From contig SHYY01000010.1 in assembly GCA_009692555.1 (NCBI GenBank), positions 20 through 64,019 on the forward strand: DNA of 64,000 bases. Reading direction: 5' to 3'. A program made the position numbers and the translations under genes. This stretch comes from Myxococcales bacterium (GTDB lineage Bacteria; Myxococcota_A; Polyangia; Palsa-1104; SHYY01). Below the pieces are notes generated by a model, which saw only the letters and a list, made by a program, of their open reading frames with translations, made no database searches and was not told the origin of the DNA. Of the stretch, positions 1 to 64,000 are shown piece by piece (position 1 is the first letter of the stretch; the number at the start of each line of letters is the position of its first letter).

Positions 1-29
1 CGCGGAATCTAACACAACTGGTGGTTCGA

Positions 30-2291
30 TTACTCTTCGCCGCCGCCCGCTGCCTTGAGCACGAACGGGTAGGACACGATGACGATGCCGCCGCCCTGGG
101 GCTTCGGGAACTCCCAGCGACGGAGGGCGCCGGCGATGCACTGCTCGACCGCGGGATTGTTCATCGTCGACTGCTGGATCACCGACGCGACCACCTGGCC
201 CGAGCCGGCGATGGTGAACTGCACGATGATGCGGCCGTAGAGGTCGGGCTTCTTGGCCAGCTCCTTCTCGTAGCAGAACTTCACCTCGTTGATGTGACGC
301 CGGATGATGCGGCGGATGATCTCCTTGTCGAGGGAGCCGCGCACCGAGGCGGTGCCGGGTACCACATCCGGCGCGTGGGCGCGACGACCGCCGAGACCAC
401 CCGCGCCGCGGCCGTAGCCGGAGCCGGAGCCGCCGCCGCCGCCCTTGCCGATCGTGCCGAGATTGCCGAGGCCGATGGTGCCTTCACCGGTGCCGCCGCC
501 GCCGCGCCCGGTACCCACCAGCCCGAGGCCGCCGACGCCGTAGGCTTCGCCGATCTGCGTGCCGACGAGTCCACCGAGGATGTTCTCTGCGTCGTTACCC
601 AGCGCCGAGTCGCGCCCGAAGATCGAGGCGAGGTGCGAGCCCTCTTCGCGCTTCAGGATGCCGAGCACGCCGGCGTTCTTCGCCTGCTCCTCGGCCAGCA
701 TCTTCGCCATGTGCGGATCGGCGTTGTCCTTCGGACCCTTCAGGGCGTAGAGACCCGTCTTGTTCTTCGACGTCTTCTTGCCCATCTTGCCCTCTTCACC
801 CTTGTGGCGCTTGCCCTTGCCACCGGCCTCGTCGGGGCCCTTCTTCTTCAGCCACTCCGGGATCTGCTCCTCCTTCTCCTCGGGCGGCTTGATCAGGAAC
901 TTGGCGAAGCGCTGGTCGTTCATGAAGGCGTCGAGCGAGAGCGACTTCGGGTCGGGTGGGATCGAGAAGATCAGCGCCAGGAACATGCTGCACACCAGGA
1001 AGGAACCCCCGGTGTACATGTGCGCGCCCCAGTCGATGTTGAGGGGCACCGGGTAGACGCGCGGCGGCGGCACCGAGCTCACCAGGAAGGTGGAGTCGCC
1101 GATATCGATCTTGGCGCGCGCGCCGTCGGGGATCACGAAGGCGTGCGCTCCACCGACGGTGTTCGAGGCGTGGGCGCGACCGCGGGCGACCAGTTCGGTG
1201 AGCGGGATCTGCTGCCCCTCCATGGTCACGTCGCCCTTCATGGCCGAGGTGAAGAGGAGCTCGTAGGAGGTGCCGGTCGAGTGGACCAGCGGGAAGGACG
1301 GCGCCGGCACCTGCTCGCCCGGGACGTTGAAGAGCGCCTCCGGATCGGGACCGATCGTGAAGTGGCGCGGCTTGTTCTCGTTGACCAGACGCACGAGGCC
1401 CAGGATCAGCAACGCGAAGCCGGCCATCAGCAGGAGCACGACCAGGATGTCCATCAGCGGCGAGTCGTGGGGGACGGGGAATTCGCTGATCGCCTTGCCG
1501 GGGTTGGCGAGCTCCCACGCTTCGCGCGCGTGCTTGAAGGCGTCGATCTGGAACCAGGCAACGACGAACAGCACGAACGCCGCGAACAGCGACACCGAGC
1601 CGCCGGCGATCATTCCCTTGGTGCCGCCGGTGATCTCCCCCGAGGCGGGGTTGGTGAAGTGGCGGGTGTCGACGATCGCGTCCTCGAACATCGCGACCAC
1701 TTCGATCGCCTTGCTGCCGTCGTGGACCTCGACCGCCTCGGCGAGCCCGGGAGGCAGGCGGGCCGGCGCAAAGGTCTGGGCGGGTGCTTGCTGGGCGGGC
1801 GCGCGGGGAGCCGGGCCGGCCGTCGGATGCGGCACGGCGCCGGTCGGAGGGGGGACGTGGGCGCTGGCGATCGCGCCGCCGGGACCCGGGGCGGGGATCG
1901 TCTTCATCCCCATCACCGTCGAGCGTAGTCCTCCGCCCGACTGGGCCGGGGCTGCCGGCTTCTCGCTGGCCGCGACCGCGTCTCCGACGGTCACCACCAT
2001 CCGGGTGTCGCCGAGGACGATCTCGTCGCCCGACTGGATCCGGCACTTGTTGACCTTCTGCCCGTTGACGACGGTGCCCTTGGTCGAGCCGAGGTCGATG
2101 ATGTAGATCTCGGTGGGGCCCGCGATCTCGATCACCGCGTGCATGCGCGAGACGCTCTCGTCGTCGATCCGCAGGTGGGAGGAGGAGAGCTTGCCGACCT
2201 TGATGATGTCCTGGGTCAGCGTCTCGGTTCGGACGAGCTGGCCCCCTTTGAAGATCTCGAACGTGAGGGGCACACTTACTCCGGTGGGCAT
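30..2291 (-). CDS. FHA-domain membrane protein with AgmX/PglI-type TonB-C-like C-terminal domain (GltG/PglI-like)
   Basis: 753-aa ORF starting at ATG 2291. N-terminal FHA signature (GKLSSSHLRIDDESVSRMHAVIE...GSTKGTVVNG). Hydrophobic helices mid-protein and a Gly-rich linker. C-terminal EIIRRIIRRHINEVKFCYEKEL...WEFPKP module typical of myxobacterial AgmX/PglI tails. Last gene of a GltC-D-E-F-G-like row. Confidence 0.8.
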   Translation of the reverse strand: MPTGVSVPLTFEIFKGGQLVRTETLTQDIIKVGKLSSSHLRIDDESVSRMHAVIEIAGPTEIYIIDLGSTKGTVVNGQKVNKCRIQSGDEIVLGDTRMVVTVGDAVAASEKPAAPAQSGGGLRSTVMGMKTIPAPGPGGAIASAHVPPPTGAVPHPTAGPAPRAPAQQAPAQTFAPARLPPGLAEAVEVHDGSKAIEVVAMFEDAIVDTRHFTNPASGEITGGTKGMIAGGSVSLFAAFVLFVVAWFQIDAFKHAREAWELANPGKAISEFPVPHDSPLMDILVVLLLMAGFALLILGLVRLVNENKPRHFTIGPDPEALFNVPGEQVPAPSFPLVHSTGTSYELLFTSAMKGDVTMEGQQIPLTELVARGRAHASNTVGGAHAFVIPDGARAKIDIGDSTFLVSSVPPPRVYPVPLNIDWGAHMYTGGSFLVCSMFLALIFSIPPDPKSLSLDAFMNDQRFAKFLIKPPEEKEEQIPEWLKKKGPDEAGGKGKRHKGEEGKMGKKTSKNKTGLYALKGPKDNADPHMAKMLAEEQAKNAGVLGILKREEGSHLASIFGRDSALGNDAENILGGLVGTQIGEAYGVGGLGLVGTGRGGGGTGEGTIGLGNLGTIGKGGGGGSGSGYGRGAGGLGGRRAHAPDVVPGTASVRGSLDKEIIRRIIRRHINEVKFCYEKELAKKPDLYGRIIVQFTIAGSGQVVASVIQQSTMNNPAVEQCIAGALRRWEFPKPQGGGIVIVSYPFVLKAAGGGEE

Positions 2292-2318
2292 TTCGGCTCC
2301 TTCAGCAGAACGAGCGTT

Positions 2319-2594
2319 CTAGATGTCTTCGGCCGACTTCAGCATCTCGGGGATGAAGTCGGGGCGGATCTTGATCAGCGACGAGTGCTTGGCCGCCTTC
2401 CGGCTGTCGACGAACTCGCCGTCCGGGCGCACCAGATCGCCCTCGACCACGTCGTCGTCGAAGTCGTAGACGGTCTTCGATTTGTACTGGACGCTGTCGC
2501 CCCCGGGGGCGGCGCCCTTGTCCTGGGCTCCCGCAGGGGCGGCAAAGGACACGAGCGAGAGGGCGGCGAGGGTGGCGAGCAGTGTGCGTTTCAT
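2319..2594 (-). CDS. small secreted protein (GltF-like by position)
   Basis: 91-aa ORF with a signal peptide (MKRTLLATLAALSLVSFAAPAGA). Lies 27 nt upstream of the FHA gene and about 105 nt downstream of the TPR gene. Normal amino-acid composition. Confidence 0.65.
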   Translation of the reverse strand: MKRTLLATLAALSLVSFAAPAGAQDKGAAPGGDSVQYKSKTVYDFDDDVVEGDLVRPDGEFVDSRKAAKHSSLIKIRPDFIPEMLKSAEDI

Positions 2595-2699
2595 GTTCAG
2601 CTCCTCCGTGTTGCGAACGGTTGGGCCGCTGGTTCCGACAACCCTCAGCCGGCTCGGTTCCCGAGATTCTACTTTTTTTTCACGAGCGCAATCGCCGGG

Positions 2700-4103
2700 C
2701 TACTTTCCCTTTGCTGGCGCTGGCTTACCTTCCGTCGGCTTGGCGTCGCCCGACTTGGCATCGGCGGGCTTGGCTTCGGCTGGCTTGGCGGCTCCGCCGG
2801 GGGCGGGAGCAGGAGGCGCGGCGCCCTGCTGGAGTAGCTGCTGCTTCTCCATCTCCTTTTGCTGCAGCTCCATCTCCTTCTGCATCTGCTTCATCTCCTC
2901 CTCGGCCTTCTTCGCTTCGATGATGGCCTTGAAGGTGTCCTCGATGTCCTTGATCCGGCGGACCGAGTCCTTCAGCCGGTCGGCGAGGACCTTGTCGTCG
3001 GGCTTCGCGCCTGCGCAGGTGTTGAACTCGAGGAACAGCTTCTTCGCGACGTTCAACGCCGGCTCGTCGCCCGCCCGATAGTCCTGGGCGAGCACGCCCT
3101 GGTTGTAGGCGACCGCGCAGTTCTTCGGATCGAGCTCCTTGGCCTTCACGTACCACTTCTCCGCCTCGTCGACCCGGCGCTGCCCGCGCAGCGCCACGCC
3201 CATCCCCATCGTGGCGTCGAATTTGTGCTCCGGCTTGGCCGGCTTGGCGTCGAGCGCGGCCTTGAAGGCGGTCTCGGCGTTCTTGTAGTCGCGCGCGGAG
3301 AGGGTGATCGCGCCGATGTTGAGCTGCGCTTCGACGTACTTCGGATCGAGCTCGGCGGCCTTGCGGAACTCGCCGAGGGCGCCGGTGACGTTCTTCTTCT
3401 TCAGCTTGATGAGGCCAAGGGTGTTGTAGATCTGCGGGAACTCGGCGTTGACCTCCTTGGCCTGCTTGCACACCAGCTCGGCGAGGTCGAGCTTGGAGCG
3501 GTCCGACTCCGCGGTGGTGAAGTAGACCATCGCCAGGAGCGAGTAGGCGGCGATCGAGTCGGAGTTGACGGCGAGCGCGCGGCGGAGCTTGCCGATCGCC
3601 TCCTTCATCGTCGCCGGATCGTTGCCGTTCTGCTTCGCCTTCTCGAACAGTACCAGCGCCGAGTCGTTGTAGGCCTGCACGTTCTTCGGGTCGGCCTTGT
3701 TGGCGCGCTCGAACTGCGTCGTGGCCTCGGCGACCTTGCCCTGCTTGTAGAACAGCTCGCCCAGGTTGACCATCGCGGGGGCGAAGTTGCCGTTGAGATC
3801 GAGGGCGTTCTTGTACGCGTCCTCGGCCTCGGAGGTGTTGCACTGCTCGTAGAGGACGCCGGCGTTGAACCAGCCCTCGGCGACCTTCCGGTCCTTCGAG
3901 AAGCCGATGAAGTCCTTCGCGAAGCTCGCGCAGTCCTTGTCGGAGAGGCGGCCGGCGCTCGCCTTGCGGGAGGCTTCGACCTTGCCCGCCAGCTTCTTGA
4001 AGTCCTCCTGCATCTCCGCCTTTTCCTTGGCGGGATCCTTCTTGGCGAACGCGGTCAGCGACGGGGCGACCAGTATCGCGGCGATCAGAAAATGAGGGCG
4101 CAT
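2700..4103 (-). CDS. secreted TPR-repeat protein (AglT/GltE-like)
   Basis: Internal ATG at 4103 (MRPHFLIAAILVAPSLTAFAKKD) gives 467 aa with a signal peptide, many TPR-like repeats and a Lys/Ala/Pro-rich tail. The longer 787-aa ORF extension is Arg-rich and overlaps the upstream gene. The upstream gene's stop is 2 nt before this start. Confidence 0.75.
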   Translation of the reverse strand: MRPHFLIAAILVAPSLTAFAKKDPAKEKAEMQEDFKKLAGKVEASRKASAGRLSDKDCASFAKDFIGFSKDRKVAEGWFNAGVLYEQCNTSEAEDAYKNALDLNGNFAPAMVNLGELFYKQGKVAEATTQFERANKADPKNVQAYNDSALVLFEKAKQNGNDPATMKEAIGKLRRALAVNSDSIAAYSLLAMVYFTTAESDRSKLDLAELVCKQAKEVNAEFPQIYNTLGLIKLKKKNVTGALGEFRKAAELDPKYVEAQLNIGAITLSARDYKNAETAFKAALDAKPAKPEHKFDATMGMGVALRGQRRVDEAEKWYVKAKELDPKNCAVAYNQGVLAQDYRAGDEPALNVAKKLFLEFNTCAGAKPDDKVLADRLKDSVRRIKDIEDTFKAIIEAKKAEEEMKQMQKEMELQQKEMEKQQLLQQGAAPPAPAPGGAAKPAEAKPADAKSGDAKPTEGKPAPAKGK

Positions 4104-4105
4104 CT

Positions 4106-7100
4106 CTACTTGAGCTCCGTGAGCAGGGGGGCGGCGTCGACCCGCTTGTCGGAGTAACCGGGCACGGCGCGGATCTCCGCGGCGAGGGGGTACTCGGCGG
4201 GCTTGATCTGGTTCAGCTCGGCCTCGCAGAGCGCCGACCACTCGTTGAACCAGGAGAGGTCGGTCGACTTGTCGAGGCAGGTCTTGAGGCCCTCGACCGC
4301 CTTGGTCTCGAGCGGCTCGGCGGTGTCGGTCATCTGGTCGCAGTAGGAGTCGTGGAAGAGCTGCTCGAAATCGTCCTGGGTCATGCCCTCGGGCGACTTG
4401 CCTGCCTTGGGAACGGGAGCGGTGTAGAGCTGGCCCGAGAAGTCCTGGAACACCTGGCCGATGCGCGCCGCGGCGGCGATCGCCCAGTGAGCCTGCTTGT
4501 AGAGAATGACCTGCTGGTAGGCCTTCTGCGCGGTGTCGACTGCCTTGATCTTGCCCTCGTACCAGCCCTTGAACTTCTTGGTGTTGTCCTCGAGGCGCTT
4601 CTTGTCCTTGGCGATCTTGCCCTTCGAGGCGGTCAGGTCGGCCGGGGTGAAGTCGAGCTTGTCCGGGATCTTCATCGCGATCAGCCGCTCGTAGTCCTGA
4701 TCGCCTTCCATCATCTTGGCCTGGGCGACGGCGTACATCATCGACTCGGCGCGCGCGTTGCGCTCGCCCTCGTCCTTGCCGGGGATCTTCTTCACCGCCG
4801 CGCCGCCCGCGTAGAGCTTGAGCGCGCTCTGGAAGAGAGCCTGCGCCTCCTTGGCGTACGCCGGCTTGCGCTCGTAGAGGACGATCTTCGACTTCGTCTC
4901 CGGGCCGCACTGCGCAGGGAGGACGACGCCCTTTTTCTTTTTGCCCTTCTGGCTCTTGCGCGACTTTTCGGCCACGCGCGTCGCCGACGAGGCGCGGACG
5001 CGCTTGATCTCGAGGCACGCCCCGTTGACGCCACCGTCGGGGGCGGTGCACGAGTCGGCCCACTTCATCTCGGCCAGCTTCACGGTGGCGATGATCTCGC
5101 GGTCGATGCCGCCCTTCTCGCGCCAGGTCTTGATGTAGTCCTTGAGGTGCTTCTCGAGCTTCTCGCGGTTCTTCTGGGCCTCGTAGATCTGGCCGAGGCC
5201 GAAGTAGACGCCCGCCGACTTGTCCTCGTACTCCTTGCGGCCGGAGTAGAGGCGGATGAAGGTGTTGGTGTCCTCGATCGACTTGTCGATCTCGCCGAGG
5301 CCGCGGCGGAAGAAGGAGGCGGTGAAGAGGGCGGTGGCGGCGTCGTAGGGCTCCTTCTCACCGGGGTACTTGATGGCGTACTTCTCGTAATGATCGGCGG
5401 CGGCGCCGTACGCGGCGATCGACTGGAACGCCTTGCCGAGCATGAAGACGGCCTTCTTCGCGAGCGGATCGTCGGGCTTCTTCTCGATCAGGTCCTGGCG
5501 CGCCTTGATCGCGCGGCCGTAGGCCTTGGCGCGGTCGTAGTTGATCGCCGCGTTGAAGAGCACCTCGGCGATCTTCGGGTCATCCGGGTGATCGTTGGCG
5601 AGCTTGATGTAGAGCTCGGCGGCCTTCAGGTGATCGCCGCTGCGCTCGGCAGACTCGATGTACATACGGCCGATGTTGGCCTGGATGGTCTCGCACTGCT
5701 TGTGGAAGTCGGCGTCCTGGGCCAGCTTCGGCGCCGGGCAGAGGAGCTTGGTGTCCGCCTCGAGCGAGGCGATGTCCTTCAAGACGTTGTCGCAGTCGAA
5801 GCGCAGGTTGGCCGAGTAGACCGCGAGGTCGGAGTCCTGGTGGTTCTGCGCGATGTCCTTGAAGAGCGGCGAGGCCTCCTTGAAGTGGTTGTACTCGTAG
5901 AGGGTGCGCGCCTTGCGGTACTTGATCGTCACCAGCTCGGGCGAGTTCGGGACGTACTTGATGTAGGTCTCGAAGGCGTCGAGCATCTTCTGGTTCTTCT
6001 CGGGGATCGGCTTCTCGGCGTAGTCGACCTCCTTCTCCTTCTCCTTCTCCTTGCCCTTGCCGCTCTTGTCCTTGCCGACGTCGCCCTTGCGGATCTTGGC
6101 CGTCTCCTCTTTCTGGACGGTGCCCGAGTCGTCGACGCCGAGGCAGTTCTTCCAGGAGATGACCGCCGCGTAGGCCGCTTCGTTGCGGTACTTGGCCTTG
6201 TCGGTGGTGTCGAGCTTGACCACGCTGGTGTAGACCGGCGCCGACTCGCAGAAGCGCTCGAGCTTGAACAGGAGCTCGCCGTAGTAGAAGGTCATCGGGT
6301 AGACGTCCTTCTCCTTCGGGAACTTTTCGATGTACTCGCGGTAGAGCGACTGGGCGAGGGCGTAGGTCTCCTTGACGTTGGTCTTCTGTGCCTCCTTGTG
6401 CCAGGTGGTGGCGAGCTCACGCAGCGAGCCGGCGGTGTTGTCGCGGCACTCTTCGAGCGCCTCCTTCTTCACGCCGTCCATGCCCTTGTACTTGTCGTAG
6501 ACGGCGGCGAGGCGCTCGAGCTCCTGGACGGATTCCCCCGTCGCCCGCGAGCCGGTCTTCGAGAGCGTGTTCTTCAGGATCTCCTGCTGCCAGTTGCACA
6601 GCTTGAGCGACCCCGGCGTGTTCTTCATCAGCTGGCGGTAGACCTTGATGCTGTTGTCGAACTTGCCCTGCGCGTTGTACATCTCGCCGAGCATCTCGAG
6701 CATGACGGGGGCGTACTCCTGCTGGATGTTCCCGTACTTCTGGAAGAAGGGCCACGCCTTGTCCACCGACGCGGCGTCGATCTGCGAGTAGGCGCGAACG
6801 ATGTCTTTCTTCGCCTCCTTGATGAGGGCGATCTTGTTGGCGTCCTTCTTCTCGATCTTGGTCTCGCTGACGACCTTCACGAAGATTTCGAGCGCCTTCT
6901 TGTAGTCCTGGAGGTTGAAGTAGCACCAGCCCTCCTTGTATTGCGCATAGCCGAACACGCGCGACTGGGGGAACTGGAGCACCTTGTCGTAGAACTTGAG
7001 GGCGTTCTCGATGTCCTTCTGCTCGAAGTAGTATTCGCCGAAGGAGAGGTAGGCGTCGGCGATGAACTGCGAGTTCGGGTAGTCCTTGATCAGGCGCTTG

Positions 7101-7714
7101 AAGAAGGGGCGGGCGAGGTCCTCGCGCTTTTGCTGGGTGAGGAAGAACGCGAGGTAGAAGAGCACCTGGTCCATGCGCTTGTAGCCGTTGAACTTCGCGT
7201 TGTTGGTGACGAGCAGGTACTCCTTCACCGCCGCGTTGCGCCAGGTGACCTCGCGCTTCTCGAAGTCGACCTGCTGCGCCTTGTACTGGGTGACCAGGTT
7301 CTGCTTGTTGGCCTGCGCCGCGTCGAAGATCTTTTGATCGAGCTCGCGCGCGCGGAAGTTGTAGTAGTGCTCCTGCTCGGCGAACAGCTCGGCCATGCGG
7401 AACAGGTAGTCGGGCTTCTCGGGGTTGCCCTTCTCGTCGACCGCGTCGTCGCTGGTGTTGTCGATCAGCTTCTGCAGCACCTTGATCTGGCTATCGGTGA
7501 CCGCCTTCAGCTTCTCGCCGATCCCGCCGAAGACGTCCTGCGCTTGCAGCGTCGGCCGCGACTTCTCCTCCTTGCGCTGCGACGGCTTGGTGAGCTCGCT
7601 CTGCTTCGCCTCGACGGTGGATTCCTGCTTGGTGTGCTTGGGAACCGCCTGGGCCGCTGTCGAGAAGACGAGCGCGGCGGTGGCGCCGATACCGACGAAC
7701 CTGCTGCGAGTCAT
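4106..7714 (-). CDS. large secreted TPR-repeat protein (AgmU/GltD-like)
   Basis: Start taken at ATG 7714 (MTRSRFVGIGATAALVFSTAAQA, signal peptide), giving 1202 aa. TPR-like repeats throughout. Size and position match AgmU/GltD-type proteins. Confidence 0.75.
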   Translation of the reverse strand: MTRSRFVGIGATAALVFSTAAQAVPKHTKQESTVEAKQSELTKPSQRKEEKSRPTLQAQDVFGGIGEKLKAVTDSQIKVLQKLIDNTSDDAVDEKGNPEKPDYLFRMAELFAEQEHYYNFRARELDQKIFDAAQANKQNLVTQYKAQQVDFEKREVTWRNAAVKEYLLVTNNAKFNGYKRMDQVLFYLAFFLTQQKREDLARPFFKRLIKDYPNSQFIADAYLSFGEYYFEQKDIENALKFYDKVLQFPQSRVFGYAQYKEGWCYFNLQDYKKALEIFVKVVSETKIEKKDANKIALIKEAKKDIVRAYSQIDAASVDKAWPFFQKYGNIQQEYAPVMLEMLGEMYNAQGKFDNSIKVYRQLMKNTPGSLKLCNWQQEILKNTLSKTGSRATGESVQELERLAAVYDKYKGMDGVKKEALEECRDNTAGSLRELATTWHKEAQKTNVKETYALAQSLYREYIEKFPKEKDVYPMTFYYGELLFKLERFCESAPVYTSVVKLDTTDKAKYRNEAAYAAVISWKNCLGVDDSGTVQKEETAKIRKGDVGKDKSGKGKEKEKEKEVDYAEKPIPEKNQKMLDAFETYIKYVPNSPELVTIKYRKARTLYEYNHFKEASPLFKDIAQNHQDSDLAVYSANLRFDCDNVLKDIASLEADTKLLCPAPKLAQDADFHKQCETIQANIGRMYIESAERSGDHLKAAELYIKLANDHPDDPKIAEVLFNAAINYDRAKAYGRAIKARQDLIEKKPDDPLAKKAVFMLGKAFQSIAAYGAAADHYEKYAIKYPGEKEPYDAATALFTASFFRRGLGEIDKSIEDTNTFIRLYSGRKEYEDKSAGVYFGLGQIYEAQKNREKLEKHLKDYIKTWREKGGIDREIIATVKLAEMKWADSCTAPDGGVNGACLEIKRVRASSATRVAEKSRKSQKGKKKKGVVLPAQCGPETKSKIVLYERKPAYAKEAQALFQSALKLYAGGAAVKKIPGKDEGERNARAESMMYAVAQAKMMEGDQDYERLIAMKIPDKLDFTPADLTASKGKIAKDKKRLEDNTKKFKGWYEGKIKAVDTAQKAYQQVILYKQAHWAIAAAARIGQVFQDFSGQLYTAPVPKAGKSPEGMTQDDFEQLFHDSYCDQMTDTAEPLETKAVEGLKTCLDKSTDLSWFNEWSALCEAELNQIKPAEYPLAAEIRAVPGYSDKRVDAAPLLTELK

Positions 7715-7779
7715 TGGGCTCCTGTCCCCTTTGTCCTGGTTCCTGAGCTTGCCGATGGAAGGAAGGGTTACTTCGCGCG

Positions 7780-9525
7780 TCACTTCGCGCAACGGTCGAT
7801 GACGCGGAAGCGGTAGTAACCGAGCTCGTCCTGCCAGTACTCGCCGTCGAAGGGCCACCTCTCGTGCTCGTCGTCGACGGTGACCTCGCCGCCCTTCTTG
7901 GCGCCGGAGCCCTGCTGCTTCTGCTCCTCTTTGAGGCGCGCCTGGATCTGGCCCTTCTGCGCGTTCAGGGTCTCGTACTCGATCTTGATCGCCTGCTTGA
8001 CCAGCTCCTGGATCTCGTGGGAGAGGCGCTTCAAGCGCTCGCGGGCGAGGTTGCCGGTCTCGTTGGCGGCGAGGGACTTCTGGAGCGTCAGGTCCTGGAG
8101 GATGTTGCCGGCGATGGCGGTCGACTTCCAGTCGGGGGCCGACTTGTCGACCGAGCGCAGCTCGCGATCGAGCTCGGCGACGTAATCAAGGTTCTTGGCG
8201 AGCGTCTTGTCGGAGAGCGCACCGTCGGCGGCCCGCTGCACGCGCTCGGGGAGGCCGGCCTCGCCGTTGCGGATCTTGACGACGTATGAATAGAACTCGG
8301 CGTTGTCCGGGAACTTCTGGATCACCCCGTCGATGTCCTTCTTGAGAGCGGGGTAGGACTCGTTGAACTCCGCCACCGCCGCCATCGCCTTGTCGTAGTT
8401 GCAGCGCTGGAAGTAGATCACGGCCTTCAGGATCAGCGACTCGGGGTAGAACTCGTTCTCGAAGAACGGCGCGTTCAGAGTGTGGATGTTGCCGAGCGCC
8501 TTGGAGTCGCCGTCCATCTGGAACTGCGCCCAGCTTGACTCGAACAGCGACGCCAGCCAGTCGGGGGAGGTCTGGGGCACCTTGTCGAAGTACTTCACGG
8601 CCTGCGGGAACTGGTGCAGCGAATAGAAGGTGCGGGCGAGGGAGATGTTGGCCAACTCCTCGAACTCGCGCGTCTTCTTGTCCGGGTGCTCGGCGGCCTT
8701 GCGGAGGATCGCCTTGAAGGCGTCGGCGGCCGGCTTGGCCTGGTACTGGCGGACGTAGGTGATGCCCTCGAAGAACTTCGACTGGGCGTAGTACTCGCTG
8801 TCCTCGGGGATGGCGCCGAAGAGGTCGAGCGCCTCCTTGAAGTTGCCCTTGGTGTAGTGGAAGCGGCCGAGGAGGTAGAAGAGCTGGTTCTTGACCGGCT
8901 CGAGGGCAGGCTGCTCGAGGTCGGCGCGCTGGTACTTGCCGATCTTGTCGAGCACGCCGGCGGAGTCGGGGAGGTACTGCGAGAGCGATGCGAGCCACTG
9001 CAGGGTCTTGCTGTAGTAGCGGTGCGCGACGCCCTTCTGAACGATGCGGTCGAAGTAGGAGAGCGACGCCGAGTAGAACTTCATCTGGAAGAGCGCCTTG
9101 CCCATGAAGAATTCGGCGCGCTGGCGGTTCGCGTCGTCGTCGCCCGACTGGCCTTCGACGACCTTGTTGAGCTCGATGGTGGCCGAGAAGTAGTCCTCGC
9201 CCTCGTAGAGCTTGAGCGCGCGCTCGAGCGTCTTCGAAGCCGGGCCCGCGGCCGCCTTGTCGTCGGTGGCCTGCTGGACCGCGGGTCCCTGCGGCGCGGC
9301 GACGGGCTCGGCCCTCTTCTTCTTTTTCTTTGCCTCGGGGGCGGGGTCGTCAGCGGCCGGCGGGGGCGGCGCGACGGGCTGGCCGGTGTCCTCGGGGCTG
9401 AAGGTCATCGTGTCGCCGCCGCTGTCCTTCTTCGGTTTCGGCTTGGCGTCACCGAAGGCAGGCGTGAGCGCGATCACACCGGCGGTTGCGAGGGCAAGTG
9501 CGTGGCGGAGGGCGTTGCGATCCAT
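7780..9525 (-). CDS. secreted TPR-repeat protein (GltC/NfsC-like by position)
   Basis: Start at ATG 9525 (MDRNALRHALALATAGVIALTPAFG, signal peptide), giving 581 aa. Has a Pro/Ala/Lys-rich linker followed by TPR-like repeats. Lies 65 nt upstream of the GltD-like gene. Confidence 0.7.
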   Translation of the reverse strand: MDRNALRHALALATAGVIALTPAFGDAKPKPKKDSGGDTMTFSPEDTGQPVAPPPPAADDPAPEAKKKKKRAEPVAAPQGPAVQQATDDKAAAGPASKTLERALKLYEGEDYFSATIELNKVVEGQSGDDDANRQRAEFFMGKALFQMKFYSASLSYFDRIVQKGVAHRYYSKTLQWLASLSQYLPDSAGVLDKIGKYQRADLEQPALEPVKNQLFYLLGRFHYTKGNFKEALDLFGAIPEDSEYYAQSKFFEGITYVRQYQAKPAADAFKAILRKAAEHPDKKTREFEELANISLARTFYSLHQFPQAVKYFDKVPQTSPDWLASLFESSWAQFQMDGDSKALGNIHTLNAPFFENEFYPESLILKAVIYFQRCNYDKAMAAVAEFNESYPALKKDIDGVIQKFPDNAEFYSYVVKIRNGEAGLPERVQRAADGALSDKTLAKNLDYVAELDRELRSVDKSAPDWKSTAIAGNILQDLTLQKSLAANETGNLARERLKRLSHEIQELVKQAIKIEYETLNAQKGQIQARLKEEQKQQGSGAKKGGEVTVDDEHERWPFDGEYWQDELGYYRFRVIDRCAK

Positions 9526-9766
9526 GGGTACCCTTTCGACCTCGTGGCTAAGAGCCTGGTTCCCGAGCAGCCGCTCGTCGGTGGACGGGCGGGGGAGTGC
9601 CAAAGCTGCGAGAGCATATGAACGCTGCGGAAAGAATTCAAGGAAAAAGCCGCCCTTCGGCGGGCTAAGGCCAGGCCCGGCGCCTGCTCACGCCGCCGAC
9701 CGGTCTCCGTCGTGGTGCGCTCCGGGGCCGGTTTCGGCTCACGGTCATGCGTTCCTTTCGGAGTGC

Positions 9767-9794
9767 TTGACTTGGCTTTCGCCCCGTGTACGAT
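9767..9794 (+). promoter_or_regulatory. candidate sigma70-type promoter for the lipoprotein gene
   Basis: TTGACT (9767-9772), a 16-nt spacer, then TACGAT (9789-9794). AAGGAG lies 8 nt before ATG 9851. Confidence 0.35.
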
Positions 9795-9850
9795 GGGCGG
9801 GCTTTTTCCCGGCCCACTAGACCCCTGAGTGATTCCAAGGAGCTGATTCG

Positions 9851-10288
9851 ATGAGAGCCTTTCTGCCTGCGCTCCTGGCGGCCGCCCTTGCCGCGGTCGG
9901 CTGCACCGACAACGGCGTCGGGCGCAAGTGCATCAATCCGTCGGACGCGGGGATCCAGGGCACGGCCGTCGCGTCGCCCGCCCTCGAGTGCCCGACCCGC
10001 CTGTGCCTGCTCCAGGGCGAGATCGGCGGCGCGATCACGCGCTCCACATGCACCGCGGAGTGCCAGACCGACGAGGACTGCCAGAACGCGGTCAGCGGCA
10101 GCGCGAAGGAGCAGCTGTGCAACGGCGGCTTCGTGTGCGCCGTGTCGGCGGTGGCGGGGTCCTTCAAGTGCAAGAAGTTTTGCGTGTGCAAGGAAGACCT
10201 GAGGTGCGGCTTCAACTCGGATCTCGACGGGGGAGTGATCACGCCCTCGTCCTGTCCGAATCCGAGCCCGACGCCCAGCTGCCAGTAG
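9851..10288 (+). CDS. Cys-rich lipoprotein
   Basis: 145 aa. Lipobox LAAVGC after a signal peptide, 14 further Cys residues, and a good SD sequence. Confidence 0.7.
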   Translation: MRAFLPALLAAALAAVGCTDNGVGRKCINPSDAGIQGTAVASPALECPTRLCLLQGEIGGAITRSTCTAECQTDEDCQNAVSGSAKEQLCNGGFVCAVSAVAGSFKCKKFCVCKEDLRCGFNSDLDGGVITPSSCPNPSPTPSCQ

Positions 10289-10310
10289 GGGCCTCCCACC
10301 CTCACCCCGG

Positions 10311-10334
10311 CCCTCTCCCGCTGGCGGGAGAGGG
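10311..10334. terminator. GC-rich hairpin between convergent genes (REP-like, shared motif with 46492-46524)
   Basis: CCCTCTCCCG-ctgg-CGGGAGAGGG, a perfect 10-bp stem between the lipoprotein stop (10288) and the yraN stop (10345). No U-tract. Confidence 0.35.
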
Positions 10335-10344
10335 AGCAGCCTTC

Positions 10345-10698
10345 TCAATCCTCCATTCCGAAGGCGTCCCGGATCAGCACTGGCGCGCCCTCGCCGTCGA
10401 TGGTGACCACGTCGAAGCGGCAGGCGCGTTCGGCGGCGCCTCGGCTCATGAGGTAGTGCTCGGCGGCGCGGGTGATGTGGCGGCGCTTGGCGGGGGAGAT
10501 CGTCTCGACGGCGGCGCCGTGGCGGTCGCCGGTGCGCATCCGCACCTCGACGAAGCACAGCACCGCGCCCTCTTCGACGACGAGATCGATCTCGCCGAGG
10601 CGGCAGGTGTAGTTGCGCTCGAGGATGCGGTAGCCGAGTCGTTCGAGGTGCTGCGCGGCCCGTCGCTCCGCCTCGTTTCCGAGGGCGCGACGGTTCAC
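10345..10698 (-). CDS. yraN: YraN-family (UPF0102) endonuclease-like protein
   Basis: GTG start at 10698 gives 117 aa. EAERRAAQHLERLGYRILERNYTCRLGEIDLVVEE...VEVR pattern typical of UPF0102. Follows rplS, as in many bacteria. Confidence 0.75.
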   Translation of the reverse strand: MNRRALGNEAERRAAQHLERLGYRILERNYTCRLGEIDLVVEEGAVLCFVEVRMRTGDRHGAAVETISPAKRRHITRAAEHYLMSRGAAERACRFDVVTIDGEGAPVLIRDAFGMED

Positions 10699-10703
10699 AA
10701 GAG

Positions 10704-11069
10704 CTAGTCCTGCTCGCGGATGCGGGCGGCCTTGCCGGCGCGGCCGCGGAGGTAGTTCAGGTTCGCGCGTCGCACGCGGCCGCGCGAGACGACCTCGACC
10801 TTCTCGATCCGCGGGGTGTGCATCGGGAAGATGCGCTCCACGCCCACCCCGTAGGAGACCTTGCGCACGGTGAACGTGGCGCGCGAGACTGCGTGGTGTT
10901 TCTTGATGCACACGCCCTCGAACACCTGGGTGCGCTCCTTCTCGCCTTCCTTGATCAGCACGTGCACCTTGACGGTGTCACCGACGCGGAAGGGGGGGAA
11001 AGGCACCTTGCGGAGCTGCTTGGCTTCAATCGCGGAAATCGTGGGGCAGGCGTCGCTCATCGTGGTCAT
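10704..11069 (-). CDS. rplS: 50S ribosomal protein L19
   Basis: Start at ATG 11069 gives 121 aa. [29 protein letters not shown]...RRANLNYLR is a canonical L19 sequence. Confidence 0.93.
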
Positions 11070-11083
11070 GGTTCCGTGCTCCT

Positions 11084-11659
11084 TCACTCGCGGTCGCCGA
11101 ACAGCCGGTCCAGCAGGATCGCGGCGGCCGATCGGACAGAAAGGTGGTTGTAATCGGCCGCTCCCTGGATCGGGGCGAGGACACGATCTACTCGATCTAC
11201 CACCTCGTCCGCAAGCCCCCATCCGGTACCGAGGAGGATCAGGAGCGGACGGGGCGATGCGGCGGCTTCCGCCACCAGGGCTTGGCAGCCGACCTGATCG
11301 GGGCGCCTCCGGGCGGTCGTGGCGACGGTGAACGGCTCGCTTCCGGAGGCGGTGGCGACCGCGGCGCGGGAGGCGGCGACCGACTCGTGCACCTCGACCG
11401 GGTCGAGCGCCTGGCGGCGAAAATCGTTCATCGCCGCGCCCTCTCCGGAGCGCCAGTGGCCGATGATCCTGGAGGCGAGATCGCGCTGCGCCAGCACCGG
11501 GGTCACGAGGTGGTAGCCGGCCAGCCCGTAGGTGCGGCTCGATCGGGCGATGTCATGGATGTCGAGGTTGGTGATCGCGGTGGTGATGATCCGGCGATCG
11601 CGGTCGTGGACCGGGTGATGGACCAGCGCCACCCAGGTCCTGGCGGGGAGGGTGTTCAA
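11084..11659 (-). CDS. SAM-dependent RNA methyltransferase-like protein (SPOUT-like)
   Basis: 191 aa between trmD and rplS. Contains [17 protein letters not shown] and [11 protein letters not shown]...[17 protein letters not shown] motifs. Overlaps the trmD stop by 4 nt. Confidence 0.55.
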
Positions 11660-12381
11660 GGCTCCTTCCCGTCGAGGAGCGCGCGATCCTTGTCGCTGAG
11701 TGGGAGGCGCGAGAAGAGATCGGGGCGGCGCTCGCGGGTGCGGCGGAGCGCCTCGCGGCGGCGCCAGAGGCGGACCCGCGCATGGTCGCCCGAGAGCAGC
11801 GCCTCGGGGACGGGGAGGCCGCGGAAATCGGGGGGGCGTGTGTAGTGCGGATACTCGAGGAGCCCGTGCTCGAACGACTCGTCGAACGGCGATTCCGCGT
11901 TGCCGAGGACGCCGGGGATCCGGCGGGCGATGGCGTCGATTAGCACCAGCGCGCCGAGCTCGCCGCCCGAGAGGACGTAGTCGCCGAGGGAGATCTCCTC
12001 GTCGACCAGCGATCGAATCCGCTCGTCAAAGCCCTCGTAGCGCCCGCAGACGAACAGCAGCCGCTGCTCGCGGGCGAGGCGCACCACCTCGGGCTGCGCG
12101 AGCGGCCTCCCCGACGGACAGAGCAGCACCTTCCGCGCTGGCCCGCGCGCGCCCTCGACCGCCGCGATCGCCTGCGCGATCGGCTCGGGGCGCATCACCA
12201 TCCCGCCGCCGCCGCCGTAGGGTGCGTCGTCGACCGAGCGGTGCTTGCCGACCGAGAAGTCGCGGGGGTCGGTGAGGTGCACCGCGAGCAGGCCTTTCTC
12301 GATCGCCTTGCCGAGCAGCGACGCGCCGAGCACCGACGGAAAGATCTCGGGGAAGAGGGTGAGGACCTCGAAGGTGATCAT
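11656..12381 (-). CDS. trmD: tRNA (guanine37-N1)-methyltransferase
   Basis: 241 aa. MITFEVLTLFPEIF...DDAPYGGGGGMVM...GRYEGFDERI...SLGDYVLSGGE are canonical TrmD motifs. Confidence 0.93.
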   Translation of the reverse strand: MITFEVLTLFPEIFPSVLGASLLGKAIEKGLLAVHLTDPRDFSVGKHRSVDDAPYGGGGGMVMRPEPIAQAIAAVEGARGPARKVLLCPSGRPLAQPEVVRLAREQRLLFVCGRYEGFDERIRSLVDEEISLGDYVLSGGELGALVLIDAIARRIPGVLGNAESPFDESFEHGLLEYPHYTRPPDFRGLPVPEALLSGDHARVRLWRRREALRRTRERRPDLFSRLPLSDKDRALLDGKEP

Positions 12382-12896
12382 GGGTCCAGCAGCCCCTCGG
12401 GCGGGTCACAGACGATCACCCGCGCGGCGATGTCGACCGAGAGGACGATCGGCTCGATGAACGGCACGAGGCCCTCCCGTCCGTCGGGGCGCTCGATCAC
12501 CAGCAGCTCGTGGGCGCCCGACGGGTAGACCTGCTTGACCGTTCCCAGGGGGGCTCCTGCGCCGTCGACCACCGCGCAGCCGACCAGATCGGCGACGTAG
12601 ACCTCGTCGTCCGGGGGCGCCGGAAGCTGGTCGCGGGGTGCCCGCAGCGATTTTCCGCGGAGCGCGTCGGCGGCGTCACGATCGTCGACGCCCCGCAGCT
12701 TGACCAGCCACCCACCATCGGTGCGCGCGGCCGACTCGATCGCCACCTCCACACCTGTTGCGCCGTCGCGCTCGCCGAGGAACACGCGGGAGAGCTGACC
12801 CAGAGAGTCCGAGCTGCCCTCGACCCGCACCTGCCCCCGCACGCCGTGCGCGCGAGCGACGTACCCGACACCGATCAGGGGGGACTGCGAAGACAA
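12378..12896 (-). CDS. rimM: 16S rRNA processing protein RimM
   Basis: 172 aa. IGVGYVARAHGVRGQVRV and the C-terminal PRC-barrel-like part. Lies in the rpsP-rimM-trmD-rplS context. Confidence 0.88.
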   Translation of the reverse strand: MSSQSPLIGVGYVARAHGVRGQVRVEGSSDSLGQLSRVFLGERDGATGVEVAIESAARTDGGWLVKLRGVDDRDAADALRGKSLRAPRDQLPAPPDDEVYVADLVGCAVVDGAGAPLGTVKQVYPSGAHELLVIERPDGREGLVPFIEPIVLSVDIAARVIVCDPPEGLLDP

Positions 12897-12904
12897 CCCG
12901 ACGA

Positions 12905-13165
12905 CTACTCGAGGATCTCGAGCACCGCGCGCTTGCGGCTCTTGGTCGTCGCTGCGGAGAGGACGGTGCGGAGGGCCCGCGCGGTGCGTCCCTGCTTGCC
13001 GATCACCTTGCCGAGATCTTCCTTGGCGACGATCAGCTCGTAGACCGTGGTGTCCCCCTCATCGACCTCATCCACCTCCACCGCGTCGGGCTGGTCGACG
13101 AGTGTCCGGGCGAGAAACTGGATCAGGTCCTTGATGGAGGCCGTGCTGTCGCTGCCGCCGCTCAT
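12905..13165 (-). CDS. KH-domain RNA-binding protein (YlqC/UPF0109-like)
   Basis: 86 aa. [13 protein letters not shown]...[24 protein letters not shown] contains the KH GxxG motif. Lies between rpsP and rimM. Confidence 0.85.
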
Positions 13166-13176
13166 GATGGATCCGA

Positions 13177-13434
13177 TCAGGGCTGCGCTGCAGCCGCCTT
13201 GCGGGAAACCTTGATCAGCTCGCCGACCGTCGCCGAGGGCTGCGCGCCGACCGACAGCCAGTGCTGGAGGCGCGGCTCGTCGAAGCGGATCTGGGCGGGC
13301 TCGGCGAGCGGATCGTAGATCCCGATGTGCTCGATGAAGCGCCCGTCGCGCGGCGAGCGGGAGTCGGTCGCCACGACGCGATAGAAGGGGGTCTTCTTGC
13401 CGCCCATGCGAGAGAGTCGGATATGAACTGCCAT
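13177..13434 (-). CDS. rpsP: 30S ribosomal protein S16
   Basis: 85 aa. [40 protein letters not shown] is a canonical S16 sequence. Confidence 0.93.
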
Positions 13435-13557
13435 CGGTCCTCGGTGCCTCCAGTTGTGCTGGGAGGCGGGAATTTACTGGTGGAGGCAGGGGGTGTCAAG
13501 GACGATCGGGTTTGGACTGGGTTTGGACCGGCCGCCGCGGTGCCTTCGACGGTGTCG

Positions 13558-14322
<765 letters not shown>

Positions 14323-14430
14323 GTGCGTCGCCGAGCTTAGGGAGGGCCCCCGGGACTGTCAACGTCAGGCGCGTTGGCACGTCAGGCGCCGTTGACTTGC
14401 CGCCCGTCGCGCGGCTAGCCTCGTCCCGGC

Positions 14431-16020
14431 ATGGCCGCCGCGACCACGGAGAAGCGCAGACAGATCTGGATCTACCCGATCGCACTGCTCGGCGCGTCGG
14501 CGGCGATTATTTTTGTCTCCTTCTACCTGATCGACTGGTGGCGCTGGGCGCCGGCCTTCGCCAAGCCCTCCGCGTTCAGCCTCCTGTTCACCTACGAGGC
14601 CGGGACGGCGCAGAACGCCCTCGGCAACCTGGCGCAGGTCGTCACCGCGGTGCTCGGCATCGTCATCACCGTTGTCAGCATCGTGGTCCAGCTCGCCGCC
14701 ACCCGTTACACGCCGCGCGTGGCGGAGATGTTCTTCCGCGACCGCACCAACCTCGCCGTCCTCGGCTTCTTCGTCGTCGCCGGGATCGATGCGGTGTGGG
14801 TGAGCCTCTCGGTGAGCGACCACTTCGTCCCGGAGATCTCGATCGCCGCCACGCTCATCCTGGTGACGCTGAGCGTGCTCCTGATGGTCCCCTACTTCGC
14901 CTACGTGTTCGCCTTCCTCGACCCGGAGAGGGTGGTCTCGCGGATCCAGGAGCAGGCGCTCGCCTCGGCGCTCTCGGTGGCTGGGGAGGTGCCGCACCGG
15001 CAGCTCCGCGTGCTCCAGTCGATCGAGCAGCTCACCGACGTGGCGATGAACGCGATCACCCAGAAGGACAAGCTGATCGCCCAGGGCGCGGTCGATGCGC
15101 TGAAGGAGCTGGCGGCGAGCTACCTGCCGCGCAAGCTGGGCGCCGAGACCGGCTGGTTCGAGATCGGTCCGAAGCTGCGCCAGAACCCCGACTTCGTCTC
15201 GATGTCCGGCGAGTCGGTCGACGATCTCGCGCAGCGCAAGGTATGGCTGGAGTGGAAGGTGCTCCGGCAATACCAGACCATCTACAACGAGTCGCTCGGC
15301 GTGATGCAGGACATGAATCATCTCGTCGCGATCGACACGCGCTACATCGGCGAGGCGGCGCTCGCCGTCGGTGACCGGCAGGCGCTCGGGCTGGTGGTGA
15401 AGTTCTTCAACACGTACCTGCGCGCGACGCTGAACGAGAAGCAGGTGCGGGTCGCCTACAACGTGCTGAACCAGTACCGGCAGCTGTGCGAGCGGATGAT
15501 CGAGGCCGGGCTCGACGACACGGCGGTCGAGGTGGCGGGCCACCTGCGCTACTACGGGCAGCTCGCGCACTCGTTCAAGCTGCGCTTCGTCACCGAGACG
15601 GTGGGCTACGACATCGCGACGCTGTGCGAGGTGGCCTTCGCACGCAAGGCACCCTGCCACGACCGCGTCCTGCGGGTGCTCCTCGAGCTCGATCACAAGG
15701 CCGAGACCGAGGAGCAGGAGCAGATGCTGCGTGGCGTGCGCAAGGCGCAGGCGAAGCTGGCCACCTTCTATCTGGTCGCCGGGGAGGAGCGGCCCGCGCG
15801 GTCGATCGCCGACGACATGCAGGAGGAGCTGCCGGCGCGCCTGCGCTCGATCCGCGACGAACTGCTCGGGATCACCAGCAAGGACTTCTGGGAGGTGATC
15901 GACCGCGGCACCAACTTCGACTACCTGGACGCGCCTCGCAAGGAGAAGCTGCGCGAGTTCTTCGGCTGGTTCCCGTCGCTCCGCCCGCAGACGCCGCCGG
16001 TCGGCTCGGCGATCGGCTGA
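14431..16020 (+). CDS. membrane protein, DUF2254-like
   Basis: 529 aa starting at ATG. Four N-terminal hydrophobic helices followed by a large soluble domain, with ordinary composition. The family assignment is from memory only. Confidence 0.6.
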   Translation: MAAATTEKRRQIWIYPIALLGASAAIIFVSFYLIDWWRWAPAFAKPSAFSLLFTYEAGTAQNALGNLAQVVTAVLGIVITVVSIVVQLAATRYTPRVAEMFFRDRTNLAVLGFFVVAGIDAVWVSLSVSDHFVPEISIAATLILVTLSVLLMVPYFAYVFAFLDPERVVSRIQEQALASALSVAGEVPHRQLRVLQSIEQLTDVAMNAITQKDKLIAQGAVDALKELAASYLPRKLGAETGWFEIGPKLRQNPDFVSMSGESVDDLAQRKVWLEWKVLRQYQTIYNESLGVMQDMNHLVAIDTRYIGEAALAVGDRQALGLVVKFFNTYLRATLNEKQVRVAYNVLNQYRQLCERMIEAGLDDTAVEVAGHLRYYGQLAHSFKLRFVTETVGYDIATLCEVAFARKAPCHDRVLRVLLELDHKAETEEQEQMLRGVRKAQAKLATFYLVAGEERPARSIADDMQEELPARLRSIRDELLGITSKDFWEVIDRGTNFDYLDAPRKEKLREFFGWFPSLRPQTPPVGSAIG

Positions 16021-16057
16021 AGTTCGTCAACCACCCGTTTTCCAAAGAGGATTCGCC

Positions 16058-16747
16058 ATGCGCTCACTGCAACTCCCGATCGTGATCCTGCTCGCCGTCG
16101 GCTGCGGCTCCGGCCCGAAGTACAAGGTCGACGACGTCTCCCTCGCGCCGATTCCGATCGCCGAAAAGCAGGCGATCTTCGCCGCGCAGAACGAGATCTC
16201 CGTCGCGCGGAGCGAGAGGCAGAAGGCGGATGCGGACGTCGCGGCGACGGAGAAGGAGATCATCAGCGCCGAGAGCGAGCACGAGCAGGCCAAGCTCGAG
16301 ACGAAGAAGGCGCAGCTCGGCGCCGACGAGCAAAAGAAGCTGGGCGATGCGACCAAGCTCACACAGGCGGCGCGCGAGCTGGAGGTCGCCGAGGCCGGCC
16401 AGCACGCCGCGTCGGTGAAGATCGACTGGCTCTCGAAGCGCAAGAAGTGGCAAAGGGAGCAGGGCGAGGCGGCGGACGCGCACGCCACCCTCGCCGAATC
16501 GAAGGTGGAGCTGGAGAAGGCGCGGCTGGCCTCGTCCAAGGGGATCAAGCCGAATCCCGACTTCAAGCTCGAGAACTTCGCCGACGACTTCGCGAGTAAG
16601 GCGAAGGCGTGGAGCGCGGCGAAGCGGCAGGTGGAGGACCGCCAGACCGAGGTCGACCGCCTCGGCGACTCCTGGCGCCAGCTCGTCGCCCAGCATACCC
16701 AGATGCGCGCGCCCGCTCCCGCCGCGACCCCCGCAGCGACGAAGTAG
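16058..16747 (+). CDS. coiled-coil lipoprotein
   Basis: 229 aa. Lipobox LLAVGC, a Glu/Lys/Ala-rich heptad-like body, and SD AAGAGG upstream. Confidence 0.7.
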   Translation: MRSLQLPIVILLAVGCGSGPKYKVDDVSLAPIPIAEKQAIFAAQNEISVARSERQKADADVAATEKEIISAESEHEQAKLETKKAQLGADEQKKLGDATKLTQAARELEVAEAGQHAASVKIDWLSKRKKWQREQGEAADAHATLAESKVELEKARLASSKGIKPNPDFKLENFADDFASKAKAWSAAKRQVEDRQTEVDRLGDSWRQLVAQHTQMRAPAPAATPAATK

Positions 16748-16787
16748 CCTCTCGTCTGCGACGAGTTTCCGACGAAGTTTCCGACGG

Positions 16788-17123
16788 GGGTGCTTAACAG
16801 CGGAGGGGGCCCTCTTGCTGGCTCTTGCTCGTCACGTAGTCGTAGTCGTAGTCGTAGTCGTCCCGTCCGCAGCGACGGCAATCGAACTTCCTCCCGCAAC
16901 AAATTCCTCCTGCCAACCGACCACCCTGACCACAAACGAGGATGCCCATTCTGGCCTACCAGAAGCTCGACGTCACAGGCCATGGAGTTGCTGACCCGCA
17001 TCGTGGAGATGCTCACGCGCATGTGCCGGAGAGGTGATCCCCCGCGCGAGAGTGCCCCTGAATCGACTACGACTACGACTACGACTACGTGAGCGGAAGG
17101 ACCCCCTTCTCCGTTAAGCACCC
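16788..17123 (+). mobile_element. 336-bp internally deleted (MITE-like) copy of the element at 22316-22915
   Basis: Ends are GGGTGCTTAAC...GTTAAGCACCC. Subterminal (GTAGTC)4 lies at 16836-16859 and (GACTAC)4 at 17065-17088. Flanked by TTCCGACGG / TTCCGACCT. Keeps only the first about 11 codons and the last about 20 codons of the cargo gene. Confidence 0.75.
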
Positions 17124-17213
17124 TTCCGACCTTCCGACGGCCGCCGGTTGACCCGTCGTCGCCCCTTCGCTACTCTCGCACCAGGCAGCCGCAGGCCCTG
17201 CCACCGAGGAGCG

Positions 17214-18758
17214 ATGGAGGCCCAGGTCCAGGACGATTCGCCGCGAATACTCGTCGTTGACGACGAGAAGGTCATCCGCGAGGTCCTCTCGGACTTCCTG
17301 ACGATGGAGGGCTATGTGGTGCGCACCGTCGAGGACGGCGAGAGCGCCTTCCGCGAGCTGCAGCGCCGCAGCTACAACCTCGTCATCTCGGACATGAAGA
17401 TGCCCAACATGGGCGGGCTCGAGCTGCTCGAGAAGATCGCCGAGGCGAAGATCAACGTCCTGGTGGTGATCATGACCGGCTTCGGCACGGTCGAGACGGC
17501 GATCGAGGCGATGAAGAAGGGCGCCTGCGACTACCTCCTCAAGCCGTTCAAGATCGAGGAGGTGGTGCGGGTGGTCCAGCGCGGCCTCGACCGCCAGCGC
17601 CTTCAGGAGGAGAACATCCGCCTCAAGGAGGCGGTCAGCATCTACAAGATCTCCGAGGCGATCGCCACCTCGCTCCAGATCGACCAGATTCTCGACGTGA
17701 TCCTCGAGGCGACGGTGCAGGAGGTGGCGGCGGATCTCGTGACGCTGATCATGCGCGACCCGGTCACCGGGCAGTACGTAGAGCGCTCGCGCAAGTACGG
17801 AGCGAACTCCGCGGGCGACGATCGCTCGGTCGGGCGCGTCGACACCGCCGAGGTCTTACGCCATTTCAAGAGCGACCTCCCGCTGCTGGCGCACGGGCTC
17901 CAGGCGATGCGCTTCTTCTCCGAGGCGCCCGAGGACAAGCGCCTGGTCTCGTTCTGCTCGATCCCGCTCAAGGTGCAGGACCGCGTGATCGGGATGCTCA
18001 ACGCCTACTCGTACACGCGCGGGCAGCGCTTCTCGGAGGGGCAGCGCAAGCTCCTCTCGGTGCTCGCCTCGCGCGCCGCCGTGTCGATCGAGAACGCGCG
18101 CCTCTACCAGGACCTCGTCGGGCGCAACCGCGATCTCGCCAAGATCAACCTCTCGCTCGAGGAGAACTTCAAGGCCACCATCATCGGATTCGCCCACGCC
18201 CTCGAGGAGTCCGACCGCTACACGCGCGGGCACTCCGAGCGGGTGAGCTTCTACTCCAGCCTGGTCGCCGAGGGGCTCGGGATGAGCCCGGCCGAGATCC
18301 AGACGGTGGTGCAGGCCGGGCTGATGCACGACATCGGCAAGATCGGCATCCGCTACGAGAAGCTGAACAAGCCCGGCAAGCTCACCCCCGAGGAGATGGC
18401 GATGTTCCGCACCCACCCCGCGAAGGGAAAGCGGATCCTCGAACCGATCCCGTTCATGCTCGAGATCATCCCCGGCGCGTGGTGCCACCACGAGAACTGG
18501 GACGGCTCCGGCTATCCGCGCGGGCTGATGGGGGATAACATCCCGATTCTCGGGCGGATTGTGGCGGTCGCCGACGCCTACGACGCGATGACCTCGGATC
18601 GTTCCTACCGCAAGGCGCTGCCGCACGAGGTGGCCGTGGGTGAGGTCGAGCGCTGCGCGGGGGCGCAGTTCGACGACCGGCTGGTCGGCGTGTTCACCCG
18701 GAAGCTCGAAGAGCATCGTAGAGCGGAGCAGTCAGCCGGGCACGATGTGCTGCGGTGA
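17214..18758 (+). CDS. response regulator with REC-GAF-HD-GYP architecture (RpfG-like c-di-GMP phosphodiesterase)
   Basis: Start at ATG 17214 (MEAQVQDDSPRILVVDDEK). REC motifs are DD...D(MKMP)...K. A GAF-like middle region is followed by HD-GYP motifs (HSERV, HDIGKIG, GSGYPRGL). Confidence 0.85.
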   Translation: MEAQVQDDSPRILVVDDEKVIREVLSDFLTMEGYVVRTVEDGESAFRELQRRSYNLVISDMKMPNMGGLELLEKIAEAKINVLVVIMTGFGTVETAIEAMKKGACDYLLKPFKIEEVVRVVQRGLDRQRLQEENIRLKEAVSIYKISEAIATSLQIDQILDVILEATVQEVAADLVTLIMRDPVTGQYVERSRKYGANSAGDDRSVGRVDTAEVLRHFKSDLPLLAHGLQAMRFFSEAPEDKRLVSFCSIPLKVQDRVIGMLNAYSYTRGQRFSEGQRKLLSVLASRAAVSIENARLYQDLVGRNRDLAKINLSLEENFKATIIGFAHALEESDRYTRGHSERVSFYSSLVAEGLGMSPAEIQTVVQAGLMHDIGKIGIRYEKLNKPGKLTPEEMAMFRTHPAKGKRILEPIPFMLEIIPGAWCHHENWDGSGYPRGLMGDNIPILGRIVAVADAYDAMTSDRSYRKALPHEVAVGEVERCAGAQFDDRLVGVFTRKLEEHRRAEQSAGHDVLR

Positions 18759-18820
18759 CGCGACCCGGCTTGAATCGAAGCGCCCCGGAGGCGCGAAGTT
18801 GACGTAAGGAGGTACCTGTC

Positions 18821-20476
18821 GTGCGACTCGTTGGATTGGCACTGCTCTCTGCGTGGCTGGTTGCGTGGGCGGTCTCGCCGCACGGGGAGGTCAAGCGGCA
18901 GACCTCGATCGTGGGTGGGGTGGCGGTGGCAGGCGGCGACCTTGCTGCGGCGGCCTGGCTGGAGCTGCGGCACGGCGCGGTCGACGGGATCCTGCACGTG
19001 GTGACCGTCGACGAGAACGGGCGGGTGACCGAGCAGCTCAGGCTGCCCGCCAGCGCGGACACGGCCTCCTTCCGCCTCGCCGACGCGGGTGCGGGCGCCT
19101 TCGTGCTGGCGACCGACCGGCGCTCCGCGAGCGGCAGCGTGCTCGAGTTCCACCGCTTCGGCGCGGCGGACGCAGCACAGCCCCCCGATCTCGAGCTGGA
19201 GGCGCCCGATCTCGACCCGGAGGCACAGGCCACGCACGCGGCGCAGTGGCAGATCGCCGCAGCGGGGGACCAGCTGGTCGTCCTCCAGACGATCTCCGGT
19301 GCCACCAACAACCTGCTCTGGACGCTCGACGGCAACGGGCGATGGGCGGGCGCGACTGCGGGCGGGCGGAAGCTGATCGGCGCCGGTGGCGGCCACACGG
19401 TGGTGTACTCGGACGGATGGCGCGGAGAGGGCGGTATGAGCGTCGCCCCGGGTCGCGCGGAGGGGTGGGTCGCGGAGGTGTCGCGGCCGGTCTGCTTCGC
19501 CGATGGGGGGCCGGCGCCGACGGTGACCTCCGTGGTCGGGCTGCGCGGAGGCTACGCGCGCCTGTCGCGGCGCGGATGGGCGGGTTGCGTCGACGGGATC
19601 CGGGACGGGAAGCCGTTCGCCTATCGCAACGTGCCGCTCGCCGGGATCGCCGCGGCGCGGCTCCTGTGCGACGACGCGGGGCGCCTCGTGGTGCACGAGG
19701 ATCAGGACGCGGCCCAGGTGACCCAGCGGCGGATCATCCTGCCCGAAAAGCCCGGCGCCTCGTTCGGGATCGATGCCCGCACGGTCAACCCCGCCTTCGC
19801 CACCGAGGGCGTGCGCTACCGGCTGTTCGGCGGCGGCGGCCACGCCGGCGTCACCACCCTCGCCACCCAGGTCGCCGACCACCAGACCCAGGTCGTGCTC
19901 GAACGGAATGGCGTCGGGCAGGCCAGCGTCCTCGCGCCGGTCCGGCGCTATCAGCCGGATCACCGGCCCGCGCTCCGGGCGCTCGCCCTCGGGCCACTCC
20001 TGGTGCTGCTCGCTGGCGCGCTCCAGGCGTGGCGCCGGATGGCCCGGCTGCGCCGCGTAACTCCCGTCGCTGCGGGTGTGCCGCTCGCCGCGGGTCCGAT
20101 CGCGATCGAGGGCGAGCTGGCGGTGGATGCCGAGGCGCCCGCCGGAGGCCTCCGGATGCGCCTGGGCAGCACGCTTGTGACCCTGTTCATCGAGGGAGCC
20201 GCCGTCCTCCGCGCCTCGGATGTCCGTCCGCGCAACCAGCCCCGCGGCGACGCGGTCGATGTGGCCTCCGGCGCGAGCGTGGTCGCCACCGGCACGCTCG
20301 ATCCCGGCGCGCTCTACCGCGGCGAGGCGACGCTGCGCGCACGCGCCGGCGATCTGGTCCTGGTCGGCTGCACGCTCGCCGAGGCCCGCGCCCGCCTCGC
20401 GGCCCGCCTGTTCAGCGCGCTCGCCCTGCTCGCCACCGCCGGCGCAATCGTCCTCTCCCTCGCCCTCCGTCGCTGA
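18821..20476 (+). CDS. hypothetical membrane-anchored protein
   Basis: 551 aa from a GTG start. N-terminal signal/anchor, internal and C-terminal hydrophobic helices. Its composition is more protein-like than the overlapping Arg-rich frames. I recognise no motif. Confidence 0.5.
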   Translation: MRLVGLALLSAWLVAWAVSPHGEVKRQTSIVGGVAVAGGDLAAAAWLELRHGAVDGILHVVTVDENGRVTEQLRLPASADTASFRLADAGAGAFVLATDRRSASGSVLEFHRFGAADAAQPPDLELEAPDLDPEAQATHAAQWQIAAAGDQLVVLQTISGATNNLLWTLDGNGRWAGATAGGRKLIGAGGGHTVVYSDGWRGEGGMSVAPGRAEGWVAEVSRPVCFADGGPAPTVTSVVGLRGGYARLSRRGWAGCVDGIRDGKPFAYRNVPLAGIAAARLLCDDAGRLVVHEDQDAAQVTQRRIILPEKPGASFGIDARTVNPAFATEGVRYRLFGGGGHAGVTTLATQVADHQTQVVLERNGVGQASVLAPVRRYQPDHRPALRALALGPLLVLLAGALQAWRRMARLRRVTPVAAGVPLAAGPIAIEGELAVDAEAPAGGLRMRLGSTLVTLFIEGAAVLRASDVRPRNQPRGDAVDVASGASVVATGTLDPGALYRGEATLRARAGDLVLVGCTLAEARARLAARLFSALALLATAGAIVLSLALRR

Positions 20477-20539
20477 TCCCCGCGTGCCACCGCGGGCCCG
20501 TCCATTGACATGTGGATCACATGCAACTAGCGTGATTGC

Positions 20540-20770
20540 ATGGCCAAGATGATCCAGATCCGGCACGTGCCGGACGAGCTGCACCGCAAGCTCAAGGTCC
20601 GCGCAGCCGCGGCGGGGATCTCGCTCTCGGACTACCTCCTCGGGGAGGCCCGCCGCAGCGTCGAGGTTCCGACCCGCGAGGAGATCCTCGATCGGCTCGC
20701 GCGTCTGCCTCCGGTGCGGGTGAGCGACCGGCCGGCCGCGATCCTGCGTGCCGAGCGCGACCGGCGGTGA
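20540..20770 (+). CDS. vapB: ribbon-helix-helix antitoxin (VapB/FitA-like)
   Basis: 76 aa. IQIRHVPDELHRKLKVRAAAAGISLSDYLL is an RHH motif. Its stop overlaps the GTG of the PIN gene (GTGA at 20767-20770). Confidence 0.75.
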   Translation: MAKMIQIRHVPDELHRKLKVRAAAAGISLSDYLLGEARRSVEVPTREEILDRLARLPPVRVSDRPAAILRAERDRR

Positions 20771-21162
20771 TCGTCCTCGATGCCTCCGTGGTGATCGAGC
20801 TGCTCCTCGGGCTGCCCGCCGCGGCCGCGATCGGGCGGCGCCTCGCAGGCGGCCCATCGCTCCACGCCCCGCACCTGCTGGACATCGAAGTCGCCCACGT
20901 TCTCCGTCGCTACCACGCCGTGGGCGAGCTGGGCTCGGCGCGAGCCGCGGCCGCCTTCGACTCCCTGGCCGCGCTGGGCATTGTTCGCCATTCGCATCAG
21001 CTTCTCCTCCCGCGGATCTGGCAGCTCCGGCACAACCTCACCGCCTACGACGCCGCCTACCTGGCGCTCGCCGAGGTGCTCGCTGCCCCGCTGCTCACCC
21101 TCGATGCAGGCCTCGCAGCGGCGCCGGGTCATCGGGCCCGGATCGAGCTCATCGAGGGCTGA
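20767..21162 (+). CDS. vapC: PIN-domain toxin (VapC-like)
   Basis: 131 aa from GTG 20767. VIVLDASVVIELL...(D)...TAYDAAYLALAE...LLTLD carries the PIN acidic residues. Confidence 0.75.
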   Translation: MIVLDASVVIELLLGLPAAAAIGRRLAGGPSLHAPHLLDIEVAHVLRRYHAVGELGSARAAAAFDSLAALGIVRHSHQLLLPRIWQLRHNLTAYDAAYLALAEVLAAPLLTLDAGLAAAPGHRARIELIEG

Positions 21163-21195
21163 GGCAGGCGGGGACAATCGAGTCCCCAGGTGGAC

Positions 21196-21243
21196 GTTCC
21201 CGTTCCCGTTCCCGTTCCCGTTGCCGTTGTCGTTCCCGTTCCC
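21196..21243. repeat. hexanucleotide microsatellite (GTTCCC)n, 8 units with two variants
   Basis: GTTCCC x4, GTTGCC, GTTGTC, GTTCCC x2, read directly from the sequence. A second related array (GCCGTT/GCCGTC) lies at 21491-21523. Confidence 0.9.
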
Positions 21244-21300
21244 GGGCACGCCACCGCAGCAGCGGTGAAGACCTCGATTGCCCGTGGAGGCAGCGACCGG

Positions 21301-21581
21301 GGGTGTGATCCAGAGTGATCGGGGGCCGTTCTTCGAGCAGGGGAAACGAGCAACGTGCACGCCGGAACAGCCACCCCAGGGAGGCTCCTACCGAGGGCCG
21401 GCGATCACACCCGCGACCGAGGGGTGTGATCCAAAGTGCTCGGTGGGCGCGCTGCCGCGCCACCTCTGGATCTTCGGTTGCTCCCGCTCTGCCGTTGCCG
21501 TTGCCGTCGCTGTCGCCGTCGCCGAGGGGGCGGGCGGCCGGTCTCGGCGGATACCTCTACCGAGGCTCCGCGATCACACCC
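21301..21581. repeat. two tandem palindromic-ended (MITE/REP-like) units
   Basis: Unit 1 spans 21301-21412 and unit 2 spans 21422-21581. Each begins GGGTGTGATCCA.AGTG and ends CTACCGAGG....GCGATCACACCC. Each is bracketed by GCGACCGG / GCGACCGAG / GCGACTGAG. Confidence 0.7.
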
Positions 21582-21648
21582 GCGACTGAGTCGCTCCTTG
21601 ACATGCAGATGGAGGCCATCCATCGTATGCATCGGGAGGCCGATCCAC

Positions 21649-21843
21649 ATGCGCACGACGCTGAACATCGACGATCGGGCGCTCGCGGAGGCCATGGCCT
21701 GCGCGCCTGGGCGGACCAAGACCGACGTGATCAACGAGGCGCTGCGGGAGTTCGCGCGGAAGCAGCGTCGCAAGGGACTGCTCGCGCTCCGCGGCAAGGT
21801 CGCCTGGGCGGGCGATCTGGATCGCCTCCGCAAGCGAGCGTGA
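21649..21843 (+). CDS. vapB: type II antitoxin (VapB, DUF2191-like)
   Basis: 64 aa from ATG 21649. MRTTLNIDDRALAEAM...TKTDVINEALREF is typical of the antitoxin partner of PIN toxins. Confidence 0.75.
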   Translation: MRTTLNIDDRALAEAMACAPGRTKTDVINEALREFARKQRRKGLLALRGKVAWAGDLDRLRKRA

Positions 21844-21853
21844 GGATCCTGCC

Positions 21854-22264
21854 GTGAGGATCCTGGTCGACACGTCGGTGTGGGTCGACTTCTTCAACGG
21901 CCATCGCTCGCGCGAGGCAGACACGCTCGCTCGCTGCATCGAGGAGCGCGAGGACATTGCCACCTGCGGCGTCATCCTCGCCGAATTTTTCCAGGGAATC
22001 CGGCGTCGCGAGGACCTGCGGGCGCTGGAGGCCTACTTCCGCGAGATGCCCTCCCTCGCGCCCCGCGATCCCGACACCTACCTCGCCGCCGCGGCGCTCT
22101 TCCGCAACCTCCGCGCGAAGGGCGTGACCGTCCGCTCGACGATCGACTGCCTGATCGCCCGCCTCGCCGAGGAGCACGACACGCTGATCCTGGCGCGGGA
22201 CCGCGATCTGGCGGCGATCCTCGGCTCCGGCCTCTGCAGGGCGCGCCCGGCGCACGTCCTCTGA
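21854..22264 (+). CDS. vapC: PIN-domain toxin (VapC-like)
   Basis: 136 aa. MRILVDTSVWVDFF...VILAEF...STIDCLIARLAEEHDTLILARDRD carries the PIN acidic residues. Confidence 0.8.
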   Translation: MRILVDTSVWVDFFNGHRSREADTLARCIEEREDIATCGVILAEFFQGIRRREDLRALEAYFREMPSLAPRDPDTYLAAAALFRNLRAKGVTVRSTIDCLIARLAEEHDTLILARDRDLAAILGSGLCRARPAHVL

Positions 22265-22315
22265 TTTTGACGTCGGGGGCCCCGTGCCAGGACATGGGTA
22301 ACAGATCTCCGCCAC

Positions 22316-22915
22316 GGGTGCTTGACGGAGAAGGGGGTCCCTCCGCTCACGTAGTCGTAGTCGTAGTCGTAGTCGATTCAGGGGCACTCGCGCGCGGGGG
22401 ATGACCTCTCCGGCACAAGCGCGTGAGCATCTCCACGATGCGGGTCAGCAACTCCATGGCCTGTCGCCGAGTGTCTTCCAAGGCGAGTTGCAGGACCGCA
22501 AAGGCATCCACGATCGCCTTGCACTCCATCGGGAGCCCCGGGCGATGCTGTAGAAGCGGGCGCCATCCGGCGCTCCGAACCGGCCCGCTCCCTCGGCGAT
22601 GTTCCAGGGGATGGAGAGAGAGCGCCGCACGTTTGAGCTCTTCGGTGAGAAACGAGTTCCCCCTGGGGGCGCTCGTCGCGATCTGCGACGCAAGGGCGAG
22701 GAACTCGATGGCGCGGCGATAGACGTCGAGCTTCTGGTCGGCCAGCAGGGGCATCCTCACTTTGAGGCCAGGGGGGTCGGTTGGCAGGAGGAATTTGTTG
22801 CGGGAGGAAGTTCGATTGCCGTCGCTGCGGACGGGACGACTACGACTACGACTACGACTACGACCACGTGACGAGCAAGAGCCAGCAAGAGGGCCCCCTC
22901 CGCTGTTAAGCACCC
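22316..22915 (-). mobile_element. 600-bp non-autonomous element with TIRs, a 9-bp target duplication and a four-helix-bundle cargo gene
   Basis: Ends are GGGTGCTTGAC...GTTAAGCACCC. Perfect 9-bp direct repeats CTCCGCCAC lie at 22307-22315 and 22916-22924. Subterminal (GTAGTC)4 lies at 22351-22374 and (GACTAC)4-5 at 22838-22867. A second, shorter copy lies at 16788-17123 in the opposite orientation. Confidence 0.8.
22347..22754 (-). pseudogene. four-helix-bundle protein (23S rRNA intervening-sequence protein family), apparently frameshifted twice
   Basis: ATG at 22754. MPLLADQKLDVYRRAIEFLALASQI... and ...ECKAIVDAFAVLQLALEDTRRQAMELLTRIVEMLTRL lie in one frame. The family core SIPWNIAEGAGRFGAPDGARFYSIARGS lies in another frame (ORF 22445..22693). 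Confidence 0.7.
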
Positions 22916-23050
22916 CTCCGCCACGACATCGGTGACGCCTCTATAGCTGAGCGTGGTAGGAAGCGGGGCGGTTGATTCGGCCCCCGTTCCGGGGTATACC
23001 GGCGCCTCCCCAGGTGGCCCCGTCAGCGACGGGAAAGGCGATCCCACTCG

Positions 23051-25753
23051 ATGAGCACTCTGGAAGGCATCCGAACCCCGGTCGCGATCGAGGAGGAGAT
23101 GAAGTCGTCGTTCATGGATTACGCCATGAGCGTCATCATCTCCCGCGCGCTCCCCGACGTCCGCGACGGCTTGAAGCCGGTCCATCGCCGGATCCTCTAC
23201 GCGCAGCAGCAGCTCTCGAACTTCTGGAACCGCCCCTACATCAAGGCCGCGCGCGTGGTCGGCGAGTGCATGGCCAAGTACCACCCGCACGGCGACGCGT
23301 CGATCTACGACGCCCTGGTGCGCATGGCGCAGGACTTCTCGCTGCGCTACCCGCTCGCCGACGGGCAGGGCAACTGGGGCTCGGTCGACGGCGATACCGC
23401 GGCGGCGATGCGCTACACCGAGGTGCGGCAGGCGCGGATCACCTCCGAGTTGATGCAGGACATCGACAAGGAGACCGTCGACTGGACCCCGAACTACGAC
23501 GAGAAGGAGCTCGAGCCGCGGGTCCTCCCGGCGCGCGTCCCGAACCTGCTGGTCAACGGCTCGACCGGGATCGCGGTCGGCATGGCGACCAACATTCCGC
23601 CGCACAACCTGACCGAGGTGATCGACGGCTGCATCGCCCTCGCCCGCGACCCGAGCTTGACCACCCGTGACCTCTGCAAGATCGTCACGGGCCCCGATTT
23701 CCCGACGGCGGGCTTCATCTACGGCCGCGCCGGGATCCGCCAGGCCTACGAGACCGGCCGCGGATCGATCGTCATGCGCGGGCGGGCGACGATCGAGGAG
23801 AACGCCAAGGGGCGCTCGGCGATCATCGTCACCGAGATCCCCTACATGGTGGTCAAGTCGCGCTGGTTGAAGGCGGTCGCCGATCTGGTGAAGGAGAAGG
23901 CGCTCGAGGGGCTCTCCGATATCCGCGACGAGTCCGACCGCCAGGGAATGCGTGTGGTGTTCGAGCTGAAACGCGACGCCGTCCCCGAGGTGGTGCTGAA
24001 CAACCTCTACAAGCAGAGCGCGCTGCAGCAGTCGTTCGGCGTGATCATGCTGGCGATCGTCGACGGGCGGCCGAAGGTGCTGACCCTCCGCGACGCGCTC
24101 CACCACTTCATCGAGCACCGCCGCGAGGTGGTGACGCGGCGCTCGGTGTACGAGCTCCGCGAGGCGAAGGCGCGCCAGGAGATCGTCGAGGGGCTGGCGG
24201 TCGCCGTCGACAACATCGATCGGGTGATCCAGATCATCCGCTCCTCGGCCGATCCGGAGATCGCCCGGGACTCGCTGTGCGCCGAGCCGCTGGTCGGCCT
24301 GACCGAGTTCCTGCGCCGCGCCGGGCGCCCCGAGACGGAGATCGCCCTGCGCGCGGAGAAGGGCGACTACTTCCTCTCCGAGAGGCAGGCGCAGGCGATC
24401 CTCGAGATGCGCCTCGCGCGCCTCACCGGCCTCGAGCGCGACAAGCTCGCCTCCGAGTTCCGCGAGCTGGGCGTGACCATCGATGGCCTGGAGGGCATCC
24501 TCGGCGACGAGGCGAGGCTGATGCAGGTGGTGATCGATGAGCTGACCGCGCTGCGCGATCAGTACGGCGACGCGCGGCGCACCGAGATCGTCGACGACGA
24601 GGGCGAGATCTCGATCGAGGACATGATCGCCGATGAGGACAACGTCGTCACCGTGTCGCACGCCGGGTACGTCAAGCGCAACCCGATCTCCGACTACCGC
24701 GCACAGAAGCGCGGCGGGCGCGGCGTGACCGGAGCGGCGCCCCGCGAGGAGGACTTCGTGGCGTCGCTGTTCGTGGCGTCGACGCACGATCACCTGCTCC
24801 TCTTCACGTCCAAGGGGCGGGCCTACTCGAAGCGCGTCTACGAGTTGCCCGAGGGATCGCGCGCCGCGCGGGGCCGGGCCCTGGTCAACCTGCTCAACCT
24901 CCAGGAGGGCGAGCGCGTCGTCGAGATGCTGGCGCTGAAGGAGTTCCCGGCGGAGGTGGAGGTCGGCCCGGAGGCAACCGGCGAGGAGGCGCCCGAGGTG
25001 GGCCCCTGCGTCTTCTTCGCGACCAAGAAGGGGGTGGTGAAGAAGACCCCGCTCTCGGCCTTCGCCACTATCCGGGTGACCGGGATCATCGCCCTCACCA
25101 TCGACGACGGCGACGACCTGATCGAGGCGCGCATCACCGACGGGAAACAGCACATCCTGCTCGCCTCGCGCGGCGGCAACGCGATCCGCTTCCCCGAGGA
25201 GAAGGTGCGCCCCATGGGCCGGAACGCGCGCGGAGTCCGGGGCATCGGCCTCCGCCCGCGCGATGAGCTGGTCGGGATGGCAGTGATCGCCGCCGAGTCG
25301 AACGAGACGCTGCTCACCGTGTGCGAGCGCGGCTACGGCAAGCGCACACCGACGGGGGACTACCCCACCAAGAACCGCGGCGGCCTGGGCGTGATCACCA
25401 TCAAGACCACCGAGCGCAACGGCAAGGTGGTCGGGGTGCGCATCGTCACCGACGAGGACGACCTGATGATCATCACCAGCGGCGGCAAGGTGATCCGCAT
25501 GCCGGTCGACGGGATCCCGACGCTGGGGCGCAACACGAAGGGGGTGCGGCTGGTGCGGCTCGAGGCGGGCGAGGGCGTGGTGGCGGTCGATCGGCTGGCC
25601 GAGCGCGACGAGGACGAGGCGCGCGGAAAAGCCGAGGTGGAGGTGGTGCCGGGGCTGGAGGATCTGGGCGACGAGTCGACCGACGCTGTGGTGGACGGGG
25701 AGATCGACGACGGGCCGACGATGAAGGTCCCCGACGACGGCGAGGACGAGTAG
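23051..25753 (+). CDS. gyrA: DNA gyrase subunit A
   Basis: 900 aa. [26 protein letters not shown]...KYHPHGD...AAMRYTE are canonical GyrA motifs. C-terminal beta-pinwheel repeats and an acidic tail. Confidence 0.97.
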
Positions 25754-25755
25754 CG

Positions 25756-27030
25756 ATGGGCAAGCGATCGGCGGAGCTGTTCGAGCGCGCGCGGCGGGTG
25801 ATCCCGGGCGGGGTCAACTCGCCGGTGCGGGCCTTCAAGTCGGTGGGCGGCGAGCCGCTGTTCATCGCCCGCGGAAGCGGCGCCTCGCTGTGGGACGTCG
25901 ACGGGAAGGAGTACGTCGATTACGTCGGATCGTGGGGGCCGCTCATCCTCGGGCACGGCCACCCCGAGGTGCTGGAGGCGATCCTGCGCGCCGCGGCCGA
26001 CGGGACCAGCTTCGGCGCCCCGACCGAGCGCGAGGTGGTGTTCGCGGAGCTGCTCTGTCGCGGGGTACCGTCGATGGCCAAGGTGCGCCTCGTCTCCAGC
26101 GGCACCGAGGCGACCATGTCGGCGCTACGGGCGGCGCGCGGGTTCACCGGGCGCGACAAGGTCGTGAAGATCGACGGCGGCTATCACGGTCACGCCGACT
26201 GCCTGCTGGTCGACGCCGGATCGGGCGTCGCCACCCTCGGAATTCCCGGCTCGGCGGGGGTGACCGAGGGCACCGCGAAAGACACCCTGGTCGTGGCATG
26301 GAACGATCTTGCTGCAATGCAGCAGGTGGTCGAGCGGGGCAATGTGGCGGCGGTGATCGTCGAGCCGGTGTGCGGGAACATGGGCTGCGTGCCGCCGCGG
26401 CCGGGCTACCTGGAGGGGCTGCGCGAAGTGACCGCCCGGCACGGCACGGTGCTGATCTTCGATGAGGTGATGACCGGCTTTCGCGTCGCGTGGGGCGGGG
26501 CGCAGGCGCGCTACGGGATCGTCCCCGACATGACCTGCCTCGGCAAGATCGTCGGCGGCGGGCTCCCGGCGGCGGCCTACGGCGGGCGCGCCGAGATCAT
26601 GGCCTGCATCGCCCCCGACGGGCCGGTCTACCAGGCGGGCACCCTCTCGGGCAACCCGCTCGCCGTAGCCGCGGGGCAAAAGACGCTCGAGATCCTCCAG
26701 CGCCCGGGCACCTACGAGCAGCTCGAAGCGACCGGCGCGCGGCTCGGCGAGGGGCTCCGCGAGGTCGCCCGTTTCTACGGTGTGCCGTTCTTCGGGACCC
26801 GCGTCGGCGCGATGTTCACCGGCTTCTTCACCGACGGGGAGGTGTGGGACTACGCGGGCGCGAAGCGGTCCGACACGAGGCGCTTCGCGGCCTGGTTCGC
26901 CGGCATGCTCGAGCGCGGGATCTACCTCGCGCCGTCGCAGTTCGAGGCCGGCTTCGTCTCGCTGGCGCACGGCGACCGCGCGATCGATCGCACCCTCGAC
27001 GCCGCGCGCGCCGTGATGAAGACGCTGTGA
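25756..27030 (+). CDS. hemL: glutamate-1-semialdehyde 2,1-aminomutase
   Basis: 424 aa from ATG 25756. IPGGVNSPVRAFKSVGG...SWGPLILGHGHP...FDEVMTGFR...GKIVGGG are canonical HemL motifs. Confidence 0.93.
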   Translation: MGKRSAELFERARRVIPGGVNSPVRAFKSVGGEPLFIARGSGASLWDVDGKEYVDYVGSWGPLILGHGHPEVLEAILRAAADGTSFGAPTEREVVFAELLCRGVPSMAKVRLVSSGTEATMSALRAARGFTGRDKVVKIDGGYHGHADCLLVDAGSGVATLGIPGSAGVTEGTAKDTLVVAWNDLAAMQQVVERGNVAAVIVEPVCGNMGCVPPRPGYLEGLREVTARHGTVLIFDEVMTGFRVAWGGAQARYGIVPDMTCLGKIVGGGLPAAAYGGRAEIMACIAPDGPVYQAGTLSGNPLAVAAGQKTLEILQRPGTYEQLEATGARLGEGLREVARFYGVPFFGTRVGAMFTGFFTDGEVWDYAGAKRSDTRRFAAWFAGMLERGIYLAPSQFEAGFVSLAHGDRAIDRTLDAARAVMKTL

Positions 27031-27446
27031 CCCACCGTTGCTGGTGGCTGGCGCCGATCGTCCTCGCCCCGCTGGCGAGCTGCTTCGGGATGTGCGGCCC
27101 GATGAACAACAACGGCCCACCCGATCCCGACTCGTGCGCCGCGCCGTCGACGAGCGGGATCGACGCGGTGGAGATCGGGCTCGGCAACCCCCTCGATGAC
27201 CCGGTGTTCCGGGTCGCGCACGATGGCGATGTGCTGGCCCGGACGTTCGGAGGACAGGGCACCGAGATGGGCGTACTCCGGCTGCGCGTCCGCGGGCCCG
27301 ATCCGCCCGCGTGCATCGACCAATCGATCGAGATCAGCGACGGAGAGGGCAGGCGGATCGGCCGCAACGCCGGGCCGCTGAAGACCTACCTCGACGCGGG
27401 CGGCGGGCGCTCGACGAAGCCCATCTACGTGGTGTTCGAGGGCTAG
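27027..27446 (+). CDS. hypothetical secreted/lipoprotein-like protein
   Basis: GTG 27027 overlaps the hemL stop (GTGA), giving 139 aa. Hydrophobic N-terminus with LASCFG. I recognise no motif. Confidence 0.4.
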   Translation: MTHRCWWLAPIVLAPLASCFGMCGPMNNNGPPDPDSCAAPSTSGIDAVEIGLGNPLDDPVFRVAHDGDVLARTFGGQGTEMGVLRLRVRGPDPPACIDQSIEISDGEGRRIGRNAGPLKTYLDAGGGRSTKPIYVVFEG

Positions 27447-27682
27447 TCCGTGAAGCCGCCACTCCTCTGCACCGCGATCATTGGAACCGTCCGCACGGCC
27501 GTCTACCACGACAGCCGCCCGCCCGACCTCGCCGCATCCCCCGCCGACGCCACCTGCCCGGTCGATCTGGCATCTGACCCGAGGGTGACGGACTGAGGTT
27601 AATCGTTGACTGCGGATCATCGCCGTGTTAATTCGCTCGCCGCTGCAAGGAGAGTAATCACACGGATCCCGACGGAAAGAAG

Positions 27683-27898
27683 ATGTGGCTGCAGGCGACG
27701 AAGTTCAGCTACCTCGGTCTGTTCTTCGGCGTGGCGATCGTCATCGGCTATTTCATCGGACACTGGCTGGATCGCCGGTTCCACACCGACCCCTGGATCG
27801 GGATGGTCGGACTGCTGGTCGGCGTGGCAGCGGGGTTCCGGGAGCTTTACAGGGTGGCACGGCAGTACCAACGGGAGCAGGAGCGCGACGAGAAGTGA
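27683..27898 (+). CDS. AtpZ/AtpR-like small membrane protein of the F0 operon
   Basis: 71 aa with two hydrophobic helices and a basic tail. Lies immediately upstream of the atpI-like gene, atpB and atpE. Confidence 0.6.
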   Translation: MWLQATKFSYLGLFFGVAIVIGYFIGHWLDRRFHTDPWIGMVGLLVGVAAGFRELYRVARQYQREQERDEK

Positions 27899-28326
27899 AC
27901 CTCGAAGGGACCTATCGCAAGCCACCCCGTCCGTCGGCGGGGGTTCATCTGAACGCCGTCGAGCGCTGGACGATGATCCTCGCCGCGCTGGCGATCGCCG
28001 CCGCCGCGGCCGCCACATCGAGGTCGACCGCGTTCGGCGTCACCGTCGGTGCGGGGCTGATGGTGGCCAACGCGATGGTGCTGCGGCGGGTCGGCCAGCG
28101 GGTGCTCCGCAGCTTGAAGCGCCCGGGGATCGCGGTGCTGCTCCTCAACCTCAAGATGGCGGTGCTGATCGGGCTGGTGCTGCTGATCATCAAGTACCTG
28201 CACGTCGATACGCTCGGCTTCCTGATCGGCGTCTCGGTGTTCCCGCTGGCGGTGCTGGTGGCCGCGATCCAGACCGGGCTCGCCGAGTCCGACGCGGATC
28301 CGACCCCTTTGGAGACGGTGGACTAG
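27895..28326 (+). CDS. ATP synthase protein I-like membrane protein
   Basis: GTG 27895 overlaps the upstream stop (GTGA), giving 143 aa with 3-4 hydrophobic helices. Its stop abuts the atpB ATG. Confidence 0.55.
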   Translation: MNLEGTYRKPPRPSAGVHLNAVERWTMILAALAIAAAAAATSRSTAFGVTVGAGLMVANAMVLRRVGQRVLRSLKRPGIAVLLLNLKMAVLIGLVLLIIKYLHVDTLGFLIGVSVFPLAVLVAAIQTGLAESDADPTPLETVD

Positions 28327-29115
28327 ATGGGTGAGGAAACCACCTGGTTCGACTTCCTGCCGGGAGTCGCCAACCTCCACAAGTTCGCCTCGGGCGCCCT
28401 CGGGCGCGAAGAGGGCCAGGGGATGTTCTTCCGCTGGCAGATGTTCGGCGACTCGTACTTCACGCTGGCCCATGTCTTCGGCGCGCTCCTGGTGCTGGCC
28501 TTCGCCATCGTCGCCGGGATGGCCTATCGCAACGCGGTCGCGGGCGGCGGCGAGGCGGCGATCGTGCCACCGGCGCGCTTCGGCCTGCGCAACCTGATGG
28601 AGATGTTCACCGACGCGGTGTTCTCGACGGCGGAGGGGGTGATGGGCGAGCACAACGCCCGGCGCTTCCTGCCCTTCATCGGCGCGCTGGCGGTGTTCAT
28701 CTTCTTCTCCAACACGCTCGCGCTGATCCCGGGCTTCATCCCGCCGACGTCGACGATGAAGACCAACATCGCGCTGGCGATCTCGGTCTTCCTGATCACG
28801 CACATCATGGGCGTGCGGGAGCACGGGGTGAAGTACTTCAAGCACTTCCTCGGGCCGATCCTGGTGCTGGCACCGCTGATGCTGCCGATCGAGCTGGTCA
28901 GCCACATGGCGCGGCCGGTGTCACTGACGCTGCGCTTGATGGGCAACATCGCCGCCGACCACAAGGTCGTCTCGGCGTTCTTTCTCGCGGTGCCGCTGCT
29001 CGTTCCGGTGCCGTTCCTGATCCTTGGCGTGCTGGTGGCCATCGTCCAGACGCTCGTTTTCTGCCTCTTGACGATGGTCTACATCCAGGGCGCTGTCGCC
29101 CACGAAGAGCACTAG
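28327..29115 (+). CDS. atpB: F0F1 ATP synthase subunit a
   Basis: 262 aa. ...SLTLRLMGNIAADH... contains the essential Arg motif. Multi-pass membrane protein. Confidence 0.92.
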   Translation: MGEETTWFDFLPGVANLHKFASGALGREEGQGMFFRWQMFGDSYFTLAHVFGALLVLAFAIVAGMAYRNAVAGGGEAAIVPPARFGLRNLMEMFTDAVFSTAEGVMGEHNARRFLPFIGALAVFIFFSNTLALIPGFIPPTSTMKTNIALAISVFLITHIMGVREHGVKYFKHFLGPILVLAPLMLPIELVSHMARPVSLTLRLMGNIAADHKVVSAFFLAVPLLVPVPFLILGVLVAIVQTLVFCLLTMVYIQGAVAHEEH

Positions 29116-29120
29116 GAGGA

Positions 29121-29462
29121 ATGGACATGAACGCTCGCATCTCGAAGACTCTCGCTGGTCTGTCCGCAGGCGTTGGCACCATGCTGGTCGCCGGCACGGC
29201 CTTCGCCGACGAAGTGGTCACCGCTCACGCCGAGCAGAACAAGTGGATCGCCATCTCCGCCGGCATGGGGATCGCGATCGCGGCCTTCGGCGGCGCGCTC
29301 GGGCAGGGACGCACCGCGGCCACCGCGCTCGATGGCATCGCGCGCAACCCGGGCGCCGCCGGCAAGCTGTTCACCCCGATGATCCTCGGCCTGGCGTTGA
29401 TCGAGTCGCTGGTGATCTACTCGCTGATCATCTCGTTCGCGCTCCTCGGCAAGATCCAGTAG
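29121..29462 (+). CDS. atpE: F0F1 ATP synthase subunit c (with N-terminal extension)
   Basis: 113 aa. GLGQGRTAATALDGIARNP...LGLALIESLVIYSLIISF is a canonical c-subunit hairpin. SD AGGAGGA upstream. Confidence 0.9.
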   Translation: MDMNARISKTLAGLSAGVGTMLVAGTAFADEVVTAHAEQNKWIAISAGMGIAIAAFGGALGQGRTAATALDGIARNPGAAGKLFTPMILGLALIESLVIYSLIISFALLGKIQ

Positions 29463-29489
29463 CGCCGGGCCGCCCGCCGCGAACGGGGG

Positions 29490-29969
29490 CTAGAACTTCG
29501 ACGTCACCGAGAGGAACGTCATCTTGTCGTTGCTCTCGCGAAGGCGCGCCGAGAGCGTGCGGACGAAGTTCCAGAGCAGCTCGTAGGCGAGGTCGCGGTC
29601 GACGAAGAGCAGGTCCTCGAGGTCTTCCTTCCGGAGCACGTACAGGCGGCATTTCTCGTGCACCAGCGCGTGCGCCGAGCGCGGCACCTCGTCGATCAGC
29701 GACATCTCCCCGAAGTAGGCGCCCGAGCGCAGGACCGCCAGCGCCTCCTCGCCCATCCCCGGCACCAGCTTCGAGATCCGCACCGCCCCGTCGGCGATCA
29801 TGTAGAACTTGTCGCCCTTGTCCCCCTCGGCGAAGATCGTCGTCCCGCCGATGTGCTGCTCGTCCTGCACCAGATCGGCGATGCGCCGCAGGTAGGCCGG
29901 CGAGAGCCCCTCGAAGAACTTGATCTTGCCGAGCATGTCGACGGCGGACGAAGTGTCGATCGCAGGCAT
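29490..29969 (-). CDS. cyclic-nucleotide-binding domain protein
   Basis: 159 aa. FFEGL...GDKGDKFYMIADGAVRI...GAYFGEMSLI is a cNMP-binding beta-barrel signature. Confidence 0.8.
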   Translation of the reverse strand: MPAIDTSSAVDMLGKIKFFEGLSPAYLRRIADLVQDEQHIGGTTIFAEGDKGDKFYMIADGAVRISKLVPGMGEEALAVLRSGAYFGEMSLIDEVPRSAHALVHEKCRLYVLRKEDLEDLLFVDRDLAYELLWNFVRTLSARLRESNDKMTFLSVTSKF

Positions 29970-30183
29970 GGGCGGGAGATTACTACAGGCGTGCGCTAGT
30001 GTCCCGACACCGAAGTTCGTTGCGTTGGTAGGCCGCGCACGGCCGCGGCCCGGCGGCTCGTGCCGCCGTGAGCAGGGGTGGGGACCCAGGCGGCTCTGCC
30101 GACGGGGCGGGGCGGCACGCCCCGTGGGATCATGGCTAGTGTTCTGGCCGGGAAATTCTGCAAAGAATTTCTCGGACAGGACA

Positions 30184-31179
30184 CTAGTGTGCGAGGAAGC
30201 GCTCCGCGTCGATCGCCGCCTGGCAGCCGGTGCCTGCGGCGGTGACCGCCTGGCGGTAGATGTGGTCGGCGACGTCGCCGGCGGCGAAGACCCCGGGAAC
30301 GCTGGTGGCCGTGGCGACCGACTGGCCGGCGCCCGGCCCTACGACGATGTAGCCGTTCTCGTCGAGCTGGAGCTGGCCCTGGAAGACGCCGGTGTTGGGC
30401 TCGTGGCCGATGCCGAGGAAGAACCCCTTCACCACCACCTCGCGCTGCTCGCCGGTGGTGGCGTGGCGCATGCGGACGCCGCGGACGTTCCGGTCGGCAT
30501 CGGGGAGGATCTCCTCGACGACGTAGGGCAGGGCGAACTCGATGTTCGCGGTGCTGCGCGCGCGGTCAAGCATGATCTTCGACGATCGGAACTCGGCACG
30601 CCGGTGGATGAGGGTCACCTTGCGGACCATCTTCGCGAGGTAGGTCGCCTCCTCCATCGCCGTGTCGCCGCCGCCGATCACCACCACGTCCTCCCCGCGG
30701 TAGAACATCCCGTCGCAGGTCGCGCACGAGGTGACGCCGCGCCCCCACATCCCCTCGGGGGGCTCGCGCTCACCGACGAGGCCGAGCTTCTTCGGCTTGG
30801 CGCCGGTGGCGACGATCAGCGCGTCGCAGGTGATCCGGAAGCGCAAGGCCCCCTCGCCGTCGATGGTGAAGGGGCGGCGCGAGAGGTCGACAGTGGTGAC
30901 GTCACCGATGATGAACTCGCTGCCGAAGCGCTCGGCCTGGGCGCGCATGTGGCCCATCAGCTCGGGGCCGAGGATCCCCTTCGGGAAGCCCGGGTAGTTC
31001 TCGACCTCGCTGGTGAGCGCGAGCTGGCCGCCCGGGGGCCCGCCGGAGGCCATGCCCTCGATGACGATCGGCGGCATCGCGGCGCGCGCGGCGTAGATCG
31101 CGGCGGTGAGCCCGGCGCAGCCCGAGCCGATCACGGCGACCTTGGTGTGGCGAGAAGTGGGTGCGGGTTCTGCGGACAT
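30184..31179 (-). CDS. trxB: thioredoxin-disulfide reductase
   Basis: 331 aa. VAVIGSGCAGLTAAIYAARA, the redox-active CATCDG motif, GGGDTAMEEA and FAAGDV. Confidence 0.93.
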   Translation of the reverse strand: MSAEPAPTSRHTKVAVIGSGCAGLTAAIYAARAAMPPIVIEGMASGGPPGGQLALTSEVENYPGFPKGILGPELMGHMRAQAERFGSEFIIGDVTTVDLSRRPFTIDGEGALRFRITCDALIVATGAKPKKLGLVGEREPPEGMWGRGVTSCATCDGMFYRGEDVVVIGGGDTAMEEATYLAKMVRKVTLIHRRAEFRSSKIMLDRARSTANIEFALPYVVEEILPDADRNVRGVRMRHATTGEQREVVVKGFFLGIGHEPNTGVFQGQLQLDENGYIVVGPGAGQSVATATSVPGVFAAGDVADHIYRQAVTAAGTGCQAAIDAERFLAH

Positions 31180-31296
31180 CGGTCGCTCCTGGCGTCGGTG
31201 AGGGGGCGAAGTGGTGCAGCGTCGGCGCGGATTCTAGCGACTTCGATCCGGCCGCGCCATGGCGAGTACGGCCCCGCCTCTGCTAGATTGCGGGTC

Positions 31297-32022
31297 ATGG
31301 CGAGCACGTTCCGCCCGAAGCACCTGCTGCCGAACGCGATCACCGCCACCAGCGTGGTGCTGGGGTTCCTCTGCATCCTCTCCGCCGCCGACGGGCACCA
31401 CGAGCGCGGGGTGATGCTGCTCTTCTTCGCCGGGGTGTGCGATCTCCTCGACGGGCGGCTCGCCCGCTGGCTGGACGCCGGGACCGCCTTCGGGGGCGAG
31501 CTCGACACCCTCTCGGACGCGGTCTCCTTCGGCGTCGCGCCGGTGGTGCTGGTCTACTTCGCCGACCTCCGCCCGCTCGGCCTCGCCGGGATCCTGGGCT
31601 GCATCGTCTACCTGCTGGCGGGGGTGTTCCGGCTGGCGCGCTTCAACCTCGACAAGATCAAGCGGCCGACCTTCTTCGGCCTGCCGATCCCCCTCGGAGC
31701 GGCCTACATGGTCACCTTCGTGATGCTGCGCGATCAGGTGTCGCCGTGGTGGATTCTGGGGGGCGTGCTGGCGACCGCGGCGGCGATGATCTCGACGGTG
31801 AAGGTGCCGAACTTCAAGGACCGCGAGCGGACGCTGCCGTGGCCGCTGATCCCGCTCATGTTCCTTTTTTTCGGGGTCTTCCTGTGGCGGCCGAACGCCT
31901 GGACATGGCACGCCTGGGACGCGCTGAACTGGATCCTGGTCGCCGCGAACTACCGGATGCTGTCGCGTCGAGCCAGGCTGCTCCCCGTCGCTGATGGCGG
32001 CACCGAGGAGCGCGCGGCCTAG
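31297..32022 (+). CDS. pssA: CDP-diacylglycerol--serine O-phosphatidyltransferase
   Basis: 241 aa from ATG 31297. LPNAITATSVVLGF...CDLLDGRLAR...GGELDTLSDAVSFGVAP is the CDP-alcohol phosphatidyltransferase motif. Confidence 0.85.
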   Translation: MASTFRPKHLLPNAITATSVVLGFLCILSAADGHHERGVMLLFFAGVCDLLDGRLARWLDAGTAFGGELDTLSDAVSFGVAPVVLVYFADLRPLGLAGILGCIVYLLAGVFRLARFNLDKIKRPTFFGLPIPLGAAYMVTFVMLRDQVSPWWILGGVLATAAAMISTVKVPNFKDRERTLPWPLIPLMFLFFGVFLWRPNAWTWHAWDALNWILVAANYRMLSRRARLLPVADGGTEERAA

Positions 32023-32023
32023 C

Positions 32024-32647
32024 TCAAACCATGCCGTAGCCGAAGGCGTTGGCGGCGTGGTTGAGCGGGCGGGTGAGCTGCGGGTCATCGAGCGGCTTGT
32101 GGAACTCGGGCTGCGGGGGCAGCGCCGTGGCACCGCGTTCGTAGAGCGCCACCGCGGGGCGATTGCCGTCCATCGAGGCGCAGTAGAGCAGCCCTTCCGC
32201 CTCGGGAAAGGCCGCGTAGAGGTGTTGCGACCAGCGGCGCGCGCGTGCCCGGAGGCCGCTGTGGATGGCGGTCGAGGCGCCGGCGCGGGTCGGCCAGGCG
32301 CCGGTGAGATCGAGCAGGCGGAGCGGGCGCGCGACGCGGAAGGAGCAGAGCCAGGGGGCGCCGCGACGACGGTCGACGAGGCGGGTGTCCTGGAACACCT
32401 CGGCGACGCAGGTCGGGCCGTGCAGCGCGGCGTAGAGGATCGCCCGCTCCTGCGTGCGCGCCGGCGGCAAGTGATGATCGAAGCGGCTGGCCGTCGGGCC
32501 GAATTCGCGCAGGGTGTTCCAGCGCGCCGGGAACGGGCCGCCGCGGAAGTAGATCCGCCACAGCTCGGTCTCCACGGCGAGCAGCTTCCACTCGGCACCG
32601 AGTGCGGCGAGCTCGGCAGGGGTGGGCGGCTCCGGGAACTTCGACAT
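32024..32647 (-). CDS. RES-domain toxin
   Basis: 207 aa. Spaced R/E/S motif residues (SRFDHH ... CVAEVF ... YCASMDG). Lies directly downstream of an Xre/DUF2384-type gene. Confidence 0.8.
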   Translation of the reverse strand: MSKFPEPPTPAELAALGAEWKLLAVETELWRIYFRGGPFPARWNTLREFGPTASRFDHHLPPARTQERAILYAALHGPTCVAEVFQDTRLVDRRRGAPWLCSFRVARPLRLLDLTGAWPTRAGASTAIHSGLRARARRWSQHLYAAFPEAEGLLYCASMDGNRPAVALYERGATALPPQPEFHKPLDDPQLTRPLNHAANAFGYGMV

Positions 32648-32699
32648 GTCGGTAGGAACGTCGGGCTGGCGAGGGCGGTCTTTGGGTGGACTCGCCCCC

Positions 32700-33566
32700 T
32701 CAGTGGGTGGCGAGGCTCGCGGCGAGCTCGGCGACCGTCGTGGCCGGGTAGCCGGCGCACAGCCACTGCTTCGGGCTCAGTCGGTGCCCCTCGTCGGTGG
32801 CCAGATCGGGGCTGGGGGTCTCTAACCACGAGCGCACCGCGACCGGGTGGAGCGCGCGATCGAGGCGCGGCACCACCTGCTCGAGCCCGGGCAGCGCGCC
32901 GCGGCCGGCGAACTGGAAGCGCGGGATGCGCCACTCCCCCTCCAGCTTGAGCGCATACAGCGTCGGGCGCGTGCCGCCGACCCGCTGGCGGATCCGGCTC
33001 GCCTCGACGCCGAGGAGCTTCGCGGCCTCGACCACAGTCAGGCAATCGGCCAGCAGCCCGGCGTACGCGACGGCGGTGCGGGCCAGCGGGTCGCGCTCGG
33101 CCGCCACCGGATCGAGGCTCCAGCCGCCGCGCTCGAGGGCCCGGGTCTCGACGGTGGTCAGCTCGCCGCGCGGGTCGGCGTCGGGCGGCCCGAGGTCGCG
33201 GGTCGCCTCGGCGAACGATTGTTCGATCTTCTCGACCAGCAGGTGAAGGGCGGCGCCGCGGAAGCGCTCCGGGATGCGCGATCGGGCCCCGCCGCGGCCG
33301 GGACGCCGCGGGCCGCGCAGCCTCGTCCCGACGATGCGCTGCTGGTTGGCCACCAGCACCAGCAGCTCCCCCTCGTCCATCCGCGCCACCCCTTCGGGCA
33401 GCTCGAAATCCACCTCCTCCCGCGCCGCCGCCGTCGGCGCCAGGGCCGCTTCGTACGGGGGCATGGTGTCGGCCAGAGCGGCGATGCTCGCCTGGAGACG
33501 ATCGCGCGAGCCGGAGCTGAGGACGCGCTTGCTGGACCTTTCGCGGGCTGCCACGGCGACCTCCAT
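32700..33566 (-). CDS. Xre/MbcA/ParS-type antitoxin (HTH plus DUF2384-like C-terminal domain), unusually long
   Basis: 288 aa. HTH-like LTVVEAAKLLGVEASRIRQRV. C-terminal WLETPSPDL...LSPKQWL...VAELAASL resembles the toxin-binding domain of RES antitoxins. The start is uncertain. Confidence 0.65.
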   Translation of the reverse strand: MEVAVAARERSSKRVLSSGSRDRLQASIAALADTMPPYEAALAPTAAAREEVDFELPEGVARMDEGELLVLVANQQRIVGTRLRGPRRPGRGGARSRIPERFRGAALHLLVEKIEQSFAEATRDLGPPDADPRGELTTVETRALERGGWSLDPVAAERDPLARTAVAYAGLLADCLTVVEAAKLLGVEASRIRQRVGGTRPTLYALKLEGEWRIPRFQFAGRGALPGLEQVVPRLDRALHPVAVRSWLETPSPDLATDEGHRLSPKQWLCAGYPATTVAELAASLATH

Positions 33567-33768
33567 TAACGTTTGCTAACGCTACCTGCTGAAGATAATC
33601 GCGCCCCGCCCCCGGCGCAAGAGAAAAAGCACCGCCGGGTCACGGAAGGAGCTCGAGGTCTGGTCGAGGTCACGCGGTCTTGCAGGGGCGTTGCCCGTCG
33701 TGCCACCCTCCGGCCGCGATCCGGCGGGTCCGGTTCGATTCTCTCCCCTTTTTTCGCGAGGAACCCGG

Positions 33769-36567
33769 ATGACGGCCAGAACGATGACAGCGACGGTGAC
33801 GATGGCCCTGGCGATCGGCCTCTTCCCCCTGCCCGCGCGTGCGGAGACCCCCAAAGCCGCACCACCCGCCGCCAAGGCGACCGCGCCGGCGCCCACCAAG
33901 GTGGTGACCGTCGAAGGGATCACCGAATACCGCCTCGACAACGGGCTCCGCGTCCTGCTCTTCCCCGACGCCACCAAGCCGACCGTCACCGTCAACGTCA
34001 CCTACTTCGTCGGCTCGCGGCACGAGGGCTACGGCGAGTCGGGGATGGCCCACCTCCTCGAGCACCTGCTGTTCAAGGGCACCGCCACCCGCGACAACAT
34101 CCTCGGCCTCCTCCAGGCGCGCGGCGCGATGGCCAACGGCACCACCGACTACGATCGCACCAACTACTACGAGGTGCTCCCGGCGATCCCCGGCAACCTC
34201 GAGTTCGCGCTCGAGCTGGAGGCCGACCGGATGCTCGGCAGCCGCATCGCCAAGGTCGACCTCGACAAGGAGTTCACCGTCGTGCGCAACGAGTTCGAGA
34301 TGGGCGAGAACCAGCCCGATCAGGTGCTCGAGGAGCGGATGCTCTCCACGGCGTTCCTCTGGCACAACTACGGCAAATCGCCGATCGGATCGCGGGCCGA
34401 TATCGAGCGCGTGCCGATCGAGGCGCTGAAGGCGTTCTACCAGCGCTACTACCAGCCCGACAACGCCATGCTGGTGATCGCCGGAAAGGTCGATCCCGCC
34501 GCCGCGCTGGCGCTGGTGCAGAAGAACTTCGGCGGGCTGCCTCGCCCGTCGCGCAAGCTCGTCCCCACCTACACCGTCGAGCCGGTCCAGGACGGCGAGC
34601 GCTCGGTGACCCTGCGGCGGACCGGCGACGTCGCGGTGATCGGCGTCGCCTACCACGCGCTGCCCGGCTCGCACGAGGACTTCGTCGCCGAGCGCGCGCT
34701 GGTGGACGCTCTGGTGGCGAAGCCGTCGGGGCGGCTCTACAAGGCGCTGGTCGAGAAGGGCCTCGCCGCCGAGGTGCATGGCGACGCCTACCCGCTCACC
34801 GATCCCGGGTTCATCGACCTCTTCGCCTCGGTGCGGACCGGACAGTCGGTGGAGAAGGCCCAGGCCGCGCTGGTTCGCACCATCGAGGAGCTCGGCGCCG
34901 CCACCGGTCCGGGCGCGCTCACCGACGAGGACGTCAAGCGCTTCCAGGCCAAGGCGCTGAAGGGATGGGAGCTGGCGATGACCCGCAGCGATCGGATCGG
35001 CGTCGAGCTCAGCGAGTACGCGGCGCAGGGCGACTGGCGGCTCCTGTTCGTCTACCGCGATCGCTTGAAGCAGCTCGATCTGGCGCGCATGCGCCGGGTG
35101 GCCGGGCAGTTCCTGAAGCCGACCAACCGCACGCTCGGGCAGTTCCTGCCCACCAAGAGCCCCGATCGCGCACCGCTCCCGGTGCCGGTCGACGTGGCCG
35201 CGCTGGTGAAGGGCTACGTCGGGCAGGCCGACCTGGCGCAGGGCGAGGAGTTCGCCGCCACCCTCGACAACATCGAGAAACGCACCGAGACGACTGCGCT
35301 CCCGAACGGGATGAAGCTCGCGCTCCTCTCGAAAAAAACCCGCGGCGGCTCGGTCAAGCTGGTGCTCCAGCTTCACTTCGGCAGCGAGAAGGATCTCGCG
35401 GGCAAGCTCGGGGCGGCGGGGCAGGTGCGCGCGATGCTCGTCCGCGGGACGCGCAAGCACACCTACCAGCAGATCAAGGACTCGATGGATCGCCTGAAGA
35501 TGGAGATCCAGGGCGGCGACGACGGCCCCGGATCGGGCAGCCCCGACGCAGCGGCGCTGTCGGTGACCACCGTGCGTGAGCATCTCCCCGAGGTGATCGC
35601 GCTCCTCGGCGAGCTGACCTTGGAGCCGATCTTCCCGAAGGATCAGTTCGAGATCCTGCGCAAGGAGGGGCTCGCCGGCCTCGAGAAGCAGCTCCAGAAC
35701 CCGCAGATGCGCGCCTTCATCGCGCTCCAGCGGAAGGCCAATCCCTACCCGAAGGACAACGTCCGCTACGTCCCCACCGTCGAGGAGCGGATCGATCGCC
35801 TGAAGGCGGTCAAGGCCCCCGAGATCGCCGCGTTCCACAAGGCGTTCTGGGGCGGCAACCACGCCGAGCTGGCGGTGGTCGGCGACTTCGACGCCGGAGA
35901 GGTCAAGGCGGCCGCCACCAAGGCGTTCGGCGCGTGGAAAAGCCTGAAGCCCTACCAGCGCATCGCGTCGACGTTCCAGGCCGGCCTCCCGGGCGGCGAG
36001 GAGACGATCCAGACCGACGACAAGGAGATGGCGATGATCGTCGTCGGGAACGCGCTCGACCTGAAGGACGACGACGCCGACTACCCGGCGGCGCGGATCG
36101 GCAACTACGTGCTCGGCGGGGGCTTCAAGTCACGCCTGGTCGACCGCCTGCGGCAGAAGGAGGGGCTCTCCTACGGCGCCTTCTCCGGAATCAGCGCCGA
36201 CGCCCGCGATCGCTTCGGCTTCTTCTACGCAGGCGCGATCTGCGCCCCGCAGAACGCCGACAAGGCGATGGCGGCGATGCTCGAGGAGATCGACCGCCTG
36301 CGGAAGGATGGAGTTCCGGCGCCCGAGCTGGAGGAGGCCAAGAAGGGCTACCTCCTGTCATTCGACAATCGCCTGGCGCAGGACGAGTACGTGGCGGGGC
36401 AGCTCGCGAGCAACCTCCACCTCGATCGCACCTTCGACTACCACCGCAAGACCAACGCACGGATCCGCTCCATGACCCCGCAGGAGCTCGCTCCGGTCCT
36501 CGCCAAGGTCCTCGCTCCCGGGTGCCTGGTGAAGGTCAAGGCGGGGAACCTGAAGCCGGCGAAGTGA
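33769..36567 (+). CDS. secreted M16-family (pitrilysin/insulinase) zinc peptidase, double-module
   Basis: Start at ATG 33769 (MTARTMTATVTMALAIGLFPLPARA, signal peptide), giving 932 aa. HLLEHLLFKG (HxxEH) in the first half and a second M16-like half. Confidence 0.88.
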   Translation: MTARTMTATVTMALAIGLFPLPARAETPKAAPPAAKATAPAPTKVVTVEGITEYRLDNGLRVLLFPDATKPTVTVNVTYFVGSRHEGYGESGMAHLLEHLLFKGTATRDNILGLLQARGAMANGTTDYDRTNYYEVLPAIPGNLEFALELEADRMLGSRIAKVDLDKEFTVVRNEFEMGENQPDQVLEERMLSTAFLWHNYGKSPIGSRADIERVPIEALKAFYQRYYQPDNAMLVIAGKVDPAAALALVQKNFGGLPRPSRKLVPTYTVEPVQDGERSVTLRRTGDVAVIGVAYHALPGSHEDFVAERALVDALVAKPSGRLYKALVEKGLAAEVHGDAYPLTDPGFIDLFASVRTGQSVEKAQAALVRTIEELGAATGPGALTDEDVKRFQAKALKGWELAMTRSDRIGVELSEYAAQGDWRLLFVYRDRLKQLDLARMRRVAGQFLKPTNRTLGQFLPTKSPDRAPLPVPVDVAALVKGYVGQADLAQGEEFAATLDNIEKRTETTALPNGMKLALLSKKTRGGSVKLVLQLHFGSEKDLAGKLGAAGQVRAMLVRGTRKHTYQQIKDSMDRLKMEIQGGDDGPGSGSPDAAALSVTTVREHLPEVIALLGELTLEPIFPKDQFEILRKEGLAGLEKQLQNPQMRAFIALQRKANPYPKDNVRYVPTVEERIDRLKAVKAPEIAAFHKAFWGGNHAELAVVGDFDAGEVKAAATKAFGAWKSLKPYQRIASTFQAGLPGGEETIQTDDKEMAMIVVGNALDLKDDDADYPAARIGNYVLGGGFKSRLVDRLRQKEGLSYGAFSGISADARDRFGFFYAGAICAPQNADKAMAAMLEEIDRLRKDGVPAPELEEAKKGYLLSFDNRLAQDEYVAGQLASNLHLDRTFDYHRKTNARIRSMTPQELAPVLAKVLAPGCLVKVKAGNLKPAK

Positions 36568-36568
36568 G

Positions 36569-37042
36569 CTAGCGGGTCCAGGGGCCGGAGCGACCGCCGC
36601 TCTTGGCCTCGAGCTGGACGTCGACGATCCGCATCCCTCGATCGATCGCCTTGCACATGTCGTAGACCGTCAGCGCCGCCACCGTCACCGCGGTCAGCGC
36701 CTCCATCTCCACGCCGGTGCGATCATGGGCCTGCACGGTCGCGCGGATCGCGACGCGCGAGTTCGCCTCGTCGACCGTGAACGCGACGTCGACTCCGGTG
36801 ATCCGCAGCGGGTGGCAGAGGGGGATCAGCTCGGCGGTGCGCTTCAGCCCCTGGATCGCCGCGACGCGCGCGATGCCGAGCACGTCGCCCTTGCCGATCG
36901 TGCCTGCGGCGACCCGCTGAAGCGTCTCGCGGCTCATTTCAACAGCGCCCGAGGCGATCGCCGCACGATCGCTCTCCGGCTTGCCACCGACGTCGACCAT
37001 GCGCGCCGCGCCCTGCTCGTCGAAGTGGGTGAAATCGGCCAC
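36569..37042 (-). CDS. moaC: cyclic pyranopterin monophosphate synthase
   Basis: 157 aa. HFDEQGAARMVDVGGK...GDVLGIARVAAIQGLKRTAELIPLCHPL...MEALTAVTVAALTVYDMCKA is a canonical MoaC sequence. Confidence 0.93.
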   Translation of the reverse strand: MADFTHFDEQGAARMVDVGGKPESDRAAIASGAVEMSRETLQRVAAGTIGKGDVLGIARVAAIQGLKRTAELIPLCHPLRITGVDVAFTVDEANSRVAIRATVQAHDRTGVEMEALTAVTVAALTVYDMCKAIDRGMRIVDVQLEAKSGGRSGPWTR

Positions 37043-37052
37043 AGGGTGCCCG

Positions 37053-37631
37053 CTACGAGGCCGCGCGGGCGAGCACGTAGTACTGGCCGATCGGCGTGCC
37101 GAGCCGGGTCGCCGCGCCGATCACCACGTCCTTCGAGACGCGGCGGTTGTAGTCGTGCATGTCGCGGTAGACGAAGAACGAGATGCCCGAGCGGTTCGAG
37201 CGCGGCGCTGGCCAGCCCGGCGGACCCGACGGTGGGACCCGGGTGTAGTCGAAAAGGACCTCGTTCGGGCGCTCGCTCATCACCTCGCAGGTGAAGTAGC
37301 CCGGCCCGGTGGCGAAGGAGGTCGAGCCGACGTTGATCCCCACCACCGCGCCGGCGCGCCGGACAAAGTGCTTCTCGAAGTGCGTGAAGGCGGGCAGCGA
37401 GTTCTTCCCGCAAAACCGCACCGGCTGGTCGTCGGGCGCGGCCACCGGCACGAAGTCCTCGAGGCCCAGCCGCGGCGCGGGCGCGGAGACCTCCCACAGC
37501 TTCGCCAGCTGCGACTTCGAGAGGGCGCGACACTCGACGACGCGCTGCTCGCTTGCCAGCGCATCGAGGTGCGCCTCGATTGTTGTCAGGGTGACATCGG
37601 GGGTGTCGAGGAGGTTTGCCAGCTGCGCCAT
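37053..37631 (-). CDS. hypothetical protein (co-directional with moaC)
   Basis: ATG 37631 gives 192 aa (MAQLANLLDTPDVTL...) with ordinary composition. The longer ORF extension is Arg/Pro-rich. I recognise no motif with confidence. Confidence 0.55.
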   Translation of the reverse strand: MAQLANLLDTPDVTLTTIEAHLDALASEQRVVECRALSKSQLAKLWEVSAPAPRLGLEDFVPVAAPDDQPVRFCGKNSLPAFTHFEKHFVRRAGAVVGINVGSTSFATGPGYFTCEVMSERPNEVLFDYTRVPPSGPPGWPAPRSNRSGISFFVYRDMHDYNRRVSKDVVIGAATRLGTPIGQYYVLARAAS

Positions 37632-38026
37632 GGACGGGAGCATACCCGACCTTGGACCGCCCTGCCGGATGAGCCTGATCGACCCGAGCGATGTCGAGCC
37701 TGACCTCGATGCGAGGTGGAATTTGCCAGCGGCCGGAGGTTGCCCGTACCATCCCGGCGACGATGGCGGCGTGACAGTCGACAAAGTGCCTGGAGGTCCG
37801 TCTCGCGACGGGCGGGGCGCCGCTCGACCTCCAGACCGCGACCGGGGCCTCCTGGCAGCACGCCCCCGGCCCGCCCCCCGAGGAGCTGAAGACCCCGGCG
37901 CTGTGGAGCCGGATCGACGCGCGCTGGCCGGACCGCCGGGCGATCCTGCATGAGGCCGGCGCGCACCTGGGGCGCTGGCTCTACGGGGAGCGCACCGAGG
38001 CATTCCTCGTCGAGCAGGCGCGCGCG

Positions 38027-39664
38027 GTGGGGGACGCGGGGCCGGCGCGGCGGGTGGATCTGCGGGTGCCGAAGGAGCTCGCCGAGTGGCCGTGGGAGCT
38101 GGCCACCCTGGAGAAGCTCGGGCCCCCGGCGGTCCACCCGAAGCTCACCGTGGTGCGGGTCAGCGAGCTCGGCAGCCCGTCGCTGACGCCGCCGGCCCAG
38201 CTGGTGATCGACCTGATCGGGGTGCACCACGACGACCCGCACCCGTGGGAGCCGCTCAAGACGCGGCAGGAGATCGAGCGGATCCGCCAGGAGATCGAGG
38301 CGGCAGGCAAGCGCGGCCGCTACGCCGTCACCGTCGACGCGCGGGGCGGCTGGGATGCGCTGGTGCAGCGCTACGAGGAGACCGGACCTCCCCACCTCTT
38401 CCACTTCGCCGGGCACGGGTTCGACGGCGGGCGCGGCCTGGTGTTTGCCGGCGAAGACGGCGGGCCCGAGGAGATCACCGCCGAGCAGGTGGCGATGGTC
38501 CTCCGCCAGTCCGTCCGCGGGCGCCAGACCCGGCTGGCGTTCCTCAATGCGTGCTCCTCGTCAGCGACGGGAAAGCCGCGGCCCTACCAGCCGTTCGGCG
38601 CGCTCGGGGCGATGCTGATCCAGCACGGCGTCCCGATGGTGATCGGCCTGCAGACGGCCCTCGACGACAGCGAAGCGCAGAGCCTCGCCGCGGCGTTCTA
38701 CCAGGGGGTCGCCAACGGCGACTCGGTGGACTGCGCGATCCAGCGCGCGCGGAGGGATCTCTACCTCGACGGGGGCGGCAGCGTGTCGTGGGCCTTCGTC
38801 CACCTCACGGTCTCGGGGACGCCGTCGCCGCTGTGGCGACAGCCGGGCTACACCGCCGCGGGAGCGCCCTCGGCTTCGCTGTGGTCGTTCGCCCACCGCG
38901 AGCAGCGCCAGCAGCTCGATCTCTACCTCGGGCGGCGCGACCCGCTGGTGGTGGTGATCGGCGGCGAGGTGCATGCCGGCCATCGCTACGTCGCCGAGCG
39001 GCTGCGCTTCGATCTCGGGCGCGCGGGCAGCTCGCTCTACTACCCGGTGGCGGTGATGCGCTGGTTCAGCCCGGGCGAGAAGCAGCTCTCGCGCACCCTG
39101 CTCGCCGGCGGGATCGCTCGCGCCCTCGATCTCGACGACGAGGGGACGCGGGAGGGGCTGGAGAAGCGCATCGCGCGGAAGATCGCCGACTGCTGCGAGG
39201 AGGGGAAGGTGCTGGTGATCGACCTCGAGGAGCTGCTCCAGCCAGCGGACCCGGTGGAGGCCGACGCGGTGGTGGAGCTGGTGCAGGAGCTGTGGACCAG
39301 TTTGATGAACCTCGCCCGTCGCGGCGATCGGCTGCCGGTGTTCCTGCTGCTCTCGATCGCCTGGCCGCAGGAGCTGGCGCCGAGCGACCGCCGCGCCGCG
39401 CGGGCCCGGGAGAACCGGCAGAAGATCCAGGCGACGGTGGAGCGGCTGCGCGGGAAGCCGCGGCTGGAGGGGCGGGTGCGGGTGGAGGTGCTCAAGGAGC
39501 TGCGGCCGATCGAGGAGCCGGAAGTGGCGGACTTTCTCGAGCAGGTGCTGGAGATCGACCCCGACGCGGCGGAGGCGCAGGCGCGCAGCATCGTCGACGT
39601 CGGTGACAACGAGACCATCCTCGCGCGCATGACCAAGGTGCTCGAGGAGTGGGAGGAGGGCTGA
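38027..39664 (+). CDS. CHAT-domain caspase-like protease with C-terminal inactive P-loop-like region
   Basis: 545 aa from the first canonical start (GTG 38027). Motifs are LAEWPWELA, catalytic His in HLFHFAGHG (38414-38416) and catalytic Cys in AFLNACSS (38552-38554). Protein-like coding signal continues upstream in frame to 37775, so the true start is probably earlier (see findings). Confidence 0.85.
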   Translation: MGDAGPARRVDLRVPKELAEWPWELATLEKLGPPAVHPKLTVVRVSELGSPSLTPPAQLVIDLIGVHHDDPHPWEPLKTRQEIERIRQEIEAAGKRGRYAVTVDARGGWDALVQRYEETGPPHLFHFAGHGFDGGRGLVFAGEDGGPEEITAEQVAMVLRQSVRGRQTRLAFLNACSSSATGKPRPYQPFGALGAMLIQHGVPMVIGLQTALDDSEAQSLAAAFYQGVANGDSVDCAIQRARRDLYLDGGGSVSWAFVHLTVSGTPSPLWRQPGYTAAGAPSASLWSFAHREQRQQLDLYLGRRDPLVVVIGGEVHAGHRYVAERLRFDLGRAGSSLYYPVAVMRWFSPGEKQLSRTLLAGGIARALDLDDEGTREGLEKRIARKIADCCEEGKVLVIDLEELLQPADPVEADAVVELVQELWTSLMNLARRGDRLPVFLLLSIAWPQELAPSDRRAARARENRQKIQATVERLRGKPRLEGRVRVEVLKELRPIEEPEVADFLEQVLEIDPDAAEAQARSIVDVGDNETILARMTKVLEEWEEG

Positions 39665-40581
39665 TGCCCGGACCAGGCGACTTCGACATCTACCGCGGCG
39701 ACGGGCAGTTCCGCCCCGAGGCGCACCGCCAGCTCCCCGAGACCCCGGCGCTGTTCGAGGAGCGGGGGGCCTACCTTCCCGATCGCGACCTGGTCGAGGC
39801 GGTGAACATCGCGCTGTGCGTGGGGAGGCCGCTCCTGCTCACCGGCGAGCCGGGCTGCGGCAAGACGCGCCTCGCCTGGAGCCTGGCGACCGAGCTGGGT
39901 CTCGACGCGCCGCTGCAGTTCTTCACCCGCTCCACCTCGCGCGCGCAGGACCTGCTCTACACCTTCGACGCGGTGCAGCGCTTCCACGACATCCAGATGA
40001 AGAGCGCGCGCGCCGACGATCCGCACAACTACGTGCAGTTCGAGGCGCTCGGCCGGGCGATCGTCGAGGGGAAGCGGCGGGTGGTGCTGATCGACGAGAT
40101 CGACAAGGCCCCGCGCGACTTCCCGAACGACCTGCTGAACGAGATCGACCGGATGTCCTTCGAGGTGCGCGAGCTCACCGGCGACGATCGCGTGCGCAGC
40201 GCCAAGGTGCGGCCGATCGTGGTGATCACCTCCAACAGCGAGCGCCAGTTGCCGCTGCCGTTCCTGCGGCGCTGCGTGTTCCACTACATCGGCTTTCCGG
40301 AGCGGGACAAGCTGATCCGGATCGTTGAGGAGCGGCTCTCGGGCGACTCCCTCGACGGGGATCTGATCAAGGCGGCGGTCGACAAGTTCCTGGCCGTGCG
40401 AAAGATCAAGGGGCTGACCAAGAAGCCAGCGACGGGGGAGCTGCTCACCTGGGTGCATGCGCTGCAGGTGCGCGGCGTGGCCGCCCTGGCGCTGCGCGAA
40501 TCGCCCCAGGCAGCCGTGCCCCTCTGGCAGGCCCTCCTGAAGGACCGAGACGACCTCCGCCGTCTCCAGGAAGCGACCTGA
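39664..40581 (+). CDS. MoxR-type AAA+ ATPase
   Basis: 305 aa. ATG 39664 overlaps the CHAT stop (TGATG), with GGGAGGAGGG upstream. Walker A is LLLTGEPGCGKT (Lys codon 39862-39864) and Walker B is VVLIDEIDKA. ITSN...LPLPFLRRC provides sensor/Arg-finger-like motifs. Confidence 0.88.
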   Translation: MPGPGDFDIYRGDGQFRPEAHRQLPETPALFEERGAYLPDRDLVEAVNIALCVGRPLLLTGEPGCGKTRLAWSLATELGLDAPLQFFTRSTSRAQDLLYTFDAVQRFHDIQMKSARADDPHNYVQFEALGRAIVEGKRRVVLIDEIDKAPRDFPNDLLNEIDRMSFEVRELTGDDRVRSAKVRPIVVITSNSERQLPLPFLRRCVFHYIGFPERDKLIRIVEERLSGDSLDGDLIKAAVDKFLAVRKIKGLTKKPATGELLTWVHALQVRGVAALALRESPQAAVPLWQALLKDRDDLRRLQEAT

Positions 40582-40586
40582 GGCGG

Positions 40587-40940
40587 GTACCTCGACGCAG
40601 AGATTTCGACGGATTCGGCCGCCGCCGCATCCCCGTCCGCGTCGTTGCTCCTCAGTCACTTGCACCCGGTAAGGGCCCGCGAATGGGCAAGTCGATCGAT
40701 GATCGCGATCCGAGGCGCCCGGATGGCGAGGCGCGACGACGGAGAATACTCTCTGTATTCGACCGACGAGCTTCCCCCCAAGACTACAGAAGGGGGGCAA
40801 GCCCCCCGAAGCCAGCCGGGATGCATCGGCCGCGAGGGCGATCGAGTTGTCCGTTCGCGGGCCCTAGGCTCCTTCGTCGCGCCTCGCGGACGGCGCGCGG
40901 CAGCACCCTCGGTCCTGTCAAAACCTCTGCGTCGAGGTAC
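40587..40940. repeat. 354-bp insert-like segment bounded by a perfect 16-bp (24-bp imperfect) inverted repeat
   Basis: GTACCTCGACGCAGAG at 40587-40602 and its exact reverse complement at 40925-40940. The repeat extends to 24 bp with 2 mismatches (40587-40610 / 40917-40940). It fills almost the whole MoxR-to-vWA intergenic gap. Confidence 0.8.
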
Positions 40941-40958
40941 TCGTGAGAGGCCGGTTGA

Positions 40959-43900
40959 ATGAGCCGCGCTGATCGGAAGGCCAGCGGAAGGGGTCCGCTC
41001 GCCGACCTGCTGGTAGGGCTGAGGCTCCGCGGGATGACGGTGGGGCCCGACGACGCGGCGCGGGTGGTGGCGGTGTTCCGTCACGCGGCCGGGTGGTCGC
41101 ATGCGCGGCGGGTGCGGGCGCTGAAGGCGCTGCTCGGGCGCAACGACGACGAGCGGCGACTGATTGATCAGCTCTCGCCGTTCCTGTTCGTGGAGGCGCA
41201 CCGGCGGGAGGAGGGGCAGGCGGACGACGGGGGAGGCGCAGCGATGGGGGAGGCGGAGGGAGCACTCGCGAGCCGCGCCGGGACGCGCACGACGGGGGCG
41301 CAGGTCGGCGATCGGAGCGATGGAAGTTCAGGATCGAGGAGGGCTCCCTGGTCGCTGATCGTGCTCGGGTGCGCGCTGGCCGTGGCTGTGGCCGTGCTGG
41401 CGCTGGAGATTCCGTGGTCTCGGCCGTGGCCACCCGCCTCGGGTGACGGAGGCGTCGTCGATCTCGCACCGCTCGAGGACCTGTTTCGGCCGGCCGACGA
41501 CGGTGGCCTGCCGGACCTTCTGGATGGCGGCGCGCCGGCGATCGCCGAGGGCGGGTCGGGCCCCCCTCCCCTCCCGGTCTGTCAGACCGCCTTGCCGCTG
41601 CCGCCGCGGCGGTGGCCGTTCCTGCTCTTCGGCGGGACCGGCGTGCTGCCGGTGATCGCCCTGGCACTCCGTCGTCGCCGCTTTGCGCGCCAGCAGCGCA
41701 ACATCGACGCCCTCGCCCGTTCCGAGGGGCCGCGCACCTGGCGGCTGGAGATCCCCGCGGAACAGGCGCCCGATCCGCTCGACGCGACGGCGGTGCGCGA
41801 GGCGGCCTTCCAGCTCACCGCGCCATCGGCCGACGTGGTGGCCCCGTGGCTCGATCCCACCGGCACGGTGCAGGCGACCGCGCGGCGGGCCGGCCAGCTG
41901 GTGCTCCGCTTTGCCTCGCAGCGCGAGCATCGACCGCTGCTCTTCGTCGAGGACGTGGGGGTCTCGATGGCGCGGTGGCCGGATCATGGCCGCCAGATCG
42001 TGGAGGCGATCCGGCGCCAGGGCGGCGAGGTGATCCACTGCTTCTTCGACGGCGCGCCGGCGCTGACCGCCCGCCAGCGCGACCTCGCCGGCCGGCTCTC
42101 GCTCGAGCAGCTGCTCGCCGACGAGGGCGCACCGGTGGTGGTGCTGCTGGGCGACGCGGCGGGCCTGGAGCGGAGCGCCGTCGACAGCGCCACCTGGACC
42201 GCCGCGCTCGGCAACGCGCTGTGGCTGCACCCCCGGCCGGCCGAGCTGTGGGGTCCGGGCGCGCGCGCCGTCGCCGCCTGCCTGCAGGTGGTGCCTGTGA
42301 GCGAGGAGGGGCTGAGGCGCCTCGGCACCCCGCGACCCGATGGACTGGGGGACCTGCCCCGTCGCTGGACGGCCCCCCGGCCGGCGGGCAGCGACCCGCT
42401 CTCGTGCCTCGAAGCGTGGCGTGGGGCGGTCGGCGACGACGCCTTCTTCTGGCTCGCCGCCGGGGCGGTGCTCGATCGGATCGGCGGCCTGACAGCGCGG
42501 GCGTGGTGGGCGCTCCGCAGCAACGGGATCGCGCCGGCCCCCTGGCATCTCGTCGAGCGGGTGTGGGAGCTGCGCGGCCTGCGCGTCGCCAGCGACGGCA
42601 CGGTGGCTCTCCCGGGAAATCTCCGCGAGGCGCTGATCGAGGCGCTCGGGCGCGAGCGGCCGGACCTGCGCGCGCAGGTGGTGGCCTGGGCGAAGTCGCT
42701 GATCGCGGTGGACCTCGGGCGTCTGCCGGCGGACAGTCCGGCGCGGGTGGCGGCCCGGGCGGGGCAGGCGCGGCTGGCGCTGGTGGATCCGGCGCAGCGC
42801 GGCGAGGCCCGCCGTCTGGCGCAAGCGCTGGCGAACGATGGCTACGGCAACCTGCTGGCAGGGGCGGCCAGCGACGAGGAGCGGGGCGAGTGGCAGGTCG
42901 ATCTTCGACGGGCCGCGGGGCTGCGGCGGTGGCAGATCGGCGTCGCCGCGCTCGGGGCGGTGGCGATCCTCGCGGCGCTGCCGTTCCTTGCCAACCCGAC
43001 GCTGTGGACGCGGATCGTGCCGCCGAAACCGGACTTCCAGGTGCTCTCCTCCTCGCGCGTCTGGAACGGCAGCGCGATCTACCCGGTGTCGCCTGACGCC
43101 GCGCTGGTCTTCTGCGATCGCCGCCAGCTGGCGCGCAAGGTGTACGCCCGGGCCGGGAACGACGTCGTCCTCCTGGACGCCGCGGGCGACCCGGCGGTGT
43201 GGACACTCCCGGCGGACTCCCCGCTCTTCCCCGGCGTGAGCGTCGCGCAGTACGCCGACCTCTACCTCGGCTACGAGCAGCGCCCGACCGGCGGGCCGTG
43301 GAAGCTGAACGTGTTCGACGTGGGCGTCGCGGTGCTGAGGGCCAGCGCGACGCCACGGGACGCGGCGCCGGGAGTGCCACCGGGCACCTTCGTGGCGCTC
43401 ACCTGGGAGGTCCCCGCGCGCAACCTGCTCGAAAAAGCGCGCAAGCCGCCTCCGAAGTGGGACATCCTCCGCGACGGAAAGCAGATCGGGCGCAACATCA
43501 TCGACGGAACGCTGTTCTGGGTGGATGCTCCGCAGGGCGCCGGCCCCTGGCGCTACCAGGTGACCGCGGTGGCGGCCGAAGGACGACCCTACCGGAGCAA
43601 CGAGGTGCTGGTGAACGCGCCACTCGTGCCCATTCCCGTGGACAGGAACGTCGGGTGGCTGCTGCAGCCCGCCCTCGAAAAGCGACGCGGGTACGTCCTC
43701 ACCCTCGACGGCGCCGAGGAGCGCAGGAAGCGCATCGAGCTCTTGCCCGGCAATCACGCCTTCGGGTGGTCGCGGCCAGACGTGACCTGCCGCCGGCCGT
43801 GGCGCGACGAGGTGGTCATTGAGCGCGGCAAGGAGAGCAAGCTCCAGGTCCCGACCGACGAATACTTCCTCGCGGCCTGCCAGCCGGTGCGGGCCGGCGA

Positions 43901-45530
43901 TTGCCCGGGTGGCAAGGTGCGCTGCGGCGACCTGTGCGTCTCCAGCGACAACCCGCTCCACGCCGGCGGCTGCTTCAAAGTGGTGCCCGAGGTCTCCAAG
44001 GCGGCCGCCATGACCGATCCGCTGGAGATCGGCCTGCCAGGCGATGGCGTGGGGGGCGCGCTCTATCGACTCTACTATTCCTGGGACACCAACCGGAGCC
44101 ACGTGACCACCCACGCGATCGAGCGGAAGGTGCGCGGCAGCAGTGCCGGGGGGCCTCCACTCGACCTCGCAGGGCCAGAAGCGGCGGCGGCGGTGGAGCG
44201 CGGCTGGTCCGACGCCGGCAGGAGGAGCTTCATCACCCACCTTGCCCTGGGGTGCAACAGCGACGGGAGGCTGCTGACCAGTGGCCAGAAGCTGACCTGC
44301 CGCAAGGGCGCGGCGCCGCAGATCGAGACGTGGAATGGAGGAAACGTGCCGGGCGAGGTGCAGGCAGGCTCCGTGGGGCGACGGTGGACCGCCTACTGCG
44401 CGAGCCTGGCGCCGAGAGACGTGGCCGCCGAGATCGTCGCAGCCCGCCGCTTGATGAGGTCCCTGCAGTTCGACGAGGCGCTCTATCACCTCAAGGCAGC
44501 CACGCGGCTTGACCCCGATCCCCGGTCGGCGCAGGAGGCGATCGGCCTGATGATCGACATCGGGGGCGCCCGCGTCGAGGGTGGGCAGTTCGCCGAGGCC
44601 GCCGTGGCGTACCAGATCGCCGAGGGGACGATCCGGCAGCAGTACGACCGCAAGAACTCGACGCCCGAGATGCGGCGCATGCAGACGACGGCGCTCTTCG
44701 CGCTGGGCAATCTGTATCAGAAGCTCGGCCAGATTCCGGAGGCGCGCGTCGCATTCCTCCAGGCGGCCGAGGGGTATCGCCTCCTCCGCGCGCCGACCGA
44801 GAGCGCCGTGGCGCTGACGCTCCTGGCGGAGCTCGATGACCGCGCCGGCGAAGCGGGCAATGCCAGCCAGCACCGCAACGACGCCATCGCGCTCTATAAG
44901 AGCCTGGGAAATCGCAGCGAGATCGAGCGGTTGCAGGCTCTCAATGCCCGCCAGGGTCCGGCGCCGTGCGCGGGCGGCGAGACGCGCTGCGGGGACTTCT
45001 GCGTCCATCTCGACCGCGACCCGTTTCACTACAAGGAATGCTTCACCATCGCGCCGAGCCTCACCGAGAAGAGCGCGCGCGGGTACAACCCGCCGCCGTG
45101 GTTCGAATTCGAATTTGATGGAGTGCGGCGCCGCCGATTCGAGCAGGCCGCCTACTACCAGCTCCGATATCGCTGGTCCAACGACCGACTCCGCATCGAG
45201 GTGGGGGACTACGGCAACCGTCGCTTGTTTGCCGAATCCCTCGAATACGGCCAATTGCGAGCCCGCATCCATGGGATGGGAAAGCTGCGCACCTTCACCG
45301 ACTATGCGATCTTCTGCCTCCCCGGTGGTGGCGTCGCCGACGACCACGCCACGCGCTACCGGCACGTCTACCGCGAGACCGCCCGCGGGGCGACCTGGAT
45401 GACCGACGGCGACTGGCAGCCCCGCCAGACGAAGGAGCTGGGCGACGCGGCGCGCGACGCCTGGCCCACCGAATCACTGGTAAAAGAGTGGACTACCAAG
45501 TGTAAACGCGAGGCGTCGGCGAAGCCCTGA
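40959..45530 (+). CDS. giant three-pass membrane protein: CoxE-type N-domain, vWA-like domain, then extracytoplasmic beta-rich, Cys-rich and TPR region
   Basis: 1523 aa.
- aa 12-80: LADLLVGLRLRGMTVGPDD...LIDQLSPFLF resembles the N-terminal helical region of CoxE-type vWA proteins.
- Hydrophobic helices at aa 130-151, 219-237 and 658-678.
- aa 295-450: LDPTGTVQATARRAG...LLFVEDVGVSM...FFDG resembles a vWA domain with a partly degenerate MIDAS.
- aa 1155-1330: TPR-like.
- 16 Cys residues after the third helix. Confidence 0.85.
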   Translation: MSRADRKASGRGPLADLLVGLRLRGMTVGPDDAARVVAVFRHAAGWSHARRVRALKALLGRNDDERRLIDQLSPFLFVEAHRREEGQADDGGGAAMGEAEGALASRAGTRTTGAQVGDRSDGSSGSRRAPWSLIVLGCALAVAVAVLALEIPWSRPWPPASGDGGVVDLAPLEDLFRPADDGGLPDLLDGGAPAIAEGGSGPPPLPVCQTALPLPPRRWPFLLFGGTGVLPVIALALRRRRFARQQRNIDALARSEGPRTWRLEIPAEQAPDPLDATAVREAAFQLTAPSADVVAPWLDPTGTVQATARRAGQLVLRFASQREHRPLLFVEDVGVSMARWPDHGRQIVEAIRRQGGEVIHCFFDGAPALTARQRDLAGRLSLEQLLADEGAPVVVLLGDAAGLERSAVDSATWTAALGNALWLHPRPAELWGPGARAVAACLQVVPVSEEGLRRLGTPRPDGLGDLPRRWTAPRPAGSDPLSCLEAWRGAVGDDAFFWLAAGAVLDRIGGLTARAWWALRSNGIAPAPWHLVERVWELRGLRVASDGTVALPGNLREALIEALGRERPDLRAQVVAWAKSLIAVDLGRLPADSPARVAARAGQARLALVDPAQRGEARRLAQALANDGYGNLLAGAASDEERGEWQVDLRRAAGLRRWQIGVAALGAVAILAALPFLANPTLWTRIVPPKPDFQVLSSSRVWNGSAIYPVSPDAALVFCDRRQLARKVYARAGNDVVLLDAAGDPAVWTLPADSPLFPGVSVAQYADLYLGYEQRPTGGPWKLNVFDVGVAVLRASATPRDAAPGVPPGTFVALTWEVPARNLLEKARKPPPKWDILRDGKQIGRNIIDGTLFWVDAPQGAGPWRYQVTAVAAEGRPYRSNEVLVNAPLVPIPVDRNVGWLLQPALEKRRGYVLTLDGAEERRKRIELLPGNHAFGWSRPDVTCRRPWRDEVVIERGKESKLQVPTDEYFLAACQPVRAGDCPGGKVRCGDLCVSSDNPLHAGGCFKVVPEVSKAAAMTDPLEIGLPGDGVGGALYRLYYSWDTNRSHVTTHAIERKVRGSSAGGPPLDLAGPEAAAAVERGWSDAGRRSFITHLALGCNSDGRLLTSGQKLTCRKGAAPQIETWNGGNVPGEVQAGSVGRRWTAYCASLAPRDVAAEIVAARRLMRSLQFDEALYHLKAATRLDPDPRSAQEAIGLMIDIGGARVEGGQFAEAAVAYQIAEGTIRQQYDRKNSTPEMRRMQTTALFALGNLYQKLGQIPEARVAFLQAAEGYRLLRAPTESAVALTLLAELDDRAGEAGNASQHRNDAIALYKSLGNRSEIERLQALNARQGPAPCAGGETRCGDFCVHLDRDPFHYKECFTIAPSLTEKSARGYNPPPWFEFEFDGVRRRRFEQAAYYQLRYRWSNDRLRIEVGDYGNRRLFAESLEYGQLRARIHGMGKLRTFTDYAIFCLPGGGVADDHATRYRHVYRETARGATWMTDGDWQPRQTKELGDAARDAWPTESLVKEWTTKCKREASAKP

Positions 45531-45546
45531 ACTGCCAAGGAGCATC

Positions 45547-46443
45547 ATGCCCAAAGTATTTCTCTCTCACGCCGGCTCCGATACCGCCAGTGCGCGCCAG
45601 GTGGCCGACCTCCTCGCGGAATCCAGCGTCGAGGCGATCCTCGACCGCGGCACAATCGGCCCCGGCGACAGCACGGCCACCTTCATGAACCAGGGGCTGG
45701 GGACTGCTGACTACTGCCTCCTCCTGTGGTCCGAGGCCGCCTCCACGCGGCCGTGGGTGACGATAGAATGGGAGGCGGCGCTCTATCGCTCGGGGCGCGA
45801 GGCGCGCGCATTCCTGGTCGTCGGGCGGCTGGAAAACCGCGAGGTACCGCCCCTCCTGGCGCCCCGGCTGTACGTCGATCTCTTCCCGGATCCGCGGCGC
45901 GGCATGGACGAGCTGCTCAAGCACTGGCACCTCGACCGGACCGCCGAGCGGCGCTCCGAGCATCCGGTGGGCGCCCCCGCCCTCGAGCCCACCGCCGACG
46001 CGGCCGGCGCCCCGCTCTACCTCAGCTCCGAATTGTTCGGCCTGACCATCCCGCTCCGCCTCTCCCTCGACGTGCCCGCGGGGGTGCATCTCGACCGCCT
46101 GATCAATGACCTGAAACTCCCCCTCCGCTTCGACCACCAGGGGCGCATCGGAATGACCTTCGAGTACGCACTCGCCCTCGCTGATCGTCCCCTCGTCCGC
46201 GGCCGCCCGCTGGCCGCCCAGAGCGTCCGCCCGGGGGACGTCCTGGAATTGCAAGTCCAGGTCACGCCCTTCGCCGCCGTGGCGCCCAGGGAAGGAGCCG
46301 CCCGCCCGCTGGTCTTCCGCGGCGGTGGCGGCGGCCAGCGGACCGGCGCGCACGCTCCCGACGACGCGCAGCAGGCCGCGCGCGAGGCCCTCCACGCGGC
46401 CCTGGCCACCGCCGGCCTCCTCGCAGCGCCCGGAAAGCCCTGA
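45547..46443 (+). CDS. TIR-domain protein with uncharacterised C-terminal domain
   Basis: 298 aa. AAGGAG lies 5 nt upstream of the start, and the gene starts 16 nt after the giant gene's stop. KVFLSHAGSD...YCLLLWSEAASTRPWVTIEWEAAL is a TIR signature. The candidate catalytic Glu codon is 45766-45768. Confidence 0.85.
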   Translation: MPKVFLSHAGSDTASARQVADLLAESSVEAILDRGTIGPGDSTATFMNQGLGTADYCLLLWSEAASTRPWVTIEWEAALYRSGREARAFLVVGRLENREVPPLLAPRLYVDLFPDPRRGMDELLKHWHLDRTAERRSEHPVGAPALEPTADAAGAPLYLSSELFGLTIPLRLSLDVPAGVHLDRLINDLKLPLRFDHQGRIGMTFEYALALADRPLVRGRPLAAQSVRPGDVLELQVQVTPFAAVAPREGAARPLVFRGGGGGQRTGAHAPDDAQQAAREALHAALATAGLLAAPGKP

Positions 46444-46491
46444 CCCATCGACCGCCCCTTCAAGATCGTTGTCGCCTGACCCTCCCCCCTA

Positions 46492-46524
46492 CCCTCTCCC
46501 GCAGGCGACGCAGGCGGGAGAGGG
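46492..46524. terminator. GC-rich hairpin after the TIR gene (REP-like, same stem motif as 10311-10334)
   Basis: CCCTCTCCCGC-aggcgacgcag-GCGGGAGAGGG, a perfect 11-bp stem 49 nt after the TIR stop. No clear U-tract. Confidence 0.35.
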
Positions 46525-46901
46525 GGGCGATCGAGGGACAATCTGGACCAGTTTGGTGACGCACTGGAGTGTCGATCCTCCCCGCGAGATCAATCCGGTC
46601 ACTCGCGCCTCCCTCCCCTCCCTCCCCCAAAAACAAGGGGTGTCCAGCCGTCCAATCGTTCCCCATCCGCCCTCCGGACCCCAAAACCAGGTGGGGGCGC
46701 AGTGTGCGCGGAAGGGGGTGTTGCGCAGCGCGCAGCGCTTCGGCCGGCCTGGGGGCCGAATGCAAGCGGAACATCAAGGCCCGACGTGCCGCGGGCCCCT
46801 GCGGCCCCGGCGAAACCGGCCGTCCCCCGGACGCGCACTCCACCGCGCCCCCACGCCTCCCGCCCCAAGAAAGAAGTGCAGAAGTGCTACCCTCCGCCCC
46901 C

Positions 46902-48920
46902 ATGGACCGCCCTTTCAAGCTCGTCTCGAACTACACCCCGCGCGGCGATCAACCCAAAGCCATCGCCGAGCTGGTCGCCGGCGTGCGCCGCGGCGACCAG
47001 CATCAGGTGCTCCTCGGCATCACCGGCAGCGGCAAGACCTACACCGCCGCCTGCGTGATCGAGGCGGTCCAGAAGCCGACCCTGATCATCGCCCACAACA
47101 AGACCCTCGCCGCCCAGCTCTGCTCCGAGTTTCGCGACCTCTTCCCCGAGAATGCCGTGCAGTACTTCGTCTCCTATTACGACTACTACCAGCCCGAGGC
47201 CTACGTCCCCTCGTCGGACACATTCATCGAAAAGGACTCCCAGATCAACGAAGAGATCGACCGCATGCGCCACGCCGCGACACGCTCGCTCCTCACCCGC
47301 CGCGACGTGATCGTCGTCGCCTCGGTGAGCTGCATCTACGGCATCGGCGATCCCGGCTACTACAAGGGAATGGTCCTCTGCCTCGACGTCGGGCAAACTG
47401 TCAAGCGCGACGCGGTATTGCGCCGCCTGGTCGACCTCCAGTACCAGCGCAACGACATGGATTTCCACCGCGGCACCTTTCGCGTCCGCGGCGACGTGGT
47501 CGATATCTTTCCCGCCGACGAGGACAAGCTGGCCTTTCGCGTGGAATGGTTCGGCGACGAGATCGATTCGATCGCTGAAGTCGACCCGATGCGCGGCAAG
47601 GTGCTGAGGAAGCGTACCGAGATGAGCGTCTTCGCCGCCTCGCACTACGTCACGCCCACCGACGCGCTGGTCAAGGCGATCGAGGCGATCAAGATCGAAT
47701 TGCGCGAGCGCCTCCAGGAACTGGGCGCGGCGATGAAGCTGGTCGAGAAGCAGCGCCTCGAGCAGCGCACGATGTTCGACCTCGAGATGCTCGATCAAAT
47801 GGGCCATTGCACCGGCATCGAGAACTATTCGCGCCACCTCGCCGGGCGCGCCGCCGGGGCACCGCCGTCGACGCTGATGGACTACTTCCCGAAGGATTAT
47901 CTCCTCCTGGTCGACGAATCGCACCAGACCGTTCCGCAGGTGTCGGCGATGTACAAGGGTGACCGCGCCCGCAAGGAGACGCTGGTCAATTACGGCTTTC
48001 GCCTGCCGTCGGCGCTCGATAATCGGCCGCTCAAGTTCGAGGAGTGGGAGGCCCACGTCGGGCAGGCGATCTACGTCTCGGCCACGCCGGGTGATTACGA
48101 ATTGCAGAAGGCCCAGGGGGTCGTCGTCGAGCAGGTGATCCGGCCGACCGGATTGCTCGATCCGGAGATCGAGGTGCGGCCGGTGAAGGATCAGGTCGAT
48201 GACCTGCTGGGCGAGATCCGCGACCGGGTGGAGCGAAAAGAGCGCGTCCTGGTGACGACGCTGACCAAGCGAATGGCCGAGGATCTGACCGAGTACTACG
48301 CCGAGCTGGGGGTGCGGGTGCGCTACCTCCACGCCGACGTCGACACCCTCGATCGCATCGAGATCCTGCGCGATCTCCGACGGGGGGAGTTCGATGTGCT
48401 GGTCGGGATCAATCTGCTCCGCGAGGGGCTCGATCTGCCCGAGGTGTCGCTGGTGGCGATCCTCGACGCCGACAAGGAGGGTTTCCTGCGCGCCGAGCGC
48501 TCGCTGATCCAGACCTGTGGCCGCGCCGCCCGCAACGTCCGCGGCAAGGTCATCATGTACGGCGACCGGATCACCCGCTCGATGAAGGCGGCGATCGATG
48601 TCACCGATGCGCGACGCGTGATCCAGGCCGCCTACAACAAGGCGCACAAGATCACCCCGAAGACCATCGTGCGGGCGATCCACGCCGATCTGCGCGGGAC
48701 CGTCGACAACGCCGACTACCACGATATTCCGGAGGTGGCGGCGATGGCGGCGGAGGACCGCCCGGACTACGATCTGCCATCGCTGAAGGAGCTTCCGGGG
48801 CGCATCGCGGCGCTGAAGCGCGAGATGCACGCCGCGGCCGAGGACCTGGAGTTCGAGAAGGCGGCGGCGATCCGCGACCGGATCAAGTCGCTCGAGGAGC
48901 TCGAGCTGCGGCTGCGGTGA
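46902..48920 (+). CDS. uvrB: excinuclease ABC subunit B
   Basis: 672 aa from ATG 46902. [21 protein letters not shown]...[12 protein letters not shown]...helicase motifs...C-terminal [11 protein letters not shown] (UVR domain). Confidence 0.96.
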
Positions 48921-48930
48921 GCCGCTTCTT

Positions 48931-49803
48931 CTATCCGAGGCGCGCGAGAAACTCGTCGGCCACCGCGTGGATCCGCTCCGGCACCTCCACCTGCGCGAGG
49001 TGGGTGTGCCCTTCGATCACATGCAGCACCGAGCCGGCGATCCGCCTCTGCATCGTCCGGGACAGCGACGGCGGCGTGAGCTGATCCTTGCCCCCGGCGA
49101 TGATCAGCGTCGGGACGCGGATAGTCTCGAGCACCTCCTCGGCGGTGTGGTCGAGGTAGGAAGACACCGCGGCCGTCATCACGCCGGGGTCCATCTTCGC
49201 GATGTGGGCGAACAGCTCGTCGAGGAGGTCCTTCGGGCAGTCGCGGCGGTGCGCGCCACCGGCGAGGTAGGAGAGCTCGCGTCCGAGCGGAGTGCGCAGG
49301 AAGGGCCACAGCGCGGCCTGGAAGAGCGCCCCGCCGCGCGCCCCCATCCGCACCGCCGCGATCAGCGCGCGACGCAGCTTCTCCGACGACGAGACGCGCC
49401 CGAGGGGGTGGCCCCAGGTGCCGCAGATCAGGACCAGCGCGCGCATGTCGCCGGGGTGGCGTCGGTAGTGCTCGAGCGCGGTCTGCACGCCCATGCTGAG
49501 CCCGCAGACGATCGCCGGGCGCGCGAGGTCGGGCACCGCGCCGAGCACCGCGTGGGCGTCGTCCGCGTAGCCCGTGATCCCGACGGTGGCGAGGTCGGCC
49601 GGGCGGGGCGATGCGCCGTGTCCCCGGTAGTCCCAGGTGATGACCGAGAAGCGCCGGCGGAAGTGCTGGACCCAGTAGCGCCAGTGCAGCTCGGTCGAGA
49701 GCAGGCCGTTGTGGATCAGCATCGCCGGCCCCTCGCCACGGCGACGGTAGGCGACGGTGGCGCCGTCGGGGGCGGTGATCCGGACGGGAGCGTGCGAAGG
49801 CAT
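48931..49803 (-). CDS. alpha/beta-fold hydrolase
   Basis: 290 aa. HNGLLS...WDYRGHGAS...GLSMGV (nucleophile elbow)...GGKD...H. Confidence 0.8.
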   Translation of the reverse strand: MPSHAPVRITAPDGATVAYRRRGEGPAMLIHNGLLSTELHWRYWVQHFRRRFSVITWDYRGHGASPRPADLATVGITGYADDAHAVLGAVPDLARPAIVCGLSMGVQTALEHYRRHPGDMRALVLICGTWGHPLGRVSSSEKLRRALIAAVRMGARGGALFQAALWPFLRTPLGRELSYLAGGAHRRDCPKDLLDELFAHIAKMDPGVMTAAVSSYLDHTAEEVLETIRVPTLIIAGGKDQLTPPSLSRTMQRRIAGSVLHVIEGHTHLAQVEVPERIHAVADEFLARLG

Positions 49804-50359
49804 GGCCCGTTATATCGCAGCAGGCGGTGCGGGCGTGAGACCCAGCTCGTCTTTCGCGACAGCGGGTTCGCGGACGACGTCGCCAAGAGCAACCTCACCG
49901 CCATCCTCCAGCAGCACGGGCTTCCATACGTGCGGAGTTTGTAGGGGCATGGCGAAGCCCACTTCAAGACACTGGGAGATGCCGACAACCCGGCGCGCTT
50001 CAAGGTGGCAATGAAGCTCTCGGACGTGCTCGGGGGAGAGTGAGTCCGCCGCGAGCGGCCCGCCGCGCCCAGGCCCAGGGGGCAATGCCCCAGGTCCATC
50101 CGGCGCATGTTGCAGGCGGTGCGGGTGTATCACCGGAGGGGGTGTAACCGTGTGTCACAGAGGTGACACGCGCGGGCGGGGCCTGGAATGCTTGGGATTT
50201 CGCGGGATGGACGGTGGCACACCGGGTGCTTGGGGCCGGCGCGCCCCCATGAGAACCGACCTTGGACGGCCGGACTCTTTCTGTCATCCTCTGCGCGCCC
50301 ACCGCCGCTCCGACGAGGGAAGCGCCCCCGGTGGGCCCCCTTCGCGAGGAGCCTCCCCG

Positions 50360-51109
50360 GTGCAGCCCGATCCCCCAGTCGACGCGCGCGCCATCGCCCG
50401 CCTGGAAGCCGTCTCCAAGACCTACGAGATGGGCGAGGTCGAGGTGCGCGCCCTCCACGAGGTGTCGATGACCATCCGCGCCGGCGAGATGGTGGCGATC
50501 ATGGGCGCCTCGGGATCAGGCAAGTCCACCATGCTGAACCTCCTCGGCACGCTCGACCGACCCACCAGCGGACGCTACTTCCTCGACGGTGAGCCGGTGG
50601 AGGACCTCGACGAGTACGAGCTGTCGCGCCTGCGCAATCGCAAGATCGGCTTTGTCTTCCAGTCCTTCAACCTGCTCCCGCGCGACAGCGCGCTCTCGAA
50701 CGTCGAGCTGCCGATGGTGTACGCCCAGGTTCGCTCGTCGCAGAGGCGGCAGCGGGCCGAGGACGCGCTGGTGCGGGTGGGCCTCGGCGATCGGATCGAG
50801 CACCTGCCGAATCAGCTCTCGGGCGGGCAACAGCAGCGCGTGTCGATCGCCCGCGCGATCGTCAACCAGCCGGTGATCCTCCTCGCCGACGAGCCGACCG
50901 GCGCGCTCGACACCACGACCACCAAGCAGGTGATGGAGCTGTTCTGCGATCTGCACGCGCAGGGGATGACCGTGGTGGTGGTGACGCACGATCCGAACAT
51001 CGCCAGCTACGCCGGGCGCGTGGTCCGCTTCCAGGACGGGGTGATCGTCAGCGACGAGAAGACGCCTCGCAGCGGTCCCCCTGGAAGCGACGGAGGAGTC
51101 GCCCAGTGA
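50360..51109 (+). CDS. ABC transporter ATP-binding protein (MacB/LolD family)
   Basis: GTG 50360 gives 249 aa. Motifs are GASGSGKST, LSGGQQQRVSIARA and ILLADEPTGALD. The start is uncertain. Confidence 0.85.
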   Translation: MQPDPPVDARAIARLEAVSKTYEMGEVEVRALHEVSMTIRAGEMVAIMGASGSGKSTMLNLLGTLDRPTSGRYFLDGEPVEDLDEYELSRLRNRKIGFVFQSFNLLPRDSALSNVELPMVYAQVRSSQRRQRAEDALVRVGLGDRIEHLPNQLSGGQQQRVSIARAIVNQPVILLADEPTGALDTTTTKQVMELFCDLHAQGMTVVVVTHDPNIASYAGRVVRFQDGVIVSDEKTPRSGPPGSDGGVAQ

Positions 51110-52569
51110 GGGCGCTTCTCGCCCTGGCGCTCGCCCTCGCGGCCCCCTCCGCGCACGCCGCGCCGCTGCCTTCCTTGCGCCCGGAGGGCGAGGCGTCTCG
51201 ACGGGAGTCGGGGCGCTTCCTCTCGCTCGCCGACGCGGTCGATCTCGCGATGGCGCAGGAGCCGCTGCTGGTCGAGGCGCGGATCGTCGAGGACCGCAGC
51301 AAGCTCGGCGTCCTGCGCGCGCAGCTCGACCGCGTGAGTCTCAAGGTCGACGGCTCGCTCCAGGAGCTGTGGAACAAGCAGAACATCGCCGGACCTTCGA
51401 TCAACGTCTGCACCGCCTCAGGAGTCACCTTCACCAGCGATAAGGCGAGCTGCGAAAAGATGGGCGGCACCTCGGCGCCGGCGGCGGAGCAGTCCCCGTC
51501 AGCTGGCCAGGGCCTCTTCAACCTCTCGGCGAACCTGAACGCGCCGCTCTTCACCGGCTTCCGGATCTCCTCGAACGTGAGGCGCGCCCAGCTCACGCAG
51601 GAGTCGGCGGTGGTGCAGCTTCGCCAGGTCCGCCGCGAGACCGCGCTCGCCGTCGCGCGCGCCTACTGGGGCGTGCGGCGCTACCAGCTCCTCGGCGAGG
51701 TGCAGCTCCAGTCGCTGGAGCGGATGAAGCAGGCCGAGGCGGTGGCCGAGGGGCGCGCCTCGGCCGGGCTGGCACCGCCGATCGATCGCAATCGCGCCCA
51801 CCTCCGCCGCGTGCTCCAGCAGGCCACGCTGGCCGATCTCGAGGGCCAGGCGCGCGAGCTGGTGGCGCAGTTCGGCGTCACGCTGGGGGTCGGCGACGCG
51901 GTGATCCTGACCGATGCGCCAAGCTTCCCCGACGCAGCGCCACCGTCGGTGGAGGAGCTGATCGCGCAGGCCCGGTCGGGGCGCACCGAGGTGGCGGGGG
52001 CGAAGCTCCAGACCGCGGCGCAGCATCAGCTCGTGCGGATCGCACAATCGGGCTACTACCCGCAGGTTGGCGTCTACGGGCTGCTCCAGTTCGGCAACAA
52101 CCCGTATCTGCCCGGCGTCGGGGCGCGCTCGGCATCGGCGGCGGCCAACCCGTTCGGCAACCTCGCCGGCAACCTCACCCTCGGGGCAACGCTGTCAATG
52201 AACTTCCTCGACACGCTCAACACCTGGACCGACGCGCGCGACGCGAAGCTCGAGGAGCGGCGCCTCACCGAGGAGGAGCGGCGCCAGGGGCGGATCGTCG
52301 AGGCCGACGTGCGGCTCGCGCACGCGCGGCTTTCGAGGTTCCACGGAAGGCGCGTTCCACTCGCGGCGGCGCGCGTGGTGGCGGCCGACAACGCGGTGAT
52401 CCTCGAGGGGCGCTATCGCAGCGGCGACGCGCTGGTGCTCGAGATGCTCGAAGCGCAGAACGACCTGGCGAACATCGAGCTGCAGCTCGCCGACGTGACG
52501 GCGCAGCTTCAGCTGGCGTGGCTGGAGATCGACGCGGCGCTCGGCCGCACCGTAGGAGCGAGACCATGA
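51106..52569 (+). CDS. TolC-family outer-membrane efflux protein
   Basis: 487 aa. GTG overlaps the upstream stop (GTGA), with SD GGAGGA. Signal peptide and two-repeat coiled-coil/beta pattern typical of OMF proteins. Confidence 0.75.
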   Translation: MRALLALALALAAPSAHAAPLPSLRPEGEASRRESGRFLSLADAVDLAMAQEPLLVEARIVEDRSKLGVLRAQLDRVSLKVDGSLQELWNKQNIAGPSINVCTASGVTFTSDKASCEKMGGTSAPAAEQSPSAGQGLFNLSANLNAPLFTGFRISSNVRRAQLTQESAVVQLRQVRRETALAVARAYWGVRRYQLLGEVQLQSLERMKQAEAVAEGRASAGLAPPIDRNRAHLRRVLQQATLADLEGQARELVAQFGVTLGVGDAVILTDAPSFPDAAPPSVEELIAQARSGRTEVAGAKLQTAAQHQLVRIAQSGYYPQVGVYGLLQFGNNPYLPGVGARSASAAANPFGNLAGNLTLGATLSMNFLDTLNTWTDARDAKLEERRLTEEERRQGRIVEADVRLAHARLSRFHGRRVPLAAARVVAADNAVILEGRYRSGDALVLEMLEAQNDLANIELQLADVTAQLQLAWLEIDAALGRTVGARP

Positions 52570-53738
52570 GCACGAAGACTCCGCGCATGCGGCGCAGAAA
52601 ATGGCCCTGGGTGGTGGTGACGCTGGTGGCGCTGGCCTCGGTGTTCGCCCTGATCCGGCGCGGCAACGGCGGGCAACGGACGATCGACTCCACGCTGGTG
52701 GTGAAGGCCAAGCGGGGCGATCTCGAGATCGCGGTGATCGAGACCGGCAAGGTCCAGCCGCGCGAAAAGATCGAGCTGAAGTCGAAGGTCGCCGGGCAGG
52801 TGGAGCGCGTGCTCGTCGAGGAGGGGATGAAGGTCAAGAAAGGGCAGGTGCTGCTCCGGCTCGACACCACCGACTTCCGGCGCGACATGGCCCGCGCGCA
52901 GTCCGACGTGGCGCGGGCGCAGGCCGACGTGGCGCAGGCCAAGAACGGGCTCGACTTCGCGCTGCAGAGCCTCGAGCGGAAGCGGCGCGGCCTGGAGAGC
53001 CGGGGCGTGGCGCAGATCGAGATCGAGCTGGCGGAGAACGAGGTCAAGGTGAGGACGGTCGGCCTGCAATCGGCGGAGGTGATGCTCGGCGGGTCGAAGG
53101 TGGCGCTCGGCGCCTCGGAGGATCGGATGCGCTACACGCAGATCCCTTCGCCGATCGACGGGACGGTGATCCAGCGCGGGATCCAGCCGGGCGAGGTGGT
53201 CACACCGGGCGTGCAGGCCACCTTCGAGGGCAAGGCCCTGCTGACGGTGGCGGACCTCTCGACGCTGATCGTGAAGACCGATCTCAACCAGATCGACGTG
53301 GCGAAGGTGAAGCTCGGACAGAGCGTCACGCTGACGCTGGATGCGCTGCCGCGGCGGAAGTACGAGGCGACGATCACCAAGATCGCGCCCGCCTCGCAGA
53401 ACCCGAAGGGCAAGGACGTGGACGTGTTTCCCGTCGAGGCGACGCTGAAGAAGGGCGACGAGGCGATCAAGCCGGGGATGACCGCCGACGTGCGGATCCA
53501 CATCGAGACGCGAGCGAAGGTGCTCTCGCTGCCGATCGAGGCGGTGGTCAGGGAGGGCGGCAAATCGACGGTGACCAAGGTGCTCCCGGGCACCGGCGGG
53601 CAGCAGCGCACCGAGAAGGCCGAGGTGCAGGTGGGGGCGCGCAACGACCGCGAGATCGAGATCCTGTCCGGCGTCACGGAGGGCGAGCCGATCCTGATCA
53701 AGCCCGCCTCCTCGTGGGAAAACGAATACAAAATGTAG
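52566..53738 (+). CDS. efflux periplasmic adaptor (HlyD/MacA family)
   Basis: ATG 52566 overlaps the TolC-like stop (ATGA), giving 390 aa. N-terminal anchor, coiled-coil hairpin and beta-barrel motifs (GQVLLRLD, SPIDGTVI). Confidence 0.8.
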   Translation: MSTKTPRMRRRKWPWVVVTLVALASVFALIRRGNGGQRTIDSTLVVKAKRGDLEIAVIETGKVQPREKIELKSKVAGQVERVLVEEGMKVKKGQVLLRLDTTDFRRDMARAQSDVARAQADVAQAKNGLDFALQSLERKRRGLESRGVAQIEIELAENEVKVRTVGLQSAEVMLGGSKVALGASEDRMRYTQIPSPIDGTVIQRGIQPGEVVTPGVQATFEGKALLTVADLSTLIVKTDLNQIDVAKVKLGQSVTLTLDALPRRKYEATITKIAPASQNPKGKDVDVFPVEATLKKGDEAIKPGMTADVRIHIETRAKVLSLPIEAVVREGGKSTVTKVLPGTGGQQRTEKAEVQVGARNDREIEILSGVTEGEPILIKPASSWENEYKM

Positions 53739-53790
53739 GGGGCCCTTCGACTCTTCGGCAACCTCAGGCTCAGGACGAACGGAGACAAGT

Positions 53791-55014
53791 ATCTGGATCG
53801 AGTACATACGGATCGCGCGGCGCGTCCTCTGGGCACACCGGTTTCGATCGCTGCTCACCATCCTGAGCGTGACCTTCGGGGCCTTCTCGATCGTCCTCAT
53901 GTCGTCGCTGGCGGAGAGCGGGCTGTCGACGCTGGCGCGCGGCCTCGAGGACCTCGGCGGGGCGCGGCTGATCGATATCCAGGTCAAGTCGCCGGAGCGC
54001 GCCGAGGCCAAGCGGTCGAGCTACACCCGCGGGATGACCGTCGCCGACCGCGACCTCCTCTTCACCGCCCTGCCGCACGTGGTCGAGCGCTCGATGTTCG
54101 CCACGCTGTGGCGCCACGACGTGGTGGGCGATTCGGGCGTCCTATCGCGCACCGATCTGGTCGCCAGCGATGGGGGCTTCCTCGATCTCTTCCGGATGCG
54201 GCTGGCCAAGGGACGCGCCTTCACCGAGGACGAGAACCGCCACCACGCCAAGGTGTGCGTGGTCGGACACAAGCTGGCGGAGAAGGTCTGGGGCGGTGAC
54301 GCGGTCGGGAAGTGGCTGTCCGTCGACGGGCTGCGCTGCCACGTGGTCGGTCAGCTCGCCGATCAGGACCGCTGGGGGATCAACTTCGGCTTCGACTGGC
54401 TCGACCTGGTGGTGGTCCCGCTCGACACGCTCGGCGACATCGACCCCCGCGCGCCGCTCGGCGCCGAGATCCTCTTCAAGACCGATGACGCCTCCTCCAA
54501 CGTGGCGGTGAAGCGGATCATCAACGCGCTGCTGGTGGAGCGGCATCACGGCGTCGACGACTTCGAGATCTTCGACTTCGCCGGCCTGATGGAGAAGTTC
54601 CACCAGATCTTCACCACCATGAACGTCATCGTCGGGTTCATCGCCGGGATCGCGCTGCTCGTCGGTGGCATCGGGGTGATGAACATGATGCTGGTGTCGG
54701 TCTCGGAGCGGGTGCGCGAGATCGGGATCCGCAAGGCGCTCGGCGCCAACCCGCGCGACATCGGGGCGCAGTTCCTGTGCGAGGCGGTGGTGCTCGCGGG
54801 CAGCGGCGGACTGATCGGCGTGACCGGAGGTGTGCTCGCCGCGCTCGCGACGGGGGCGATCCTGAAGCACTTCAAGCCGATGTGGGTGGGTGTGGTCGCG
54901 CAGAACGCGGTGATCACCGCGCTCTGCGTCTCCGTCGGTGTCGGCCTGGTCTTCGGATACTTTCCGGCGCGGCGCGCAGGCCGGCTCGACGCCATCCAGG
55001 CGATGCGGAGGTAG
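53791..55014 (+). CDS. MacB-type ABC permease (FtsX domain), start non-canonical
   Basis: The canonical ORF starts at GTG 53869, but that would delete half of TM1. The in-frame sequence IWIEYIRIARRVLWAHRFRSLLTILS aligns with the N-terminus of the paralogue at 55017. ATC 53791 has GGAGA 5 nt upstream. C-terminal FtsX motifs (RVREIGIRKALGA). Confidence 0.7.
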   Translation: MWIEYIRIARRVLWAHRFRSLLTILSVTFGAFSIVLMSSLAESGLSTLARGLEDLGGARLIDIQVKSPERAEAKRSSYTRGMTVADRDLLFTALPHVVERSMFATLWRHDVVGDSGVLSRTDLVASDGGFLDLFRMRLAKGRAFTEDENRHHAKVCVVGHKLAEKVWGGDAVGKWLSVDGLRCHVVGQLADQDRWGINFGFDWLDLVVVPLDTLGDIDPRAPLGAEILFKTDDASSNVAVKRIINALLVERHHGVDDFEIFDFAGLMEKFHQIFTTMNVIVGFIAGIALLVGGIGVMNMMLVSVSERVREIGIRKALGANPRDIGAQFLCEAVVLAGSGGLIGVTGGVLAALATGAILKHFKPMWVGVVAQNAVITALCVSVGVGLVFGYFPARRAGRLDAIQAMRR

Positions 55015-55016
55015 CG

Positions 55017-56261
55017 ATGCGCCTGATCGATCACCTGCGCACGCTCCGCCGCACCCTCGGCGCCAACCGCTCGCGCACCGCGCTCACCCTGCTCGGGATC
55101 GTCATCGGCTCGGGGTCGATCGTGCTCCTCGCCGGACTGCTCCGGGGCGGCGAGGAGGCGCTGGTGGCCACCTCCCAGCGCGCCAACGAGGCCGACCTGA
55201 TCCAGGTTCGGCGCGACGAGCCGCCGCAGGCCCAGCTCCGGCGGACGCGGCGGGAGCTCTCGATGAGCGACGTGGAGACCCTTTGCGAGTCGCCGCTGCT
55301 CGGGGGATCCCCCGTCGCCGGCGAGGCCAATCGCGAAACGAAGGCCTTCTTCGAGGGCCGGAAGAAGCGCGCGCGGCTGGTCAGCGCGTCGCCCGGATCG
55401 GCCTCGCTCTACCGCCTGGAGGTGGAGAAGGGGCGCTTCCTCACCGACGAGGATCTCGATTCACGGCGGCGGGTGTGCGTGATCGGCGTGGAGGTGTGGC
55501 GCGAGCTTCTGGAGGAGAAGGTGGACGCGGTGGGGACGCAGATCCGCATGGAGGACGAGACCTGGACCATCGTCGGCGTTCTCAAGAACAAGCCGCCCCT
55601 CGGCGGTGGCGGCGACGGGACCTGGATGTGGAACCGCAAGGTGCTGGTGCCGCGCACGACGTTCGACGCGCTGTTCGAGCCTTCGCACAAGATCAACAAG
55701 CTGTTCGTGCGCCTCGGATCGGCGAAGGGCCTCGCGGCGCGGCTCTCGTTCGTCGAGCGGGTGGTCAAGGCGACGCTGCTCCGTCGCCACCTCGGCGTCG
55801 AGAACTTCAAGGTCGAAGGGGAGGAGGGCCACGCCAATCAGGAGCGGCTGATCCTCGATATCATCAAGCTCCTGCTCCTCGGGACCGGGCTGCTCTCGCT
55901 GTTCGTCGGCGGGATCAACATCATGAACATCATGCTGGTGACGGTGACCGAGCGGACCCGCGAGATCGGCGTGCGGCGGGCGATCGGGGCGAGCCCGGGG
56001 GCGATCCTGATCCAGTTCCTCCTCGAGGCGGGCACGATCGCGCTGGCGGGCGGGGTGATCGGCGTGCTCGGCGGGATCTTCCTGTCGTGGGCGATCGCGC
56101 TCCTGCTCACCCACGCGCTCGGGGCGTGGAGCCTGCACGTCGAGATGTGGTCGGTCGGGCTCGGCCTCGGGCTGTCGCTGTCGACGGGGATCGTCTTTGG
56201 ATTGTTCCCGGCGTGGCGCGCGGCCCGGCTCGATCCGGTGGAGGCGCTGCGCTACGAGTAG
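55017..56261 (+). CDS. MacB-type ABC permease (FtsX domain), second copy
   Basis: 414 aa from ATG 55017. MRLIDHLRTLRRTLGANRSRTALTLLGIVIG..., a large periplasmic loop, and RTREIGVRRAIGA. Confidence 0.85.
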   Translation: MRLIDHLRTLRRTLGANRSRTALTLLGIVIGSGSIVLLAGLLRGGEEALVATSQRANEADLIQVRRDEPPQAQLRRTRRELSMSDVETLCESPLLGGSPVAGEANRETKAFFEGRKKRARLVSASPGSASLYRLEVEKGRFLTDEDLDSRRRVCVIGVEVWRELLEEKVDAVGTQIRMEDETWTIVGVLKNKPPLGGGGDGTWMWNRKVLVPRTTFDALFEPSHKINKLFVRLGSAKGLAARLSFVERVVKATLLRRHLGVENFKVEGEEGHANQERLILDIIKLLLLGTGLLSLFVGGINIMNIMLVTVTERTREIGVRRAIGASPGAILIQFLLEAGTIALAGGVIGVLGGIFLSWAIALLLTHALGAWSLHVEMWSVGLGLGLSLSTGIVFGLFPAWRAARLDPVEALRYE

Positions 56262-56271
56262 GCGTGTGTGC

Positions 56272-57252
56272 TCAGCGACGCGCGTGGAGCCAGGCGGCGA
56301 TCGGCGCGAAGACGTCCGCCGGCGCGTCGTGGCCGATGAAGAGGTCGGCGTGCGCGTACCAGTCGTCGTCGTCGCCCACCCGCAGGATCTCGATGTCCTG
56401 GCCACCCCACGCCGCCTGCACCGAGAGGTTGGCGCTCTCCGGGACGATGCCGTCGCGATTGGAGACCACCACCAGGAGCGGCAGCCTCACGCGGCGGAGC
56501 GCCTCGGTCACATTGACGCCGCCGAGCACCATGTCGCGCGCCTTGATCCAGTGGGCGATGTCCTTGTTCACCCGCGGGATCGGATCCTCGACGGTCTCGA
56601 CCATCGTGGCTGCGGCGGAGAGATCGACGTGGCCGGCGTTCATGTAGATCGACAGCAGCCTGGGCGCGCGGGAGAGCAGGCCGAGGCCCCGGCGAGCCAG
56701 CGCGCGGGTGCCCCCGAAGGAGAGCGCCCCGGCGAGGCGCGGCGACGAGAAGGCCAGCTTCAGCACCGGGTGCACCTCGGTCCAGCGCAGCGGCGAGCCG
56801 ATCGCGATCAGGCTGTGCACGCGCGGCGCGCGATCGAGCGCGAGGTAGGCGTAGGCGATCGAGCCGCCGAGGCTGGCGCCGATCAGATCGACCTCCCCCG
56901 CGCCGCGCTGCGAGGCCGCCAGCACCGCCTCGACGATCGCCGGCAGATCGGTCTCCGCGTACGCGCGCAGCGACGGGCCGGGAGCCCCCTGAATGGCCGC
57001 GCGCGAGCCGCCCTGACGGCGCAGATTGGCCGACCACACCTCGAAGCCGGCCTCGGCGAGGCAGCGCTCCATCGACGTGCCGCGCGGATGAAAGCCGAAG
57101 ATGAAGCTGTTCATCCCGTACCCGGGGATGATCACCACCGGCCGCGATCCCGGAAGGTGGTGCGCGGGAGCGATCGTCCGCTTCAGCTCGAGCTGCCAGC
57201 CATCGGGCGTCGCGGCGTGATGGCGGTCGACCGTCAGATCGGCGACCGACAC
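56272..57252 (-). CDS. alpha/beta-fold hydrolase
   Basis: 326 aa from a GTG start that overlaps the upstream stop by 1 nt. VVIIPGYGMN...GASLGGS (nucleophile elbow)...D...H. Confidence 0.75.
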   Translation of the reverse strand: MSVADLTVDRHHAATPDGWQLELKRTIAPAHHLPGSRPVVIIPGYGMNSFIFGFHPRGTSMERCLAEAGFEVWSANLRRQGGSRAAIQGAPGPSLRAYAETDLPAIVEAVLAASQRGAGEVDLIGASLGGSIAYAYLALDRAPRVHSLIAIGSPLRWTEVHPVLKLAFSSPRLAGALSFGGTRALARRGLGLLSRAPRLLSIYMNAGHVDLSAAATMVETVEDPIPRVNKDIAHWIKARDMVLGGVNVTEALRRVRLPLLVVVSNRDGIVPESANLSVQAAWGGQDIEILRVGDDDDWYAHADLFIGHDAPADVFAPIAAWLHARR

Positions 57253-58886
57253 TACGCCTGCGGCCCCTTGTAGAGCGCCACGACGCAGGCGCCGCCGAGT
57301 CCGATGTTATGCTGCAACGCAACACGCGCCTTCTCGACCTGGCGCGCGCCGCAGCGGCCACGGAGCTGCTCGGTCAGCTCGAAGGTCTGGGCGAGGCCGG
57401 TCGCTCCCAGCGGGTGGCCCTTCGAGAGCAGCCCGCCCGACGGGTTCACCACCCACTTGCCGCCGTAGGTGGTCGCGTCGTCGCTGATCAGCTTGCCGGA
57501 CTCGCCCTCGCCGCACAGGCCGAGCGCCTCGTAGGTGATGAGCTCGTTGGAGGTGAAGCAATCGTGCAGCTCGATGACGTCGACCTCCTCCGGCCCGACG
57601 CCAGCGCGCTCGTAGACCTGCTGCGCCGCGAGGCGCGCCATGTCCTGGCCGACCATCTTGATCATCGACCTCGGCTCGAAGCTGGTCGCGGGATCGGAGG
57701 CCAGCGCGATCGCCTCGAGCGTCACCGGGTTCGCCACCCCGACGCTGCGCGCGAACTCCTCCGAACACAATACCGCCGCCGCCGCCCCGTCGGTGGTGGG
57801 GCAGCACTGGAACTTGGTCAGCGGGTCGTGGATGGTCGGCGTGGCGAGGATCTGCTCGACGGTGCAGGCCTCGCGGAACTGCGCGCGCTCGTTGTGCACC
57901 GCGTGGCCGCGGTTCTTGGACGCCACCTTGGCGAGCTGCTCGCGCGTGGTCCCGTACTTCTCCATGTGCTCGCGCGCCGCCCCGCCGAACATCTGGGCCG
58001 CCGGTGGCGCCGGGGTGAACGGCTGCAACTCCATCATCAGCAGGAAGTGCTTGTCGAGCGGCAGCGTGCGGTCGGTGTACTTCGCGCCGAGCGAGCCCTT
58101 CTCCATCTTCTCGAAGCCGAGCGCGAGCACGCACTCGCTCACCCCCGCGCCGATCGCCTGCGCGCCCAGCATCAGCGCGGTGGAGCCCGTGGAGCAGTTG
58201 TTGTTGACGTTGAACACCGGGATCCCGGTGGTGCCGAGCTGGTAGACCGCGCGCTGGCCGCTGGTCGACTCGCCGTAGACGTAGCCGACGAACGCCTGCT
58301 CGATCTTCGCGTAGTCGATCCCCGCGTCGCTGAGCGCCTGCTCGCCCGCCTCCTTGGCCAGCTCCGGGTAGTCCTTCTGCCCCGGCTTGTAGAACTTCGT
58401 CATCCCGACGCCGAGCACGCACACCTTCCGGGCGAGCTTGATCATGATGTCCTCCGCTCGCGTAGTTTTGCGAACGGGCCCCGGCGCGTCAACACGATTC
58501 AGCGGGACTTTCTCTGCTTCAGGGCGACCCAGCTGAGCCGCGATGGTCGCCAAAAAGTCCTTGCAATGCAGCGGCTTGGCGATGTAGCCATCGCACCCCA
58601 CGGCGCGAATGCGCTCCTCGTGGCCCTTCATCGCGAGCGCGGTGAGGGCGATCACCGGAATGGCCCGTGTCGCGTCGTCCCCCTTGAGGAGCGCGGTGGC
58701 CTGGAGTCCGTCCATGCCGGGGAGCTGGATATCCATCAGGATCAGGTCGGGCCGTTCGGCGCGCGCCATGGTCAGCCCGGCCTCCGCGTCCGTGGCGGCG
58801 AGCACGGTGTAGCCGGCCGACTCCAGCAGCAATCTGGCCAGCGTCATATTGGAGGGATTGTCCTCGACGACCAGGATTCTTGCCAT
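57252..58886 (-). CDS. single open frame joining a CheY-like receiver domain to an SCP2-type thiolase
   Basis: 544-aa ORF. aa 1-120 form a REC domain (ILVVEDNPSN...LILMDIQLPGMDG...ALTA...KP). From aa 148 (ATG 58445, GGAGG 5 nt upstream) a complete thiolase follows (VLGVGMTKF...NNNCSTGSTAL...GHPLGATG). No stop codon separates them. Confidence 0.75.
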   Translation of the reverse strand: MARILVVEDNPSNMTLARLLLESAGYTVLAATDAEAGLTMARAERPDLILMDIQLPGMDGLQATALLKGDDATRAIPVIALTALAMKGHEERIRAVGCDGYIAKPLHCKDFLATIAAQLGRPEAEKVPLNRVDAPGPVRKTTRAEDIMIKLARKVCVLGVGMTKFYKPGQKDYPELAKEAGEQALSDAGIDYAKIEQAFVGYVYGESTSGQRAVYQLGTTGIPVFNVNNNCSTGSTALMLGAQAIGAGVSECVLALGFEKMEKGSLGAKYTDRTLPLDKHFLLMMELQPFTPAPPAAQMFGGAAREHMEKYGTTREQLAKVASKNRGHAVHNERAQFREACTVEQILATPTIHDPLTKFQCCPTTDGAAAAVLCSEEFARSVGVANPVTLEAIALASDPATSFEPRSMIKMVGQDMARLAAQQVYERAGVGPEEVDVIELHDCFTSNELITYEALGLCGEGESGKLISDDATTYGGKWVVNPSGGLLSKGHPLGATGLAQTFELTEQLRGRCGARQVEKARVALQHNIGLGGACVVALYKGPQA

Positions 58887-58992
58887 GTCACACCACCCCG
58901 CCGCGGCCCGAGAGTGCGCGCCGGACCTCGCCCATGAAGCGGCCCCCGTCCTGCGATTCTTCCGGGCCGGAGCCGCTTGCTATACTGGGGCG

Positions 58993-59469
58993 GTGACCCT
59001 CCCAGGCCGCCCCGCCGCCGACTCCCGCGCCGAGACCACCCATCTCGTCCTCCCGGGTCTCACCAATGTCCATGGCACGATCTTCGGCGGTTTCGTGATG
59101 CAGTGGATCGACGAGATCGCCGCGGTGTCGGCGGTGCGTCACGTCGGTGGATCAGTGGTGACCGCGGCGGTCGATGCGCTGCACTTCCTGGCGCCGATCC
59201 AGCTCGGAGCGCTGGTGGTGATGAAGGCGCAGGTCAACGCGGTCGGGCGCACCTCGATGGAGATCGGCGTTCGCGTCGAGGTCGAAGATCCGCGGACCCG
59301 CGCGCGCCGACGCACCACCAAGGCCTACCTCACCTTCGTCGCCGTCGACGAGGACGGGCGCCCGCGCGAGATGGCGCCGCTGACGGTGGCGACGGAGGAG
59401 GAGCGGCGGCGGCAGGCGCAGGCCGACGCGCGAAGGCGTGCCCGCCTCGCAGCCCGACCCGGCGGGTAG
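58993..59469 (+). CDS. acyl-CoA thioesterase (hotdog fold, YciA-like)
   Basis: GTG 58993 gives 158 aa. TNVHGTIFGGFVMQWIDEIAAVSA...GRTSMEIGVRV...AYLTFVAVDEDGRP. The start is uncertain. Confidence 0.75.
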   Translation: MTLPGRPAADSRAETTHLVLPGLTNVHGTIFGGFVMQWIDEIAAVSAVRHVGGSVVTAAVDALHFLAPIQLGALVVMKAQVNAVGRTSMEIGVRVEVEDPRTRARRRTTKAYLTFVAVDEDGRPREMAPLTVATEEERRRQAQADARRRARLAARPGG

Positions 59470-59472
59470 CGC

Positions 59473-59578
59473 GGAAACGGAAACGGAAACGCTAACTTCC
59501 TTTGCCGCGTCAGCGGAGTTGTCTCGGCGGGAGCCGAGGGGAACGGGAAAGAGCGGGAACGGGAACGGGAACGGAACC
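59473..59578. repeat. paired hexanucleotide arrays (GGAAAC)3-4 and (GGGAAC)n around a 41-bp core
   Basis: GGAAAC x3 plus GCTAAC at 59473-59496, and GGGAAC-type units at 59538-59578. GGGAAC is the reverse complement of the GTTCCC array at 21196-21243. Confidence 0.85.
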
Positions 59579-59617
59579 GCACCCCTCCGATCCGATCCGC
59601 TCCGATCTCGAACCCGC

Positions 59618-60856
59618 TCACGCGCGACGGCGGACGATCGCCGCGAAGAAGCCGTCGGTGTCGTGGAGATCGGGGCGCACCCGGAGGCGCTCGCCGTCGC
59701 CGATGGCGAGCGCGCGCTCCTTGCCGAGCACCTCCTTCGCGGACACCGGAGCGAGCTCGGGGTGATCGGCGAGCAGGCCGTCGATCACGCCGTCGTTCTC
59801 CTCGGGAGAGAGCGAGCAGGTGGCGTAGATCAGGCGGCCACCGGGCTTCACCAGCGGCAGGTAGGCCTCCAGGATCGCCCGCTGCCGCCGCGCCAGCCGC
59901 GCCACCTCGCCCGGACCGACACGCCACTTCGTCTCGGGATGGCGCCGGATCACGCCAAGGCCGGAGCAGGGCGCGTCGACCAGCACGCGATCGGCCGGCG
60001 CCAGCGACGGCGCGGGGGAGGTGCCGGCGGGGATCAGCGCGGCCTGGAGGTTGGTCAGTCCGGCGCGGCGGGCGCGGCGGCGCAGCTCCTCGAGCTTGCG
60101 ATCGCTGATGTCGCAGGCGGCGATCCGACCGCGGTTCTGGAGCAGCGCCCCGATCGCGAGGGTCTTGCCGCCCGCGCCGGCGCAGGCGTCCACCACCGTC
60201 CCCCGCGGCGGCGGCGCCACCAGCTCGGCGCACAGCTGGCTCCCCTCGTCCTGCAGCTCCATCCAGCCGTCGCGGAAGGCGCTCATCTCGTAGACGTTCT
60301 GGCGGGTGTGGAGCGTCAGGCCATCGCGGGCGAGGCGGGTCGGGCTGGACTCGATCCCGTCGCTGGCGAGCCGCGCGGCGAGCCCATCGCGATCGCTCTT
60401 CAGCCGGTTGGCGCGCACGGTGAGGGGCGCGCGCCGGTTCATCGCCGCGCACAGCCGATCGGCCGCCTCGGCGCCGAACGCGGTGATGAAGCGCTCCACC
60501 ATCCAGTCGGGGTAGGAGTGGACGAGGGCGATGCGCGCGCACGGGTCGTCGGTCACAGCAGCACCGTCGAGGATCGCACCGCAAAGCCACGCCTCGTAGA
60601 GCGCGGCCGGGGCGTCGCTGCCGGCCTGGTGGGCGAGCCGACGACGGTGGCGGATGAGCTCGTGGACCGCGTCGCCGACGAAGCGCCGCTCCGCCGACGA
60701 GAGATCGCGCGCCTCCCGCAGCCCGCGTGCCACCGCGTCGGGAGCGCGGCCCCAGTCGCCCGCGGCCTGGTCCGTGATCGCCAGGATCCGCCGCCGCACC
60801 GGCCCGTCCTCGCCGGCGCGTGCCTTGATCTGCGCCTCGCGGCTGTCGTCCTGCAC
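59618..60856 (-). CDS. rsmB: 16S rRNA (cytosine-C5)-methyltransferase (RsmB/Sun family)
   Basis: 412 aa. VVDACAGAGGKTLAIG (SAM-binding), VLVDAPCSGLGVIRRHPE, and TCSLSPEENDGV with the catalytic Cys. Confidence 0.8.
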   Translation of the reverse strand: MQDDSREAQIKARAGEDGPVRRRILAITDQAAGDWGRAPDAVARGLREARDLSSAERRFVGDAVHELIRHRRRLAHQAGSDAPAALYEAWLCGAILDGAAVTDDPCARIALVHSYPDWMVERFITAFGAEAADRLCAAMNRRAPLTVRANRLKSDRDGLAARLASDGIESSPTRLARDGLTLHTRQNVYEMSAFRDGWMELQDEGSQLCAELVAPPPRGTVVDACAGAGGKTLAIGALLQNRGRIAACDISDRKLEELRRRARRAGLTNLQAALIPAGTSPAPSLAPADRVLVDAPCSGLGVIRRHPETKWRVGPGEVARLARRQRAILEAYLPLVKPGGRLIYATCSLSPEENDGVIDGLLADHPELAPVSAKEVLGKERALAIGDGERLRVRPDLHDTDGFFAAIVRRRA

Positions 60857-60974
60857 GGCCGCGATCCTACGAAACCGGCGCGTCTTTGCAATCGCAAGGA
60901 GGCCTCTTTATAGTAGTCTCCCCGTCGCAGGACGTCCCGCTCGCACCGACGCTGCGCGTCGCAGAAAGGCCCTC

Positions 60975-62318
<1,344 letters not shown>

Positions 62319-62612
62319 GTCGGGCAGCGCGCGCCGACCCGCAATTGCCTATTTTCCTGCACCGTACATGCGCCGTATCGTCTGCCTGTATTCCTCCAAC
62401 GACTCCATCCCCACCCCCGCGCGCCGTAGATCGACGTGCGCTTCGTCCTCGATGGGATGGGGCACGCTGCCGACAAACTGCGTCCCGTAGAGGTCGGGTC
62501 CCGTCAGCGACCGCCCGACTCCGAATCAGACATCGAGGACCACGCGCTCGTCGTCGAAGAGGGCTGTCGCCTCCAGCTTGCCGCCCAGCCCTTCGACATT
62601 CAAGCGCGTGGT

Positions 62613-62972
62613 CTACCGCCGCCTGCCGGTCACCCCTGCCAGGGCGCCCCGAAGGCCGGCGCGCAGCCAGCGGCCGACGCGCTCGCGCTCGGCCGGGGGG
62701 AGGGAGCCGATCCGCTCGGCGTCGCGGGCCTCGACGGTCGCGATCTTCGCGGTCCGGACGAGAGACGGAGCGGGAAGACCAGCGAGCTCGTGGTCGGCGA
62801 CGGCTACATCGCCCGGCCAACCCCGGTTCTCGGCGCTGGTGATCATCAGGACCCACAGAAGGCCGTGCTGCTCCAGCGCGGCAACCACCAACGCGGGACG
62901 GTGCTGCCGGGCGGGCCGATCGGTGCAGGGGAATGGAACCTTCACGACGTCCCAGGCTTCAAAGGCTTCCAT
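62613..62972 (-). CDS. mazF: PemK/MazF-family toxin
   Basis: 119 aa. WDVVKVPFP......RPALVV...LWVLMITS... is a typical MazF/PemK N-terminal pattern. Its start overlaps the end of the AbrB-type antitoxin frame. Confidence 0.7.
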   Translation of the reverse strand: MEAFEAWDVVKVPFPCTDRPARQHRPALVVAALEQHGLLWVLMITSAENRGWPGDVAVADHELAGLPAPSLVRTAKIATVEARDAERIGSLPPAERERVGRWLRAGLRGALAGVTGRRR

Positions 62973-63174
62973 ATGCCCGCCGGTCCGCTTCGCTGTCCCA
63001 TTCCAGGAAGGTATGGAACGGATCCTCCACGGCGGTCATGCGGGCCCGCGTGAGCACGGCGCGGTCGCCCTCGATGGCCTAGGCGATCTCGTCGCCGGCC
63101 TTGAGGCGGAGCGCGGCGCGGACGGGCTGAGGAATGGTCGTCTGGGCCTTGCTCGTCAGCTTGCTCGTAATCAT
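62959..63174 (-). pseudogene. AbrB/MazE-type antitoxin interrupted by an in-frame TAG
   Basis: MITSKLTSKAQTTIPQPVRAALRLKAGDEIA-TAG(63079-63081)-AIEGDRAVLTRARMTAVEDPFHTFLEWDSEADRRAYGSL. The sequence on both sides of the stop is contiguous SpoVT/AbrB-like sequence in one frame. Confidence 0.6.
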
Positions 63175-64000
63175 TTCCTGGAGGGCAAGGCTTTTCCTTA
63201 CCCTCGTCAACGAACGTCGATCGCGAAGTGGCGCGCACGCGGGGCCCACGCCCGACACCTGCGCGTCGGCCATCCTTGCCGAAGTGGGCACCTCCCCGAT
63301 CTTGTTCGGTGCGCTCGCGACGCCGGGCTTCCAGAGGCCGATTCCACCGTCTCCCCGGGCCCGGGCAGGCCGCCCGGCGTGGCGTGCGTGCGCGCGCGCC
63401 GAGACCCGCGGATCGAGGCGCCCCTCGATCGCCGCCCGGAGGTCTTCTGCGAACTCGTTGGCGGTCGCGTAGCGCTCCCCTCGCCGCTTTGCGAGGGCGA
63501 GGACGTCGCCGACGCCAGCAGGCAGATCCGGAACCAGCTCACCGACGGGTAAAGACTCCTCCTCGCAGATCTGGAGGAGTAGCGCGGGGATCGACTCGGC
63601 GGTGAAGGGATCGCGCCCGGTCAGGGCAAAATAGGTGATGCCACCGAGCGCGAACACGTCGGTCCGCCCGTCGAGCTCCCGCATCAGCCCCCGCGCCTGC
63701 TCCGGCGACATGAACGACGGCGTGCCGAGCAGGGCCACTTCCTGGGTCAACTCCGCCGCCTGCCCGACGATCTTGGAGAGGCCAAAGTCGAGAATCTTGA
63801 GCAGCGTTCCCCCCGACGGGGAGGGGGAGAGAAACAGGTTCTCGGGCTTGAGGTCGCGATGGACGACACCGGCGAGGTGGGCCACCCCGAGCCCGGCGGC
63901 GGCCTGGTCGATCAGCGCGGCGACCTCCGCTGCCGGCAGACGCCCCCGCCGCGACACCAGCTCCGAGAGGTTCTCGCCCTCCAGGAACTCGAGGACCATG
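63079..64000 (-). CDS. Ser/Thr protein kinase (partial, N-terminus outside the window)
   Basis: Hanks motifs HRDLKPENLF, DFGLSK and GTPSFMSPEQ. The frame stays open through an Arg-rich tail into the antitoxin fragment and ends at TAG 63079. Confidence 0.8.
   Translation of the reverse strand, partial: MVLEFLEGENLSELVSRRGRLPAAEVAALIDQAAAGLGVAHLAGVVHRDLKPENLFLSPSPSGGTLLKILDFGLSKIVGQAAELTQEVALLGTPSFMSPEQARGLMRELDGRTDVFALGGITYFALTGRDPFTAESIPALLLQICEEESLPVGELVPDLPAGVGDVLALAKRRGERYATANEFAEDLRAAIEGRLDPRVSARAHARHAGRPARARGDGGIGLWKPGVASAPNKIGEVPTSARMADAQVSGVGPACAPLRDRRSLTRVRKSLALQEMITSKLTSKAQTTIPQPVRAALRLKAGDEIA

What the first reader, a model, noticed from the sequence alone, without database searches (positions are those of the whole stretch)
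37632..46524. CHAT protease - MoxR AAA+ - giant transmembrane vWA/TPR sensor - TIR: four-gene operon that looks like an uncharacterised membrane-coupled conflict/signalling system
Seen in the sequence: four co-directional genes have operon-type junctions.
- The CHAT stop and the MoxR ATG overlap (TGATG at 39662-39666), preceded by GGGAGGAGGG.
- The giant gene's stop is 16 nt from the TIR ATG, which has AAGGAG upstream.
- The only large gap is filled by an inverted-repeat-bounded insert.
- The block is bounded by a divergent region facing the moaC operon and by a strong hairpin before uvrB.
- The catalytic residues look intact: CHAT His (HFAGHG) and Cys (LNACSS), MoxR Walker A/B (GEPGCGKT, VLIDEIDKA), and the TIR W-x3-E motif (PWVTIEWE).

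Established knowledge:
- CHAT domains are caspase-fold proteases.
- MoxR ATPases act on vWA partners, as in the CoxD/CoxE paradigm.
- Prokaryotic TIR domains are NAD+-cleaving or signal-producing immune effectors.
- vWA-MoxR cassettes linked to CHAT/TIR-type effectors have been predicted computationally as NTP-dependent 'ternary' conflict systems (Aravind laboratory). To my knowledge none has been characterised experimentally, and they are not among the commonly named defence systems.

Inference: here the vWA component is embedded in a three-pass membrane protein with a roughly 845-aa Cys-rich/TPR ectodomain. The system could therefore couple an envelope or extracellular cue (phage adsorption, kin contact, cell-wall damage) through MoxR-driven remodelling to a protease/NADase death or dormancy output.
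Basis: partly seen in the sequence, partly recalled or inferred. Interest (0 to 1): 0.92.

Follow-up and report, generated by a model that had tools for sequence, protein, structure and literature searches.

The report
Membrane-anchored MoxR–vWA–CHAT system plus TIR
This four-gene block is a real, largely intact example of a predicted but never tested bacterial "ternary" conflict system (caspase-like protease, MoxR ATPase, membrane-spanning vWA receptor), and its extra TIR gene belongs to a family that usually sits directly beside caspase-like proteases.

Summary
Four co-directional genes lie at 37763/38027-46443 in a Myxococcales MAG, and the junctions and catalytic motifs are as described.

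The core is not a new kind of system. It fits the "iSTAND" MoxR-vWA ternary system that Kaur et al. (eLife 2020) described by computation:
- The CHAT protein carries a C-terminal inactive STAND domain (Pfam PF19995).
- The ATPase is MoxR-like (AAA_5).
- The 1523-aa protein belongs to a family of about 1000 clusters. Members share a CoxE-like N-domain, two TM helices, a divergent vWA domain, a helical linker, a third TM helix and a variable outer domain.

The order CHAT-iSTAND, MoxR, vWA recurs in four further complete loci and in part in three more. In one of them a diversity-generating retroelement mutates the outer domain.

The TIR gene is absent from those loci. It belongs to a separate TIR plus ubiquitin-like family. 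In 11 of 20 informative loci that family lies directly downstream of a CHAT protease. I found no description of this pairing.

Three local oddities:
- an in-frame TGA at codon 4 of the ancestral CHAT start;
- a 377-nt hairpin insert where homologues have overlapping genes;
- a Ser-to-Gly change in the vWA metal-binding motif.

Function is untested. Interest is moderate.

The parts
37723..37752 (+). Promoter-like site (TTGCCA, 18 nt, TACCAT) in the divergent intergenic region, 10 nt upstream of ATG 37763
   Evidence: the only sigma-70-like match in 37000-47000 (shuffles give a mean of 0.2). This is a consensus match only.
37763..37774 (+). Probable ancestral start of the CHAT gene, ATG GCG GCG TGA: an in-frame stop at codon 4
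   Evidence: Homologues start MARISKLGLRVQL or M-DQPLFFQI at this position. The frame is open and conserved from 37775.
37775..39664 (+). CHAT-iSTAND gene (629 codons of open frame; NCBI annotates 545 aa from GTG 38027). CHAT domain about 38246-38773, His 38414-38416, Cys 38552-38554. Inactive STAND domain about 38897-39337, with a degenerate Walker A, GGEVHAGHR, at 38960-38986
   Evidence: Pfam CHAT 2.4e-18 and iSTAND 3.1e-3. Homologues match iSTAND at 5e-4 and 4e-5. Alignment A1. NCBI MSP59415.1.
39664..40581 (+). MoxR-like AAA+ ATPase, 305 aa, full length. Walker A 39844-39867, Walker B 40084-40110, TSNSE 40228-40242, RR 40261-40275
   Evidence: AAA_5 1.7e-10. Nearest solved sequences are midasin AAA domains and NorQ. 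45-69% identical to the ATPases of five homologous cassettes. NCBI calls it 'MoxR family ATPase'.
40582..40958 (.). 377-nt insert that folds as one long imperfect hairpin (outer arms 40571-40610 and 40917-40956; perfect 16-nt core GGTACCTCGACGCAGA). MITE-like. It occupies a junction where homologues have overlapping genes
   Evidence: dG -217, z -8.3. No Rfam match. Single copy in the window. The MoxR and vWA genes overlap in L001, L002, L004, L005, L007 and L009.
40959..45530 (+). Three-pass membrane vWA component, 1523 aa, in order: conserved N-terminal helical domain (40992-41198); TM1 41355-41411; acidic outer loop; TM2 41613-41669; cytoplasmic divergent vWA plus helical linker (41679-42929; EDVGVSM within 41943-41969; LLGDAAG 42144-42164); TM3 42936-42992; 845-aa outer region (42993-45527) with two CxGGxxRCGDxC motifs (43902-43937, 44967-45002) and TPRs (about 44466-44903)
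45547..46443 (+). TIR plus ubiquitin-like (YukD-like) protein, 298 aa. TIR 45556-45915 with WxxxE Glu74 at 45766-45768. Beta-grasp-like region about 46012-46281. Conserved F-R-G within 46312-46335. Conserved C-terminal helix
   Evidence: TIR_2 1e-21. Family of at least 69 clusters. YukD matched in 8 of 20 members, best 4.5e-6, window 0.21. Alignment A6. Closest solved sequences are AbTIR-type NADases.
46492..46526 (+). GC-rich hairpin (11-bp stem) between the TIR gene and uvrB. It has no T tract
   Evidence: z -2.1. The terminator scan did not call it.

Best explanation
The block is an iSTAND-type MoxR-vWA ternary conflict system (sensu Kaur, Burroughs, Iyer and Aravind 2020) whose vWA component is a three-pass inner-membrane protein. 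It has been joined by a TIR plus ubiquitin-like gene that is a habitual partner of CHAT proteases.

Proposed working, all inferred:
1. The large extracytoplasmic Cys-rich/TPR region binds a ligand in the envelope, such as a phage part, a foreign cell-surface molecule or cell-wall damage.
2. The change is passed through TM3 and the helical linker to the cytoplasmic vWA domain.
3. The MoxR hexamer, docked on the vWA domain, uses ATP to remodel the complex that includes the CHAT-iSTAND protein.
4. This switches on the caspase-like protease.
5. The protease acts on the TIR-Ubl protein, most simply by cutting near the conserved F-R-G that separates the Ubl domain from a C-terminal helix.
6. The freed TIR consumes NAD+ or makes a nucleotide signal, which leads to growth arrest or death.

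Shown here: gene order, domain identities, intact catalytic motifs, conservation of the three-gene core, variability of the outer domain, and the CHAT/TIR-Ubl association.
Inferred: every step of signal flow, and its direction.
For: Core classification:
- CHAT plus Pfam iSTAND was found in the window protein (3.1e-3), L001 (5.1e-4) and L002 (4e-5, above the Pfam cut-off). It is also on record for L009.
- The Walker A Lys is replaced (GxxxxG[HQ]R) in all three aligned proteins.
- The ATPase is AAA_5/MoxR.

vWA identity of the giant protein:
- Its module (residues 241-657) defines a family of 1026 clusters at E<1e-3 and 41 at E<1e-30.
- VWA_CoxE is matched in 7 of 28 close members, best 5.9e-6, and in P0002 at 1.4e-3.
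- Most close members read EDVSxSM, the vWA DxSxS (MIDAS) metal-site motif, in their sequences.
- A [ST]DG-type motif follows the next long strand.
- AF2 with a 30-sequence alignment gave pLDDT 87.5 and an alpha/beta fold. The invariant Asp lies at a strand end.
- The best PDB match is the NorQD complex chain G.

Conservation and match to the published system:
- The gene order CHAT-iSTAND, MoxR, vWA-TM-variable is complete in L001, L002, L005/6 and L009. It is cut by the contig end at L007, L004 and L008.
- The C-terminal domains of family members (FGE-sulfatase in 8 of 28, PEGA, OmpA, TPR, Calx-beta) match the published list for iSTAND systems (PMC7159879 section 20).

Sensor role of the outer domain:
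- In L001 the C-terminal FGE-sulfatase domain is a DGR target. In the repeat pair, 14 of 15 core mismatches are A in the template copy.

TIR link:
- There is a 16-nt gap with a ribosome-binding site.
- The TIR-Ubl family lies at most 36 nt downstream of a CHAT gene in 11 of 20 informative distinct loci, and CHAT is present in 14 of 24.
Against: - No experiment exists for any iSTAND ternary system in the literature I could search.
- The window protein itself gives no vWA hit, and its MIDAS motif is DxGxS.
- The structural match to NorD is weak (E 8e-3, TM 0.30-0.34), and I inferred rather than checked that chain G is NorD. The other hits are generic Rossmann-like folds.
- No TIR gene is adjacent to the cassette in any of the seven related loci.
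- The TIR-Ubl loci contain no MoxR or vWA genes, so this combination was seen only once.
- Kaur et al. assign sensing to the iSTAND module and effector roles to the vWA C-terminal domains, which is the reverse of my assignment.
- The in-frame TGA, the hairpin insert and the Ser-to-Gly change could mean that the locus is impaired.
Confidence: 0.7

Rival explanations
1. The components are the same but the signal runs the other way between TIR and CHAT. The TIR-Ubl protein makes an NAD-derived messenger that switches on the CHAT protease, and the protease is the executioner. This is what happens in type IV Thoeris.
For: Rousset et al. (bioRxiv 10.1101/2024.10.24.620036) showed that a TIR protein produces N7-cADPR, which activates a caspase-like, arginine-specific protease. 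They also reported that their TIR is unlikely to be a caspase-activated NADase. Kaur et al. treat TIR in ternary systems as a signal generator. The CHAT/TIR-Ubl adjacency is compatible with either direction.
Against: The window TIR matched no Thoeris model above its cut-off. The best Thoeris match is ThcB4 at 6e-4, 18.7 bits against a cut-off of 220, and PADLOC gave only domain-level hits. The type IV Thoeris caspase has an N-terminal caspase domain plus a C-terminal ligand-binding domain. Here CHAT is fused to iSTAND, or sits at the end of a protein of about 1200 aa. The gene order is also reversed.
Confidence: 0.25
2. The block is a housekeeping MoxR-vWA chaperone module that matures or inserts a cofactor into an envelope protein, as NorQD, CoxDE, RavA-ViaA or the Bat operon do. 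It would not be a conflict system.
For: Characterised MoxR-vWA pairs are maturation chaperones (PMC13036017 and PMC9976466, listed). The flanking genes are housekeeping: M16 peptidase, moaC and uvrB. There is a faint TPR_BatC match at 0.093.
Against: The module is fused and linked to CHAT, iSTAND and TIR. The C-terminal domain is swapped between close relatives. A DGR hypermutates it in L001. The cassette lies next to three tyrosine recombinases in L005. No candidate client enzyme is in the operon.
Confidence: 0.05
3. The locus is a decaying copy and no longer works as a system.
For: There is an in-frame TGA at codon 4 of the ancestral CHAT start, and no canonical start follows until codon 89, inside the conserved region. 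A 377-nt structured insert breaks a junction where all homologues have overlapping genes. The first MIDAS Ser is Gly.
Against: All four reading frames are otherwise intact over 8.7 kb at 70% GC. The 84 residues upstream of GTG 38027 are still conserved at the protein level. The MoxR and giant proteins are full length. Every catalytic motif is retained. P0002 and P0003 also lack the first Ser (DxAxS, DxGxS), so that change is not specific to this copy. The TGA could be a MAG consensus error, or the start could be CTG 37790.
Confidence: 0.15

Closest known systems
iSTAND MoxR-vWA ternary conflict systems (Kaur, Burroughs, Iyer, Aravind, eLife 2020; PMC7159879)
   Same: Three core genes are shared: a caspase-like peptidase fused to an inactive STAND module, a MoxR ATPase without long extensions, and a vWA protein. 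The vWA protein has an N-terminal helical domain, TM segments and a variable C-terminal region that follows a TM segment. The published spread over proteobacteria, including multicellular forms, also fits, as do TIR as an associated domain and the link to DGR-diversified FGS domains in relatives.
   Different: Here the two N-proximal TM helices lie between the N-terminal helical domain and the vWA domain. The outer region is an 845-aa Cys-rich/TPR assembly with no detectable relative. The TIR is a separate TIR-Ubl gene rather than a fusion, and no shared adaptor (EAD) domain was detected. The class has only been predicted, not tested.
DGR-associated MoxR ternary systems (Dore et al., bioRxiv 10.1101/2023.09.22.558884; also held as PMC10907252)
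   Same: A MoxR ATPase lies upstream of a protein whose C-terminal lectin-fold domain is hypermutated. A peptidase gene and TIR_2 are in the neighbourhood. The authors propose that the variable protein is the sensor, and some of their targets are membrane-spanning.
   Different: Those loci are mostly VMAP-type or lack a recognisable vWA domain. The window itself has no DGR and no lectin-fold domain. Only its relative L001 does.
Type IV Thoeris (TIR plus caspase-like protease; Rousset et al., bioRxiv 10.1101/2024.10.24.620036)
   Same: A TIR protein and a caspase-family protease are encoded together and act in one pathway.
   Different: It is a two-gene system with no MoxR, vWA or iSTAND. It uses a different protease family and architecture, a short TIR without a Ubl domain, and the opposite gene order. 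No model-level match was found.
NorQ-NorD, CoxD-CoxE and RavA-ViaA MoxR-vWA chaperone pairs
   Same: An AAA_5/MoxR ATPase is encoded next to a vWA partner. The best structural match of the modelled domain is a NorQD chain. Family members match VWA_CoxE.
   Different: Those pairs mature metalloenzymes and have no protease, TIR or variable outer domain. The sequence similarity here is marginal.

Membership tests
iSTAND MoxR-vWA ternary system | Third component carries an inactive STAND NTPase module | tested here: met
   Pfam PF19995 iSTAND was matched at 3.1e-3 (window), 5.1e-4 (L001) and 4e-5 (L002, 24.5 bits against a cut-off of 24). It is also on record in L009. The Walker A Lys is replaced by His or Gln in all three aligned proteins. 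The window protein alone is below the Pfam cut-off.
iSTAND MoxR-vWA ternary system | Adjacent MoxR-clade AAA+ ATPase with intact ATPase motifs | tested here: met
   AAA_5 1.7e-10. Walker A, Walker B, sensor 1 and the RR motif are invariant in six orthologues. NorQ and midasin are among the closest solved sequences. PGAP names it 'MoxR family ATPase'.
iSTAND MoxR-vWA ternary system | Adjacent vWA-domain protein | tested here: inconclusive
   The window protein gave no vWA hit. At family level VWA_CoxE is matched in 7 of 28 members, best 5.9e-6, and in P0002 at 1.4e-3. Most close members carry DxSxS in the EDVSxSM motif, while the window has DxGxS. The AF2 model (pLDDT 87.5) is alpha/beta. The top PDB match is NorQD chain G, at only E 8e-3 and TM 0.30-0.34. 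A profile search of PDB sequences found nothing.
iSTAND MoxR-vWA ternary system | [quoted passage not shown] | tested here: met
   The same order is complete in L001, L002, L005/6 and L009, and in part in L007, L004 and L008. C-terminal domains in the family include FGE-sulfatase, PKD, Calx-beta, TPR, PEGA and OmpA.
iSTAND MoxR-vWA ternary system | Acts in defence or conflict | not testable with these tools
   There is context evidence only: a DGR in L001 and recombinases in L005. No system-level PADLOC match was found.
VMAP ternary system | Third component has a VMAP-C domain | tested here: not met
   No VMAP family was matched in the Pfam scan at E up to 1. iSTAND was matched instead.
Thoeris (types I-IV) | The TIR (ThsB-like) protein and the cognate effector match the family models | tested here: not met
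   NCBIfam gave ThcB4 at 6e-4, 18.7 bits against a cut-off of 220. PADLOC ThsB matches were 0.007 or weaker. There is no SLOG, Macro or type IV-style caspase effector.
TIR domain NAD+-cleaving enzymes | TIR fold with the catalytic Glu of the WxxxE motif | tested here: met
   TIR_2 1e-21. The window has W70 followed by E74, and E74 is invariant in 20 family members. The family profile matches AbTIR at 2.1e-6. Enzymatic activity was not tested.
CHAT (caspase-fold) proteases | CHAT domain with a His-Cys dyad | tested here: met
   CHAT 2.4e-18. His214 and Cys260 are invariant in the alignment. The N-terminal strands of the domain lie upstream of the annotated start, so integrity depends on where translation starts.

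The most novel reading that the evidence does not exclude
The TIR plus ubiquitin-like protein is a dedicated partner cassette for CHAT proteases, found directly downstream of a CHAT gene in 11 of 20 informative loci. I found no description of this pairing. In this window the cassette has been plugged into a membrane-spanning ternary system. The four genes would then form an outside-in immune receptor: a periplasmic ligand is read by the vWA protein, MoxR converts that into protease activation, and the protease controls a TIR through its Ubl or C-terminal tail, or is controlled by it.
Probability: 0.3. Interest if true: 0.8.

Novelty: new member of a known kind. Interest (0 to 1): 0.5.

Why it matters
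Ternary MoxR-vWA systems are common in social and filamentous bacteria and share domains with animal and plant cell-death machinery, yet none has been tested. This locus is compact (four genes, 8.7 kb), so the four genes could be cloned together for a test. Its predicted topology puts the variable domain outside the cytoplasm, so one can ask directly whether a bacterial caspase/TIR pathway can be triggered from the envelope. The CHAT/TIR-Ubl pairing gives a second, simpler two-gene system in which to test the protease-TIR relationship. The DGR-diversified relative suggests that the outer domain binds ligands.

Tried and rejected
- Exact look-ups of the TIR and giant proteins in the contig index found nothing, so the source contig could not be fetched.
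- A word-indexed homology search with the three-sequence module alignment returned nothing, not even the query sequences. The likely cause is Ala/Arg-rich words.
With A2 it returned only the locus already held, so no survey of isolate genomes was possible.
- AF2 on the 417-residue module with 3 sequences was uninformative for the vWA part (pLDDT below 50).
- Profile searches of PDB sequences with the module found no vWA.
- Rfam found nothing in 36000-48000.
- The hairpin insert has no second copy in the window.
- BLAST found no significant internal repeat in the outer region; only the short Cys motif recurs.
- The NCBIfam match to 'MadB family AAA-type ATPase' (2.8e-19, far below the cut-off) could not be traced in the literature.
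- VMAP, Thoeris and SAVED-CHAT membership were considered and rejected on model scores.

Full report
**What is in the sequence**

The window has about 70% G+C. It matches a Myxococcales MAG: the giant, CHAT, ATPase and TIR proteins are identical to NCBI entries from one 65,214-bp contig.

Four co-directional ORFs occupy 38027-46443.
- TGATG at 39662-39666, preceded by GGGAGGAGGG.
- A 16-nt gap with AAGGAG before the TIR ATG.
- A 377-nt gap between the ATPase gene and the giant gene, filled by nested inverted repeats.

Pfam confirms CHAT (2.5e-18), AAA_5 (1.7e-10), TIR_2 (1e-21) and TPR in the giant protein. MoaC and UvrB flank the block.

**Corrections to the anatomy**

Position 37632 is the start of a divergent 197-aa gene on the minus strand that has no family match.

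The CHAT frame is open from 37775. Its first 84 residues align well with the N-termini of two homologues of 608 and 630 aa. That stretch holds no ATG, GTG or TTG. An ATG at 37763 is followed by TGA at codon 4. NCBI starts the protein at GTG 38027, which would remove conserved residues. I cannot tell whether this reflects a MAG error, a CTG start at 37790 or a recent nonsense change.

**The third component is an iSTAND protein**

A Pfam scan of the extended CHAT protein and its two closest homologues gives PF19995 'inactive STAND' at 3.1e-3, 5.1e-4 and 4e-5. A more distant cassette has CHAT plus iSTAND on record. The P-loop reads GxxxxG[HQ]R, so the Walker A lysine is lost.

[quoted passage not shown] 2020. 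Those authors also note several features that apply here (PMC7159879):
- caspase-like domains at the iSTAND N-terminus;
- a CoxE-like four-helix N-domain in the vWA protein;
- TM segments in 28% of cases;
- FGS domains in 22% of cases;
- peptidoglycan-associated domains that follow a TM segment.

**The giant protein**

The word-indexed search found only two relatives, and they share residues 1-72 and 221-700.

A profile of residues 241-657 was searched against 1.84 billion representative proteins. It found 1026 clusters at E<1e-3 and 41 at E<1e-30. In nearly all of them the module starts 170-300 residues from the N-terminus and is followed by C-terminal regions of very different length.

Evidence bearing on vWA identity:
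- Among 28 close members, 7 match VWA_CoxE (best 5.9e-6) and 8 end in FGE-sulfatase. Others carry OmpA, Calx-beta, TPR, TIG or CHAT. A distant member carries PEGA.
- Most close members read EDVSxSM, the vWA DxSxS metal-site motif. The window reads EDVGVSM.
- AF2 with a 30-sequence alignment gave pLDDT 87.5 and an alternating strand-helix fold. The invariant Asp lies at a strand end.
- Foldseek's best PDB match is a chain of the NorQD MoxR-vWA complex, but only at E 8e-3 and TM 0.30-0.34.

I therefore treat vWA identity as well supported for the family and not proven for this protein.

For topology, hydropathy gives three TM segments. The loop after TM1 is acidic. RRRRFARQQR follows TM2 and RRAAGLRR precedes TM3. 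This places the vWA module in the cytoplasm and the last 845 residues outside it.

**Conservation of the cassette**

- CHAT-iSTAND, AAA_5 and the vWA-TM protein occur in that order in L001 (Polyangiaceae MAG), L002, L005/L006 (a marine metagenome) and L009. The order is also seen, cut by contig ends, in L004, L007 and L008.
- In every locus where both genes are present, the ATPase and vWA genes overlap. Only the window has a spacer. The spacer folds as one hairpin (dG -217 kcal/mol, z -8.3), matches no Rfam family and has no second copy in the window. It looks like a small inserted element.
- The MoxR protein and the giant protein are both full length on either side of it.
- In L001 the C-terminal FGE-sulfatase domain is paired with a reverse transcriptase gene and a bAvd gene. 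A 119-nt repeat pair there has 14 of 15 core mismatches as adenines in the template copy, which marks an active diversity-generating retroelement. That argues that the outer domain is a ligand binder. This is the model Dore et al. proposed for related systems.

**The TIR gene**

No TIR gene is adjacent to the cassette in any related locus. The window TIR belongs to a separate family of at least 69 clusters, each about 290 aa. Family members comprise a TIR domain with an invariant Glu in the WxxxE position, a YukD-like ubiquitin-fold region (8 of 20 members match, best 4.5e-6), a conserved F-[RK]-G and a conserved C-terminal helix.

I fetched 35 loci for this family, 29 of them distinct.
- In 11 of the 20 with at least 900 nt upstream, a CHAT gene ends within 36 nt of the TIR start on the same strand.
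- In 14 of 24 informative loci a CHAT gene is present somewhere in the locus.
- The usual partner is a protein of about 1200 aa with a C-terminal CHAT domain and sometimes TPRs.
- No MoxR or vWA gene occurs in these loci.

PADLOC has no system-level model for the pair, and I found no paper that describes it. The TIR gene is therefore plausibly part of the window's system through its link to the CHAT protease, but the four-gene combination was seen only once.

**Mechanism**

My preferred reading runs as follows: an outer-domain ligand is sensed, the vWA/MoxR pair remodels the complex, CHAT is activated, and CHAT acts on TIR-Ubl.

The direction between CHAT and TIR is open. Type IV Thoeris shows a TIR product activating a caspase-like protease. 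Kaur et al. place sensing in the iSTAND module.

A housekeeping chaperone role is unlikely, given the protease, the TIR, the domain swapping and the DGR. Partial decay of this copy cannot be excluded.

**Verdict**

The finding is a real and accurately described example of a computationally defined, experimentally untested class. It is not a new kind of system.

Noticed in passing
window 37763-38026: The CHAT gene's conserved N-terminal 84 codons lie upstream of the annotated GTG start. The frame has no canonical start codon, and the ATG at 37763 is followed by TGA at codon 4.
   Followed up: partly
window 40582-40958: A 377-nt MITE-like hairpin (dG -217 kcal/mol, z -8.3) is inserted where the MoxR and vWA genes overlap in all homologous loci. 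It has no Rfam match and no second copy in the window.
   Followed up: partly
L001 13079-13197 and 14473-14591: This is a DGR variable/template repeat pair: 14 of 15 core mismatches are A in the template copy. It targets the FGE-sulfatase end of the giant protein's homologue and lies next to RVT_1 and bAvd genes.
   Followed up: yes
L010-L044 (for example L023 6372-10861, L010 4365-8855): A recurrent two-gene pair: a protein of about 1200 aa with a C-terminal CHAT domain, followed within 36 nt by a TIR plus YukD-like gene. It was seen in 11 of 20 informative distinct loci and is not a named system in PADLOC v2.
   Followed up: yes
L005 951-3675: Three consecutive tyrosine recombinase genes lie immediately upstream of a homologous CHAT-MoxR-vWA cassette, which suggests that the cassette is carried on a mobile element.
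   Followed up: no
window 37053-37646 (- strand): The divergent 197-aa gene between moaC and the system has no Pfam match.
   Followed up: no
window 43902-43937 and 44967-45002: Two copies of a CxGGxxRCGDxC motif in the outer region. There is a faint match to the myxobacterial MXAN_6577-like Cys-rich family (6.6e-4). The rest of the 845-aa region has no detectable relative, apart from a short Ig-like segment shared with P0003.
   Followed up: partly
window 45500-47500: GC skew turns negative (-0.14 to -0.17) across the TIR gene and the start of uvrB, whereas it is positive across the three upstream genes. This may hint that the TIR gene was acquired separately.
   Followed up: no

Follow-up and report, generated by a model that had tools for sequence, protein, structure and literature searches.

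The window analyzed here, a 64-kb stretch of DNA, contains a long open reading frame (ORF; positions 40959 to 45530, + strand) whose product is currently named "tetratricopeptide repeat protein" in the database. The question raised by the locus is what kind of protein this is and what it does at the membrane. The ORF begins with ATG, has a GC3 of 0.89, and encodes a 1523-aa vWA protein identical in sequence to a protein that NCBI lists for a Myxococcales MAG. It is a real gene, and its product crosses the membrane three times. We propose that this product supplies the vWA component to a "ternary" MoxR-vWA conflict (defense or programmed-death) system of the iSTAND type, in a membrane-embedded form with the ectodomain as its sensor. 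We consider this identity probable, though well short of certain. The result for this window is mainly an annotation correction, as the database name would hide a defense-system receptor subunit.

We defined the family of this protein by an exhaustive HMMER search. Such a scan was needed because word-indexed homolog searches, which returned 3, 2, and 0 matches, did poorly on this Ala/Arg-rich protein. We found 931 family representatives at an E value of <1e-3, 172 at <1e-10, and 43 at <1e-30. Locus scans of genomes and metagenomes recovered few loci, the back-translated patterns being degenerate.

Hydropathy placed three hydrophobic segments at aa 133 to 151, 219 to 237, and 660 to 678 (Kyte-Doolittle 19-mer means of 2.76, 1.85, and 2.40, respectively). 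An initial annotation of this DNA had described two helices on the N-terminal side followed by RRRRFARQQR and a third helix preceded by RRAAGLRRWQ. Both descriptions agree with the hydropathy, and RRRRFARQQR lies directly after the second helix. The first two segments (TM1 and TM2; 41355 to 41669, +) enclose a 67-aa loop that carries a conserved P-V-C; hydropathy, family conservation, and charge bias support this arrangement, with the loop outside. TM3 (42936 to 42992, +) has four Arg on its N side and two basic residues on its C side. It is present in 26 of 30 family members, as is the three-helix layout. Summed over these 26 members, Lys plus Arg in the 15-residue flanks came to 94/37 for helix 1, 47/128 for helix 2, and 90/46 for helix 3. 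Across the family, Cys makes up 2.1% of residues after TM3 versus 0.68% in the core, which is about three times higher. OmpA, cytochrome c, Peptidase_M74, Calx-beta, and PKD domains occur C-terminal of TM3 in relatives, and one homolog (P0003) has ~480 aa of PKD repeats inside the TM1-TM2 loop. Taken together, the charge bias, the Cys enrichment, and the periplasm-type domains (OmpA, cytochrome c, PKD, and FGE-sulfatase) make a well-supported, sequence-based prediction that the C terminus is outside. This is the topology that had been proposed earlier, with the N-domain and vWA domain inside and the C-terminal two-thirds outside. Jointly with the overall explanation, we judge the following layout to be probably correct: N-domain in, TM1, loop out, TM2, vWA and helical domains in, TM3, and an 845-aa disulfide-rich ectodomain out.

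The predicted cytoplasmic part begins with an N-terminal four-helix domain (aa 12 to 80; 40992 to 41198, +), delimited by model helices and family conservation. An initial AlphaFold run on aa 1 to 700 with 4 sequences placed its helices at aa 13 to 23, 30 to 40, 48 to 59, and 63 to 76 (local pLDDT, 64 to 85). Kaur et al. (PMC7159879) called the N-domain of iSTAND-system vWA proteins CoxE-like and four-helix, and by analogy with their description, our N-terminal helical domain is a putative CoxE relative. The overall pLDDT of this run was 55.8, and a fold search from that model was uninformative. In comparison, an AlphaFold2 core model of aa 244 to 657, built on a 27-sequence alignment, reached a pLDDT of 91.4 and a pTM of 0.87.

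The AlphaFold model, motifs, and profiles all point to a CoxE-type vWA-like domain, predicted to be cytoplasmic, at aa 250 to 455 (41706 to 42323, +). In the core model, the strand order over aa 327 to 455, read from the order of secondary structure only, is b1-a-b2-b3(hairpin)-a-b4-a-b5-a-b6-a. These are six strands in vWA order, with an Asp ending strands 1 and 4. LLFVEDVGVSM, which the initial annotation had read as a DxGxS version of the MIDAS motif, is present at aa 327 to 337 and places the MIDAS position at D332-V-G-V-S336 (nucleotides [nt] 41952 to 41966). D332 (FVED) is kept in at least 90% of 34 aligned family members. The second metal aspartate is D399 (LLGD), an Asp in 28 of 33 members, and is followed by a WLHPRPxELW motif. 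The window protein lacks the complete D-x-S-x-S because its first Ser is Gly, and metal or peptide binding may therefore be weakened. The complete motif is found in ~18 of 32 family members, and in ~12 the first Ser is replaced by Gly or Ala.

Profile searches gave a graded picture of the vWA/CoxE similarity claimed earlier. Pfam VWA_CoxE (PF05762) scored only 12.0 bits (E = 0.14) against the window protein. Against the family consensus, which matched no other Pfam family, it scored 23.3 bits (E = 4.9e-5); both scores are below the gathering cutoff of 26.4 bits. Seven of 34 members matched at E < 1e-3 (best, 5.9e-6), over profile positions 13 to 87 of 222 only. The claim is thus recovered for the family and not for the window protein by itself, whose similarity is credible only because of the family matches and the structure model. 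Foldseek searches of BFVD with the core model returned VWFA or CobT-like proteins as the top-ranked named matches (probability, 0.84 to 0.99; E = 0.027 to 0.07). In the PDB, Foldseek found NorD of the NorQD complex (9qhf_G; probability, 0.82; E = 0.043), and neither database gave a match at E ≤ 0.001. When the core alignment was used for a sequence-profile search of the PDB, no relevant match came up. Although neither the Pfam profile nor the Foldseek fold matches cross a formal threshold, they and the model are consistent with a vWA-like fold at aa 250 to 455 that has both metal-binding aspartates.

Between the vWA domain and TM3, we found a family-specific helical domain, predicted to be cytoplasmic (aa 480 to 645; 42396 to 42893, +). 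This fits the helical region that had been noted ahead of the third helix. Its model pLDDT is mostly >90 and ~94 to 98 over most of its length, it includes a small beta-hairpin, and it is conserved in the 43 closest representatives. It matches no known family in Pfam or in a PDB profile search.

The initial annotation overlooked the operon, which is decisive for the identity of the protein. The gene order is CHAT-iSTAND protease, MoxR AAA+ ATPase, vWA protein, and TIR protein, and the GC3 of the four ORFs is 0.88 to 0.95. The first gene (37763 to 39664, +) encodes a CHAT (caspase-like) protease with an inactive STAND domain. Its product matches Pfam CHAT (E = 2.5e-18), has HFAGHG and LNAC motifs, and has a degenerate Walker A (GGEVHAGHRY). 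The window CHAT protein itself did not match Pfam iSTAND (PF19995) at E ≤ 1. We assigned it to iSTAND because its last 261 aa share 45% identity (E = 2e-80) with an ortholog at homolog locus L005 that does match PF19995 (35.7 bits versus a cutoff of 24; E = 1.4e-8). The second gene (39649 to 40581, +) encodes a MoxR-like AAA+ ATPase (Pfam AAA_5, E = 1.7e-10; NCBIfam MadB_ATPase, E = 3e-19) in which Walker A (GEPGCGKT) and Walker B (VVLIDEID) are both intact. This ATPase is 51 to 70% identical to the one upstream of each family member examined. The CHAT-iSTAND, MoxR, vWA order is repeated in six independent homolog loci; in a seventh, the sequence breaks off inside the MoxR gene, and in one homolog locus the protease gene is truncated by the contig end. 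The fourth gene (45547 to 46443, +) begins 17 nt past the vWA stop and encodes a 298-aa TIR-domain protein (Pfam TIR_2, E = 9.9e-22). PADLOC, which has no model for the vWA protein, gives TIR-type matches to it. The TIR gene is missing from the homolog loci examined, and its product is probably a locus-specific accessory effector. We found no intrinsic terminator-like sites in 36900 to 46700.

MoxR-vWA pairs are classical maturation factors, and this gene pair could instead be a housekeeping chaperone that matures a membrane or periplasmic complex or inserts its cofactor, with the ectodomain as an assembly scaffold. NorQ/NorD, CoxD/CoxE, and RavA/ViaA likewise combine an adjoining MoxR gene with a vWA partner that has a helical N-domain. 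Such a role would fit VWA_CoxE as the sole Pfam family matched and NorD, from the NorQD metal-insertion chaperone, as the best PDB structural neighbor of the core. However, the operon contains no client enzyme gene, and its flanking genes (moaC, an M16 peptidase gene, and uvrB) are not conserved across loci. The conserved partner is instead a caspase-like protease whose scaffold is an inactive STAND domain, and associations with TIR proteins and diversity-generating retroelements (DGRs) are hallmarks of conflict systems. Furthermore, NorD, CoxE, and ViaA are soluble vWA proteins that act in the maturation of enzymes, whereas the window vWA domain lies between TM helices and is encoded with a caspase-like protease and a TIR protein. 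We consider a chaperone role very unlikely. The finger-in-pore mechanism shown for NorQD (PMC13036017) is, by analogy, a plausible way for the window MoxR-vWA pair to carry out remodeling.

A conflict system with the same three-gene core has been described computationally. This is the iSTAND ternary system (vWA-MoxR subsystem 2) of Kaur, Burroughs, Iyer, and Aravind (eLife 2020, PMC7159879), in which a caspase-like protease joined to an inactive STAND domain is encoded together with a MoxR ATPase and a vWA protein; we found no experimental test of any such system in the literature searched. The N-terminal effector on the inactive STAND component can be caspase-like, TIR, or of other types. They reported N-terminal TM segments in ~28% of the vWA components and, after a TM segment, variable C-terminal domains (PEGA, OmpA, PASTA, Sel1, and FGS). 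The window has a similar layout, namely, a modeled four-helix N-domain that is putatively CoxE-like, N-terminal TM segments, and a TM helix before a variable C terminus. Its MoxR-type AAA+ gene adjoins with Walker A/B intact, its inactive STAND component carries an N-terminal effector (CHAT), and TM3 precedes the variable C termini in 26 of 30 members. Among 34 members, these C termini comprise FGE-sulfatase (10 members), TPR, PKD, Calx-beta, OmpA, cytochrome c, TIG, Peptidase_M74, and CHAT. FGS and TIR domains are common in the iSTAND ternary systems, which are enriched in multicellular proteobacteria (as then classified), and the window comes from a Myxococcales MAG. The family, the model, and the operon support the earlier proposal of a CoxE-type vWA partner of MoxR, though the profile and fold matches are below threshold. 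The same proposal held a membrane-spanning vWA protein with an ectodomain to be unusual, and this does not stand because Kaur et al. had already described the architecture. The window does differ from their systems in its MIDAS Gly, in the ~170-aa family-specific helical domain between vWA and TM3, and in the addition of a TIR gene and a palindromic insertion. Unlike the domains that they listed, its ectodomain is a duplicated six-Cys module around TPRs.

This extracytoplasmic region (aa 679 to 1523; 42993 to 45527, +) was delimited by its Cys, its TPR_2 match, and the duplication. As counted in the initial annotation, 16 Cys follow the third helix (aa 681 to 1523), versus 5 N-terminal of there. 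The juxtamembrane portion is beta-rich and includes an FN3-like unit (~aa 800 to 890, +) common to homolog P0003; aa 831 to 887 match the repeated unit of that homolog (E = 8e-7 and 2e-5), which belongs to no named family. Six-Cys module A (aa 974 to 1150; nt 43878 to 44408, +) and module B (aa 1337 to 1523; nt 44967 to 45527, +) are an internal duplication (BLASTP E = 3e-12; global-alignment z = 10), with the six Cys aligned. The TPR block between them (aa 1155 to 1330; nt 44421 to 44948, +) was expected from the earlier reading and scored above the Pfam cutoff (TPR_2, 30.2 bits versus 27; matches cover aa 1160 to 1315). NCBIfam C_rich_MXAN6577 also matched the ectodomain (E = 6.6e-4), and searching PDB sequences with this region gave no match. 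PEGA-like and Ig/FN3-like stretches had been called as well, but Pfam PEGA, fn3, and Ig did not match the protein at E ≤ 1. The PEGA call was not recovered, and the repeat unit shared with P0003 gives the Ig/FN3 call weak support.

What the ectodomain does is where our reading departs from that of Kaur et al., who took the C-terminal domains to be effectors or cell-wall anchors, not sensors. According to their model, invasion is sensed in the cytoplasm, by iSTAND or MoxR, and CHAT cleaves the vWA protein to release or activate the ectodomain, which then damages the envelope. They read C-terminal PEGA, OmpA, PASTA, or Sel1 domains after the TM segment as peptidoglycan-associating effectors; OmpA and Peptidase_M74 (a murein endopeptidase) follow TM3 in relatives, and the window ectodomain has TPR/Sel1-like repeats. 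In contrast, no toxic activity is evident for the TPR and Cys-rich modules, and an extracytoplasmic domain is beyond the reach of a cytoplasmic protease. In two relatives (L001 and L005), the vWA gene adjoins a DGR aimed at the outer domain, and hypermutation of their FGE-sulfatase/C-type-lectin domain is typical of ligand-binding receptors, not of enzymes or anchors. The variable repeat lies at the 3′ end of the vWA-FGS gene in these relatives. At L005, we found a 119-nt VR/TR pair in which 12 of 12 mismatches are at template A, and L001 has a reverse transcriptase and bAvd nearby. We regard an effector or anchor role for the ectodomain as unlikely.

The DGR targeting in these relatives supports, by analogy, the ectodomain as sensor. 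Dore et al. (PNAS 2024, PMC10907252) described vWA-C-type-lectin (FGS) "antigen sensors" as DGR targets in MoxR ternary systems, proposed the vWA fusion as the sensor, and predicted that some targets have a periplasmic CLec domain via TM segments. L001 and L005 resemble these targets in their C-terminal FGE-sulfatase/CLec domain, bAvd, and reverse transcriptase. The window protein has no FGS/CLec domain. Across the 64-kb window, tblastn found neither a reverse transcriptase nor Avd, and the outer domain of this protein is thus not subject to hypermutation. Two observations count against the sensor reading: the window locus has no DGR, and its ectodomain has no recognizable ligand-binding family.

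The most likely role of the vWA protein is that of an outside-in sensor coupled to MoxR and the CHAT protease. In such a pathway, the ectodomain would bind an extracytoplasmic cue, which could be a phage, predator, or epibiont surface or a product of envelope damage, and the helices would relay the change to the vWA domain and the helical domain in the cytoplasm. The MoxR hexamer would then engage the vWA domain and remodel the complex with ATP. This would free or activate the CHAT caspase-like protease kept by the inactive-STAND scaffold, and the adjoining TIR protein would be a second effector. We infer the direction of the signal, the MoxR-vWA contact, and the activation of the protease.

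Outside-in signaling of this kind is supported by the Esr pathway of oral Actinobacteria (bioRxiv 2026, PMC13622651), which ties cell-surface sensors experimentally to MoxR-vWA signaling against epibionts. There, extracellular sensing modules and a conserved MoxR-vWA pair trigger a cytoplasmic defense. A separate surface filament with a beta-propeller does the sensing in Esr, whereas the window combines sensor and vWA domain in one polypeptide. The outputs also differ, with a kinase/FHA relay to Esx secretion in Esr and the CHAT protease and TIR protein here. With an external domain and a cytoplasmic vWA domain in a single chain, the family would be a compact system in which to test outside-in signaling. 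It has a well-supported in/out assignment, a high-confidence core model, and natural soluble and DGR-diversified relatives for comparison.

A more speculative idea, which we hold to be quite improbable, is that the family forms a single-polypeptide "death-receptor-like" pathway. An ectodomain, either DGR-hypermutated or fixed, would signal across the inner membrane, by way of a vWA domain remodeled by the AAA+ ATPase, to the caspase-like protease and a TIR NADase. A fixed Cys-rich/TPR ectodomain, as in the window, might then read a self, kin, or envelope signal rather than a pathogen. If so, the system would be linked to cell death during the development of a multicellular bacterium. Ternary systems of the MoxR-vWA type occur widely among multicellular bacteria, and they have caspase-like, TIR, and STAND domains in common with immune and death pathways of animals and plants.

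Two features of the locus suggest that this copy of the system may be impaired. One is in the CHAT-iSTAND gene, for which the mechanical ORF starts at GTG 38027 and homology continues upstream in the same frame as far as ATG 37763; codon 4 of this longer frame is a TGA (37772 to 37774). The other is a 386-nt imperfect palindrome of nested inverted repeats (40571 to 40956, no strand assigned) that fills the MoxR-vWA gene spacer; in each of the four homolog loci for which both genes were called (L001, L002, L007, and L008/L009), they overlap. The palindrome may be a MITE-like insertion or a structured leader. The RNA fold of 40565 to 40962 (398 nt, with the palindrome inside) is −217.7 kcal/mol versus −173.7 ± 7.1 for shuffles (z = −6.2), and nothing in Rfam matched in 36500 to 47000. 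Together with the MIDAS Ser replaced by Gly, a nonsense codon and an insertion where homologs overlap could mean that an iSTAND-type system has decayed or been silenced here. We consider loss of function improbable, however. The four ORFs are otherwise intact with strong GC3 bias, the MoxR and CHAT catalytic motifs are intact, and Ser-to-Gly/Ala changes are common in the family. An error in the MAG assembly could account for the TGA, or reinitiation could bypass it. In addition, a Shine-Dalgarno-like GAGAGG stands ahead of the vWA start, within the span of the 3′ arm of the palindrome.

As the initial annotation had it, the ORF at 40959-45530 encodes a 1523-aa protein, which we call the vWA protein. 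The ORF lies on the forward strand, starts with ATG, and is the longest of the region, and its GC3 (0.89) and codon bias are like those of neighbouring genes. The protein is identical to an NCBI Myxococcales MAG entry that is named only "tetratricopeptide repeat protein." We found that two forward-strand genes lie immediately 5' of it. The more distal, a CHAT (caspase-like) gene (38027-39664 with the start as listed; Pfam CHAT, E 2.5e-18), is followed by a gene for a MoxR-like AAA+ ATPase (39649-40581; AAA_5, E 1.7e-10) in which Walker A (GEPGCGKT) and Walker B (VVLIDEID) are both intact. Also on the forward strand, 17 nt 3' of the vWA gene, is a TIR-domain gene (45547-46443; TIR_2, E 9.9e-22), which among the family loci examined was found only here; the C-terminal half of its product, about 170 aa, is without family assignment. 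The genes flanking this operon are all housekeeping genes (moaC, M16 peptidase, and uvrB).

The CHAT, MoxR, and vWA genes occur in the same order at six independent homologous loci: L001 (= L003), L002 (= L010), L004, L005, L007, and L008 (= L009). A seventh, L006, is truncated inside MoxR. Orthology of the two upstream proteins extends over their full length, with identities of 31-48% for CHAT and 51-70% for MoxR. For the L005 CHAT protein, Pfam iSTAND (PF19995) scores 35.7 bits, above the cut-off of 24, and over the iSTAND region the window CHAT protein, in which Walker A is degenerate, is 45% identical to it (E 2e-80). We concluded that the operon very probably belongs to the "iSTAND ternary system" of Kaur et al. 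2020 (PMC7159879), in which the iSTAND protein carries caspase-like or TIR domains. It is most improbable that the MoxR and vWA pair is instead a housekeeping maturation chaperone.

According to Kaur et al. (PMC7159879, section 20), the vWA component of these systems has a CoxE-like 4-helix N-terminal domain and, in about 28% of systems, transmembrane (TM) segments near the N terminus. Its C termini are highly variable, with the FGE-sulfatase/C-type-lectin (FGS) domain the commonest, and where PEGA, OmpA, PASTA, or Sel1 repeats are present, a TM segment typically precedes them. Because the same component had thus been described, by comparative genomics only, the initial view of the architecture as unusual is not supported; the vWA protein adds to a known, computationally defined kind. 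A full-text literature search turned up no iSTAND system that had been studied experimentally. What makes the vWA protein useful is that it offers a clean example in which outside-in signalling by MoxR-vWA conflict systems can be tested.

The sequence features first reported were largely right. A Kyte-Doolittle scan gave exactly three strongly hydrophobic 19-mers: TM1 at aa 133-151 (mean, 2.76), TM2 at aa 219-237 (1.85; followed by RRRRFARQQR), and TM3 at aa 660-678 (2.40; RRAAGLRRWQ just before). The LLFVEDVGVSM motif lies at aa 327-337, and 16 of the 21 Cys residues are beyond aa 680. The reported TPR block reached threshold (Pfam TPR_2, 30.2 bits; cut-off, 27; matches across aa 1160-1315) and was the only Pfam match to do so. 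The PEGA and Ig/FN3 calls were not recovered, as no PEGA, fn3, or Ig Pfam family matched at an E of ≤1.

A word-indexed search returned only a few relatives. An exhaustive HMMER search with a profile built on the conserved core gave 931 cluster representatives at E<1e-3, 172 of them below 1e-10 and 43 below 1e-30. Aa 1-82 and 221-700 (numbering of the vWA protein) are conserved, and all sequence beyond TM3 is variable. All three helices are present at the same places in 26/30 close members with an intact N terminus. Thus, as judged from these sequences, the TM helices are a family trait, with soluble relatives. In two of the 30 that are soluble, P0004 and P0015, an acidic low-complexity linker replaces TM1-loop-TM2, there is no third helix, and an FGE-sulfatase domain directly follows the helical domain; P0004 retains a complete DxSxS MIDAS. 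Such relatives are consistent with gain of TM segments by a soluble scaffold, or with their loss from it.

MoxR, the partner of vWA, is cytoplasmic. Summed over the 26 three-helix members, Lys and Arg in the 15-residue flanks numbered 94 on the N-terminal side of TM1 and 37 on its C-terminal side; the corresponding counts were 47 and 128 for TM2 and 90 and 46 for TM3. Cys makes up 2.1% of family sequence past TM3 versus 0.68% of the core. P0003, another relative, carries about 480 aa of PKD repeats inside the TM1-TM2 loop, and past TM3 relatives have extracytoplasmic-type domains (OmpA, cytochrome c, Peptidase_M74, Calx-beta, PKD, TIG, and FGE-sulfatase). Charge bias, Cys content, and relatives' domains agree, and the topology proposed initially, with the N-domain and vWA domain predicted to be cytoplasmic and the C-terminal two-thirds extracytoplasmic, is well supported.

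For the proposed CoxE-type vWA core, Pfam, model, and Foldseek evidence is consistent, although no Pfam or Foldseek match reaches threshold. Alone, the protein matches VWA_CoxE very weakly (E 0.14, aa 295-355). VWA_CoxE is matched by 7/34 family members (best E, 5.9e-6) and is the one family that the consensus sequence hit (E 4.9e-5; 23.3 bits, cut-off 26.4). Searching PDB sequences with a profile of the core alignment gave no relevant match. From an alignment of 27 family sequences we obtained a confident AlphaFold2 model for aa 244-657 (pLDDT, 91.4; pTM, 0.87). In it, the six strands of aa 327-455, with helices between them, follow the vWA order, b2-b3 hairpin included. Strand 1 terminates in D332 and strand 4 in D399, the two features by which Kaur et al. 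define the vWA metal site (PMC7159879), and both residues are nearly invariant across the family. The MIDAS motif is D-x-S-x-S in about 18 of 32 members, with Gly or Ala at the first serine in about 12; the D-x-G-x-S of the vWA protein is, from the alignment, a common family variant. Foldseek with the model gave no match at an E of ≤0.001. The top BFVD matches were VWFA-domain and CobT-like proteins (probability, 0.84-0.99; E 0.027-0.07), and the highest probability near the top in PDB was for NorD in the NorQD complex (9qhf_G; 0.82), the vWA partner of a MoxR ATPase (PMC13036017). Weak matches to a DtxR/IdeR regulator (E about 0.6-1.2) were also seen, not placed on any query region. The vWA domain and TM3 are separated by about 170 aa (aa 480-645, window 42396-42893) that form a helical domain specific to the family, with a small beta-hairpin, a pLDDT mostly >94, and no match to known families.

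Within the ectodomain, aa 831-887 form a unit common to the P0003 repeats (E 8e-7). A six-Cys module of about 180 aa stands on either side of the TPR block, at aa 974-1150 (window 43878-44408) and aa 1337-1523 (window 44967-45527). The copies match by BLASTP (E 3e-12), align globally at z = 10 above shuffles with 6/6 Cys aligned, and share the pattern CxGGxxRCGDxCV ... CF ... C ... WTxxC, the first motif of which weakly matches the NCBIfam "MXAN_6577-like cysteine-rich protein" (E 6.6e-4).

At L001 (13205-14430) and L005 (9605-10293 and 9709-11801), bAvd and reverse transcriptase genes of a diversity-generating retroelement (DGR) adjoin the vWA gene, whose product ends in an FGS domain that is the DGR target. 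The L005 gene has a 119-nt variable repeat at its 3' end, and 12 of its 12 differences from the template repeat fall at template adenines. That hypermutation targets a domain placed outside the membrane argues that the outer domain of these relatives binds ligands. In contrast to these relatives, the window protein lacks an FGS domain, and no DGR was found within the 64-kb window. The "antigen sensor" reading of diversified vWA targets (Dore et al. 2024, PMC10907252) accounts for DGR targeting more readily than does the Kaur et al. "effector" reading, and we consider a role for the outer domain as an envelope-directed effector or anchor unlikely. In Actinobacteria, according to experiments in a 2026 preprint (PMC13622651), defence against epibionts is triggered by surface sensors that couple to a MoxR-vWA pair.

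We lean toward an outside-in signalling chain running from ectodomain to CHAT protease and TIR. According to this model, the ectodomain would sense an extracytoplasmic cue, and the helices would relay the signal to the cytoplasmic vWA and helical domains. The MoxR hexamer would then engage the vWA domain, in the manner of NorQ with NorD (PMC13036017), and remodel the complex, the CHAT protease would be switched on upon its iSTAND scaffold, and the TIR protein would give a second output.

It is rather improbable that the window copy is decaying. Two features could each be a sign of decay, an assembly artefact, or a regulatory feature. Whereas homologs have overlapping MoxR and vWA genes, a 386-nt imperfect palindrome of three nested inverted-repeat pairs (40571-40956) keeps them apart in the window. 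The 398-nt stretch that includes it (40565-40962) folds at -217.7 kcal/mol (z = -6.2 versus shuffled sequence), and the 3' arm of the palindrome overlies the SD-like GAGAGG ahead of the vWA start. The palindrome had no second copy within the 64-kb window and no Rfam match; a MITE-like insertion and a regulatory hairpin are both candidates. The second feature is an in-frame TGA at codon 4 (37772-37774), which breaks the conserved N-terminal part of the CHAT-iSTAND protein (about 85 aa in homologs). This part is encoded in frame at 37763-38026, 5' of the listed GTG start, from an ATG at 37763 with sigma70-like, promoter-like hexamers at 37723-37752. Nonsense mutation, reinitiation, or an error in assembly could each account for the TGA. 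The roughly 720 nt (37043-37762) separating moaC from the divergently oriented CHAT-iSTAND gene contain no convincing ORF, an unusually long stretch for intergenic DNA.
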